Part shown: in pieces, positions 1-64,000 of the stretch | How the letters are laid out: every line of letters starts with the position of its first letter | How positions within the stretch are numbered: position 1 is the first letter of the stretch | From: Octopus bimaculoides | Lineage: Eukaryota | Assembly (NCBI RefSeq): GCF_001194135.2 | Contig: NC_068981.1 | Coordinates: 2,808,404 to 2,872,403, forward strand | DNA: 64,000 nt | Reading direction: 5' to 3' | The notes under the pieces: generated by a model | Seen by the model: only the letters and a program-made list of their open reading frames with translations | The model's database searches: none | What the model was told of the DNA's origin: nothing | Made by a program: the position numbers and the translations under genes

Positions 1-629
1 TTGAGTGAGTAACAAAGATCTTGAAGATTATAGACATAAATCTTCTCAGTCATATCTGAGACAACCGCAGGGAGAAACCCAAGTTATTCTTATAATTTCA
101 AACTGTTTCCAGTCATCAATTGCCAACATGGAGTATCTGTAGTTTCCTCAGATCCTCATCATTTAATGTCCATTTAGTATGGGTTGGACAGTTGGACAAG
201 AACTAACAAGTCTGACAACTGCACTGAGCTCCAATTGTCAGTTTTGGCATGGTTTCTACAGCTGGATGCCCTAGGACCCCTAAGAGCAGGTCAGGGATAT
301 TTGTAGCTTAGTCAAAGAAGGGAGAGCATCATCTATTGCTCATTTTTAGGGGACTCTCATAAGGAGCAAATCTGAATTCTTGTAAAACAGAATATTCTAT
401 GGTTGGGAATTAAATTCATAGAATATAATTTGGAAGAGAAGGAGTCTTGGAGAAGTTCAAATGCTTTGGTTTTGTGTGAACAAAGCTGAGAATAAAAAAT
501 TTTCAGACTGTTTATTCCTGAATTTCATTTTATCTCTCATCATTAATTAAACAATTCCCTAGGGGGCCCATAATTGGCAATTGGTTAGAGACACTGACAT
601 ATATATACACACATGTAATTTGCTAGTGT

Positions 630-894
630 GTGTGTATACATATATATACATACATACATACACATACATCCATACATACATATACAAACATATATATACA
701 TACATATACAAACATATATATACATACATACATATATACATACATACATATACAAACATATATATACATACATACATATATACATATACATACATACATA
801 CATATATACATATACACACATATATACATACATACATATATATACACACATATACATATATACATATGCACACATATATACATACATGTATGTG

Positions 895-926
<32 letters not shown>

Positions 927-1436
927 TATACATACACACACATATATATACATATATACATACACATATATACATATATACATACACATATATATACATA
1001 TATACATACNNNNNNNNNNNNNNNNNNNNNNNNNNNNNNNNNNNNNNNNNNNNNNNNNNNNNNNNNNNNNNNNNNNNNNNNNNNNNNNNNNNNNNNNNNN
1101 NNNNNNNNNNNNNNNNNNNNNNNNNNNNNNNNNNNNNNNNNNNNNNNNNNNNNNNNNNNNNNNNNNNNNNNNNNNNNNNNNNNNNNNNNNNNNNNNNNNN
1201 NNNNNNNNNNNNNNNNNNNNNNNNNNNNNNNNNNNNNNNNNNNNNNNNNNNNNNNNNNNNNNNNNNNNNNNNATATATATATATACACATACATACATAT
1301 ATATATATACACATACATACATATATATATATACACATACATACATATATATATATACACATACATATATATATATATACACATACATATATATATATAC
1401 ACATATATATATATATATACACATATATATATATAT

Positions 1437-1469
<33 letters not shown>

Positions 1470-1470
1470 A
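630..1470. repeat. Compound (TA)/(CATA)/(CA) microsatellite with gap
   Basis: Directly visible; it explains the six spurious ORFs here. Confidence 0.95.
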
Positions 1471-2250
1471 AGTTAACACTTGTTTCTATGTTCAGTATTA
1501 ATAAAAACCACTTCACATTAATCCGATGGGTTACTCTATGCTTTTGTAGAACACAAATTTATTATTTTTTAACAAGAACATTGCTGACAGTAAGTTCGAA
1601 GTTTTGGCCAGTTAAGCTATCATCAGACTGCGATGAATTACCTGGCGAAAACTTCAAAGTCACAGTCAAAAATATTGTTTAAGAATGATATAAGCATATC
1701 TTTATAGTGAGATGTGTACAACACGCACACACACAACAACAAAATGAGTTAAAATTGAAATTCTAACATTTAAAACATTTTTAGAACAAAACAAAGCATT
1801 AAATAACCAACAACAAAACAATAACATCATTACTAACATAATTGTATTAAGTCAGTCACATAAGCAATTATAATATAATTATCAAAATAATTACATTAAT
1901 TAAGTTAGATAACCAATTAACAAACTATAACATAATTACAAAACTTATCTCGACATGCAGATAGGGATGTTTTGTTTTTTTGTTTTATCTATGTTTTATC
2001 TATTCACTCCTGCCCTCACTCATCAACTTAGTATCTCCCCCCCCCTCTCTGTGATGGTTACAAACACCTATAAAACAGGTCATAAGCATTCTAAAGTTGT
2101 CAAAGCTACAGGACTGTTTAATTACAATACAATCAAGAGGGGGATGGGGGGGAAGAGATAAAAAACCCTTAGGAGGCACATTGAGAAAGAGAAGGGACTC
2201 AGACAGTCCCAAATAACCAAACAGAGGAGGAACACACACACACACACACA

Positions 2251-3009
2251 GACTGTCTCAGACTACCAAACAGAGGGGACGGACGGACAGACTGTCCCAG
2301 ACTACCAAACAGAGGGGACGGACGGACAGACTGTCCCAGACTACCAAACAGAGGGGACGGACGGACAGACTGTCCCAGACTACCAAACAGAGGGGACNNN
2401 NNNNNNNNNNNNNNNNNNNNNNNNNNNNNNNNNNNNNNNNNNNNNNNNNNNNNNNNNNNNNNNNNNNNNNNNNNNNNNNNNNNNNNNNNNNNNNNNNNNN
2501 NNNNNNNNNNNNNNNNNNNNNNNNNNNNNNNNNNNNNNNNNNNNNNNNNNNNNNNNNNNNNNNNNNNNNNNNNNNNNNNNNNNNNNNNNNNNNNNNNNNN
2601 NNNNNNNNNNNNNNNNNNNNNNNNNNNNNNNNNNNNNNNNNNNNNNNNNNNNNNNNNNNNNNNNNNNNNNNNNNNNNNNNNNNNNNNNNNNNNNNNNNNN
2701 NNNNNNNNNNNNNNNNNNNNNNNNNNNNNNNNNNNNNNNNNNNNNNNNNNNNNNNNNNNACTGTCCCAGATTACCAAACAGAGGGGACGGACGGACAGAC
2801 TGTCCCAGATTACCAAACAGAGGGGACGGACGGACAGACTGTCCCAGATTACCAAACAGAGGGGACGGACGGACAGACTGTCCCAGATTACCAAACAGAG
2901 GGGACGGACAGACAGACTGTCCCAGATTACCAAACAGAGGGGACAGACAGACAGACTGTCCCAGATTACCAAATAGAGGGGACAGACAGACTGTCCCAGA
3001 TTACCAAAC
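2251..3009. repeat. 39-bp minisatellite (gap 2398-2759)
   Basis: Unit actgtcccagattaccaaacagaggggacggacggacag; period 39 (units at 2291 and 2330). Confidence 0.9.
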
Positions 3010-4450
3010 CCCTTGTTCTTGGGATGAACAGCTGTAGTAGTGTCGTTGGTGCTGTTGACAAGCAAGGGAAGAGTTCTCGGCTAGAAAGTGGAAGGATGAC
3101 CCCCTCACCCCTCTATGCCGTATCTTCACACATTTTATGGTACCATGTTAAGAAATGGGGCCATTGTGAACCAGTTTTGGTTTTTTCATTAGTTAATACA
3201 ACCGACTTCCACCAGTTGGGAAAACAGATATAAAATGAGAATATGTGATAATGTAGAAAAAGAGTGAGGTGCCAGTGAGGAGAAGGGCCACAGAATAGAA
3301 GGAAAATCAAGTGAACAAGGGTTGTTTTTTAGTTTGCATTTTGATTGTCCAACCCATGCCAGCATGGAAAGCGGACATTAAATGACGATGATACAAGGCT
3401 TGGGTCAGCCTAAGGCTATAGTAGAAGACACTTGCCCAATGTACCATACAGTGGGACTGAACCCAGAACCATGTGGTTGGTAAGCAAGCTACTTACCACA
3501 CAGCCCCTCCTGCGCCTATATATATATTTTAAGTAATTAAAAAAAATGGAAATTCTTGAAGAAGCTAAAATGTCTTGTGTAATTTACATCATTGCATTTT
3601 TTATTCTGTCAGATGTGATGATGTACGCAACAGTTTCATACCAAGGTTTTGTAACGAGATATATGTAAGGGTTCGACACCCAGAGTCGATAATGATGTTC
3701 TTAAGGGTTCAATACCTGGGTGAATGCAGCAGGTTATATTATAGTGGGACTACTGGATCACATGACAGGAAGGTCCTCTCTATCACTCAATTGTGTGGCA
3801 AACATTCCACACCAAATACTTTTAGGTTGTGATATTACGGTACCTTTTTACATTTTACTGCTTTGTCATTAGACCGTAGCCATGCTGGATCACTGCCTTG
3901 AATAATTTTAGTCAAACAAATCAACCCCAGTACTTATTGTTTTTAAAGCCCAATACTTATTTTATCAGTTTCTTAGGCCAGACTGCTAAGTTACAGGGAC
4001 ATATCTTTACAAGTACCCATCTTTTGGCACTTTGTGAGGTCCTTAGTACCTTTCTACATTACAGTTCTATCAAGATTTCTGCTTTCAATGTGGGTTACCT
4101 TCACTGAGGCTGCCACAGTTTACCAGGCAGAAGGGTATAGCACAATCTCAAGCAGATGGACATCAGGTTACCTCCGACAGAGGTGGGGGAATTTTCTGGA
4201 AATAGGAGGTAAATGGCTGGTAATGTACCTGTCTCTCAGGTAAAGAGAGCATTACCTTGGGAAATGAAGTTGTTGCTTTTATAGCCCATGGTGGAGGCAG
4301 GCATTTAGCAATCAAGTTATCTGTTTATAGCTCAACAATCTGATGGTAGCTAGGAATATTTGTTAATATTGGAGTGGGGGAGAAGGGAGTACACACATAC
4401 ATTATATAGACATATCTACCACTTGCCTTGGTGGGGAAAAAAAAGGTTAA

Positions 4451-4666
4451 CCCTTTCATTACTGTATTTATTTTGAGATGCTCTGTGTTTCTTTCAATTA
4501 ATTTTAAATATAACAAAGAATTTAGTAAAATAACTTAGTTCTCATTCAGCTAGTGTTAGGAACATAAATTGTGACTAAGGTTTGGTGGAAGATTTTAATT
4601 CAAAACCTATGAAAATGAGACATTTATACTACAGAGCTGGTTTCAGCCAAGTTGGTAATGAAAGGG
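4451..4666. mobile_element. piggyBac-type MITE
   Basis: TTAA|CCCTTTCATTAC ... GTAATGAAAGGG|TTAA: perfect 12-bp TIR with TTAA duplication. Confidence 0.88.
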
Positions 4667-4837
4667 TTAAAAGCAAAATATTTTAGTCATATGAAAATAA
4701 CATCACTAAAATTTTCAGAGAAACCAAAACTGGAAATTGAAGTATTCAAGCAAGGAAAACACTTCACGGAACAAAGAAAAACAATGGCATTTAATTTTTT
4801 GTTGGTTGAATATATTTGTTTGAATGGAATAATTGCT

Positions 4838-5015
4838 GAGGTGTGGAATGATGGTTGAGGTGAGGAATGGAACAATGGAATGAAGGTTGAAGTGTGGAGT
4901 GATACAATGGAATAATGACTGATGCACGGAATGGAATGCTTTTGGGAGTGTGGAGTAGTGCGATGAATGATGGTTGAGGTGTGGAGTAGTGCGATGGAAT
5001 GATGGTTGAGATGTA
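4838..5015. repeat. Degenerate ~30-bp tandem repeat
   Basis: Recurrent gatggttgaggtgtggagtagtgcgatggaat-like units. Confidence 0.6.
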
Positions 5016-5711
5016 GAACAGTTCAAGGCATTCAAGACCACGTGACATGCACATGCTGGATATCAAAACAATACAACACACGAGAGAGGAAACATGCAGT
5101 AAGAAGCGAGAAATATTTTTAACACTGATTTCACAAATGAAACTTTGTTACAATTGACGGCATCGCCTGCAGTGAAAACAGCATCAATAAACAACACCAA
5201 GATAGAGTCCAAAGACTAAATTTAGTAGCAGTTTTTCTTTAACATCTCAGGAGTTTAGACAATACAGGGTTAGCAGCAATACCACAATGATTGTCTGCAG
5301 TGATAGATGTCCATCAATAAAATAAAGAGGGGGGATGGGGGCAAGAAGAAGAAGGAAGAAAAGAAAGAAGAAAAAGCCAACAACAACAACAACAACAACA
5401 GAAAGAAAGAAAAAAAGATAATATATTGATTAAAGGTAGTATATTGATTAGTTGTTATTGTTTCAAACAGAAAATAGTTTGAAAGGAGACAAAGAATATT
5501 AACATCCCAAATTCAGAAAAAGAAACTGAAAAACAACAAAACAAAAAAAAAACCTACTTTCACTTTCTGTCTGTCTTTTTTTCCTGTTCTTCTGACCAGA
5601 GAGTTTTCTGGCTTTAGACTGGCGGCAGGCACCTGCAGACAATATATCTGGCACTTCAAATGGAAGTTCCCAACACACCCACACACAAACGCACATGTAC
5701 ACAGATACAGC

Positions 5712-5754
<43 letters not shown>

Positions 5755-5770
5755 TGTACACACAATTTTA

Positions 5771-5812
<42 letters not shown>

Positions 5813-6217
5813 ATACAAACATATATATAAATATATACATATATGTATAATGGATAGATATACAGTAGAGTGAGGAGGTGGGTAATAGTGGAGGAGGGTG
5901 AAGAGCTGCTGAGCAACGAACTAAATTGAGATGCATGTAATCATGAAATGATGATAACTTTACAACAACAACAGAAAGTAAGTGATTGACAGACAGACAG
6001 ACCTTTCGTAACGGCTTATATTGGAAGTGAGGTTAATGTCCTGACTAAATCACAGACAGACAGATATGCACAGAATGACAGCAGACAGACACATACGGAA
6101 ACGCACGTCTGTCTCGGCATGCACAGATGCACACACACTCAGACATGCACATACAGATGTGCACTCACACACAGGCATGCACGTGCACACACACACACAC
6201 ACAAAGACAGACAGATA

Positions 6218-6468
6218 CAGTAAACCCTCACTATACGCGGTTCACTTATCATGGCTCACTTATCGCAGTTCACCCATACCGGTTTATTATTTAAGCTTAC
6301 GTCGATTCCTCTGTGGTGTTGTTTTGCATTTATATTAAAATAAATAGATACAAATTATAAAAGTAATAATAATAAATATACAGTCCGGTACTGTTTCTGC
6401 TTCACAGATTGTCACCTATTGCGGAGGGGCTTCGGAATACGACACCCGTGATAGTCGAGGGATTACTG
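6218..6468. mobile_element. Tc1/mariner (pogo/Tigger-like) MITE
   Basis: TA|CAGTAAACCCTCACTATACGCGG ... CCCGTGATAGTCGAGGGATTACTG|TA: ~23-bp imperfect TIRs with a TA target duplication. Confidence 0.85.
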
Positions 6469-6659
6469 TACACACAACCATATCACAGGGATTCTTTTAA
6501 TCCATAATACTAGTCCGACTCATTCCAGCATTTCTAAAACTGAAATAAAATATAAATAAACAAATATAGCCACAGCTCTGAGCTGAAACTACAAAAAAAA
6601 AAAACCCTGAAGAAAACGGTTTCCCCTCCCCCACCGCCCAAAGTTGAAAGAAGGGTTCA

Positions 6660-6881
6660 CCTTTTAGCATTCAGATTACTGTTATCCAATGTAATTTGCA
6701 TTTATTCGCATTATTTTGAATTAATCATGCATTATCGCAGAGCTTTGAGATTCCGATGATGTGATTGTTTATTTTTTAGAATGATATTGTAAGGTAGGTG
6801 TGAAAGGCCAGATCTGACTAGTTTGACCAGAATACAAGTAGGATATTTTGGCCAGGTGTGACCGGTTTAAATGCTAAATAG
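6660..6881. mobile_element. TTAA-type MITE, second family
   Basis: CCTTTTAGCATT ... AATGCTAAATAG. The interior is collinear with 35475-35693. Confidence 0.65.
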
Positions 6882-7477
6882 TCAAAGTAGAGTATTACAA
6901 GACAAAAAAAGAAAAGAAAAAAAAGATTTGCTGGTGGATTGCATGAGGTGGCGGTGGAGAGGAGGTTTGTAACTGTTGGAACAAGTTGTTGCAGGAAGAA
7001 TGTATTCCAAGAAGAGCTTGTTTGTAGGTTTAACCTCCATTTGAAAGTAAATCAATTTTTAGATATCTTTGTGTTTGAGAAGAGCAATCAAAAGTTGAAT
7101 GAAAAGCAGCACGATGGGAATGTTGCCTTGAATTAGTTGCCTGAATACAGCTAATTAGATACAATTTGGCTCGTTAAAGAATTTACATTCTGAAAATATT
7201 GATTAACATCCGGCAGAACCGAGTTACTTTATCTTATTTCAATGACATCAGATGCTTCTTATAAAAATCTCAATTATATGTAATGAAAACATTTGGGGGG
7301 GGNNNNNNNNNNNNNNNNNNNNNNNNNNNNNNNNNNNNNNNNNNNNNNNNNNNNNNNNNNNNNNNNNNNNNNNNNNNNNNNNNNNNNNNNNNNNNNNNNN
7401 NNNNNNNNNNNNNNNNNNNNNNNNNNNNNNNNNNNNNNNNNNNNNNNNNNNNNNNNNNNNNNNNNNNNNNNNNNNNN

Positions 7478-7525
<48 letters not shown>

Positions 7526-7645
7526 GGAGAGAGTGTGTGAGACTATATGCACAGGCATACTCCATGTTCTTTCTCCCTTTCTTGTTAGCCAGTTCCCAGA
7601 TTTCCAGGTATTTCAAAAGCATACTTCCTGTTGAATCCTTTATAT

Positions 7646-7891
7646 ATTTATTTATTTATTTATTGCCCACAGTGGGGTGGGGATCTAAACATAAAGGGGA
7701 CAAACAAAGACAAAGGGATTAAGTTGATTACATCGACCCCAGTATGGAACTGGTACTTATTTAATCAACCCCGAAAGGATGAAAAGCAAAAATTGACCTT
7801 GGCAGAATTTGAACTCAGAACGTGGCAGCAGCAGACGAAATCCCGCTAAGCATTTCGCCCGGCAAACTAACGATTCTGCCAGCTCGCCACC
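7646..7891 (-). mobile_element. tRNA-derived SINE, family C
   Basis: Head ggcgagctggcagaatcgttag...gagttcaaattctgcc; tail with ATAA repeats. Confidence 0.8.
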
Positions 7892-8534
7892 CTGAATACC
7901 TTATATGTTGAACATAGCATGTCTGTGTGTGTGTAGCTACTTCTCCATGATGCTTGCATGGGCCGGATGGAGTATATTGAGGCAGATTTTTAAAAGTGCC
8001 CTACTTGTCGCCAATTCTCACCTGTTCCCAAGTCAGGTAACATTTCCCCCATGACCTGACATGTTTCCAAAGAGTGATACTCATTTACAATTATCAAAAT
8101 TATCAAACCAATACCATGTAGTAACGTCCTGACTTTGGCATTCATCTCAAACTAATTCACTCACACCAGACAATTTCCATTTTCACTGAAGCCAGAATTA
8201 ACAGTAAAAAGCTTTCCATCATCACCTGTTCAATTCAAAGCCACAGACTAAAACCATACTTCATTTTTGTCCAACCCATCAAAGATATGCAAGAGATTTG
8301 GCTGCTATTTCTAATAGGCTTAGCTACTATTTTCCGGTTAGCTCATTTGCTTATACTTATAACAGTAGAAATAGCAACAAATTTGACTGTCTCCCATGTT
8401 GGTTTATATTTATACTTACATAAGATAATAGGGTATGATTGGAGGAAGATCTTAGCTGCTATTTCTACTCAGTTTAACTATTATGTAGTGGCTGCCATTA
8501 AGGTTTATATGTATGTTTAAAAAAAAAAAAAGGC

Positions 8535-9225
8535 AATGATGAAAGACTGAGACCTGTGGAGATCTGCTGTGATTGAGAAGACCCGGCAAGTAAAGCGAGA
8601 TCACAGTCGTGGCCTGCACCAGTGTTACATAACCAGCCCACTTAAAAAGTACCCTTGAATCGTTGGGCGACATGCCGTGTTTGAGGAGACCTATTGAGAG
8701 TTGTAGCTGATACCAGTGCTGCCTGACTGGCTCCTGTGCTAGTGGCACGCAATAAGCACCATTCATGTGTGGGTCATGGCCAGTGTTGCCTGACTGGCTT
8801 CCCATGCTGGTGGCATGTAAAAAGCGCCATCTGAACATGGAAGATGCCAGCCCCAACTGGCTCCTGTACCGGTAGCACGTAAAAAGCACCATCAAAGTGT
8901 GGCCGATGCCAGTGTCACCTGACTGGCTCCCGTGCCAGTGGAAAGTAAAAAACACCCACTACACTCCTGGAGTGGTTGGTGATTAGATACCCTATTATCT
9001 TTTAGTGTAAAAATTGATTTTTATTTACCTTAAGTATTATGAAAATAGTTGATTAATAATTGATTATTATATTATTTAAAACTTAAAAGGTTTGGCAGTT
9101 TTACATATCCAGCTGTAGAAACATTGTCAGATCAGATTGGAGCCTGCTGCAGCTACTGGCTCTCCAGACCTCAGTCAAACTGTCCGACCCATGCCAGCAT
9201 GGAAAATGGATGTTAAACAATAACG
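8535..9225 (+). mobile_element. SINE-like family B, long copy with an AT-rich interruption (~8990-9105)
   Basis: Same modules and tail as 39770-40192. Confidence 0.7.
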
Positions 9226-9370
9226 AGAAAGAGAAGATATATATATATATATATATATGGGTTGACATCGCTAAGCGGTGATGTGTATAAACACAAGTTT
9301 ATTACCAGCTCAAATAAGCTGGAGGGATATTTGAATCCATAAGAAATCCATTCACTGTATTTTGTCACAG

Positions 9371-9605
9371 GAAAAATTTCTCACTATGGACAGAAGTATA
9401 AAAACACCAGGTCAACTCACAACATTTGCTAACCAGACTGGTGGATACTTGCATTTCAGAGTGGTCATCTCTTCAGCATCAACTGACCCAGAGTATCTAC
9501 ACCTATTTCTTTAGAGTGAGAAATTTACTCCATCACAAAATACAGTCAATGGCTTTCTTAAAGATTTCTTGGAATATGCCTCAAGAATATTTGAACTGGA
9601 AACAG
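9371..9605 (+). pseudogene. Exon-like segment with a Schlafen/AlbA_2-like FANxxGGYL motif and one in-frame TAG
   Basis: Flanked by the acceptor ttttgtcacag| and the donor CAG|GTTTGT. Translation: EKFLTMDRSIKTPGQLTTFANQTGGYLHFRVVISSASTDPEYLHLFL*SEKFTPSQNTVNGFLKDFLEYASRIFELET. The resemblance rests on one short motif. Confidence 0.3.
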
Positions 9606-9628
9606 GTTTGTATATATTGATGATAATC

Positions 9629-9674
<46 letters not shown>

Positions 9675-11199
9675 CATCAGATGCCAGTGCCACCTGACTG
9701 GCACCTGAGCCAGTAGCACATAAAAAGCACCATTCGAGTGTGACCAATGCCAGTGCCACCTGACAGGCACCTGTGCCTGTGGTACATAAAAAGCAACCAC
9801 CACACTCTCAAACTGGTTGGTATTAGAAAGGGTATCCAGCTGTAGAAACCTTGCCAAATCAGACTGGAGCCTAGTGCAGCCTCCTGGCTTACCTGTTCTC
9901 AATCAAACCATCCAACCCATGCCAGCATGGAAAGCAGACGTTAAATGACAATGATGATGATGACATACTAAAAGAGAGATTATTCGATCATTTGACACTG
10001 CAGGGTTTCAATTCATTAAGGTAAAATTCAACTATTTTCAGTTTCAATTCTTTGAATAACTCAATTAGGTTTTTTTCCTGAATTGATCTTATAGCTCTGT
10101 TGATGCTTTTGAAGATTAATAAGGCATCATTTTTATAAAACCTACCATTAACACAATGGATTTTATTGTGGATTAAATATATGTATTAAATTTGAAATTG
10201 CATATACCTAATAAATTTGTAATTTCTACAGAAGACATATCTTCCATACTCGCATCTTAAACTTTTGGCACTGTATTATAATTTACATGTTACTTATTAA
10301 AGAAAAAAAAAAACTGATTTCCTAGAATGCTTTGTACATCATTATCTAAGATGATGGAGCAGCATTTCGTGAATTATTTTAATAGTAGACGTTTAGTTAT
10401 GAAAAGGTAGTCATCTCTAATGTTATATTGGATAAACATATATTTTCGTTTACCAGGGATTCTAAACCAATTTGTTACTCAAGTACTTTTGTTTCAGACT
10501 GTTAATCTGGAAAATTATAAATTTTGCTGTTTTTACCAATCCTGTTTTCGTTGGAATTAAGAGTCTCGTTGCTGTGAATTACAACTTTTTCTTCAACATT
10601 AAAACTACAAGTTATGTTTCTAGCCTCATTATTTATAGACTTTCATCTATTATTATCATTAGTTTTTGTCTTTTTTTTTTTTAATATTATTAGTGTTATT
10701 TTTTTTTATAAATATATTATTTGATTTTACAATATTCTTTATATTTTCTGGTAGGTGTTGTTTATCTTGAATTTTATGGTGGGTTTTTTTTTTTTTTTCA
10801 CCATTTTGAAGTTGTTATTTTGAAAGATTGAAGCTGTTTGCTGTTTGAATTTTCTGGTTTTGAAACCAAATTTTGTTTCCTTGTGTGTAGGTTTCCTTTG
10901 CTGTCTTGTTGGTGGTGGGAGGGAGGGTTCCAACACATTCTCTTAACCAGGTCTTCTCTACACTACTTCAGATCTTTATTTATCACAAAACTGGGCCACA
11001 TTACCTCATGAGCCATGTGATGCTGGTACTATGTTATAATGTGAATATTTAATCATCATCATCATGTAATGTCCGTTTTCTATGCTGGCATGGATTAGAC
11101 AGTTTGACTGGAGTGCACCAGGCTCCAGTCTGTTTTGGACTGGTTTCTATGGCTAGATGCCCTTCCTAATGCCAACCACTCTACAGAGTGTACTAGGTG

Positions 11200-11289
<90 letters not shown>

Positions 11290-11529
11290 ATGTGCTGGTG
11301 ACATGTAAAAGACCCATGCTGTTCCCACATTAAAAACACCCATGCTGTTCCCACATTAAGAACACCCATGCCAGTGCCACATAAAAAGTGCTGGTGCCAC
11401 GCAAAAGGCATCCAGCACACTCTGTAAAGTGGACAATGGAAGCTGGTGCAGCCCCTGGCCTTATCAGTTCCTGTCAAACCACCCAACCCATACCAGTATG
11501 GAAAACAGACATTAAATGATGATGATGTT

Positions 11530-11564
<35 letters not shown>

Positions 11565-12351
11565 ACCCATGTGATGGTTGTAAATGAGCATTACTGTCAT
11601 GTAAGTGGTATGTTTCATTTCCAGTCTTCCATGTAAGGTATGTCTAACCAGAAGGAAATATGACCTTGCTTGGAAATAGGTGAAGGTTGGTGGCAGGAAA
11701 GGCATCCAGCTGCAAAAGGTTTGGCTCAACACATTCCACAAGCATGGAAAAGTGAACATTAAATGATGATGATGATGATTGTGAACCAGAGAAAGGTAGA
11801 ACAAGAACAGCAACATCATGGGATTGACCTCAACAAAGCAGCTTTTCCATACATAGTCACTCAAAATGGTAGAAATAGTAACCCAATCCCTCTTGCTGCA
11901 CTTGATCTTTGAGAAAAAAAAAGAACACATCAGATATTGTTGTCTTGAATATATACATTGTCTGGAAATAAGCTGGGATGGTCATGACAAGAACATCATT
12001 GCTTAGGAGGTCAGCTTGATCAGAGGTGACCTGGGCCTTAACTACAACAGCAACAATATGGAAGCCTGTACAGAACATAAAATACCACATATCTTTATGG
12101 AATGGATTAATATTGGTATTAAGACATTCTCAAGTTATGAAGTAATGTTGTTGGAATAATCTAAATATAGGTGTGGGTGTGTGTGTGTGTGAGTGTGTGG
12201 CGAGGTGTGAAGTAGGTGTGGGTAAGAAGCCATGTTGGTAAATGAGTTCTGAAATAGACATGATTAACATATGTACTAACGGTGATATCAGATTTCTATA
12301 GACTTCAATCTTTGATACACACACACACATATATATATATAGATGGATGGA

Positions 12352-12407
<56 letters not shown>

Positions 12408-12702
12408 NNNNNNNNNNNNNNNNNNNNNNNNNNNNNNNNNNNNNNNNNNNNNNNNNNNNNNNNNNNNNNNNNNNNNNNNNNNNNNNNNNNNNNNNNNNNN
12501 NNNNNNNNNNNNNNNNNNNNNNNNNNNNNNNNNNNNNNNNNNNNNNNNNNNNNNNNNNNNNNNNNNNNNNNNNNNNNNNNNNNNNNNNNNNNNNNNNNNN
12601 NNNNNNNNNNNNNNNNNNNNNNNNNNNNNNNNNNNNNNNNNNNNNNNNNNNNNNNNNNNNNNNNNNNNNNNNNNNNNNNNNNNNNNNNNNNNNNNNNNNN
12701 NN

Positions 12703-12773
<71 letters not shown>

Positions 12774-12911
12774 TGTAAATATAATTAAAAGCTTTCACCG
12801 TATTTTGATTATAGAAAATAGTCTAATATCGGGGCACATAAACCCCTTGACAGAAAAAAATGGGCATCAGTACACAGATATATATATGTGCATACACACT
12901 TGCACACGTGC

Positions 12912-12950
<39 letters not shown>

Positions 12951-13006
12951 TACATGCACACTGGCGTGTATGTGAATATATATATGTGCATACACGCACA
13001 CATGTG

Positions 13007-13058
<52 letters not shown>

Positions 13059-13879
13059 TACACAGAGGATACAGCAGAAAAAACCCCTTATGCTTTACAA
13101 GAGTATTGCTGTGACACCAATTGAAGTTAAGCAGTATATATATTTGAGGGATCATGTTTGCAAGCAGGTGGTAATTCCCTTCATGTAATGTTTTACTGTT
13201 TGTTTTGTTTTATTCATTTGTTTTTCTTGCATCAACTTCCTTATACTACTTTCAACCCTCTACATAAAGAGTTCTAAACCTAACTATTCCATCGAAGGCC
13301 CTTTGTTGAAAACTTGATACTTTTTCACTCATTATTCAAAACCAAACTGAGTGACACGTAGAAACTCTTCTGGATTTTGTAGTAACTTCATCTCTTCATT
13401 AACAAAAACTGTTTCATTCACTTGAAACAACATCAGCTGAAAAGTGTCTTCTCAAAAGAAAAAAGCAAACAAACAGTTTTATTGACGTGTGCAACTATGT
13501 TTAGGTTGGCACCAGGTTGGCAGAGCTGATAACTTCTTTTATCTGCTGTTTTTTTTTGTTTTTTTTTGCTTTTTTTTTCCCTCTTAAAAAAAATTCTCAG
13601 AGAGAACATGCTTCACTGAAGAAGCTATTGTGGTTGGATGTATCATATACTCCAGGCTCACTGACAAACACTACTGTGCCATATACCTCATACTCACTGA
13701 CATGCACATTCAGGGGCAAGCAGGCATGTGCACACACGCGCAGGCCTTTGCTGAAATTCACACTTGACTAATTAATTCTTTGACAACGACAAATACTACT
13801 ACCACCACCGCCACCACCACCACCACCTTAGTGATTCATAGTAGCTCTTCCACACCTCTTTCTTTTCAGAATCACTCTA

Positions 13880-14151
13880 ACTTGTTTCAGTCATTTGACT
13901 GCGGCCATGCTGGAGCACCGCCTTTAGTCGAGCAAATCGACCTCAGGACTTATTCTTTGTAAGCCTAGTACTTATTCTATCATTCTCTTTTGCCGAACTG
14001 CTAAGTTACAGGGACATAAACACACAAGCATCGGTTGTCAAGCGATNNNNNNNNNNNNNNNNNNNNNNNNNNNNNNNNNNNNNNNNNNNNNNNNNNNNNN
14101 NNNNNNNNNNNNNNNNNNNNNNNNNNNNNNNNNNNNNNNNNNNNNNNNNNN

Positions 14152-14188
<37 letters not shown>

Positions 14189-14358
14189 CATATATATGAA
14201 GGGCTTCTTTCAGTTTCCGTCTACCAAATCCACTCACAAGGCTTTGGTCGGCCCGAGGCTATAGTAGAAGACACTTGCCCAAGGTGCCACGCAGTGGGAC
14301 TGAACCTGGAACCATGTGGTTGGTAAGCAAGCTACTTACCACACAGCCACTCCTGCAC
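13880..14358 (-). mobile_element. tRNA-derived SINE, family A
   Basis: The head contains the B-box-like GGTTCAGTCCC and the body contains gaagacacttgcccaaggtgcc. An internal CA/TA tract is partly gapped. There are many copies in the window. Confidence 0.85.
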
Positions 14359-14359
14359 C

Positions 14360-15290
14360 AATCACTAAGTGCAAACACATCATAATCCATCCACACACAT
14401 TTCTCTCCCACAACATCTCAATTCTTTCTGACACACTGTCTAGCAATCTGGAACACCCTCAAGTCTCTGATCTTCACACTGTAAGACATTGGCAACAACT
14501 ACCTTTCTGTTTCTACCCGAGCTAGTTAAACCGAATACCAAGCTTCCCTTTTAGCTACCTGATATGGTTCTTGGCTACCCCCACTTCTCCCCACCCTCAA
14601 ACCTGTTCTCTTTTATGGCCCCATCAACCTCAATGTTCCACCACCATGTCACCTTTGTTCTGGCAAAAGTTTCACTCCAACCACAGATTTGGTCTGTCAC
14701 CCTTGGTAGATTGTCCTCTAAGAACTTCCAGTTGTCCTTTAATGTCATTATGTCTCTGTCTCTTCCTCCTCGTTATCAAATACTTCATTAAGAATGTCTC
14801 TAAATTTCAGCCCATTTCAAAGATCCTTAAGCCTCCATAACCTCCTCCTTTTCTATACCTGATTGTGTCTGTGGGTCCTTCTAACCCTAAGCCTGAAGTC
14901 ACTAACCTATACTGAGTTGTACATTCTTCATCGGGGAAGGACTTTGCATTTACAAGGATCCATCTGATCCTGTTTCTGGTGAGAATGGAATCAATCTGGC
15001 CAGTGTGCCTGCCAGAGTGATAAGTGGTCAAAATGGCTGGCTGATTTCCTGAAGTTGCTATTGCAAACCAGTAGATCTTTTGCATCACAAAACACCAGCA
15101 GCCAAGTTCCCTCTTCATTTCTAGAACCAACGTTGTAACCTCCATGCACGTCATGAAATCCAAAGTTTTTTCCCAGCCCCACCCACTGAAGTCCCCAGCC
15201 ATGATGATAACATTGTCTTTCATCATCGATGATAGTACACAGAAGGGATTCACAGAAACTGTCCTTCTGAACATCTGTCATGACATTGTT
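14360..15290 (-). mobile_element. Decayed RTE-clade LINE fragment (APE endonuclease C-terminus and linker)
   Basis: Frameshifted peptides IIMAGDF, GFHDVHGGYNVGSRNEEG, TYHSGRHTGQIDSILTR and AKSFPDEECTTQYRLV are typical of RTE endonucleases. Confidence 0.85.
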
Positions 15291-16639
15291 ACATTAAACA
15301 AGATTATTCTTAGCTTAATAATCCTAGCACACACCCTTATTACCGCAATCACCTTATCCACCCACTTCTCTGTCAGAAGAATACCTATACCACCTTACAC
15401 ATCACTACTGCCCACCCAGAAAAAAACACACACACATACAAAGAAAATATACAGTTGATTAGTGAACTATATCATGGCCATAAATGAGGGGAAAAGAAAT
15501 GGTGTATAACTATGTGACAGTCAGTGGAGGGCTCTAACTATGTTGAGTTACCTGAAGGTAGTAACCCCACAGGTGCCATACTTATTTAAATTGAGTCCAT
15601 AAAAAGAATCCAGCCATGTAAACTGGTTATTTTACTCATCAATTGCATAGTGTCTCCGCTAACTACAACAGGACAAGAGGGAGCATCTATGGGGTCACTT
15701 GATCTACTAGAAATAGCATCCAGTCTTTCCCAAATTACACCTGTTTGTCTAAAATAAAAGGGTGTTGGGGTGGTCACAACTGGAATGTATCTGATTGCCA
15801 ATCTGATTGATTAGTATTGATCTAGAGTTTAACAACAACAACAACAACAACAACAGCAAAATACTCTGACCTCTGCTTTTTCTCAGTGTTCCTAATGCAA
15901 AACATGACAAATAAAGGAACACAAATGGGGGAGGGGGCAGAAAAGTACACAGATGAACCTGTCTGGTGGGAAAATCAAACTTGTTGGACACAAAAGTTTG
16001 GATGTTTGCAAAGGCAAGAAAAGACTCTGGCAATAAGCTGTGCCAATTTCCTAAGACGGCGCTAATAAACAGATATACTCCAAGACCATTGAAGAACTAA
16101 CAACATTTTAGTGTTACATTAAAAGAGAAAACATGGAATGAACGAGTTGGAAAGTTAGTAGAAACAGCACAGTTTCTCTAATGAAATATAAATTCGAGGA
16201 CATTTCATCCAATTTGATAATAGAAATATTAATGAACACATGTAATTAATAATGATTTCAAATTTTTGCCATAAGGGCAGCTTGTGGGAGGGGATTAAGT
16301 CATTTATATTGACCCCAATGCATAACTGGTACTTATTTAATTGACCCTGAAAGGATGAAAGGCAAAGTCAACCTCGGCAGAATTTAAACTCAGAACATAG
16401 TGGCAGATGAAATAACAAGTAATTAATAATACTAATGATTTATTACACTGTAGTGACAATTCAAATTAATTAGCAGGAATGGTAAGTCTTCCCTTTTATC
16501 CGTGTCCAAAGTTATGGACAATGTTAGATAATTATTCTGAATGGAAATGATACTGGGTTAGGTTTTTAAAGTCATTGTATATCAGACGAATGATGCTGAG
16601 GATGATTCCANNNNNNNNNNGGGGGGGGGGGGGTCACTG

Positions 16640-16933
16640 TGAACACCCGACAGTCAATGTAACTAGCACTATCATGCAATTAATGTGTAAGTGGTTGAGT
16701 ACTCCACAGACATGCAAACCTTTAATATAGTTCTCAGGGAGATTCAATATGACACAGAATATGACAAGGCTGGTCCTTTGGATTACAAGGTCAGCTCGTT
16801 TTTGCCAGCTGAGTGCACTGGAGCAATGTGAAATAAAATATCTTGCTCAAGGATACAATGTGTCCCCAGGAATCGAACTCGCAAACTTACAATCTTGAGC
16901 GCGATGCCCTAACCACTAAGCCATGCACCTTCA
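16640..16933 (-). mobile_element. tRNA-derived SINE, family D
   Basis: The minus-strand head contains ggcttagtggttagggc and gagttcgattcc (A/B boxes). A second copy lies at ~51655-51915. Confidence 0.75.
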
Positions 16934-17224
16934 GTCGGTCAATGATGTCTGTTGTCAACTGGGAGGGAGGAAGAGGCGGTCAAAGAGGACTTCATTTGGT
17001 CAATTGAGAAGGGTTTGACGATAACCCCTGACCAATTCATCAGCAATGAACCCCTCAGCTCATCAGTGATGGCCCTCACTCCCAGCTCCTCAGTTCATCA
17101 ATGGCAGTACAACAAAATGGTGAACGTCAGTTGGTCAGTGAGTAAAACCAAGCTTTAATCACTGCCGTTTGGTCAGAGTTTATGAAATTGAATCTGGGTA
17201 GGTTGTAATAGGGGCCAGAGTAAA

Positions 17225-17860
17225 ATGAGAGAGAGAGAGAAAAAGATTAAGAAGAGGGGAAAGAGGAGGAGAGAGGGAGAGAGAATTAGAGGGGTTTGGA
17301 GAAAGAGGGAGAGGAGGCTAGAGAGAGGGGAGGGATTAGAGAATGGGAAGGAAGGATTAGAGAGAGAAAGAAGACTGGAGAGGGAAACAAAGAGGATTAG
17401 AGAGGGAAAGAGAATTAGGGAGAGAGGAAGTGGATTAGAGAGAAAGAGGATTAGAGAAAAAGAAAGAAAGAGGATTAGAGAGAAAGAGGTTTAGAGAGAG
17501 AGAGAGGTTTAGAGAGAGGGGATTAAAGAGAGGATTAGAGAGAGACATGATTAGAGACAGAGGGGGATTAGAGAGGATTAGAAAGAAAGGGCAAGATGAG
17601 TAGAGAGAAAGGGAGAGAGAAGTAGAGAGAAAGGGAGAGAGAAAGGGAGAGAGAGGAGTAGAGGGGGTGGGGGTAGGATTAGCAGAAGAGGAAAGGATTA
17701 GAGAGAGACAGTGAATAGAAAGCAGAGAAACATTACAAAGAGAGACAATTAGGAGAGAGAGAGGGGGGAGAGGGAGAGAGAGGGGGGGAGAGGGAGAGAG
17801 AGGGGGGAGAGAGGGAGAGAGAGAGAAGGGAGAGAGAGGGGGAGTGTGTGTGTGTGTGGA
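17225..17860. repeat. Polypurine (GA-rich) tract with recurring gattagagag motif
   Basis: Directly visible. Confidence 0.9.
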
Positions 17861-18621
17861 AAGAAGAGAGAAAAAGGAAGAAATCTAAACAAGTGGTGAC
17901 TGTTCAGTTGGCAGCAACAACAACAACACCAACAAATCTCAAAATTATCTTTGATCACACCTGTTCCATTTCCTGCTAATCAGTAATTGAAATCTGGCAG
18001 GTAAGCTGGAAGCAATAAAAGTTTCTAATAAATGTACTGAGGTCAGATTAGATTAGAAAAACCATTAAACAGAATAAATGTGGCAAATTCTCCACAGACA
18101 GTACCACATGTCTGCTATACATTTTATGCTGTTAAAAGAACATGTGGATAGGAGAAATCCTCATCTGTAAAAAAAATCGTTTAGACACTTGCTAAAATAA
18201 ACAGTCTCAGATAACAGCCTCAAAAGCTTTCAAGGAGAAATATCAACAATTTATGTTAATACATAAACTGTTGAGAAGCTATTTAGATCAAACATATAGA
18301 AAACTGCAAAGAAATAAACAAGTGCAACGGAGATGTTTGAATTTCAGATAATCATTGCACTGTCAGTCATTAAAACCCCTGCCATTACTGTTTTCTCTAT
18401 TGCTAACAGCCCCTCTTTACCATTTCTGTCTCTCCTATTTCTCACTCCCTCCATCCCTCCACACTGTCACCTGATCAGTCGGCTGCTCCCAGACTAGACT
18501 CTGGCTTCCTTTTTCTTTCTACCTTCCCATCTTCGTTCATCTTTTACAGCAACAGTTCTCAATGGTTTTCTTTATTTCTTTGTCCATGGACCCCTCTTAT
18601 TCCTACTTTCATCGACTAGAC

Positions 18622-19157
18622 CAGTGGTTCCCAATCTGTGGTCAGCAAAGGTAGTACTGGGGGTCCGTGAACTAAATTCAAAATTTTTTCTTTTTTTCAT
18701 TTGGTATCCTCTCAGAAACTTTTGCTTCCATTTGTCGTAATTTGCTACTCTAAATGGTAACAAGAGTAGATTGAGTATCTATCAATGAAAACAAAACAAA
18801 AAATGGAGAAAAAAATCATATTATTGACATGTAAAAAACACCACTTGAGCATGGCTGTTGCCAGTTCCGCCTGACTGGCCCTTGTACCGGTGGCACGTAA
18901 AAGCACCCACTACACTCTCAGAGTGGTTGGCATTAGGAAGGCATCCAGCTGTAGAAACTTAGCCAGAACAGACTGGAGACTGGTGAAGCCATCTGGCTCA
19001 CCAGTCCCCAGTCAAACCGTCCAACCCATGCCAGCATGGAAAGCAGACGTTAAACAATGATGATGATACATAAGGATAAGCATATTAAAAGGGGTCCGTG
19101 AGAAAACTCATTTAAATAAAAAGGGGTCCTTGGTAGCGAAAAGGTTGGGAGCCACTG
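18622..19157. mobile_element. hAT (Charlie-like) MITE with nested SINE
   Basis: TIR CAGTGGTTCCCAA/TTGGGAGCCACTG, TSD gactagac/tactagac, SINE at ~18840-19066. Confidence 0.85.
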
Positions 19158-20699
19158 TACTAGACCCTCATAGCCATTCAATGCTAAATAAATCCTATAA
19201 TATTTTTATAATTAAATAAATATTATTAGGAACGGCATAAAAAAAAATAGTTAAAATATTTTGTGCATCATAGAAGTATATAACCAATTTATTGCACAAA
19301 TTTTAATGAAATCCTGTGGACCCTGGTTGAGAACCACTCATCTATAGTAACCATCTGCTCTACGCAACACTGTTGGTCAAATTGTGTCTATTGGAGACAA
19401 TGTGACAAGAGGTGAGGATCCCCTTTTGCAGTGCAGGGTACATGGTGACCTTACTGGTGCTGCAGTAACAATAAAAAAATGCACCCAATTTAGTCTCTAA
19501 AGAGATTAGCAAACAAGCAGAGACAGCATAAGGTTGAGAGGGGACTTTTAAGTTCTGTCTGTTTGAGATCATAACAACCGCTCTGGGGTTGGTACCACAA
19601 GAGAATGCTTACAGTTCAATCTGTAAAGTGATTGGTGTGAGTAAGGGCATCTAGCTATGAAAATCATGTCCAAATAAAACATGAGCAAGACATGGTTCAC
19701 CCAACCCACCTCGGGGGCTATTGCAATATATTCTACCCTTACCAGTACACAAAGTGAAATGACGATGACGATGATAATGATCTGAATGTTATTGAGGGTG
19801 TGGCAGGGCTCCAACCCATCATGTTTTACATGGCAGGTGGTACTTATCCTATCAGTCTCTTTTGCTGGACCGCTAAGTTACAGTGACATAAACACACCAA
19901 CACCAGTTGTCAGGTAGTAGTGGGGGACAAATAGAGACAAAGACATACATGCAATGACTTTCTTTCAGTTTCCATCTACCAAATCCACTCAGAAAGCTTT
20001 GGTTAGCCTGAGGCTATAGTAGAAAATACTTGCCCAAGGTACCATGTAGTGGGACTGAACCCAGAACCATGTGGTTGGGAAGCAAACTGAGCACACAGCT
20101 ATGCTTGCTGAAACTTTTTCAAAACAAAAAGAACATCAATAAAATCACTTCCATTATTGCAATCACTGAAGCTCACTAACGATTTTTACGATATTGTAGT
20201 GATTAGGATAATGGGAGCAATAACACAGTCTGCAGAAACATAGAATCAATGGTTTTAATATTCCAAAAACTATTTGAAAACCTCGCCACAGTCAAACTTG
20301 CCTTTTGTCCACTCCAGACCAATAAATAAAATATTAAGGGTCGATTCAACTCCTTATATTCTTTCCCATACAAAACTGACCTTTGTGAATTCAGTTTCAT
20401 TATTACAACCCGTATTAATTCTATGATATTATGTAACATAATATCTACAGCTTCCTTTCATAGAAAATTTATCCACATATTCTCTATTGCAGAAAGTTTG
20501 TGTTACAATCTCCACAGACACAATATCTGAGGTTTAATGGTTGTTACTTTTTTTTTTTTTCTTCCCCCTCTCAAAGATCTCAAATTTTAACACAGAAATT
20601 AAAACTCAATTCACAAACATAGAAATGCCATTTGTAGGATTTACTTAAGGAAGTTGTTTTTCAGCTTTTCTTTATCAATAAAACAGACACATATTTCAG

Positions 20700-21260
20700 C
20701 AAAGTGGCTGCATGGTTAGAAGTCTGCTTCCCAACCACATGGTTTCGGGTTCAGTCTTACAGCATGGCACCTTCGGCAAAGTGTCTTCTACTATAGCCGC
20801 AGGCTGACCAAAACCATGCAAGTGGATTTGGTAGACAAAAACTGAAAGGCGGCGAGCTGACAGAAACGTTAGCACGCCGGGCGACATGCTTAGTGGTATT
20901 TTGTCTGCCACAATGTTCCGAGTTCAAATTCCACTGAGGTCAACTTAGCCTTTCATCCTTTCAGGGTCGATGTAATCGACTTAATCCCTTTGTCTGTCCT
21001 TGTTTGTCCCCTCTATGTTTAGCCCCTCGTGGGCAGTAAAGAAATAAAAATCTGAAAGAAGCCCACTGTGTGTGTGTATGTGTGTCCCACCATTGCTTGA
21101 ACCAGTGTTGGTGTGTTTATCTCCACGTTAACTCAGTAGTTCTTCAAAAGAGACCAATAAAATAAGCAACAGGCTTAGGAAAAGAAAAAATTTGTTTTGA
21201 ATAACATTTTCGAAGGTGGTGCCCCAGCATGGCCGCAGTCTAATGACTGAAACAAGCCAG
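20700..21260 (+). mobile_element. Family A SINE with nested family C SINE (20848-21046)
   Basis: The host breaks at aaaaactgaaa and resumes at aaaaatctgaaagaagccc. Confidence 0.75.
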
Positions 21261-22301
21261 AGAATAAAGTCTGAAAATTAGTTGAGTATACTTTCCTTTG
21301 TATTCCAAAACGACTCTCTTCNNNNNNNNNNNNNNNNNNNNNNNNNNNNNNNNNNNNNNNNNNNNNNNNNNNNNNNNNNNNNNNNNNNNNNNNNNNNNNN
21401 NNNNNNNNNNNNNNNNNNNNNNNNNNNNNNNNNNNNNNNNNNNNNNNNNNNNNNNNNNNNNNNNNNNNNNNNNNNNNNNNNNNNNNNNNNNNNNNNNNNN
21501 NNNNNNNNNNNNNNNNNNNNNNNNNNNNNNNNNNNNNNNNNNNNNNNNNNNNNNNNNNNNNNNNNNNNNNNNNNNNNNNNNNNNNNNNNNNNNNNNNNNN
21601 NNNNNNNNNNNNNNNNNNNNNNNNNNNNNNNNNNNNNNNNNNNNNNNNNNNNNNNNNNNNNNNNNNNNNNNNNNNNNNNNNNNNNNNNNNNNNNNNNNNN
21701 NNNNNNNNNNNNNNNNNNNNNNNNNNNNNNNNNNNNNNNNNNNNNNNNNNNNNNNNNNNNNNNNNNNNNNNNNNNNNNNNNNNNNNNNNNNNNNNNNNNN
21801 NNNNNNNNNNNNNNNNNNNNNNNNNNNNNNNNNNNNNNNNNNNNNNNNNNNNNNNNNNNNNNNNNNNNNNNNNNNNNNNNNNNNNNNNNNNNNNNNNNNN
21901 NNNNNNNNNNNNNNNNNNNNNNNNNNNNNNNNNNNNNNNNNNNNNNNNNNNNNNNNNNNNNNNNNNNNNNNNNNNNNNNNNNNNNNNNNNNNNNNNNNNN
22001 NNNNNNNNNNNNNNNNNNNNNNNNNNNNNNNNNNNNNNNNNNNNNNNNNNNNNNNNNNNNNNNNNNNNNNNNNNNNNNNNNNNNNNNNNNNNNNNNNNNN
22101 NNNNNNNNNNNNNNNNNNNNNNNNNNNNNNNNNNNNNNNNNNNNNNNNNNNNNNNNNNNNNNNNNNNNNNNNNNNNNNNNNNNNNNNNNNNNNNNNNNNN
22201 NNNNNNNNNNNNNNNNNNNNNNNNNNNNNNNNNNNNNNNNNNNNNNNNNNNNNNNNNNNNNNNNNNNNNNNNNNNNNNNNNNNNNNNNNNNNNNNNNNNN
22301 N

Positions 22302-22520
22302 CTCTCTCTCTCCCTCATTCATTCATTCACACACACTTTCTCTCTCTCTCTCCCTCATTCATTCATTCACACATACTTTCTCTCTCTCTCTCCCTCATTC
22401 ATTCATTCACACACACTTTCTCTCTCTCTCTCCCTCATTCATTCATTCACACACACTTTCTCTCTCTCTCTCCCTCATTCATTCATTCATTCACACACAC
22501 TTTCTCTCTCTCTCTCTCTC
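22302..22520. repeat. 40-bp minisatellite built from CT/ATTC/CA motifs, adjoining a 980-N gap (21322-22301)
   Basis: Unit attcattcacacacactttctctctctctctccctcattc. Confidence 0.9.
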
Positions 22521-22584
22521 ACAGGTGGCTGCTAAGAAACCCCGAATGTAGATGACTGTCTTTGATTTTATTTTCGAGAACCAG

Positions 22585-23040
22585 ATAAACTATGTTTAGG
22601 GATGCTGTCAGAAGGGTGAGACTTTTCCACAAGGACAGCAAGGAACTTAATGTGCAATGCAGGTGGACCTCTGCCAGGGTTCAGTTCTCAGTCCCCTCCT
22701 GTTCATTCTATTTCTCTAGGACTACCATGTCAAATGTAATGCTTACAGATTATCCACATTGTTTTGAATTAATCAGGCATTATCTCCTAGCTTTGAGATT
22801 TTAAAAATGTGATGGTTTATTTCTAAAATGGCATCGTAGGGTAGGTATGAGAGGCTGGATCTGGCTAGTTTAAATACTAAAGAGTCAAGAGAAGTTGCCC
22901 ATGGGAACTTCTGCATGCTGATGACATAGTTCTCCTAGGTGATTCTGTAAAAGACTGAGAAAATGTTCCAAACATGGAAGCAGAACCTAGAATCGAAAGT
23001 CTGTAAAGTAAGTCTAACAAACACAAGAGACAGAAAGCAA
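22585..23040 (+). mobile_element. Decayed RTE reverse transcriptase fragment, interrupted by a MITE (~22725-22886)
   Basis: Peptides MFRDAVRRVR, QGSVLSPLLFIL, CPWELLHADDIVLLGDS (YADD motif) and FQTWKQNLESK. Confidence 0.8.
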
Positions 23041-23803
23041 GAAGAAAGAGAAAACTCTACTGCCATACGTGAAATGGTCATGCTGAATATATGGAAAGGA
23101 GCGCATCCATGCATGGGTTGTTGCCAGTGCCACCTAACTGGCTCCAAGTGCTGGTGGTGGCACATAAAAAGCACCATGCAAACGTTGTCAATGCCAGCCC
23201 CCCACCACCTCAACTGGCTGCTGTGCTGGTAGCACGTAAAAAGCACCATCCAAACATGGCCGATGCCAGTGCTGCCTGAGTGGCTCCCGTGCCAGTGGCA
23301 CTTAAAGAGCACCCACTACACTCTCGGAGTGGTTGGCATTGGGAAGGGCATCTAGCTGTAGAAACATTGCCAGATCAGATCGGAGCCTGGTGCAGCCTCC
23401 TGGCTTGCCAGTCCCCAGTCAAACCGTCCAATCCATGCCAGCATGGAAAACGGATGTTAAACAATGATGATGAGGAGGAGGAGCAAAAAATTCTGTACTG
23501 TGCAGCCAATGTAAGCATATGCATGTTCCAGGGATGTAGTGGAACAACAGGCAGGTTGACAGAAGGACTGTGCACGCAGCAGAGACACAGGAGTCACTAG
23601 TAGTAAGGACGCCCATGCTGAATGTTCTAAAGTCTCACAAAATAGAGCAGAGGTGTTGCAAAAAGGTAAGTAAAAATAGTGGGGTGGGAAAAGTTTAAGG
23701 GAGCTATCACCTTTGTTGATAACAAAGATAATTCTAGTTAAGGGCAGATTGTATAATGGTTGCGTGATGGCTGTGTGGCATGGTAGTGAAACATGGCCAT
23801 TAA

Positions 23804-24296
23804 CCCTTTTGTACATTATTTCTTTTGAAATACACGGCTTTTCTTTCAGTTAATTTTGAAGATATTGAAGAATCTAGCAAAACAACTGTCACTGTTAATC
23901 TGGTGTTTGAAAAATAAATAAGGAGATCTTGATGGAAGATTTTACTTTAAATCCATTTAAACCAGTGGTTCCCAAACTTTTTTGAACTGCTGCTCCCAAG
24001 ACACCCAGGCCACATTCCTAGCATCCCCACCTCAACTAACCACCACATAGCCCTCTTTCTGAAGCCAATTCAAAGCAACTGTATTTCACAAACAAAACTT
24101 AACCTAACAAACCCATTATTTTGTTGCTTTCACATGAATCACTACCCCATTATCAACCCACTTTTCTTCAAGGCTCCCTTGGATCTTTCCACTGCCCCAG
24201 GGGGAAAAATACTGCCCGCTTTGGGAACCACTGCTTTAAACAGTAATATGTATCATAGAACCAAGAGCAGTCTCAGGCAGTTTGGTATCAAAAGGG
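23804..24296. mobile_element. piggyBac-type MITE containing a hAT MITE
   Basis: TTAA|CCCTTTTG ... CAAAAGGG|TTAA. Confidence 0.8.
23963..24233. mobile_element. hAT (Charlie-like) MITE
   Basis: Perfect 14-bp TIR CAGTGGTTCCCAAA/TTTGGGAACCACTG. The 8-bp TSD is atttaaac/ctttaaac. Confidence 0.88.
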
Positions 24297-24304
24297 TTAA
24301 AGGC

Positions 24305-24610
24305 TAAGAATGTGTGAGGATTGGATAGAAAATGAGCTGGTCATGGTCCACTGAGTATGCAGTGTTAACACGCATGAGTGATGGAGTACACATGAGCTGA
24401 GGGAGTAGGATGAGTGCAAGAGGAGTCTGCTGTAGTATGCAAGAAGGGTGCCGTACTGGTTTGGATATATGACACATTTGAAGAATGAAGGTTTGTGAAG
24501 AAGAACTGAACAATCCAAGAAGAAATGAACCTGTGGGAGAGGAAGATCACAAGATATAAGGAGAAGTAGCAGACACTGACATCAGAATATTGAACCCCAC
24601 AAAGGAATTG
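24305..24610 (+). mobile_element. Decayed RTE LINE 3' ORF fragment
   Basis: Stop-riddled peptide resembling RTE C-termini (..VCSVNTHE..ELRE..RRVPYWFGYM..TCGRGRS..). Confidence 0.65.
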
Positions 24611-26049
24611 AAACGGGGGGGGGGGGGGTAACCTGAGAAACATTCTATGTTGCATCCAACTTGTGCAAGTATGGGGAAAAAAACAGAATAATGTAAATAC
24701 ACACACAAAACCATTTTACACACCACTATACCATTTCTGTCAATCCACTGACTAAAATGAGCTTTTTTCTTCATCAAATATTTGTTTAAGCTAACCTAAA
24801 TATCACAGTCTTGTTTCCCTGGATAAAACCCACATTTTTTTCCCCCACAGAAAGTCTTCAGTGACACTTTTATTGTTCGGTGTATGAACACTTAGAATTG
24901 TTAACTCCAAAATAACTGTCACTAAGCTAATATTGCAAGTAATCATGAACAATTGTAAAGTGGATTGTCTCTGTTCTTATTGCTGCTGCTCTCGCTGCTG
25001 CTGCTCTCGCTGCTGCTGCTGCTGCTGTATTTTTGTGTGTAATTAATTGATTAGCTTCAGGCATGAAGTTGTGTTTTAATGTCAGAGCAATAGATAAGAA
25101 AAAGAAAAACAATTACCAAAAATGGTGCAAACAAGAGATGTTTGTGATTGATGTCTACTATTTAAAAGAATGTTTGATAAAACAAGTACATTACAATAAT
25201 GAATAGACAAGCATCTTATTTCAGTATAAAAAGTATTATTATCATCATCATCATCATCATTATTAAATGAGAAGAAACAAAGAGAAAGAAGGACTCGTGA
25301 TTATCTTTGTATGAAAGACAAGAGAGAACACATAATTTATGTTTTCCTTAAATTTTTTATCAAGTTTATCCTGACTCTTAACAAAACTTCAAGCTGAAGT
25401 CCATATCAGGATAAAATAGGGGACAATGAAGAAACAGGAATTCGAACCACAACCACAAGAAGAGAGTCGATTATACAAATACATTTCTGATTACCTGGCA
25501 CCTCCCAACATAATTGTGGGAGAACACTTAAATTTCCCTCAACCATTATTAATAACTTTTTCATAGCCAACCCTTTATGAGACGTTTATCTATTCACTAG
25601 TAAGATACTGGAAGGGTGAAAAAGCTTTCCTCACATCTAACTATAATAATATAAAGTTGCAAATGTTTAAAACTAACACCAATGCTTGCCCCCTAAAGAC
25701 TTTCTTCCTCTATGAGGAGCAAGCTAAGAGATAACTTACTTTCATTGTGGGGGGTAGAGTGTCCCAGTGTGAAAGAGGAAAAAGTAAATATATGCCCTTC
25801 ACAGAGAGGGTCCACTGGGGGCCCAGTGGTTATGAGATTAGCACATTGCATTAGATTTTGTTTTAAATGTTTGTGCCTTCATATTATTGTAGTCGAAGGG
25901 TTGTTTCGAGTGAACAAACAAAGGTGTGTCATGAAGGCTTAGAAGAGAAAAAGTTATTAATAACATGGCAGCAAACGTCTAGGAATTTACCTTTAATTAT
26001 AATTACATGCCTTCTGTCAATCCAACAAAAGAGATAACTATCCTAGCAT

Positions 26050-26474
26050 GGTACATTATTTACATTTGATGTATATTTATCCTCATCTTAATACACCATT
26101 TTGAGTGTGGCCGTTGCCAGTACCGCCTGACTGGCCTTCATGCGGGTGACACGTAAAAGCACCCACTACACTCTGAGTGGTTGGCGTTAGGAAAGGCATC
26201 CAGCTGTAGAAACTCTGCCAAATCAGATTGGAGCCTGGTGCTGCCATCCGGTTTCACCAGTCCTCAGTCANNNNNNNNNNTAGAAACTCTGCCAAATCAG
26301 ATTGGAGCCTGGTGCTGCCATCCGGTTTCACCAGTCCTCAGTCAAATCGTCCAACCCATGCTAGCATGGAAAGCAGACGTTAAACGACGATGATGATGAT
26401 GATGATGATCTTGTTTGTTGTTAACACAACGCTTCGGCTGATATACCCTCCAGCCTTCATCAAGTATTTTTTGA

Positions 26475-26480
<6 letters not shown>
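26050..26480 (-). mobile_element. Internally deleted copy of the 56-kb hammerhead element, split by a SINE insertion
   Basis: gtacattatttacatttgatgtatatttatcctcatctt (~26051-26089) resumes as ttgtttgttgttaacacaac...cagccttcatcaag (26411-26464) after a SINE. Confidence 0.7.
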
Positions 26481-26510
<30 letters not shown>

Positions 26511-26953
26511 GGTGGCGAGCTGGCAGAATCGTTAATGTGCTGGACAAAATGCTTCGCAGTATTTCGCCCATCGCTACGTTCTGTATTCAAATTCTGCTGA
26601 GGTCAACTTTACCTTTCAGGGTCAATAAAATAAGTACCAGTTGAACACTGGGGTCGATGTAATCGACTCATCCCCACCTCCACCAAGCCACCCTTGTGGA
26701 AAAACATTTGAAATAATAATAATGATAATTATTATTATAATAGATTACGATACAGTCAAAATTTGGTTTCCTCATACAGTTTATAGAACTCATTGAGAAA
26801 GTGTGTTAATACCCAATAATCATTTTGTCCAACACTGGACCCATATATGCTAATGAAAGGGTTAAAACGATATAAATGAAAATCTTCCAACAAAATTTCC
26901 TATTAATTCATGTTCCAAATATCAACTAAATAATAATAATACTTCATTATTTT

Positions 26954-27450
26954 GGAAAATTACTAATTTTAAATCTCACAACGAGAGATATTCAGCAACA
27001 GTACTTTGGAGTAAAGATTGTTTGACAAAATAAGATGGCAATCCTGGTTTAGGACGAATGTTGCTGTAATTTAGCCCCAGGAAACATCGTTTCCAGCTGG
27101 CTATACGACATGATCTGTGTCCTTATATTTTCGAACAAGGGCATTTAGCACCCCCACTCAGCTCAAAACAATATCTGTGTATCGCAATTTCTAGGTTATT
27201 TCCCTTCATCAGCACAGAATAATCGTTCGGCTAGAGATGGCGCTGCCAAATTCCCTTGTTCGAAATACATAGTTTTCAAAGTGACAATTAGTCATTGATC
27301 TTTAAATTAGAAAATTACTATTTTTAAATCTGTCAATGAGAGATATTCAGCAACAGTACTTTGGAGTAAAGATTGTTTGCCAACATAACATGGCAGTCCT
27401 GGTTTAGGACGAATATTGCTGTAATTTAGCCCCAGGAGACATTATTTTCA
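26954..27450 (-). mobile_element. Repeat with partial direct tandem and an internal hammerhead motif (Penelope pLTR-like architecture)
   Basis: The first ~130 bp (aaaattacta...gccccagga) recurs at ~27310-27445. A short inverted pair (~27125-27146 and ~27248-27272) flanks the hammerhead. A second copy lies at ~61615-61900. Confidence 0.65.
27174..27218 (-). ncRNA. Minimal type I hammerhead-like motif
   Basis: The minus strand reads TCTGTG-CTGATGA-AGG(gaaataa)CCT-A-GAAA-TTGCGAT-A-CACAGA. Stem I is a perfect 6 bp, stem III is the near-palindromic AUUGCGAU, and the triplet is AUA. Confidence 0.6.
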
Positions 27451-29389
27451 ATATCAACTGAGGCGAAGGTAGAATATTTCAACAGAAGAGTCAGCAACAT
27501 GAGATGTTCACTTATTATTTTGACAGACTCTAACAATGGATTTGTTTGGTAAGTAACTAAATATCTGGATTATGAATATACAAATTCATGCAGCATTATC
27601 CTGGATTATTCCATGTAACTTTGATGACAATATTGTCAGCATGTGATGCAATGAATAAAGTTAGACTCATACCACCCAACTCAAGCAATCCGGATCTACT
27701 TGTCTCTCCTTTGCTCAACACCCTTATGTCTTTGCATCCAACCTCACAAAAGTCCTGCACTGATCTCGATACCCAGTCCTTCCATCCCAGAATGTTGCCC
27801 CTCTGGAACTTCCCCCTTCTCTATGCCTTTCAAGAAGGTGTTGAACTTTCAAAGATTCACGAGGGACATTAATAGCATGGATCCCACTGTTCTAAAAAGG
27901 CCTGTGAGGGCCCTGAGCATTGCTGTTTCTTCCAGAATCAGCAAGTAAATAAAAATTAAAAAAAAAGAAAAAAAAAAAGAAGTAAAAAGTTCTTATGAAT
28001 GAGTTTTGGATTAAGGCAAAGATGTTATAAAATCTGCCGTTCTCCATAGCAACAACATATAGTTTCTTGAAAAGAAGAATTGTTCAAACACCTGCTTCGT
28101 TTGTTTCTTTTTCTTATATGTTATCTTAAGTATTTCGTTAATGAGGTGTGGAATGGGGAAAAACAAAAATAGAATTGCGTTAGTCTTTAGGTAGCAAAAG
28201 TTAGTTCACACCTTTGCTGAAAGTAGGAATCATTCATTGAGAAAAATTTACCGAGTGATGTAAGAGAGAGAGAGAAAAAATAGAGAGAGAGAGAGAGAGA
28301 GAAAAAAAATAGAGAGAGAGAGAGAGAGAGAGAGAAGAAAATAGAGAGAATATTGCCACCCACTCACCCATCTCTATCCTTAGGTATTTCACAATCTTGG
28401 AAAAATGTGCAGCAAAGAGTAACATTTTTTATGGGATTCCATGTTTGAATTCCTGTCTAGTTTTTAGTGTGGCTTTTACTCGGTGGTTAATGATGATGAG
28501 TATCATAGTGATGGTGGTGGTGATGGTGATGATGATAGCAATATGTACTTACAAATAATTTCTAACATTCATGTAAAAAGATGCATGCACACACACGTGC
28601 ACACACAAAATGAAAGGTAAAAATTAGTGTTTTATTTCTATATCTTTAAAGGAAATTGCTTACATTCCCTTTTAGGTGTCTGCAAGTATATTACATAAAG
28701 ATATGTGAAAATGATCGAGACAAACAGACAGACAAAAAAAAAAGAAAAAAAGACAGCATTAAGTTCAAGTATTGAGTTGCCAAATCCATCTGCTGTTGAT
28801 AAAGTATAGCTTTTCATGGTATTGATATTTAGCATGTTAAAATAATAAAAGAACAACCCAAGTAAATTAATTAGAAAGATATAAAAATCTTATTTGACTC
28901 ACAGACAAAACAGGACCATCTTTTACAGTGAAACCAACCATCAAATAGGAAATACCGAATGTACGTGGTACTTGAAATAGTATAAATATAGTTGGAAGAC
29001 AGTCAGTAACAGCTGCTGGCAGTCAAAGAATTATCATAAACACCATTATAGTTACCAAGAACGCCAGTACCATGACTTACTATCATTACCGTTATTATAC
29101 TCTAATAACGACCAACAGCTTCTGTGAACGATAATCATGTTCCATAGATGCCGATTCTTTCTCTCAGCCCTCTGAAAGTGTCCATTTTTCTCACTTCTCT
29201 AAGTTTGTCTCTAACTTACATAGGGAAAATCTGCCTCAACAAATTCCATCTGACCCATGCAAGCATGGAAAAGTGGACAGTAAATGATGATGATGATAAT
29301 ATACATATTACAAGAAGAAGGAGAAGTACTTGTGGCCTTCACAGGCCCTCTGAGGATAGTGAGATTTGATATCATTAATGTCCTGGTTA

Positions 29390-29790
29390 AACTGGTGCAA
29401 GTCAAAATGTCAAACTAAAACCAAACCCCTATAACTGGAAATTCATTGACCAAGATGGCCTTTGACAAGGTACCATGTTGTTAGTGATCACCATGTTCCA
29501 GAGGTCACTAAAAAAATTCTGAATTCATGAATGACTCAAGAACCATGCAAACTATGTACAGAAATGCTGTCAGAAAGGTGAGAGTTAGGAACAGGTTCTG
29601 CAAGGAATATTGTTTGCAGGTTCCATCCCTCACAGTTCCATCCTGATATCCCTATTTGTTCTCCAGCTTAGAAGGGCTATCCTTAGGAACTCTTACATAC
29701 CAGTAATCTACTCCTAATAGATGAAGGTGTCTAAGATTTAACTCTTAATGTCCCTGTATAACCCAAAACCACTCTTGATTATGTTTGCTT
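29390..29790 (+). mobile_element. Decayed RTE RT fragment
   Basis: The peptide QTMYRNAVRKVRVRNRFCKEYCLQV matches the RTE RT segment also seen at 22.6 kb and 53.4 kb. Confidence 0.65.
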
Positions 29791-30308
29791 CAAAGGAAGT
29801 AATGAACTTCCTAATTGAAACGAGAAAACTTTAATCCTTTTCTCTATCATTCCATTTATATTCTGTGACATTTCCAATTAAAATTGACAAAATGTGTTAC
29901 TGATTTCTTGTGATTCATTTTCGGGGTTATTTCTGAAGGGAGTAACTCAACTTACCTGTAAAATTCATAAGAGAACAACTGCGAAAAAAACTCAAGGAAG
30001 AACATTTGGTGTGTATGATGTTTGTATGTTTATGTCTGTTACTAATTGCATTTCATTTGTCACTATCATCTTTCTTTACATCTTTTTTGGAGTGTATCTG
30101 GCTTTTTTTATTTTCATTATTATTATGTAATTAATTAATAACCACACATGCACGACACTATATTTAGCATAAATGACTGCCAAAGTTGAAAGAAAAAGAC
30201 TTTTCTGCATTACTGCCATTTTTCACAATGCTCTGACCACAACTAGATACAATATAAGCATTTGAATAAACAAAGCTGTTTTTAGTTATTTTTCTGTTCA
30301 ATCATTAA

Positions 30309-30708
30309 CCCTTTCGTTACCAACCCAGCTGAAACTGTCTCTGGTTCTGAGTACAAATATCTTGTTTTCATAAGTTCTGAATTAAAATCTTCCACCAAAC
30401 CTTAGTCACAATCTATGTTCCTAACACTGGCTGAATGAGAACTGAGTTATTTTAGTAAATTCTTTATTATTCTCTTTTACTCTTTTACTTGTTTCAGCCA
30501 TGTGACTGCGGCCATACTGGAGCACCACCTTTACTCGAGCAAATCGACCCCAGGACTTATTCTTTGTAAGCCTAGTACTTATTCTATCAGTCTCTTTTGC
30601 CGAACAGCTAAGTTATGGGGCCGTAAACACACCAGCATCGGTTGTCAAGCGATGTTGGGGGGACAAACACAGACACACAAACATATACACACACACACAC
30701 ATACCTAC

Positions 30709-30756
<48 letters not shown>

Positions 30757-30997
30757 ATATACATATATACGACGGGCTTCTTTCAGTTTCCATCTACCAA
30801 ATCCACTCACAAGGCTTTGGTCGGCCCGAGGCTATAGTAGAAGACACTTGCCCAAGGTGCCATGCAGTGGGACTGAACCCGGAACCATGCTGTTCATAAG
30901 CAAGCTACTTACCACACAGCCACTCCTACGCCTGTTATATTTAAAATTAATTGAAAGAAGCACAGAGCATCTCAACAGAAATATGATAACGAAAGGG
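30309..30997. mobile_element. piggyBac-type MITE (reverse orientation) containing a SINE
   Basis: TTAA|CCCTTTCGTTAC ... ATAACGAAAGGG|TTAA. The interior is interrupted at ~30471-30938 by a SINE. Confidence 0.8.
30471..30933 (-). mobile_element. tRNA-derived SINE, family A (full length)
   Basis: Collinear with 13880-14358. Confidence 0.85.
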
Positions 30998-31892
30998 TTA
31001 AAGGGACAAGGTGTGGAAGCAAAACTTGGAACCAAGAAGCTTCTAAGTAAACCTGGTTAAAGACAAGTTTTAGTCATCAGGAAAGAAAACAAGACCCTAC
31101 TGCCCTGTGGGAAGCGGCCAAGATCAATATGCAGGAAAGCAAGACAATAGAAATTTCAAATAATGTATCCAATATAACCTATAGATTCACAAGAGGTGTA
31201 TTGGGATCACAAGTGGAGGCACAATGGCCCAGTGGTTAGGGCAGCGGTCTCGCGGTTGTAGGATCATGGTTTTGATTCCCAAACTAGGCGCTGTGAGTGC
31301 TTATTGAGCGAAAACACCTAAAGCTCCACAAGGCTCCACCAGGTATTTTCCCTCAGGATTCCAGCCAACAAAACATACGCAAAGTATGAGAGCTTGTACA
31401 ATATTTTACACTAAATGAAACCCAGTTAGATTGAAGAGCAAAAATTTCAGAGGTTACTCTGTATACAAGATTTCTAAGAATAAGAGGGGGGGGGGCCTTA
31501 GTAGTTAGGTAGACGGGGTGGGGGTATGAATAAAAAGAAGCAAAAAGAATGTGGCTTATCACATAGATTAGAGAGAGATGGAGGAGAGACGAGGGAGGTA
31601 GTGAGGTGTATGTAACGGCTCAGTTACTGAGAGATGAAGGTTTATAATATTTTTATTAAAAAAAACTAAAGAAATGTGATATCAGAAAGTTGTGGAGTGG
31701 CTCCACCAACATTAGTTTATTAGTTTCAATATTTGGTTTATTTATTTACACCTAGTTTACAGATATTTTAAACCTAAATCTAAATTTAACAACAAACATG
31801 TACACAGCTCTGTAGTTTTATGGTTGTATAAACACTATAATTTTACTACAATGCAGAGTTCTTCTCAATGACCATAGAGTATTCCAGTTTAA

Positions 31893-32103
31893 CCCTTCCA
31901 ACCTGGAACTTTATCTCAAGTCGGTAATGGTACAGAGTTTATAAGCATGCACGCCTTTTGAGCTGCCATTATAGTGTGATACACTCTGATCATATGTCTG
32001 GCGCTACATACTGACCAGAAAAACCAGAATGGTACTTATACTGCATCACATAGGTTGTAAAATTTTTGACTGGTACAAATATGTACCAGTGGGGCCAAAA
32101 GGG
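31893..32103. mobile_element. TTAA-flanked MITE with unrelated interior
   Basis: TTAA|CCCTT ... AAGGG|TTAA; the matching TIR is short. Confidence 0.55.
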
Positions 32104-32936
32104 TTAAGGATGTGTAGAACAAAGGTTCTTTACCTGGCTGGTATCACTCCCTCAAGAGAGATGTCAGAGGCACTGGGTGATTAGAGGGGGGGGGGGGGGG
32201 TCATGATTTTTATTAGAAATAAAATATTTGAACCAGGTACAATATTTTTGATTGCTTTTCTGATTTTTCAAAACAATTTTGTCAGAATTCAGATACAGGG
32301 CTTATCATGACAGATGACATGCCAAGTTCTAGTATAGTTTCAATAAAAATTTAACACAAGGGTTCGATGAATCCATGCAAATATCTGAGAAGAGGCACCT
32401 GCTCAATGAATTACAATAACATTGCACAACATTTTTTTAATATTTGTGTAGAGAGTGTTAGTAAAATGTCATTCCATTAAGGGGGCTGCTGAACTATAAA
32501 AGGCAAGGAACCACTGATATTACAGGTATCGATATTGTTATGAAGTTAACCAGAATATTTAGATTATCAATACCAATATCCTGTTCAGATTTATCAATAG
32601 GATAACCTCCAATAACAACATCATCATCATCATCATCATCACCACCACCAACAACAAAACTGAAAAACCTTTGCTAAGAACTGATGACCCGCCNNNNNNN
32701 NNNATCTGGTATTTGATTCAATCAGTTGTTTTTAGTACCTGGCAGCAGACACGCTGACTGATTATTTCAGTTGAATCTTGTTTGTTCAGTTAACAAAGAT
32801 AACAGTACCAGTCTGTGGTACTCTACTGTTCCTGGCACTCTACTGACCTGTTATAAGATCTGATAATATCAATGAAGTAGAGCATCTCTCAGTGAGTGTG
32901 TAATCAACTTATACCTAAATGAGAGGGAGGGAGAGG

Positions 32937-32980
<44 letters not shown>

Positions 32981-34110
32981 AAGAGAGAGATATGTGGGGG
33001 AGAAAGCGAGGGTGGGAGAGGGGGAGGAGGGTAAACATTCCAGTTTATGTTAATATGCAGTGGAACTCCTTGCAGAATATATGAGAAGTATAAATATTTC
33101 TTTCATTCTCAATTCATTTCTGGCAGATTCAAATGTGAACATCTAATCACTGTTGTTTTTCATCATCAGAGAATATCTCCTTTTAGACAATGTATCAATG
33201 ATGTAATGGGATTCATTGACGTAAGAAAACTTTGAGACACTGTGGTGTCTTGACCTTATTGTGTTTCTTTGGTCAAAGTTACCCTTCCAGGCCGAGGAAT
33301 CTAACAAGAGTGTTGGCTCTTGTTTACAGAAGTCGGCAAACACATGATTTGTTGATGTATGCTGATGTCTACCAAACAGATAAAAATTCAGGAGAAGCAT
33401 GCAGAGCAGCAAGAATCTAAATGATAACATATCTATTCATTCTTAATATTCGCCCAATGTGTTAATGATCTTGCCAACTGGTCACCTTAACGATAGTAAC
33501 AATGGTTTCAAATTTTGGCACAAGACCGGCAATTTTAGTGTGGGGAGCAAGTTAATTATATCAATCCCAATGTTCAATTCATACTTACTTTATCAAGCCT
33601 GAAAAGATGGAAGGCTAAGTCAATCTTGGCTGAATTTGAACTATGATGATGATGGTGACGATCACAATGACGATGATGATGATGATGATGATGAATGTAA
33701 AGAATGGACGAAATGCCACTAAGCCCGTTAACAATTCTACCAGCTCCACTGCCTCAATAATAACAATGATAATAAACTGCATCGTACCCAAGATGTCATT
33801 GACACACCTAAAACTGACAATACCACATTTCTTAATTATTTTACACATTCATTAACTTTAACAAGCTGCTCACTGTTGTGTGTATTTCATTTAACGATTT
33901 ATTCCTCTTCCTTCTCCCTACCTACTCTTTCTTTCACGCTAGAATTAATTTAGAATACTCAAAGTTATATATTTTAATCAGCGCTAACCTATGGATCCAC
34001 CGTTTTCCTGTACCATTTCTAGGTTGGGAATCTAATGTATTATAAAGTCTAAAATCAATCGTATACTATAAATGAGGTGAGTTCTATGGTTTTATAATAA
34101 GGTCATCTTT

Positions 34111-34147
<37 letters not shown>

Positions 34148-34239
34148 AGTGGGACTGTGTGTGCGTGTGTGTGTTCTAGCTAAACATCTAATAATTGCCA
34201 GGCAATTTTCACAAGAGTGCTTTCATTTCAATTTTGTTT

Positions 34240-34610
34240 CATCATCATCATCATCATCATCATCGTTTAACGTCCGCCTTCGATGCTAGCATGGGTTGGA
34301 CGATTTGACTGAGGACTGGTGAAACCAGATGGCTACACTAGGCTCCAAGCTGATCTAGCAGAGTTTCTACAGCTGGATGCCCTTCCTAACGCCAACCATT
34401 TCGAGAGTGTAGTGGGTGCTTTTACGTGCCACCGGCTCGAAGGCCAGTCAGGCAGTACTGGCAACGGCCATGCTCAAATGGTGTCTTTTACGTGCCACCT
34501 GCACAGGAGCAGTCCAGTGGCACTGGCAACAATCTCGCTCGAATGTTTTTTCATGTGCCACCAGCATAATTGCCAGTAAGGTGATGCTGGTAATGATCAC
34601 GCTCAAATGG
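34240..34610 (-). mobile_element. SINE-like family B
   Basis: Starts (cat)n-gtttaacgtccgcc; same body as the other copies. Confidence 0.8.
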
Positions 34611-35087
34611 TCAAATTTGTTTTTTTTTATTCTATTTCAGAGCAAGTCTTCCCTGAAAGGACAGGTTTCTGGATTATTTGGGACAAGTTATATCTCAATA
34701 AAATAAGTTTTAGTCTTTCCATCTCGTGCACGGATGCAAAGCAGTTTTTCTAGACTGCTGCTGTTGATGCTTTGTGAGGGGCTTTCGACTGCCCCCTAAT
34801 GAAATTCCTTACATACACACACACACACACACACACATAGACCATCAGCAATATACACAGATATACAGCAAAAGAGTGAAAGAGAATGTGGTAAATATCA
34901 AGAGTGGAAAGTTTACGAGAAAAGTCTAAAAGAGATAAACAGAGAGAGAGGGGGGGGGGATCTTTGTTGCTGTCACAGATTTTGATATTTTAAAATTAAG
35001 TGAAAATGTGTGTGTGTGTATGTGTGTGTGTGTGCGTGCGTGCGCGCGCGTGCGTGCCCGCCCCCTATCACTGCTTGACGATCATGT

Positions 35088-35125
<38 letters not shown>

Positions 35126-35474
35126 GTCCCCATAACCGTTCAGTAAAAGAGGCCAATAGAATAACTACCAGGCTTTAAAAAAATAAATATCAGGATTGAT
35201 TTATTTGACTAAAATTCGTCAAAACAGTGCCCCCAATGTAGCCATAGCCTAATGATTGAAACAAGCAAAAGATGAAAGCTACAGGAAGAAGTGTCATTTG
35301 TTTGCACTCTTCTGTGCAAACCCATCCAACCATCACAAACTGTTTTATGTTTGGAGAACGTCCGTCCACCTTGCTCAGAAATAAGAGAGGATTGTCGACA
35401 GGAAGAGCTGGCTGTAGAAAATCTGCCTCAAATTTTGTCTGATTCGGACAACAATGGAAAAAAAAGGAAGTTAA

Positions 35475-35693
35475 CGATTTAGCATTCACATTTTTCTGTC
35501 ACAATTAAAAGCTCATTTAATTACATTATTTTGAATTAATCATGCATTACCTTAGAGCTTTGAGATTTTAATGAGGTAGCTTAATTTTTAGAATGATATA
35601 GTAGGGTTGGTGTGAGAAGCCAGATCTGGCCAGTTTGAACATAAAACAGGTAAAATATTTAGGATGGATAAAGCCGGTTTAAATGCTGAAAGG
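35475..35693. mobile_element. TTAA-flanked MITE, second family
   Basis: TTAA|CGATTTAGCATT ... AATGCTGAAAGG|TTAA. Homologous copies lie at 6660-6881 and ~22725-22886. Confidence 0.7.
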
Positions 35694-35705
35694 TTAAAAC
35701 AATGA

Positions 35706-35737
<32 letters not shown>

Positions 35738-36788
35738 AGACGAAAATAACATCATTGTCTTTATGTTTGTTTTCCATACTGACATGTGTTGGATGGTTTG
35801 ACAGGATGTGACAAGCCACAAGACTGTGTCAAGCTCCAATGTCAAACTTTGGTATAGTTTCTACACGATGATGATGATGAGGATGATGGATATTATCCTT
35901 CCATCCATCCATTTTCCATGTTGACAGGAGCTGGCAAGGCCAAGTGCAGCCCCAGGTTCCATTGTCTCTTGGTATGGTTTCTACAACTGGACACCATTCC
36001 CAACACCAACCACTTTACAGAGAGTACTCAGTGCTTTTTACGTGGCACCGTCGCAAGCTGCCAACCTCTTTGCAGTGTGCACTATGTGCATTTTCATGAC
36101 ACCGGTGCTAGCGAGATTGCCAAGTAACTTGCAAGGCAAGAACAGAAAGAAAGTTCTCTTGAGTGAGTGGGAGTGCATTTGAGAGAGAGTGGAGGAGGGG
36201 TGTGGTGGCTTTATGCCAGGTATTGAAAGGCTAAAGTATGATAGAGGAATATCCACAGGTGTCTTGCTGTACTTGCTTTAGAAGAGCTACATGGCTAGGC
36301 TAACCACATTATATAATAAGGGTGGGTAGGAATAACTGGAAACAAAATAAAAGGTAGTGGTGGTGGTGGTGATAAGGTGTCAGAGTAACTCTGAACATAC
36401 AAGAAGGTGAACAGAAGAGAGAATACAGACACTGGATCAGGTGAGGGAGGAGAAATAAAGAAGCGGAAAAAAAATTCAGTATTTGTTCGTGATTTTTGTC
36501 AAATAATGTTTATTTCTCAGAATACTTCAGGAAAAACTAACTTTTGAATCATAAGCAGAGCTACTACTACCGAGTTAATTATTATTGTAGCCAATGGTTT
36601 GCCAAGGTTTTCCGGTACAATTTGGCAGGTTTTTCTTCACCAAACACTTGCCAACACATAACATCACTTCATCATAATAATATCACACTTTTCCTCTGCT
36701 TTATTATCTTAATATAATATGTCTTCTAATAGCTTCCTTCAAATAATTACCATCCTTCTGTTTCATTATCTACTTGTACCAATCCTGC

Positions 36789-36836
<48 letters not shown>

Positions 36837-37065
36837 GCAAGCAAGCAGACACATGCAGGTCCCATACACAAACACACTCCCCAATGCATGAACATACGTT
36901 CTGCTATCAAAGACTTGATTAACTTTACTTCAAAATATCTCTTCTTATTTTTTTCCAAATAAAAGAATAAGAAACACAATATGAACACAAATGCTTTGGA
37001 GGTGTTTCAATGAAACCAAAATATAAATTTCACACACATACAAAGACATACATTTTATAAATCTT

Positions 37066-37316
37066 CTATTTCTTTACTGGTTTCAATCATTAGACTGCAG
37101 CTATGCTGGGGATACTATGTTGAAGAATTCTAATCAAATGAATTGACTTCAGTATTTATGTTTTCTTAAGCAGCCTGCCACTTATTCTATTAGTTTTTTT
37201 TTACCAAACTGCTAAGTTACAGAGATGTAAACACCAATTGTCAAGCGATGGTGGGGGACAAACACAGATACAACAACATGCGGAATAGTTTTATAAGACA
37301 TCCATTTGATATATAT

Positions 37317-37357
<41 letters not shown>

Positions 37358-37513
37358 TCTTTCAGTTTCTGCCTGCCATATCTACTCACAAGGCTTTGGT
37401 TGGCCCGAAGCTATAGTAGAAGACACTTGCCCAAGGTGCCACGCAGTGGGACTGAACCCGGAACGATGTGGTTGAAAAGCAAGCTTCTTAACCACACAGC
37501 CACTCATGCGCCT
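37066..37513 (-). mobile_element. tRNA-derived SINE, family A
   Basis: Collinear with the other family A copies. Confidence 0.8.
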
Positions 37514-38030
37514 GTTTGAGTGTCCACATAAATAATATATGCGTATGTATGTGTAGACATAGAAACACTTATATATATGCATGATGTGCATGAGCATCGC
37601 TGGCAAATTGTCTTATTTCTGATATTTTTTGTCTTTGTTAGTTGCCATGAGAGCTACAAAATGGCTTTTAAAGCCAGCNNNNNNNNNNNNNNNNNNNNNN
37701 NNNNNNNNNNNNNNNNNNNNNNNNNNNNNNNNNNNNNNNNNNNNNNNNNNNNNNNNNNNNNNNNNNNNNNNNNNNNNNGAGAGAAAGAAAGAGAGAGAGA
37801 GAGAAAGAAAGAGAGAGAGAGAGAGAGGTATTGGTATCCAGAAGACCCAAGATGGCAGGTAAGGCTATGTTAGTGCTACAGAAGGGCCTTAGTTAGACTC
37901 TTGGTTTGATAATAATATGAACGAGGAGTCTAATGTGGGTCTTGTGTGAATATGTATATGCTAAAAAAAAACCGAGACAACAAAGCCAAGGCTGTGTGGA
38001 GTTTTTAGGACAGTCATAAAGAGAGAGTTA

Positions 38031-38078
38031 GTCTTACAGTCGTTTCTGGGATATTAGGGATATCCCTTCATCAGAGAC
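38031..38078 (-). ncRNA. Minimal type I hammerhead ribozyme motif
   Basis: The minus strand reads GTCT-CTGATGA-A-GGGATAT(cccta)ATATCCC-A-GAAAC-GACT-GTA-AGAC. Stem I is GUCU/AGAC, stem II is a perfect 7 bp, and the triplet is GUA. Confidence 0.62.
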
Positions 38079-38148
38079 GATATGAGAGAGTTAACTAGAG
38101 GGAAATAATAGAGTTTAATATAAGGGAAATAGTTAACTCTCTTCTATC

Positions 38149-38197
38149 ATCTCTGGTGAAGGGATATCTCTAATATCCCCAGAAACAGCTGTAAGAT
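38149..38197 (+). ncRNA. Hammerhead motif with core substitution (right arm)
   Basis: ATCT-CTGGTGA-A-GGGATAT(ctcta)ATATCCC-CA-GAAACAGCTGTA-AGAT. Stem III is the perfect palindrome ACAGCTGT and stem I is AUCU/AGAU. The core has A6>G, so it is predicted inactive. Confidence 0.5.
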
Positions 38198-39769
38198 TAA
38201 CTTTCTCTTTATGAATGTCCTGAAAATTCCACACAGCTTTGGCTTTGTTGTCTCATTTTATTTAACATATATGTGCACAGGCATGGTTGTGTGACACACA
38301 CACACACACACAAGCATACATATACACACAATATTTTTGATGCGACAAGCCCAAAAGTTAGTTTAAATCTTCTGTAGATTAAAGAAAGGAAATTAAGAAC
38401 TTGGCTAATTATTGTTTTTAATTGTTACAATTATAATGAGAAACACCTGAAACTAACTGCATAACATATATATATGAAAGGAATGGCTGGCTGATTAACT
38501 GGTGTGGGGGGGGGGGGGGGGGGAGAGAAAACCTGCAAAGACCATGATAATAGCCCTTTCCTCTAAACTGATCCAATTAGAATGCATGCACCTCTATGTA
38601 ATGCATTTACACTTAGGTGTACTCTGCCACCTGCATGTGTGTGTTTCCATGTGGTGTATGTGTTTGTGCACATGTTTGCATGTGCATCTGTATGCACTCG
38701 TGTGTGTGTCTGCAAGCACACACTTTTTAACTGTTACTATTTTATATCTGCAGGTGTGGCTGTGTGCTAAGAAGTTTCTTCCCAACCACATGGTTACAGG
38801 CTCAATCCTACTGCATGGCACCTTGACCAAGTGTCTTCTACTATAGCCCTGGGCTGACTAAAGCCTTGTGAGTGGATCTGGTAGATGGAAACTGAAAGAA
38901 GCCTGTTGTATATATAATGTGTGTGTGTGAGTGTGTGTGCATGCACGCCTATGCAGATATGTATATGTATGCATGTTCAGATGTGTGTGTGTGTGCGTGT
39001 GCGTGTGTGTGTATGTGTTACCCTCCACGCACTACTTAACCAGTATTAGTTTGTTTATGTCCCCATAAGTTAGTTATTCAGCAAAACAGACCAACAGAAT
39101 AAATACTAAACTTAAGAAGTAAATATTGGATCAATTAATTTGACTAAACTCTTGACTGAAACCGATAAAAGAAAGTCGTATATAATCTTAAACAGTTTCA
39201 AAAGAAACAACCAATGATTGTCGTCTCTGAAAATTATAACAACAGGTCTTATATAAACCCAAAATAGCTTCAATGCATTGCCTGTTATTTTCATCTAAAG
39301 ATCCTACATACAGGTGAACATTCCCAGTTTTCAAGTGTTCTTTCGTTCAAGCTCCATCTAAGATAATCGCAATATATTTGACACAAATTGGCTTTCAGAA
39401 ATCTTACATTTGACTACATTCAATAGTGCAATATATTTGACAGTGTGATTTAAACGTGGAAGAGACAGACCAAAGAAAACCGAGAAGGAAGTAGCTTAAG
39501 CCGGAACTATTTTGGTTCCATTCACAAAATGACTTGACAGGAGTCGTTCTGCAGACTTTTCTGACGAGTGACAAATAGAATAAAAAATGAACACTAAAGA
39601 TGATGATGATAATGATAATGTTAACAACGGCTGTGATCTATGAATGCTCTTGCATAGATTTAAGATGATAAACATGTAAATTTACAAAAGCAATCATATT
39701 GTTTGGCTTTCAGTATCACCACACAATATAAAACAGGTAAATACTTAAAACATCAATAAAATTAATCAG

Positions 39770-40192
39770 CCCATTTAGAGAGTACCTTTGAATCGTTGGG
39801 CAACATGCTGTGCTTGATGAGACATATTGAGTCGAGTAAACCAAATGGAAATTGTAGTCGTGGCCGATACCAGTGCTGGTGGCATGCAATAAGCACTATC
39901 CGAATGTGGTTGATGCCAGCTTCTTCGCTCCGACTGGCTCCTGTGCCGGTGGCATGAAAAAAGCAGCATCTGAACGTGGCTGATGCCAGTGCCGCCTGAC
40001 TGGCTCCTGTGCCAGTGGCACATAAAAAGCACCAACTATACTCTAGGAGGGGTTGGCATTAGGAAGGGCATCCAGTTGTAGAAACTCTGGCAGATCAGAT
40101 TGGAGCCTGGGGCAGCCGCTGGCTCTCCAGACCTCAGTCAAACTGTGTAACCCATGCCCGCATGGAAAATAGACGTTTAACTATGATGATGA
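39770..40192 (+). mobile_element. SINE-like family B with tandem ~65-bp internal modules and (GAT)n tail
   Basis: Modules gccagtgccgcctgactggctcctgtgccagtggcac. The 3' end reads aacccatgc..gcatggaaa..gacgtt(t)aa(gat)n. Confidence 0.8.
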
Positions 40193-40524
40193 ATGCATAG
40201 AACTTAAAGATAAACTCAGTTTAATAGTTTATTGCAAATGTTTAGTGATAGATATTGGTTAATGTAACCATTTCGCAACTATAAGTCTAAACAAGCTGTA
40301 ACATAGCACCAATGAAATAGATAAATTCAGCTGCCCCACACAATATTGCCAAACTTCATAAATTATGTAGTCAACGAGTTTGTCCATACACTCAACACAC
40401 AAAGCGACAAGTGCATATGAGTAAGAACACAATACTAAACGAAAGTCTAAAATGGTCTCCAAAATCAGACACAAAAGACAGACAAAAAAAAAAGCAAAAA
40501 TCATTGCAGTTATTATGTCTCAAA

Positions 40525-40594
40525 CTTTAGCAACATCCAGACTGTATTCTTTAAATCATGAGATTTAAAGAATATAGTCTGGATGTTGTTGAAG
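40525..40594. other. Isolated 70-nt hairpin (33-bp stem, 4-nt loop)
   Basis: 40525-40557 pairs with 40562-40594. On the + strand all 33 positions pair (30 Watson-Crick and 3 G-U). Confidence 0.85.
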
Positions 40595-40608
40595 GAAACT
40601 GTTTTCTT

Positions 40609-40645
<37 letters not shown>

Positions 40646-41169
40646 ATTTTTCAAAACATGTGCTTTAGTTAGTTGCTCTGATCAGCAAATAAATGAGAAA
40701 AAGATTATGAATGTAACATTGATAAATAACTTTATAAATTGTAATGAAGGTAATTGGGACAGTGCCTTGCTTGAGAGGGCAGATGGGAAAGAAGGACGTC
40801 CTGAGAAATACAGGTAAGACAACATAAGAGGGTGAACGTTTGAGGGGGAGTGAGAGAGATGGCACAAGGTTGATGTGCTCCAGAGAAATACAAAGCTCTA
40901 TGTATTATCTCATAGTTACAAAAGGATTTTATGTGTGTGCAAGTGTGTGTGTGTATATACACATACACTACCTGATAAGCAAATAAAATAAAAATACACA
41001 GAATAGGCACAGTTGATGCTGGGAAGATGAACAGAGCAAAGTAACAGCATGTCTACCATAAACACTACTGCATGAGATTACAAAAACACGACTGTTGTAT
41101 ACACCAGGGTTTACTACTCTACAGAAACACTCATGTTTACTACAACACAAACCCCATTGTTGTAAACAC

Positions 41170-41610
41170 CATCGTCATCATCATCATCGTTTAACGTCCG
41201 CTTTCCATGCTGGCATGGGTTGGACAGTTTGACAGAGGTCTGGAGAGCCAGCAGCTGCACCAGGCTCCAATCTGATCAGGCAAGGTTTCTACAGCTGGAT
41301 GCCCTTCCTAATGCCAACCAATCCGAGAGTGTAGTGGGTGCTTTTACGTGCCACCAGCACAGGAGCCAGTCAGGCGGGCCTGGCATCGATCACGTTCAGA
41401 TGGTGCTTTTAACATACCACCGGCACAAAAGCCAGTCGGGGGTACTGGCTTTGGACATGATCAGTTGGTGCTTTTTACGTGCCACCGGCACAGGAGCCAA
41501 TCGGGCAGACCTGGCATCAACCACGTTCAGATGGTGCTTTTTATGTGTCACCAGCACGGGAACCAGTCTGGTGGTACTGGCATCAATGCCACCAGCACGG
41601 GAGCCAGTCT
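41170..41610 (-). mobile_element. SINE-like family B (four internal modules)
   Basis: Modules start at ~41338, 41402, 41468 and 41534. Confidence 0.8.
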
Positions 41611-41844
41611 GTGCTTATAATGGTAGGACTTTACAAGTAAGAAATGATTAAAAAAATCCTAAACTGCTGGACCTGAAATGCAGGAGATAGTTCTATGAGA
41701 AAAGAAACCAACTATTTGTATCAATAAGGACATTTTGCTGTGTCTTCACCCTTGAAAAAGTTGTCTTATGGTCTAATCAGGAGTTAGGGGCTGTGCCCAT
41801 GACCTCTGCAGGTTCCCTGAGATATGGAACATCAATATATAGAA

Positions 41845-42030
41845 CAACTGCTGGAAATACATGGTCAGAAAAAAGATTCCAGAAGATTGATATTGTGGGG
41901 AAGAAGGACTGGATGAAGTGGTAAGTGAAAGGAAAGTGTAAGTAATAAGAGGAGATGGCACAAATGTGAGGACTGGGTGGCGGTTGAGTGTAACTAGAAG
42001 GTTTAGAAGAGAAGAGACCATTGTAGTAGT
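41845..42030 (+). mobile_element. Probable RTE LINE 3'-end remnant
   Basis: Degenerate similarity to the GRPRKTWDEVV-type C-terminus (ggaagaaggactggatgaagtggtaag). Confidence 0.4.
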
Positions 42031-43005
42031 TGTACAATAAACAGAGGGAGGAGACACTGCATCATGGGCTACAAATGAAAAATGGCAAACTTAACAAATT
42101 GGGTGGAGAGAACACACTGACATTCAGAAACATCATCATCCTTCAACAGCCAGCTTCCATGCTGGCATGAGTTGGACAGTCTCACAAGATCCTATGGGCC
42201 TGAAGACTACAGCAGGTTCCAATGTTTGTTTTTTCATGATTTTTACGGCTGGATACTTTTCCAGATGCCAACCAGTTTAAAGAGTGTATCTGGTACTTCT
42301 TTTCATGGCACCAGCAGCCGGGAAACACGAAGATCCTATTCTACTGATAGTGGCTACAGTAGAGGAGGCAGCTTTATGCTAAGAGATGAAAAATTAGGGT
42401 ATGAAAGAAGAAGGGGTTAGAAGCAAACGGGTTTCTTGATGGAGACGAGCTTCATGGCTATGACACATATACACACATACATCATCATTGTTGTTTTAGT
42501 GTCCACATTTCCAGGCTTGCATGGGTCAGATAGAAGTTGTTGAGACACATTTTCCCTTTGGCCAGATGCCCTTCCTGTCACAAACCCTCACCCGTTTCCA
42601 AGCAAAATAATATTTCCCTACAGTCAGACAAATGACACTGCTTGTATGAGGTTGAACACATACTTACAGCCATCATGAGATGTCAGGATAAGTAAACACA
42701 CATGTATATATAATGTGCTTCTTTCAGTTTCCATCTAATTCACAAGGTTTTGGTCAGCCCAAAGCTATAGTAGAAGACACCTGTCTAAGGGACTGAACCT
42801 GAAACCACATAGTTGGAAACTAAACTTCCTAAACATACAACCATGCCTCTCTCTTTCTCATATATATATATATATACAAACACGTGTCTGTGTGTATAAA
42901 TATATACAAACACACATACATACATGTATATATATACATATATGTATTCCCAAGTTTGTGTGAAGGTTTACAAAATTATGCAGAGATACGAGAGTGCACA
43001 GTGCG

Positions 43006-43071
43006 TCACTGACAGCAGCCCAGTTACAAATGGTGCAATCATCACTTTTGTAACTGGGCTGCAACCAGTGA
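43006..43071. other. Pre-miRNA-like hairpin (66 nt)
   Basis: Perfect 16-bp inverted repeat gcagcccagttacaaa (43015-43030) / tttgtaactgggctgc (43047-43062), extended by tcactg/cagtga. Confidence 0.8.
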
Positions 43072-45446
43072 AGTTTGACAACATTTCTTGTCAACAAAAA
43101 TCACCCATCTCTTCCACCGGAATCGAAATCCCTTACCTGAAAATCAGGTAAGGATTGGTGACAGGAAGTGTATCTGGCCATAAAAATCCTGCCTCAAAAA
43201 TTTACCTCCACTTAAGCCAAGCTAACATAGAAAATAGACATTAAACAAAACAAGAAACAAACAAACATAATAATAAAAGATGTTTACATTGTAACATATT
43301 AAGGTTGATGTATGAATAACAAATTTTCCTCATCAAATTACATTGTTAATTTTTATCTCATTTGACGATTTAAGTTCTCCATTCCTGACTATATAATCAT
43401 TCTTTTTTCCTATCATATTTTGTTTAGCTATTTTTTGTTCAGTTTTTCATTCAGTTTTCACAAATTACAATTAGACATACCACAATCAATACCAAAGAAT
43501 ATATTTTAAAATTTAAAGTTAAACAGATGCCAAAATATCATTGTATATGATACAATAATCCACACCCTTATATATATATATTCTTTGTATTTGTTTATAA
43601 ACATAATACTGTTGTTCATACAAAGTAGACAAAACAACCTCATTGAAATTCACGAAACACATTCAAGGAAGCAATGTTTTGAAATAAAATTATACAAAGG
43701 TGATGCAGAAGACAAAAACAAATATGTTCAAAGTTACATTATACTTTTACTGTATAGCTATTTTTGTATATTATAAAGTAAAAGTACAGAAATGATATTG
43801 AAAGTATGAAATACCAAAATCACCATAAAAACTCACATTCACACAATGTTTCCCTGAGGAAGTTTAATAAGACCAAACTAGGTCCTAAGTTGTCACTGTA
43901 GTTTCCAGCAATCTGACTCACTCTCCACTGCAGGCTCCCATTCAATATCAGATTTTGAACTTCAGAATTTCTCCCAACTATCACCACCACCACCTTGCTT
44001 TTCTTGCTAATGAGCTAAGGGAAATAACTCGAATGTGACAATGGCAAAAATTTGGAAAAAATACAGGTTAATGAAGTGATGTATGAAATGGCATATACCA
44101 AAACTTCTCAAAAGAAATTTCGCTCTGGGCTGGAGAAAGACAACTAAAACCTAGCAGTAATCATTAGCAACTCTCATACGGGAAGCTAATTTCAAGAAAT
44201 TAAGAATTAATCCTTCCAAGTAAATCTACGTAATTAGAAGACCAGTTCTAGGCAAGGGACAGCTATGGGCTCGTTTCAGTTAGATTAACTCTTAATTTCC
44301 TCATTTCTTTGAAGGGTAGTTAAGAACTGCCTCTACACCTTTTTTTTTTTTTACTTTCTATTTCCAAGAAGCAATTTTTTTTTTTTGTTTTGTATGCAGC
44401 ATTCAATACATCACCCTCTAAGTTTCTTGTTCGTAATTTTTCTTTTCATAAAAAGCACCATTCGAACATGGTCAATGCCAGTGCCACCTGACTGGCTCCC
44501 ATGCCAGTGACATGTAAAAAGCACTAACTACATTCTTGGAGTGGTTGGTGTTAGGAAGGGCATCCAGGTGTAGAAACTCTGCCAGATCAGATTGGAGACT
44601 GGTGCAGCCATCTGGTTTGCCAGTCTTCAGTCAAACTGCCCAACCCATGCCAGCATGGAAAACGGACGTTAAACAATGATGATGATGATGATGATGATTA
44701 TTATTATTATTACATTGTAATTTTAATTGGTTGAACAATTTTGGAGGAAGGCTCATCACATTATATCAGTTTCACCCATTTTTAATCTATATGGGCACTC
44801 TCTGTCTGCCTGCATGTGTGTACATAGCTACACTGATCCACCTATACAAGCAAACATATGTACAGACATTATATATATATATATCTGCATATATGTACGT
44901 ACATATTTCCAGAACTGCAAACCTCTACAAATCTCTCTTTTGGTTTGATACGTGACAACAGTTACTAGATATGACAGGTAAAAATCCTTTACCAATAGAT
45001 TGAAAGTAGTAATCAATAATGAGATAATCAAAGACCTCGTCCATTCAGCCATCTTCAGTGGAATAAGCCAAATCTATTCCATATTAGAATAAGCTAACAA
45101 AGAAAGAGTTAAAACAGAGCCAAGTCAGACTATCTTCACTGGAGACAGAAATGAGAAACAAGTTGACTGATGGGTCTTGCATTACACGTCTCTATCACTT
45201 GCCAGGAAACTGTTACCGTTTCCACACAGAGAGCCTTCTATCTTCTCAATGAATTGTTTCTGCTATTTTTAAAACAAGAAAATTAGTCAGTCACTATGCA
45301 TTAGCAAGGTAGGTTACTGTACAAATGCCGAAGGCACATTATAGTGTGATCAATAATCTAGTTACCTGGTTAAATGATAGATATCTGCTTCGTAACTCAT
45401 CAATGAGTCTGCTGGTCTTCTCCATCTCAAATTAACGAGCATTGCT

Positions 45447-46048
45447 TTTTATCTTTTATTTGTTTCAGTCACTAGACTGTGGCCATGCTGGGGCACTGCC
45501 TTGAAGAATTTTTAGTTGAATGAATTGACCCCAAGACTTATTTTTTAAAGCCTGGTACTTTTTCTATCAGTCTCTTTTGCGAAAACGCTAAGTTACAAGG
45601 CAAAAACACACCGACACTAGTTGTCAAGTGGTGGTGGTGGTTGGGGGGAGAACAAACAGACACACACACATATATATACGACAGGTTTCCACACAGTTTC
45701 TGTCTACCAAATCTACTCACAAGGCTTTGGTTGGCCTGAGTCTACAGTAGGAGATACTTGCCCAAGGTGCCATGTGGTTGGGAAGCAAACTTCTTATTTC
45801 TTTATTGCCCACAAGGGGCTAAACATAGAGGGGACAAACGGATAAAGTCGATTACATCGACCCCAGTGCGTAACTGGTACTTAATTTATCGACCCCAAAA
45901 GGATGAAAGGCAAAGTCGACCTCGGCGGAATTTGAACTCAGAACATAGCGGCAGACGAAATACCACTAGGCATTTCGCCCAGCATATTTAACGATTCTGC
46001 CAGCTCGCAGGAAGCAAACTTCTTGCCACACAGTCACACCTGCACCCG
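45447..46048 (-). mobile_element. Family A SINE with nested family C SINE (45796-46009)
   Basis: Perfect 15-bp TSD ggaagcaaacttctt at 45781-45795 and 46010-46024. Confidence 0.85.
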
Positions 46049-46090
46049 TTATAATTTTAATAATTAATTCGTAGTCATTATAGCACTTAC

Positions 46091-46378
46091 CTTCGACAAT
46101 GGAGTGTGTTTCCTTACACATGATATGTCATCAGTATCCACACTCATCGTGAGCAACTGATCGATGGTTGCATCAACAGCACCATCATTGGCTCTCAAAA
46201 TGGCCTCTATTACATCTTCTTCCATGCTGGGAAACATATGCTTGAAGTCTGACATAGCCTGGTAAAAATCCAGTTGGCGTGTGTGTGTACGCGATACAGT
46301 TCCACCTGGCAGCGTTTCTCGGCGGGGATGGTCACGCCGTCGCCTGTTGTTCAGCTTCTGAGTATCAGCTGAAGCCAT
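46091..46378 (-). CDS. CUEDC1: First coding exon (96 codons) of CUE domain-containing protein 1
   Basis: The translation contains QLDFYQAMSDFKHMFPSMEEDVIEAILRANDGAVDATIDQLLTM. This is a CUE domain with MFP and LL motifs, very close to the recalled human CUEDC1 segment RLEFNQAMDDFKTMFPNMDYDIIECVLRANSGAVDATIDQLLQM. Start context is acaaaATGG. The exon ends at the donor AAG|GTAAGT (intron starts at 46090, phase 0). Confidence 0.88.
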
Positions 46379-46664
46379 TTTGTGGAATTTTGTTTATGTT
46401 TTTTTTTTTTTAATATTCTATGTTTTGATTTGTTTTATGTGTTTTTTTTAATACGAAAATGAGGAATCACAGATACAAAATGGATTCTTGTTTTCTCTTC
46501 AACAGACAAGGTTTTTCTTTCTTTTTCGTTTTTTTAAAATCTAATTCAGTTATATATATATATAAATATATATAAATGCATTGTGTGCATGAATAAGTGT
46601 GTTTGTGTGTGTGTGTGTGTTTACATATGTGTGTGTGTGTATATACATATGGATATATATATAT

Positions 46665-46695
<31 letters not shown>

Positions 46696-46748
46696 CACCC
46701 TTCTCCTTCAGGTAATTACTGGTGTTGCTATTTCATCCATACTTCAGC

Positions 46749-46775
46749 CTAAAAAAAAAAAAAAAAATATATATA
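46749..46775 (-). promoter_or_regulatory. Candidate splice acceptor opening the CUEDC1 ATG-containing exon (exon 46748-46091, ~370 nt 5' UTR)
   Basis: The minus strand reads a long T tract followed by AG|GCTGAAGT at 46750-46749. It was the strongest acceptor-like site I saw upstream of the ATG. Confidence 0.5.
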
Positions 46776-47569
46776 TATAAATAGAAATATTAAATACTGA
46801 AATATTAAAGTAAAAGTTACATTTTATTACAGACTAATTTGATGAAATGCATAGTGTAACTTATCTTAAAATAGAATGAAGTAAAAAAAAAAAAAAAGCA
46901 ACACCAACGTCCTCTCAACGATTAGCAGGAGATGGTTTTTAGAATGAGAAATTCTGAAATATGCTCGGCTGATCTCACAAACGAGAATACTAAAAATGAA
47001 TCCAACCGCTCTCAAAAATTAAGTAAAAAGACAGGAAAAATAATCCAGAATCCTTGTCCGGTATTGGATCGATCGCAAAATCTAAGCAGTTTGTGCCAGC
47101 CACAAGGCCAAACATACCTGAAAGTTTCATCCGAATCCATCCAGCAGTTCTTGAGATATCTTGTCCACGGACAAACAAACAAACAAACGCAACTGAAAAC
47201 AATACCTCTGCCTTCGCTGAAGCAGAGGTAATAATCACTTTTAAAAAAGAATCTACTATAATAATACTCTTGAGTTTTTCTCTGTCGCAACATATGAATG
47301 AGAAAGGAAGGGGTGATAGACGAATAAGGAAGGAAGGGGTGATGGCAAACTGGTAGTGGGATGGTGAACATGCAATGCTGAAAAGAAAAATCAAACAGTG
47401 TTTCAACTCTATGTGAGTATATGCGTGTATGTGTGTGTGTACAAACATGTGAATGTTTGTATGCATGATTATTATGTACCTTATTTATATATAAAATGCT
47501 ACAATTAGCCGTCATTTTTGACAGCACAGGGCCAGCTGGTATGAAAATGAATACCATATAAGGCAAAAT

Positions 47570-48814
47570 GCTCAGAAGTATTGCATCTGTCTTTACATTC
47601 TGAGTTCAAATTCAGCTGAAGCAAATTTTGTTTTTCATCCTCTCAGGGTTGATAAAATAGGTACCAGCTGAGCAGTGGGGTCGACATAACTGACTAAGCC
47701 CCACCCTCAAACTTTCTGGCCTTGTGCCAAAATTTGAAACCATAGGATGGTGAGTTGGCCGAATGATTAGCATGCTTAGTGGCATTTTACCAGTCCTTAT
47801 GTTCCGAGTTCAAACACTACCAAGGCCGACTTTGCCTTTGATCTCCTTGTGTTTGATAAAATAAGTACTAGTTGGTCTCTAGGAGTCAATCTAATTGACT
47901 TAGCCCCTCCTCTGGAATTGCTGGCCTTGTGCCAAAATTTGAAATTATTATCATTATTATTAGGTGAGCTGGCAGAATCATTAGCATGCTGGACAAAATG
48001 CTTGGTGGTATTTCGCCTGTTGCTACATTCTGAGTTCAAACTCCACTGATGTCAACTTTGCCTTTCATCCTTTCAGGGGTCAATAAAAAAGAGCACCAAT
48101 CAACCAGAGGAGTTTATGTAGTCGACTTACCTGCTCCCATGCAGTTGCTGGCCTTGTGCCAAAATTTGAAACCATTATTATTATTATTATTATTATTATT
48201 ATCATTATTATTAAAGTGATGAGCTGGCAGTATTGTTAGCCCACTGGGCAAAATGCTTGGTGGCATTTCATCCGTTATGATCTGAGTTCAAATTCCACTG
48301 GGGTCAACTTTGCCTTTCATCCTTTCAAGGTTGATAAAATAAGTACCAGTTGAATACTGAGCATCGATGTAATTGGTTTATCCCCTCCCCCAAATTTCAG
48401 GTCTGTGCCTATAGTCATCATCATCATCGTTTAACGTCCGCTTTCCATGCTAGCATGGGTTGGACGATTTGACTGAGGACTGGTGAAACCGGATGGCAAC
48501 ACCAGGCTCCAATCTAATTTGGCAGAGTTTCTACAGCTGGATGCCCTTCCTAACGCCAACCACTCAGAGAGTGTAGTGGGTGCTTTTACGTGTCACCTGC
48601 ACGAAGGCCAGTCAGGCGGTACTGGCAACGGCCACGCTCGAAATGGTGTCTTTTATGTGCCACCCGCACAAAAGCCAGTCCAGGGGCACTGGCAACGATC
48701 TCGCTCGAAAACCCTACGAAGGCCAGTCAGGCAGCACTGGCAACGGTCACGCTCAAAATGGTGCATCTTATGTGCCACCCGCACAAGAGCCAGTCCAGGG
48801 GCCCTGGCAAAAGG

Positions 48815-48850
<36 letters not shown>

Positions 48851-49638
48851 CTTGTAAGCTGACAGAATTAGTTGCATATCAATTAAGATGCTTAATGGTA
48901 TTTCTTCCGACTCTTTATGTTGAGCTCAACTTTGCCTTTCATCTTTCAGAATCTCTAAAATACGTACCAGTCAGATACTAGAGTCGATGTAATCAACTTG
49001 TCCCCTCCCCTCAAAATTACTGGCCTTGTGCCAAAATTAGAATTATTGAACATCCAATAATACATTTATGGAATTAAGTTTTACATAATCCATTAAAATT
49101 TACAAGTGAAAAGCTTTCCTGAATTTAAGTGAAGATTATCCAATCATCCTATCAAATTTTAATCTTTCTGACATCAACCCACCTGAGACTGTCCTGCTTC
49201 TATGATATAAATTTCTTGTTTAAAATGATTTAAATTAAAACCTTCCACCAAAATTCCATGTTAATTTATATTCTAAATATCAGATTATGACAACGTTATT
49301 TTATTAAGCTCTTCATAGTTTAAAAATTGTAACAAAGGCAGTATATTTCATTTGAATTACTGTAGCAAAAAGGCTAAAATATCTAAAAAAATTTACAGAC
49401 AAAAACTGTCATACAAAACTCAATGTACTATGAGGAATTTTCTGTTTGGTAGAATTGTTAGCAGACAAAATGCTGAGCAGGTTTTCTTCTGGCTCCTTTC
49501 CATTCTGAGTTCAAATGCTGCTGAAGTCAACTTTACCTTTCGTAGTTGATAAAATGAATACCAGTTGAACACTGGGGTTGATATCATTGATTTATCCACC
49601 CTGCTCAAAATTGCAGGGCTTGTGCCAAAGTTTGAAGC

Positions 49639-49677
<39 letters not shown>

Positions 49678-49680
49678 CAT
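47570..49680 (+). mobile_element. Head-to-tail cluster of family C SINEs with (ATT)n tails and one interposed minus-strand family B SINE (48415-48812)
   Basis: The unit gagctggcagaat...gagttcaaa...ttgtgccaaaatttgaa recurs about six times. Confidence 0.75.
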
Positions 49681-50463
49681 TATTATTCAATAGTTACAAA
49701 TTTTTGTACACAAGATGGAAATCATACTCTTTTCACAAGAATTTCATATAAGGATTTTAGAAAAATCGTTAATTCGCTAATATTAAAGATGTAACATTTA
49801 TTTTCAAATATTTCCTAAGTCAAATAAAAACTTGTAAAGAATCATTTTCAACTAACTTGAGAAAAACAAAAACAGAAAAAAAAATATTTTCATTATATAG
49901 CCATACTGCAGAGATATTTGTGTAAAACAGTTTTTAATTTGTGTAAAACAGTTTTTAATATCTTTTGCTATCAGAAAAATATCAAAGGTAATAAAAAACA
50001 AACAAACATGACTACATGACAGTGTTATTTTTAACTTTTCCGGATAAAACTTTGCAAGCAGTATCTGAAATAGCCAAAATTTCAGCTCCACAGTCAGAAA
50101 AAGAAAACACTCTGAAATAATTCAGCCGAAATCTGGAGTGGTTGGCATTAGGAAGGGCATCCAACTGTAGAAGCTCTGCCAAATCAGATTGGAGCCTGGT
50201 GTAGCCATCTGGTTTCACCAGTCCTCAGTCAAATCGTCCAACCCATGCTAGCATGGAAAGTGGACGTTAAATGATGATGATGATGATTTCTGTTTTATGG
50301 TACTTGCATGGTTGTATGATTAAAAAGCTTGCTTTGCAACCAGATGGCTTTTGGTTCAGTCCCCCAGAGTGGTGTCTTGGACAAGTGTCTTCTACTATAA
50401 TCCCAAGCTGACCAATGCCTTATGAATGGAATTTGGTATATGGAAATTGGGTGGAAGACCATC

Positions 50464-50502
<39 letters not shown>

Positions 50503-52909
50503 GTAAACGTTTGCATTCTGTGAAAATCTCAACAAGCAATGATGAGGATGAGGTCATATTTTCTGTTAGCAAATCCTCCACTGGCTTTGTACCTTTGAAG
50601 ACATGTAAAACAGTGATCCCTTACTTGAAAAACAGATAATGGTTAGTGATAGGAAAGGCATCCAGGTATAAAATGAGGCTGTGATAACACATTCATTTAA
50701 CCCATGCTGGCATAGAATGGCAGATGCTAAAAAACAAAACACACTGTGAACCGATGTGATTAATTTTCCTAAATATCGGTTATAAAGGAGTACATTTAAC
50801 CTGGTACCACCCGTATCCTTTTAAACAAACTTCCTGCTTTGAAGTGATTTAAATTAAAACCTTCCATCAAAACAGTATGTTAATATATTTTCCAAACACC
50901 AGCTTAATAATGACAATGTCATTTTACTAAATTCGTTATTTTCGAAATTAATTCAATCAAAAGCAATGTATTCCAAGAGAAATACAGTAACAAACGGGTT
51001 AATATTTGATGAACCCAAATTTAAATTGATGAATAAAGAACATGACACTTGGTTAGAGAAACATTTATTTTGGGGGAGGCTTTCTTTCAATGGCCTTGTA
51101 AACCAAGCTAATTCTAATGTTATGCTTCCAAGCGATTAACACTGGAGATATTGGCACCATGATAACCAAAAGATTCTGTAACAGATTCACTTTTGAATAA
51201 TTATATAATAATGATGATGGCTATAGAATATTTTACAAAAATAGATGCCCTGTATACTTAATCTTATCAGTCATTCTGCTCATTTAGCAAGTTCTATTTT
51301 TATTATCGTTATTTTTTAGAAACACATTTTGTACAAACTTTTCTTTTTTTGTTACTTTACATTTTGGTTAGAGAGAGATTCTGCTGGGAGCAATTCCAAC
51401 CTTAAGTAATTGGTGGACTATATCTAGTTTTAAAAACATTAATATCAACATTAACTAGTCACATCCATTAAATATATACAAGCCTACAAGAGAGCCACTA
51501 CACAATCAATGTACTAATAATAGCAGCCAATCTCCCTCAAATCACACCCTACTATCTTCAAGAGGTAAAACATCTCAGTAATAAAGTTCTAGATACACCA
51601 TGTATGAAAATAAGATGAGATGTTCATGACTGGTATCTCCTTCACCAGGAGCCTGGCACTTTGTCAGTTAGGATAACAAGTGTTCCAGCTGATCCGATTA
51701 ATGGAACAGCCTGCTTGTGAAATTAATGTGCAAATGACTGAGCACTCCACAGACACGTGTACTCTTAATGTAGTTCTCAGAGAGACTCAGTGTGACACAG
51801 AATGTGACAAGGCTGGCCCTTTGAATTACTGGTACTACTCATTTTTGCCAGTTGAGTGAACTGGAGCAACATGAAATAGAACATCTTGCTCAAGGACACA
51901 ATGCACTGTCAGAAATCAAAAAAAAAAAAAACACTCATTACATTCTGCAAAATGATTGGCATTAGAAAGGTCATCCAGAAGTAGAAACCACACCAAAACA
52001 GACATTGGAATTTGGCATTGGTCCTCTAGCTTGTCAGTTTTTGTCAAACCACCTAAACCATTTCCAGCATGGAAAACAGGCACTAAATGAGGATGATTTT
52101 TTCATTTAGTAAAACAAAAAAGAGTCATGAAAATTCCTCATAATCTACAAATGGGGAAACTTACTGACTTGGAAACAAACTCACTGAAAATGACAATCGA
52201 CAAGCGTTTTTATTTAATTCCAAATGTTGGGGACTTAAATTCTGGGGCTCGTTATCCTTTGAACATTTTTCAGAATTAAGAAAATTTCCGAAAGTTTTTT
52301 TACATCTATCATTTTAGAATGACTTACAGATGTAAAAAGAAAAAAAAAAACATTTTAATCCAAGAAGCTGATAAAATCCAAAATGAAGTCACAACTGACT
52401 GATTCAAATTTGAAGAATTCTCTCCTGTTCCACATTTAACTTCAAACTAAAATGTTTAGTGAAACCAGACTCAAAAGTCTCAGTAACATAATGTTTACTT
52501 AATTTTCTTTATATTAAATCATTTCATCATGTAAAAAAATATTAAGTATAGATATATTAACATATATTAGCATATGTTAGTGTATCTAAATTAACATACT
52601 TCAGATGAGAATTTCATGGAAGACTTGTATGACACATTTGAACTGATGCATGAAAATACTGATACATGAATGCTGTTGCTTGATTTGCCAGAAATAGCAG
52701 CTAAATCTCTCTCAAACTATACTATACCATCTTTAAAAAGTATGGTTTGTATGATGTAACCCAAAATATACCACTGCTAGTGAGAAAAAAAAAAGAGGAT
52801 AATCATTGCTCGTATGTCTTTGATGGACCTACTTGATCAGAGCTGACTTGAAAGTTCATGATTGTGATATGAACTACTTAACTAAACATTTTTACTAGTT
52901 ATTCACACA

Positions 52910-53398
52910 CATCATCATCATTGTTGTTTAACATCCACCTTCCATGCTGGCATGGGTTGGACGGTTTGACTGAGAACTGGCAAACCAGGAGGCTGCACCA
53001 GGCTCCAGTCTGATTTGGCAAGGTTTCTACAGCTGGATACCCTTCCTAGCGTCAACCATTCCGAGAGTGTAGTGGGTACTTTTATGTGGGAGCCAATCAG
53101 GTGGCACTGGCATCAGCCACACTCGAATGGTGCTTTTTATGTGCTACTGGCAAAGGTGCCAGTCAGGCAGCACCTGTGTAGATGCCTTGTAAAAAGCACC
53201 TGTGCCAGTGCCGCATAAAAAGCACCCAGTCCACTCTGTAAAGTGGTTAGCATTAGGAAGAGCATCCAGCCATAGAAACCATGCCAAAACAGACAATTAA
53301 AGCCTGGTGCAGCTTTCTGGCCAGCTAAGTCCTGTCAAACAGTCCAACCCATACCAGCATGGAAAACAGACCTTAAGTGATGATGATGATGATGATGA
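52910..53398. mobile_element. Two family B-like SINE pieces joined in opposite orientation
   Basis: A (cat)n tail at the left end and a (gat)n tail at the right end, with inverted bodies between. Confidence 0.7.
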
Positions 53399-53404
53399 TA
53401 TAAT

Positions 53405-54290
53405 GATAAGACTTGAACTTTGATGTACCTCTACCTGTAGGCTAAATTCCTCACTGAATCCATTACCAACTCTTACCTTGCTGAGAGCCCCCCTCTGTAC
53501 AAGCTATTCAGCTACACCTAGTTTTCTTAGTGACCACTTGACTATAAAATGTGGTAACTCTGACCAAGGCCTTCTCCAGGTCAATGAAATATAAGTATAA
53601 TGGCTTGGCTCTTTGCACAAACCTTTTTTCTTGTAGTTGTCTCACATAGAAGAGAGTACCTTGTAATATCTCACATAAACTAATGAGCTTACAAATTATT
53701 TGTGCTATAACTTCTTGTTTACTTCCACAGACCAGTCCAGCGATTCTTAAGCAGGGTCCGTATGGCCCTGGCAGGGAGCGGGGAGGGGGGTCTATACAAG
53801 AATTTTTGTTAAAATTTATGTGCAGTAAATTGGTTATACTTTTACAATACACAAAATATTTAAAGTTTTTTTTTATAAAATCCCTAATATTTAATTACAA
53901 AAATGGGATTTTTTAAATATTGAATGGCTATGAGGATCCACCCAAGTAAAACAAGAACCAGAGGGACCCATAGGCAACAAATGGTTGAGAACCACTGGAT
54001 GAGTCCATTAGTTAGATGCACAGTAGGTGTTTCTAGGACATCCTCTTTCATAGCAGTTGATGATTCCACTGTGGCATCAGTCATTGAGAATAACTCCATC
54101 CTGTATTCCCTGATTGACTATGCCAGTGACTCGTATGTCCCTGAATTTACTAAATATTTTCAGCCTCACAGGGACCATCTAGTGATCCTGCTGCTTTCTC
54201 TGCCTTCATAATTGTTAACGAGCATTTCAATCAAGTAGCTATCAATTACAATACTGGTCTTTCTTTGGAATTTACAAGAGATCAGTCTGT
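53405..54290 (-). mobile_element. Decayed RTE RT fragment split by a hAT MITE
   Basis: Peptides MKAEKAAG..GIVNQGIQDGVILND..IINCYE, then LFYVRQLQEK..KPLYLYFIDLEKA and YRGALSKVRVGNGFSEEFSLQVEVHQ. Confidence 0.8.
53738..53997. mobile_element. hAT-type MITE
   Basis: TIR CAGCGATTCTTAA/TTGAGAACCACTG and TSD gaccagtc/gatgagtc. Related pieces lie at ~58080-58185 and ~60288-60533. Confidence 0.7.
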
Positions 54291-54909
54291 TTAATGTGAA
54301 ACTATTACTATATACACACACATGTATATATACATATGTATATATAGAAACACACACACACACACACAACAATCTTATTAAAATTAACCATAATAAGCAT
54401 TAAATATAAAGAAACAGGTGTTAATCACTGAAAGAACACAAACTGTAACGAGCTTGTGAGTGAGGTAGGTGGGGCGGGGTTAGTGAGAGAGGGGACAACA
54501 GGCAACCAGACAAAATGAAGGACGTGAGGGAAGAGAAATAGGGGAGAGGAAGAATGGAGTTTTCACAAGAGCTGGTTGAAAGTTATCTGCATTCCAGATG
54601 CATGACTGTACAGTCAGATGATGATGAGNNNNNNNNNNNNNNNNNNNNNNNNNNNNNNNNNNNNNNNNNNNNNNNNNNNNNNNNNNNNNNNNNNNNNNNN
54701 NNNNNNNNNNNNNNNNNNNNNNNNNNNNNNNNNNNNNNNNNNNNNNNNNNNNNNNNNNNNNNNNNNNNNNNNNNNNNNNNNNNNNNNNNNNNNNNNNNNN
54801 NNNNNNNNNNNNNNNNNNNNNNNNNNNNNNNNNNNNNNNNNNNNNNNNNNNNNNNNNNNNNNNNNNNNNNNNNNNNNNNNNNNNNNNNNNNNNNNNNNNN
54901 NNNNNNNNN

Positions 54910-54946
<37 letters not shown>

Positions 54947-55265
54947 AAGTGTGTATGTGTGTATACATGCAAGCAAGTGAATGTGTCTAAATGAGTGAGT
55001 GTACATACAATGAAGTCTATGCCTGTGTGTAAACATACAAACACTGAGGTGTCTATATGTGAGTGTGTGTGTGTGTGTGTGTGTGTTATCAGAAAGAGAA
55101 AGTGAGTTAGTGTATATGTGAGTGAGTGTGTGTACTTATGTATGAGGACGAGTGAACATTGAACAAGGCTTATACCTGTGAGTGTGTGTTCAGTGATTGT
55201 ATGTGTGAGAGTATATAGACTGAGGTATTTGTGTGTGTGCATGTATATGCATTGATAACTGTAGC

Positions 55266-55304
<39 letters not shown>

Positions 55305-56191
55305 AGGCTATCTGTGTGTACATGGAAGAGGCCTGTGTGCAAGAGCATTAAATCTAAGAATAACCAACCCTGATGCTAGAACACAGACAGACTCACTGAG
55401 GGAAATACCAGGAATATAGGAGATTTCTGGCGATAACACACACACACACACACACTCTCTCTCTCTCTCTTTATTTTTCTCATTTTTACTTTTCACAACA
55501 AATAGTTGGGATTTGTTGTTTTAAAAAAGATTTACTGGGAACAGAATCAGAGAGAAGGAGAGGGTGGAGCTGTGTGTATGTGGGAGAAAGACTAGAGCTG
55601 TGCATGAGAGAAAGAGGGGAAGAGAGAGGGGGGGAGGGAGAAAGAGGGGAAGAGAGAGAATGGAGCTTTTGACAGTGTCTGGCCTATAAATCTATTGAAA
55701 GTGTCTGTCTATAGGCGTCATCTATCTCATTTCTTGGTTCAGTAGACCAGAGCAGACCACTGTTTGCTGATGGAGCTCTGATNNNNNNNNNNCACCACCA
55801 CCACTCTCTTCACTCTATCCAATGACTTATCACTACATGCCACAAAACCCCTTCTCACACAGATGACACAACCCTTCATTCCTCCTTGACATTCCCCAGC
55901 CATGTATCATCCACTCACAACATAGGACACCACATACCATACCCCACACCTTGAAAGCATCCCCTAATGGGGATATGTCGGTCTTGTCTCTTTGAACTAC
56001 AAGAAAATACACAAATGGAATTCGTATCAAGAACCCATCATTGCAACATACCCCTTTAATCATTACCAATACTCACTCAGGGATCTCAAAATTGTCCCAA
56101 ACGTTAGGTTTCTCAGTTCGATATTTGAGAGATGAGGAATTATGTACATTATTTACATTTGATGGATATTTGTCCTCATCTTGTTTGTTGT

Positions 56192-56238
56192 TAACCCAAC
56201 GTTTCAGTTGATATACCCTCCAGCCTTCATCAGGTGTG
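56192..56238 (-). ncRNA. Degraded hammerhead motif (left arm)
   Basis: CACAC-CTGATGA-A-GGCTG(gagggtatat)CAACT-GAAAC-GTT-GGGTT. The core is intact but stems I and II have mismatches. Confidence 0.45.
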
Positions 56239-56445
56239 TTGGGAAAATTTTGAACCTGGGTTCTCATTCTTAAGGTAGTTTTCGATGTTGTTATTATTAT
56301 TATTATTCAGGTCACTGCCTGGAACTGAACTCGGAATCTTGGGGTTACTAGCTCCCGTTCTTAACCACTCTACACCATATGCCTGTGGGCATATAACATC
56401 AAAAAATACCTCAGGAATGAGAACCCAGGTTCGAAATTTCCCCAA

Positions 56446-56491
56446 GACACCTGATGAAGGCTGGAGGGTATATCAGCTGAAACGTTGTGTT
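56446..56491 (+). ncRNA. Minimal type I hammerhead ribozyme motif
   Basis: GACAC-CTGATGA-A-GGCTG(gagggtatat)CAGCT-GAAAC-GTT-GTGTT. Stem I is GACAC/GUGUU, stem II is GGCUG/CAGCU, stem III is the self-complementary AACGUU, and the predicted cleavage triplet is GUU. Confidence 0.65.
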
Positions 56492-56841
56492 AACAACAAA
56501 CAAGATGAGGACAAATATCAGTCAAATGTAAATAATGTTAGGTTTCACTATAATGAAGAACCTTGCCTGGCATAATCACATTTTCGACATCGTTTTCAGT
56601 TAGATTTTACTTGTCTCAATCATCAGACTCCAGTCACACTGGAGCACCTCCTTGAAAAATTTTTAGTTGAATGAACCAAGGTGCCACACAGTTGGACTGA
56701 ACCTGGAATGATGTGGTTGGGAAGCAAACTTTTTAGACAGCAACGCCTGCACCTCCATGTAAATATTCACATCGTTTGACACCTAAGACAAATGAGTAAT
56801 TATTAAATATAAATACCATTTCGAAACATCCATATCTGTCA

Positions 56842-56843
<2 letters not shown>

Positions 56844-56912
<69 letters not shown>

Positions 56913-57216
56913 NNNNNNNNNNNNNNNNNNNNNNNNNNNNNNNNNNNNNNNNNNNNNNNNNNNNNNNNNNNNNNNNNNNNNNNNNNNNNNNNNNNNNNNN
57001 NNNNNNNNNNNNNNNNNNNNNNNNNNNNNNNNNNNNNNNNNNNNNNNNNNNNNNNNNNNNNNNNNNNNNNNNNNNNNNNNNNNNNNNNNNNNNNNNNNNN
57101 NNNNNNNNNNNNNNNNNNNNNNNNNNNNNNNNNNNNNNNNNNNNNNNNNNNNNNNNNNNNNNNNNNNNNNNNNNNNNNNNNNNNNNNNNNNNNNNNNNNN
57201 NNNNNNNNNNNNNNNN

Positions 57217-57270
<54 letters not shown>
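56844..57270. repeat. (TG)n microsatellite with gap
   Basis: Directly visible. Confidence 0.95.
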
Positions 57271-57273
<3 letters not shown>

Positions 57274-57611
57274 GCTTACTCATCACCAGGTGAGTATGAA
57301 GATGGTAGTTTCTACTATACCTTCACTAAATGTGAAAGGTAGGAGACATAGTGGTTAGGGTGTTCAGTTCATGTTGATAATCATAAAGGTTTGTAGGTTT
57401 AGTCCCTGGAATGGGTGGTGCATGATGTCCTCGAATAAGGAAGGCACTACTCATTATTCCATTTGGTCGGGAGTAAGAAGATCAAGAGGGTATCTACGTC
57501 TGCTCACGACTGCATTAGCATCAAAAACAACAGTTCTTAACTGGGATCCATATAAAATAATGTTAAAAATTAGGCACAATAAATTACTTCTGCATCTATA
57601 ATTTCATTTTA

Positions 57612-58017
57612 TTTTTTTACTTGTTTCAGTCATTTGATTGTGGTCATGCTGGAACATCACCTTTAGTCGAACAAATTGACCCCAGGACTTATTCTTTTGT
57701 AAGCCTAGTATTTATTCTATCAGACTCTTTTTGCCGAACCGCTAAGTGACAGGTACATAAACACACCAACATCGGTTGTCAAGCGATAATGAGGGAGACA
57801 CACAGACACAAATAACAAATACACACACACGCATATATATATATACATATATACGATGGGCTTCTTTCAGTTTCCATCTACCAAATCCACTCACAAGGCT
57901 TTGGTTGGCCTGAGGCTATAGTAGAAGACACTTGCCCAAGGTGCCACACAGTGGGACTGAACCCAGAACCATATGGTTGGGAAGTAAGTTTCTTACCACA
58001 GAGCCACTCCTGCACCT
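57612..58017 (-). mobile_element. tRNA-derived SINE, family A
   Basis: Collinear with the other family A copies. Confidence 0.85.
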
Positions 58018-58777
58018 ATAAAAATATTAAAATTTTTTTTTTGATACAATTCCTAATAATTCCTAATGATACTTAATTACAAAAATTTTTTAGGATTTTT
58101 TAAAGTATGGAATGGTTATGAGGGTCCATTTGAGTAAAAGAGGAACCTAAGGGGTCCATGAGTAAAGAATGGTTGAGAACCACTGACCTAAAAACAATTA
58201 GCAAAAAAAAAAATGCTTGTGTGAGTGCATGTGTGTGTTTAATTGAACAATGTAACAAGTGTGTATGTGTTTAAATGGCCAACATACCTGCTAGAGTGTA
58301 GCTGTTCGAAACAATTTCAACAACAAAAAAGAAAGAAAAAAACAGAAGAAAGGAAACCCAGTCCTTTTTCTTCATAGAAGAACATGATTCTCAAAATTTG
58401 TTCATTTCTAAATAGCTTCCACACAAATGTGTAGAGAAGAAAAGGAAAGGTTCTGGGGTAGGTGAAGAGTTTTGGGGGTATGTTAAAGGGGGGGAAAAAA
58501 TGTAGTGAAAAGAAATATTAAAAAAAATCTCATGGCAAAAGGCATACACTCTAGCAAGATTAATATGGCCATCAATTCCAATCCACTTTGGTTCACGTGA
58601 TCAATAATACAAGATCAATATTGCATTTCAGAAAGTACAAATTAAGAAAACAGATGAAACAGAAATGAATAATTCTTATCATAAGCAGTATAAAAGAAGA
58701 AAAAAAAAGGTGAGAAGACAGTTTTTTTGTTTTTTTTTCAGTGGTATTATACACAAATATTACCCTCTCTCTCTCTC

Positions 58778-58914
<137 letters not shown>

Positions 58915-61614
58915 AGATTGGCATCTTGAGCAACCTTGTGAGTCAAATGACTCCGCAGATCTCGAAATAAGGCGATGTCATAGTCAAAGAAATTAGAGAA
59001 ATCTGAACTTTCCTAAAAGGAACTTTGATTTACCAAAGTATAAGTTGTAGAATTCTATGACTATTATATGCATGGCCAAAATATATAATGAATAAATAAG
59101 TAAAGAAATAAAGAAATCTTATGGCCCCTTCATTTATCCTTTATGTTTTCATATCATATCATATCATATCATATCAATATATATATATATATATTGATAT
59201 ATATATATATATATATATATTGCTCTGCACCAGAAATATTCACACTTACAAGATCATAGATGTGTGTGTGTGTGTGTGTGAGTGTGTGTTTGTAAGTATT
59301 ACACATGCAACATATAGATAGGAATTAGTGAGCAGCAAAATACAAAATTAGCAAAACATGAGGGAGAGAGGGGGGGGGAGAAAGAGAGAGAGTTGAAGAG
59401 AGAGAACATTAGAAAGAGAGAGAGTGGGGAATGCATGCACATTATTGATTAAATAGCAGCAGTTGTTATAAATACAAAAGTTAAGGAGAAAAAGAAAAAA
59501 AAGATACCACCAAAGCAATCATCCCATCTTGTTCCCTCCTTTTAGTTCGATATAATACAGAGCTGGAGAGCTCTCTAATTAATTTAATTGAATTAATAAT
59601 ATGATGAAATTGATAGAGAAGTGCAATGCAGGTAGCAGTGTATTTTTCTCTGCCAATACTAGTTTAGATCTAGGGAGAAGAAATGGAACAGTTCCTTGCA
59701 CATCCTATACACCAATTCCACACACTGCCGACAGGATCAGATGAAATGAAATCCGCTCCCCACATCCCCATCCCCCTACCAACACACACACACTTTCACT
59801 TGTGTGACCTTCAATATTCAAGGTTAAGTTAAAGTGGCACTGAACAATCAATTACACCTACTTAATAATTTCATTGAAGGAATCTACTAATCTAGAGATT
59901 AGTAATTCCTTGGCAGAGGGGTGGGGGTGTAATACCAAGGTTTTAAGACAACCAACAGCACATCCTACTTTTATCGTTTTCATTCATGAAAAGATTTTTT
60001 TTTCCCTTTTTGTTCTTTAATCTCTCATCTACTTCCTTGCTACCTTTCATCTAACTCCTATTTATCCAACCCTCCTCCCTCAACCCTTGTTCAGCATTCA
60101 GTATATTTGCACCCCTACCCCATCTCTAACCATCCCTCACTTACAAACTCTACTCACCCACCCTTCCTGTTTTTCTGCCCACAGAACCCACCCTGACACC
60201 TCATCACCACCATTTTTATTCCTTTCTCCTTCTCTGCACCCATTACTTCCACCCCCACCCCCATTTTGTAATAAAGCAAGACACACCATGTGGTTCCCAA
60301 CTATTTTTTGCCCAAGGGCTTTTTTGGTTCCTGGAACCCTCATAGCCTTTCAATGACTAAAATCTTTAAACTTTATTAAGTATTGTATAAAAACTGTTTA
60401 AATATTTTGTGTATTGTAGAAATATATAACCAGCCATTGCACATAGATTCTAACAACATCTTGTGTGGACCCCCACCACTACCACCACCACCCAAAGGCC
60501 ACAGCCACATGGACCCTAGTTCAGAATTAACTGCTCTAACCTTTTGTTACCTAACATAAAGCTACCTTGTTCTCTACACTAGCACCATTCAGTGATAGGG
60601 GTTCTTAGTCTGGTGAGCGAAATGGTGACCTCAATACTGATAGTGCCACACACACACACAAAAAAAAACTCTCTGTACACTCAGTAAAGGGGTTGGTATT
60701 TGAAAAGGTAACCAACCATGAAAAACATGCCAAAGTAAACATTGGAACACAATGCAGATGCAGTCCTCCAATCTGTCAAGCCGTCCAATTTATGTCAACA
60801 TAAAAGAGTGATGCTAAATGATGATGCCGATACTCATCATCGTCATCGTCATTTAACGTCCATTTTCTATGCTGGCATGGGTTGGACAGTTTGACAAGAG
60901 CTGGGCAAGGCAAGGAGCTGTACGAAGTTCCATAGTCGGTTCTGGCATAGCTTCTACAGCTGGATTCCCTGACACAAACTACTTTACAGAGTGTGCTGGG
61001 TGCTTTTTACGTGACATCAGCACCAACAGGGTCACCAGATATCTTGCAAGACAAGAACTCCTCGAATGAGAGTGGGGAGTAAGTACTGAGGTAGTGAGAC
61101 CTTGTGCCAGCTGAAAGAGTTACAGTATAGAGGGGACAGATGTAGGGGTCTTCCTTTAAAGAAAATTAGGTAAAAATTAAATTCTGACATTTTTATTCCC
61201 CTTTTAGGTATTCTTTTATGTTTCACTCTGTGGAGAGGAAGAGAGAGAGACTAAGAAGCTGGATGTGTGAATGTTATTTGAGTCCCGGAATGGATTTTAC
61301 TATGAAGTCACAATGGGGACATTGATGACATTGATTTTGCCTGGGATTGGGCAAGTGTGTCTGTTGATTGTGGGAAATGGTTCTTCTATTGTTCTTTTTC
61401 TTCAACTCAAATTGTTTCCCCTGCCACTGCCCTGTTACTACAAGGGAGGAATCTTATATGGTGACATTATGCACCTACAGGGTGCTAAAGATTAGACAAC
61501 TTCATCAACTAACTTACCAATTAGAGAAAGGTAATTTCTTTAAAATGAGTTACCAAGTTTACAGTCTGCTTGTATGCCCCCTATGGCAAATTTTCCCACA
61601 ACAAAAATATTTAC

Positions 61615-61900
61615 TTAGAAAATTACTATTTTTAAATCTCACAACAAGAGATATTCAGCAACAGTACTTTATAGTAAAGATTGTTTGCCAACATAACATG
61701 GCAGTCCAGGTTTAGGACGAATGTTGCTGTAATTTATCCCCAGGAGACATCATCTCCAGCTGGCTATACGACACGATCTGTGTCCTTATATTTTCAAACA
61801 AGGGAATTTAGCACCCCCACTCAGCTCAAAACAATATCTGTGTATCGCAATTTCCAGGTTATTTCCCTTCATCAGCATAGAATAACTGTTCAGCTAGAGG
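61615..61900 (-). mobile_element. Second copy of the 27-kb repeat family
   Basis: Near-identical by eye to 26954-27240 (aaatctcacaac..gagatattcagcaacagtacttt...cccttcatcagca.agaataa). Confidence 0.75.
61837..61881 (-). ncRNA. Minimal type I hammerhead-like motif
   Basis: TCTATG-CTGATGA-AGG(gaaataa)CCT-G-GAAA-TTGCGAT-A-CACAGA, with one stem I mismatch. Confidence 0.55.
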
Positions 61901-63049
61901 TGATTTACAGCAAATTTTCCAGATGTGCCCAGAGCCATAGCAAAAGAAACCTGCCCGCAGAGTCATGCTTTGGGAATGAACCCTAAACCATTTGGTTTAC
62001 AAAGAAAACTTCTTATCCACACAGCCATGTCTGATAAAAGACGAAAATCAATATTGGTTAGATTTGAACACTGAAACACCATGCTGGTTAGTTATGTCAA
62101 CAATTTAGGAAGGGAGATCTGTTCTCGTTGTTGATGGAAATCATCAATAGTTTGTGGAGCTAACAATACAAGGTTAGATGAAAGCTTCATCAATGAGAAA
62201 TATCAATACAGTTCAATGGATAATGTCTGAATTTGGAACAGGAAAAACAGGTTTAATCCTACTGAGTAATTGAAACCTTCCTTCACTCATCTATTTGTTT
62301 CATGGTGGTGGTTTTGCTGTTTTTGTAGTTTTAAAACATTCATGTTGCAGGTGAGCAAAAAGTAGGATGATTTTTTTTTTTTTCGAGAAATGTATGAACA
62401 TCACAAAATCATATTCATCTCTGCCACAAATGTATACTTTGTACCAAAATAATGAAACGATATAAAATATCCACTTCCAATGAAATCAAAAGAAATGCTA
62501 AACATATATATGTGCAGGTGTGGCTGTGTGGTAAAAAGTTTGCTTCCCAATCACATTGTTCCAAGTTCAGTCCCACTACATGACACCCTGAGCAAGTGGA
62601 AGGTACCTTCTATAGTAGCTTTGGGCCTTGTACATGGATTTAGTAGACAGAATCCGAAAGAAGCCCATCATACCACCACTACTTGACAATTGGTGTTGGT
62701 GACTTTAAGTAACCTTAACTTAGCAGTTCAGCAAAAGAGACTGTCAGAATGAGTATCAGGCTTTAAAAAAAAAAAAAGATACAAGCACTGGGGTTGATTT
62801 TGACTAAAATTCTTCAAGGTGGTGCTCCAGCATGGCCACAGTCTAATGACTAAAACAAGTAAAAGATAAACATTTAGTAAGAACAATCTTGCACTGGTCA
62901 CATGTAGTTACCCAATAACTTTTACGTCATCAGTTAAGCCTTTAATTAGATCATATTTTATGTAACCTGATCAGTAGACAACAGATGTTTGTCTGACATC
63001 AACATAGCATTCTCAAAATCAAATGGCATTTTTTCCCCTTAGACCTTAG

Positions 63050-63270
63050 CCCTTTCGTTACTGTATTTATTTTGAGATGTTCTGTGTTTCTTTCAATTAC
63101 TTTGAATATAACAAAGAATTTAGTAAAATAACTTAATTATCATTAAGCTAGTGTTAGGAACATAAACTGTGACTAAGGTTTGATGGAAGATTTTAATTCA
63201 GAACTTATGAAAACAAGACATTTGTACTACAGAGCCAGAGACAGTTTCAGCCAGGTTGTTATCGAAAGGG
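63050..63270. mobile_element. piggyBac-type MITE (same family as 4451-4666)
   Basis: CCCTTTCGTTAC...ATCGAAAGGG|TTAA. The interior is nearly collinear with the 4.5-kb copy. Confidence 0.85.
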
Positions 63271-63877
63271 TTAAAGTAATTAGTGCTTTTCTCTATCATC
63301 TCTCTCCACACTCATTTGAAAGGGATACAAGAGCCCTCATTAGGGAACTATATACATGAAATGAAATGTCAGGAGTTGTTGCAAGTAGTGGTAGAACAAT
63401 CAGCAGTAGTGACTATGGCATATATATATACATATATACCATTTCACAAGTGATACCAACTTATAATTTTCTCGTAAAACCAGAGAAAAAAAGAAGAAAA
63501 ATCACACAGAGCTCTGTATTATCCAAACTCCATAAATCTAAGAGGCTAATTATAATTGCTGGCTTATTTCAATGGTGGGAACTCTTTGGAAATAATTCAT
63601 AAAATATTGATCAACTATTAATCACAAATTTAAAACTCCATTTCCAATCAATATGAGGCAAACATTTTAGAAAGTAACTTGTTCTTAAAAAAAAAAATAG
63701 ATAAATTAAAAAAAAAGAAAATCAACGAACAGATGCATTTCATTATAAGTCTAATTATAAGAGGCTTCGTAAAGTGGCACGGTGCCACAAAATAAAATGC
63801 CAATTCATTTCTTTCTTAAATGTGAGTAGAAACAACAACAGCAAAAAATGGTAACAGAAATTTCAGCCTTTTTTATA

Positions 63878-63926
<49 letters not shown>

Positions 63927-64000
63927 TTGTTGTTAAGATTACAAATAAGATAAGCTATCATTAATATAAACGTGATTTAATTCCAGACGGAGTAATTAGC

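What the first reader, a model, noticed from the sequence alone, without database searches (positions are those of the whole stretch)
56114..56538. Palindromic element: central Pol III tRNA-like head driving outward into hammerhead-bearing arms
Seen: 144-bp inverted arms, each with a hammerhead oriented away from the centre. The centre has a tRNA-like A/B-box head on the minus strand and an ATATGCC/GGCATAT mini-palindrome. The right half lacks the tRNA segment (gggcatat joins aacatc), suggesting a head-to-head dimer with a deletion. Inference: Pol III transcripts from the centre would self-cleave at GUU. Read-through transcripts would instead fold into ~140-bp dsRNA that sequesters the ribozyme and could be an ADAR or Dicer substrate. 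A SINE head, ribozyme and fold-back structure in one element is not a textbook class.
Basis: partly seen in the sequence, partly recalled or inferred. Interest (0 to 1): 0.85.

Follow-up and report, generated by a model that had tools for sequence, protein, structure and literature searches.

The report
Octopus hammerhead retroelement inserted head-to-head
This palindrome is an old, decayed insertion of a short retroelement with a tRNA-like head and a small dimer-type hammerhead ribozyme, and its head-to-head shape is the usual integration footprint of Penelope-like retrotransposons, not a new class of element.

Summary
Two 144-nt inverted arms (92% identical) each carry an outward-facing CUGAUGA...GAAAC-GUU motif. 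Between them lie a tRNA/SINE-like head on the minus strand and an ATATGCC/GGCATAT junction palindrome.

The motif is the minimal, dimer-dependent hammerhead described for Penelope-like elements (PLEs). It is intact only in the right arm.

The locus reads as one retro-insertion:
- a 10-bp target-site duplication, GTTAGGTTTC;
- a full-length minus-strand copy (head, (AAT)n linker, body with hammerhead, 33-nt tail);
- an adjacent inverted 5'-truncated copy.

Inverted truncated copy, junction palindrome, optional 30-40-bp tail and 8-10-bp duplication are all published PLE hallmarks.

Other copies support this:
- a single-unit copy at 26 kb in the window;
- octopod sequencing-run contigs, two carrying head-linker-body in the same order and two head-to-head with different junctions;
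- a second, unrelated hammerhead palindrome at 38 kb in the window.

So the palindrome forms at integration and is not the mobile unit.

The head-linked copy has a damaged ribozyme and a T4 run. The intact ribozyme has no promoter and no same-strand partner. Self-cleavage from this locus is therefore unlikely.

No PLE partner was identified. Modest interest: a cephalopod counterpart of the schistosome Sm-alpha elements.

The parts
56103..56112 (.). Left copy of the target-site duplication, GTTAGGTTTC
   Evidence: It is a 10-nt exact direct repeat of 56537-56546 and directly abuts the end of the tail. Equally long repeats occur in at most 1.6% of equally spaced segment pairs in this microsatellite-rich window.
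56113..56145 (-). 33-nt 3' tail of the full-length copy (ACATAATTCCTCATCTCTCAAATATCGAACTGA), present at this end only
   Evidence: It is absent from the right arm and from the 26-kb copy. The same tail recurs in P0010 (peptide VHNSSSLKYRT), in both arms of L002, and in the inverted copy of L005. It matches the optional 31-40-bp PLE tail (PMC3846280, PMC8557442).
56146..56289 (-). Body of the full-length copy (left arm)
   Evidence: Inverted repeat of 144 nt at 92%. It shares its 3' end with the other two units in the window.
56193..56238 (-). Left-arm minimal hammerhead, decayed. CUGAUGA is at 56233-56227 and the would-be cleavage site is 56198|56197.
   Evidence: The core is intact, but helix I has an AxG mismatch and helix II a CxA mismatch. 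Comparison with the third copy shows both are derived changes.
56290..56309 (-). (AAT)5 A/T-rich linker between head and body
   Evidence: The same linker position is seen in the 26-kb copy and in L004, L005, L007 and L008.
56310..56383 (-). tRNA/SINE-like head, with 5' terminus GGCATATGG and A-box-like and B-box-like motifs
   Evidence: Related to the SINE head at 37444-37518. The 3' two-thirds of the head is conserved in L008 and its last ~20 nt in L007, upstream of linker and body. GGCATATGG also starts the sense copy in L005. ARAGORN and Rfam tRNA searches are negative.
56377..56394 (.). Palindrome at the inverted junction: ATATGCC / TGTG / GGCATAT
   Evidence: Read directly from the sequence. 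Palindromes at inverted junctions are characteristic of PLE inserts and have been attributed to self-priming (PMC3846280).
56395..56538 (+). Inverted, 5'-truncated copy (right arm). It carries the body only, preceded by a 7-nt stub of the head's 5' end, and has no tail.
56446..56491 (+). Right-arm minimal hammerhead, intact. Helix I is GACAC/GUGUU, followed by CUGAUGA, an unpaired A, helix II GGCUGG/UCAGCU, then GAAA-C-G-U-U. Predicted cleavage is at 56486|56487.
   Evidence: It passes the descriptor, with 0 hits in 300 simulated windows. It equals the family consensus. Across 11 copies 85% of pair cells are paired against 18-50% for slid controls, with compensatory U-A to C-G and C-G to U-A changes in helix II.
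56537..56546 (.). Right copy of the target-site duplication, GTTAGGTTTC. Its first 2 nt could equally be the last 2 nt of the arm.
26053..26511 (-). Single (non-palindromic) copy of the same family. It has the (AAT)n linker and a body with an internal deletion, is split by a nested SINE at 26090-26407, and its hammerhead core is mutated (U3, G15.1).

Best explanation
The locus is a single, old insertion of a short non-autonomous retroelement. The host is an octopus, on three lines of evidence: the closest protein-level copies are from Octopus bimaculoides, Octopus vulgaris DNA shares the window's abundant repeats, and GC content is 36%.

Anatomy. The sense strand is the hammerhead strand. A full-length unit reads: GGCATATGG plus a tRNA/SINE-like head (74 nt), an (AAT)n linker, a ~144-nt body with a minimal type-I hammerhead about 50 nt from its 3' end, and an optional 33-nt tail.

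This locus. The full-length unit lies on the minus strand (56383 down to 56113). Its 5' end abuts an inverted, 5'-truncated second copy on the plus strand (56388-56538) through a short palindrome. A 10-bp target-site duplication brackets the whole structure.

Mechanism. This is the architecture produced by target-primed reverse transcription by Penelope-like elements, whose reverse transcriptase and GIY-YIG endonuclease would act in trans. The palindrome is therefore a by-product of integration (self-priming or template switching), not the mobile unit. Shown here: the anatomy, the family membership of the copies, the recurrence of head-to-head pairs with different junctions, and the match of the motif to the minimal-hammerhead descriptor. 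Inferred: dependence on a PLE, Pol III transcription from the head, and ribozyme activity.

Ribozyme. It has no helix III loop. Its ACGU can form helix III only between two sense copies (a double hammerhead). It would therefore work in tandem or multimeric transcripts of active family members, as proposed for PLE and retrozyme RNAs.

State of this locus. It is probably inert. The arms have diverged 8%. The head-linked ribozyme carries two disruptive substitutions and follows a T4 run. The intact ribozyme lacks a promoter. The two motifs are on opposite strands.
For: Geometry: arms and hairpin.

Ribozyme:
- The minimal-hammerhead descriptor hits only the right arm, with 0 hits in 300 simulated windows.

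Retroelement polarity: the three units in the window share the same 3' end and differ at their 5' ends.

PLE integration hallmarks:
- The 10-bp TSD abuts the termini defined by comparing family copies.
- The 33-nt tail sits at one end only and recurs in other copies.

Family evidence:
- L008 and L007 carry head-linker-body in the same order.
- L002/L003 and L005/L006 are head-to-head pairs with different junctions.
- A related family in another organism (L009-L011) has a tRNA-like head, 129-nt tandem hammerhead units and head-to-head copies.
- A second, unrelated hammerhead palindrome lies at 37965-38263 in the same window.
- Helix II shows compensatory changes.
Against: - No PLE reverse transcriptase or GIY-YIG ORF was found in the window. 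Of its ORFs of 110 aa or more, eight without gaps or simple repeats were scanned against Pfam and none matched.
- No autonomous PLE with a matching 3' end could be looked for, so PLE dependence rests on architecture alone.
- The only reverse transcriptase seen near a related copy is an APE-type LINE (L010).
- The covariation statistics are not significant with 11 sequences.
- G10.1 pairs with U rather than C in both arms here. It is G-C in 5 of 11 copies.
- Rfam hammerhead and tRNA models and ARAGORN are silent.
- Only about ten copies could be sampled, most from unidentified sequencing runs.
- The null for a 10-nt flank repeat is only 1.6% in this repeat-rich window, and an AAACGTTA next to the tail also occurs in L002, so part of the presumed TSD might reflect target preference.
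Confidence: 0.7

Rival explanations
1. It is a functional Pol III gene. The central tRNA-like head drives outward transcripts that self-cleave at GUU, while read-through RNA forms a regulatory dsRNA that is a substrate for ADAR or Dicer.
For: - A-box-like and B-box-like motifs lie in the head.
- The right arm carries an intact hammerhead.
- A strong fold-back hairpin is predicted.
- A paralogous copy supplies the first coding exon of an Octopus bimaculoides gene model (P0001), so outward transcription from such elements does occur somewhere.
Against: - The head faces only the left arm. That arm's ribozyme has two disruptive substitutions and follows a T4 run.
- The right arm retains only 7 nt of the head.
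- Minimal hammerheads showed no monomer activity and low dimer activity in vitro (PMC4209133).
- The two motifs are on opposite strands.
- The arms have diverged 8% and most family copies have decayed cores, which is the pattern of neutral decay rather than a conserved gene.
Confidence: 0.05
2. It is a fold-back or MITE-type DNA transposon with 144-bp terminal inverted repeats and a 10-bp TSD.
For: Long inverted arms flanked by a direct repeat.
Against: - The left repeat is not terminal: a 33-nt tail lies between it and the TSD.
- A single-unit copy and the other copies share only the 3' end, with variable 5' truncation.
- Other palindromic copies have different inner junctions.
- A related family occurs as head-to-tail tandems.
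Confidence: 0.04
3. Two independent insertions of a LINE-mobilised SINE landed next to each other in opposite orientation, or a later local inverted duplication created the pair. On this reading the link to PLEs is spurious.
For: - The arms are only 92% identical.
- No PLE ORF was seen, and an APE-type LINE lies near a related copy.
- SINE insertions cluster in this genome.
Against: - One TSD brackets the whole structure and abuts family-defined termini.
- Head-to-head pairs recur in L002, L005, L009 and L010 and in a second family at 38 kb.
- The junction palindrome and the one-sided tail are not features of LINE-type integration (PMC8557442).
- An 8% divergence is compatible with an old single event.
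Confidence: 0.12
4. The tRNA-like head is not part of the element. It is a SINE fragment captured once between inverted PLE terminal repeats, or inserted there later.
For: - PLEs are known to capture unrelated sequence between their terminal repeats.
- The head is absent from the 26-kb copy, from L002, and from the 38-kb element.
Against: - Head-linker-body in the same order is seen in L008 and L007, and GGCATATGG starts the L005 copy.
- The related family in L009 and L011 also has a tRNA-like head upstream of its hammerhead unit, 88% identical between the two loci over 296 nt.
- No separate TSD surrounds the head.
Confidence: 0.1

Closest known systems
Minimal (dimeric) type-I hammerheads in the pLTRs (pseudo-LTRs, the terminal repeats) of Penelope-like elements (Cervera & de la Pena 2014, PMC4209133; Lunse, Weinberg & Breaker 2017, cited in PMC6765202)
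   Same: - CUGANGA and GAAA boxes are present.
- There is no helix III loop, and 15.2-16.2 is palindromic.
- An extra nucleotide sits between positions 9 and 10.1.
- Helix II is long (6 bp) and helix I short (5 bp).
- The motif lies near the 3' end of the unit.
- Motif pairs 100-700 bp apart on opposite strands were reported in S. mansoni.
   Different: - G10.1 pairs with U here, whereas G-C was reported as highly conserved.
- The cleavage triplet is GUU.
- No PLE ORF is associated with this copy.
- The carrier has a tRNA-like head.
PLE insertion architecture (Arkhipova et al. 2013, PMC3846280; Craig et al. 2021, PMC8557442)
   Same: - An inverted 5'-truncated copy abuts the 5' end, head to head.
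- A palindrome sits at the inverted junction.
- A 31-40-bp tail is optional at the 3' end of one inverted repeat.
- TSDs are 8-10 bp.
- The elements associate with (AAT)n-type microsatellites.
- Non-autonomous derivatives and captured sequence are known.
   Different: - This unit is only ~290 nt and non-coding.
- No direct (tandem) terminal repeat is present at this locus.
Sm-alpha / Sj-alpha SINE-like retroposons of Schistosoma (Ferbeyre et al. 1998; Laha et al. 2000; as reviewed in PMC6765202)
   Same: Short non-autonomous retroelements that combine Pol III promoter boxes with a hammerhead. This is the same combination of SINE head and ribozyme.
   Different: - The schistosome hammerhead is the canonical type, active in cis and in trans in vitro.
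- Those elements occur mainly as tandem arrays.
- The host phylum is different.
- Here the ribozyme is the minimal type and the locus is an inverted pair.
Metazoan non-LTR retrozymes (Cervera & de la Pena 2020, PMC7229834; Li, Clavereau & Pollet 2026 preprint, 10.64898/2026.07.22.740005)
   Same: - Small non-coding hammerhead repeats proposed to be non-autonomous derivatives of PLEs.
- The related family in L009-L011 forms 129-nt head-to-tail arrays.
   Different: - Retrozymes are defined by tandem repeats and circular RNAs.
- The window copies are inverted or single.
- The held retrozyme texts do not mention a tRNA-like head.
tRNA-derived SINEs of octopus (Ohshima & Okada 1994, cited in PMC10886601; paper not read)
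   Same: The head resembles that of an abundant SINE in the same window: GGTTAAGAA...AACC...TTCCG.GTTCAGT.CC.
   Different: The body and 3' end are unrelated. This element carries a hammerhead and PLE-type integration scars.

Membership tests
Hammerhead ribozyme, minimal PLE type | Conserved core boxes CUGANGA and GAAA, and an N-U-H cleavage triplet | tested here: met
   Both arms have CUGAUGA, GAAA and GUU. The 26-kb copy has U3 and G15.1 changes.
Hammerhead ribozyme, minimal PLE type | [quoted passage not shown] | tested here: met
   The right arm has helix I of 5 bp and helix II of 6 bp plus an unpaired A. The left arm has one mismatch in each helix.
Hammerhead ribozyme, minimal PLE type | No loop 3, with palindromic 15.2-16.2 so that helix III forms only between two copies | tested here: met
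   A-C-G-U sits directly between GAA and U17.
Hammerhead ribozyme, minimal PLE type | Conserved G10.1-C11.1 pair | tested here: inconclusive
   The pair is G-U in both arms here. Across the aligned copies it is G-C in 5 of 11 and G-U in 4 of 11.
Hammerhead ribozyme, minimal PLE type | Covariation supporting the helices | tested here: inconclusive
   85% of pair cells are paired against 18-50% in slid controls, and two helix II pairs show compensatory changes, but the values do not exceed the shuffles.
Hammerhead ribozyme (Rfam families) | Match to a curated covariance model | tested here: not met
   No hammerhead hit at the gathering threshold or at E<=10. The models include helix III, which this type lacks.
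Hammerhead ribozyme | Site-specific self-cleavage | not testable with these tools
   This needs in vitro transcription of monomeric and dimeric constructs.
Penelope-like element (autonomous) | ORF with a reverse transcriptase and a GIY-YIG endonuclease | tested here: not met
   The element is ~430 bp and non-coding. Eight of the window's ORFs of 110 aa or more, those free of assembly gaps and simple repeats, were scanned against Pfam and gave no hit. It is therefore not a PLE itself.
PLE-mobilised non-autonomous element | Inverted 5'-truncated copy adjacent to the 5' end, with a palindrome at the junction | tested here: met
   It recurs with other junctions in L002 and L005.
PLE-mobilised non-autonomous element | Optional 30-40-bp tail at the 3' end of one repeat | tested here: met
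   The 33-nt tail at 56113-56145 is at the left end only. The same tail occurs in P0010, L002 and L005.
PLE-mobilised non-autonomous element | Short, variable TSD bracketing the whole complex insert | tested here: met
   GTTAGGTTTC occurs twice, abutting the termini. No empty site was available for confirmation.
PLE-mobilised non-autonomous element | 3' end or terminal repeat shared with an autonomous PLE of the same genome | not testable with these tools
   No octopus genome or repeat library could be searched. The exact 23-mer is absent from the three searchable collections.
tRNA-derived SINE | 5' tRNA-related head with A and B boxes | tested here: inconclusive
   The A-box-like motif has 1 mismatch and the B-box-like motif 2. 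ARAGORN and Rfam tRNA are negative. The head is similar to another SINE head (E = 0.005), and that SINE is also missed by the Rfam tRNA model.
tRNA-derived SINE | Head and body linked in independent copies | tested here: met
   L008 carries head nucleotides ~32-74, the linker and the body. L007 carries the head's 3' end, the linker and the body. L005 starts with GGCATATGG.
Non-LTR retrozyme | Head-to-tail tandem repeats with a hammerhead in each unit, giving circular RNA | tested here: not met
   There is no tandem copy in the window. Only the related family in L009-L011 is tandem. Circular RNA is not testable here.
MITE / fold-back DNA transposon | Inverted repeats terminal at both ends and copies of uniform structure | tested here: not met
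   The 33-nt tail is asymmetric, single-unit copies exist, and 5' ends are variable.

The most novel reading that the evidence does not exclude
The family may be a genuine SINE of Penelope-like elements: a Pol III-transcribed tRNA-derived head fused to a PLE 3' module with its dimeric hammerhead. It appears to be shared, with tandem, single and head-to-head forms, by octopods and at least one other invertebrate (the ERZ21867824 contigs). That would give PLEs the kind of SINE partner that LINEs have. It would also link the schistosome Sm-alpha elements, retrozymes and PLE terminal repeats into one continuum. I found no description of such a cephalopod family in the held literature.
Probability: 0.4. 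Interest if true: 0.55.

Novelty: new member of a known kind. Interest (0 to 1): 0.3.

Why it matters
The locus itself is a decayed transposon insertion and needs no new biology.

The family behind it has some value. It joins a tRNA/SINE-like head to a PLE-type hammerhead and leaves PLE-type integration scars. That makes it a compact natural substrate for three open questions:
- how PLEs build inverted and tandem copies;
- what the dimeric hammerhead does for them;
- whether retrozyme-like repeats can be Pol III driven.

Long inverted repeats of this kind are also candidate ADAR substrates in cephalopods, which edit RNA heavily. At least one paralogous copy has been annotated as the first coding exon of a host gene.

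Tried and rejected
- Rfam at the gathering threshold and at E<=10 gave no hammerhead and no tRNA hit for the window or for L009. ARAGORN found no tRNA. Both were uninformative, because minimal hammerheads lack helix III and the abundant octopus SINE head is missed as well.
- An exact 23-mer search of the metagenome, prokaryote-genome and viral collections found nothing.
- The first protein search, using the spurious ORF across the right arm, gave one hit (P0001). Its DNA could not be fetched because the gene spans more than 100 kb.
- A search with a LINE endonuclease fragment gave nothing.
- A search with a repeat-ORF profile gave one Octopus vulgaris locus (L001) that holds no copy of the element.
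- A Pfam scan of window ORFs found no RT or GIY-YIG domain.
- Unconstrained RNAfold and RNAcofold do not return the hammerhead fold. They prefer a GUUGU/ACAAC hairpin and a UCAGCUGA intermolecular helix.
- I tested whether the flanks are an older copy of the element. The result was not significant.
- I tried to name the organisms behind SRR118693xx and ERZ21867824 through the literature and found nothing.
- The RT gene near a related copy (L010) proved to be an APE-type LINE, not a PLE.
- The fold-back/MITE reading and the reading of two chance insertions were considered and rejected for the reasons given under rival explanations.
Full report
**1. The observation.**
The region holds two inverted arms, 56146-56289 and 56395-56538. 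They are 144 nt long, 92% complementary and 105 nt apart. An RNA spanning 56113-56546 would fold into one long hairpin (-250 kcal/mol; z = -27 against shuffles).

On the strand that reads outward from the centre, each arm carries ACAC-CUGAUGA-A-GGCUGG-AGGGUAUA-UCAGCU-GAAAC-GUU-GUGU. The centre holds, on the minus strand, a 74-nt piece (56383 down to 56310). This piece begins GGCATATGG and contains an A-box-like TGGTGTAGAGTGG and a B-box-like GAGTTCAGTTCC. An (AAT)5 linker follows it. A 7+7-nt palindrome, ATATGCC/TGTG/GGCATAT, joins this piece to the right arm, so that GGCATAT is followed directly by AACATC.

**2. Is the hammerhead real?**
Rfam finds no hammerhead, at its gathering thresholds or at E<=10. 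The literature explains why. Cervera & de la Pena (2014, PMC4209133) defined a minimal type-I hammerhead found in the terminal repeats of Penelope-like elements (PLEs). It has these features:
- no helix III loop;
- a palindromic 15.2-16.2 pair, so that helix III forms only between two copies;
- a long helix II and a short helix I.

I wrote a descriptor for this type. It hits the window once, at the right arm: helix I 5 bp, helix II 6 bp plus one unpaired A, ACGU, predicted cleavage at 56486|56487. It hit nothing in 300 simulated windows.

The left arm keeps the core but has one mismatch in helix I and one in helix II. A third copy at 26 kb shows that both are derived changes.

I aligned eleven copies from the window and from other loci. 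The right-arm sequence is the family consensus. In this alignment 85% of pair cells are paired, against 18-50% for slid controls. Two helix II pairs change on both sides (U-A to C-G, and C-G to U-A). With so few sequences the shuffle controls are not exceeded.

One listed feature is only half met. G10.1 pairs with U here; it is G-C in 5 of the 11 copies.

**3. Polarity and borders.**
The window holds a third, single unit at 26053-26511, split by a nested SINE. All three units end at the same point on the hammerhead strand (...AAATGTAAATAATGT). Their other ends differ. One is full length with the head. One is cut at the start of the body. One is cut in the (AAT)n linker and has an internal deletion. 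A constant 3' end with variable 5' ends is the signature of a retroelement whose sense strand is the hammerhead strand.

A 10-nt direct repeat, GTTAGGTTTC, lies at 56103-56112 and 56537-56546. Such a repeat occurs in at most 1.6% of equally spaced segment pairs in this microsatellite-rich window. On the right it abuts the arm. On the left a 33-nt segment (56113-56145) lies between it and the arm.

**4. What the architecture matches.**
Arkhipova et al. (2013, PMC3846280) and Craig et al. (2021, PMC8557442) describe PLE inserts as follows:
- a copy with an adjacent inverted 5'-truncated copy at its 5' end, head to head;
- palindromes at the inverted junction, attributed to self-priming;
- TSDs of 8-10 bp;
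- an affinity for (AAT)n-type repeats;
- capture or mobilisation of foreign sequence in trans.

They stress that the inverted copies and the tail are not seen with LINE-type integration. Cervera & de la Pena also noted minimal hammerheads 100-700 bp apart on opposite strands. The locus matches every structural point. It has no ORF, so it is a non-autonomous element, not a PLE.

**5. Other copies.**
No eukaryotic genome could be searched directly. I therefore used the stop-free reading frame that runs through the arm as bait.

The first search found an Octopus bimaculoides gene model (P0001, 'dystrobrevin beta isoform X1'). Its first 33 residues are a copy of the element.

A profile search of 1.84 billion representative proteins then returned spurious ORFs from further copies. 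One is an O. bimaculoides entry (P0010). It continues through the tail as VHNSSSLKYRT, the same reading as the left arm here. Five others come from contigs of sequencing runs SRR118693xx, fetched as L002-L008. These copies show:
- L008 holds the 3' two-thirds of the head, then the linker and body. L007 holds the last ~20 nt of the head, then the linker and body. The order is the same as here.
- The sense copy in L005 begins GGCATATGG, which fixes the 5' terminus.
- L002/L003 and L005/L006 are again head-to-head pairs, but with different junction points and spacers.
- The tail is present on some 3' ends and absent from others.

The head therefore belongs to the family, and the palindrome is made anew at each integration.

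**6. Two independent echoes.**
First, the same window holds a second head-to-head palindrome from an unrelated family (37965-38097 and 38130-38263; arms about 88% identical). Each arm carries an outward-facing hammerhead-like motif, and there is no tRNA-like head in the 32-nt centre.

Second, contigs of an ENA metagenome assembly (L009-L011) carry a related family. These contigs come from an unidentified eukaryote that shares no other repeat with the window. The family's unit is 82% identical to the arm over 68 nt. The units form 129-nt head-to-tail arrays and sit head to head with an inverted copy. A better-preserved tRNA-like head precedes them on the same strand, with A box TGGCGTAACGG and B box GGTTCAATTCT. 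That head plus unit is 88% identical between two loci.

**7. How it most likely works.**
Active members of the family would be transcribed, from the head by Pol III or by read-through. They would be recognised through their 3' module by a PLE reverse transcriptase and endonuclease. They would then be copied into a nicked target, with template switching or self-priming creating the inverted partial copy and the tail. All of these steps are inferred. The anatomy that suggests them is shown.

The ribozyme can assemble only from two sense copies. It would therefore act in multimeric or tandem RNAs, as proposed for PLEs and retrozymes (PMC4209133, PMC6765202, PMC7229834). Reported in vitro activity of this type is nil for monomers and low for dimers.

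At this locus nothing suggests function:
- the arms differ by 8%;
- the head-linked ribozyme is damaged and is preceded by a copy-specific T4 run, a possible Pol III terminator;
- the intact ribozyme has only a 7-nt stub of the head;
- the two motifs lie on opposite strands.

If the locus is transcribed across, the RNA would be a ~144-bp duplex that hides the ribozyme. That is a plausible ADAR or Dicer substrate, but it would be a consequence of the structure, not evidence of a role.

**8. What remains open.**
No PLE partner was identified. The window has no RT or GIY-YIG ORF, and the only RT seen near a related copy is an APE-type LINE. The tRNA ancestry of the head is weakly supported by the tools. 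About ten copies were sampled. The TSD lacks confirmation from an empty site.

**9. Comparison and verdict.**
Four known systems are closest:
- the PLE minimal hammerhead, which is the same motif type;
- PLE insertion architecture, which shows the same scars;
- the Sm-alpha/Sj-alpha SINE-like elements of schistosomes, which combine Pol III boxes with a hammerhead but carry a canonical ribozyme and occur mainly in tandem;
- metazoan non-LTR retrozymes, which have the same proposed dependence on PLEs but are defined by tandem repeats and circular RNA.

I file the element as a new member of a known kind. The most novel reading still open is that it represents a true tRNA-headed SINE of PLEs, shared by more than one invertebrate lineage. 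I found no description of such a family in the held literature.

Noticed in passing
window 37965-38097 and 38130-38263: A second head-to-head palindrome from an unrelated family. Its arms are 133 and 134 nt, about 88% identical, around a 32-nt centre. Each arm has an outward-facing hammerhead-like motif. One reads CTGATGA-A-GGGATAT/ATATCCC-A-GAAAC-GACT-GTA. The other has a CTGGTGA core change and a palindromic ACAGCTGT helix III. There is no tRNA-like head.
   Followed up: partly
P0001 (Octopus bimaculoides 'dystrobrevin beta isoform X1'), residues 1-33: A paralogous copy of the element is annotated as an alternative first coding exon. MPMGIW resembles the junction palindrome ATGCCnnnGGCATATGG, and the following residues translate the hammerhead region. 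The exon probably ends at the AAT|GTAAAT of the element's 3' end. The DNA could not be fetched.
   Followed up: partly
L009 3700-4380, L010 10080-10475, L011 9889-10300 (ENA assembly ERZ21867824): A related family in an unidentified eukaryote. It has a tRNA-like head with good A and B boxes, followed by 129-nt hammerhead units (CUGAAGA-A-GGCCGG/UCGGCC-GAAAC-GUU). The units occur in tandem and head to head with an inverted copy.
   Followed up: partly
window 56473-56480 (UCAGCUGA); L009 unit (UCGGCCGA): An 8-nt palindrome overlaps the 3' strand of helix II plus G12-A13. It stays palindromic in the related family despite two substitutions. RNAcofold prefers this intermolecular helix to the hammerhead fold, so it may represent a competing inactive dimer.
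   Followed up: no
window 26090-26407: Another SINE with a (GAT)n tail is nested in the single copy and flanked by an AAGAT duplication. Within it, 26207-26270 and 26281-26344 are identical on either side of a 10-N gap, which looks like an assembly artefact.
   Followed up: no
window 56099-56106 (AAACGTTA) and L002 ~700-712: The same 8-mer lies just outside the tail in two independent copies. This may be a target-site preference of the integrating enzyme, or chance.
   Followed up: no
window 37444-37518 (-), 26513-26680 (+), and many sites matched by L001 113-291: The window is dense in tRNA-derived SINEs shared with Octopus vulgaris (74-89% identity, about 180 nt). It also has many microsatellites and N gaps. 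These repeats generate long spurious ORFs.
   Followed up: no
window 14807-15274 (-) and 53508-53852 (-): These ORFs look, by eye, like decayed LINE endonuclease and RT fragments. Neither has a Pfam or protein-database match.
   Followed up: partly
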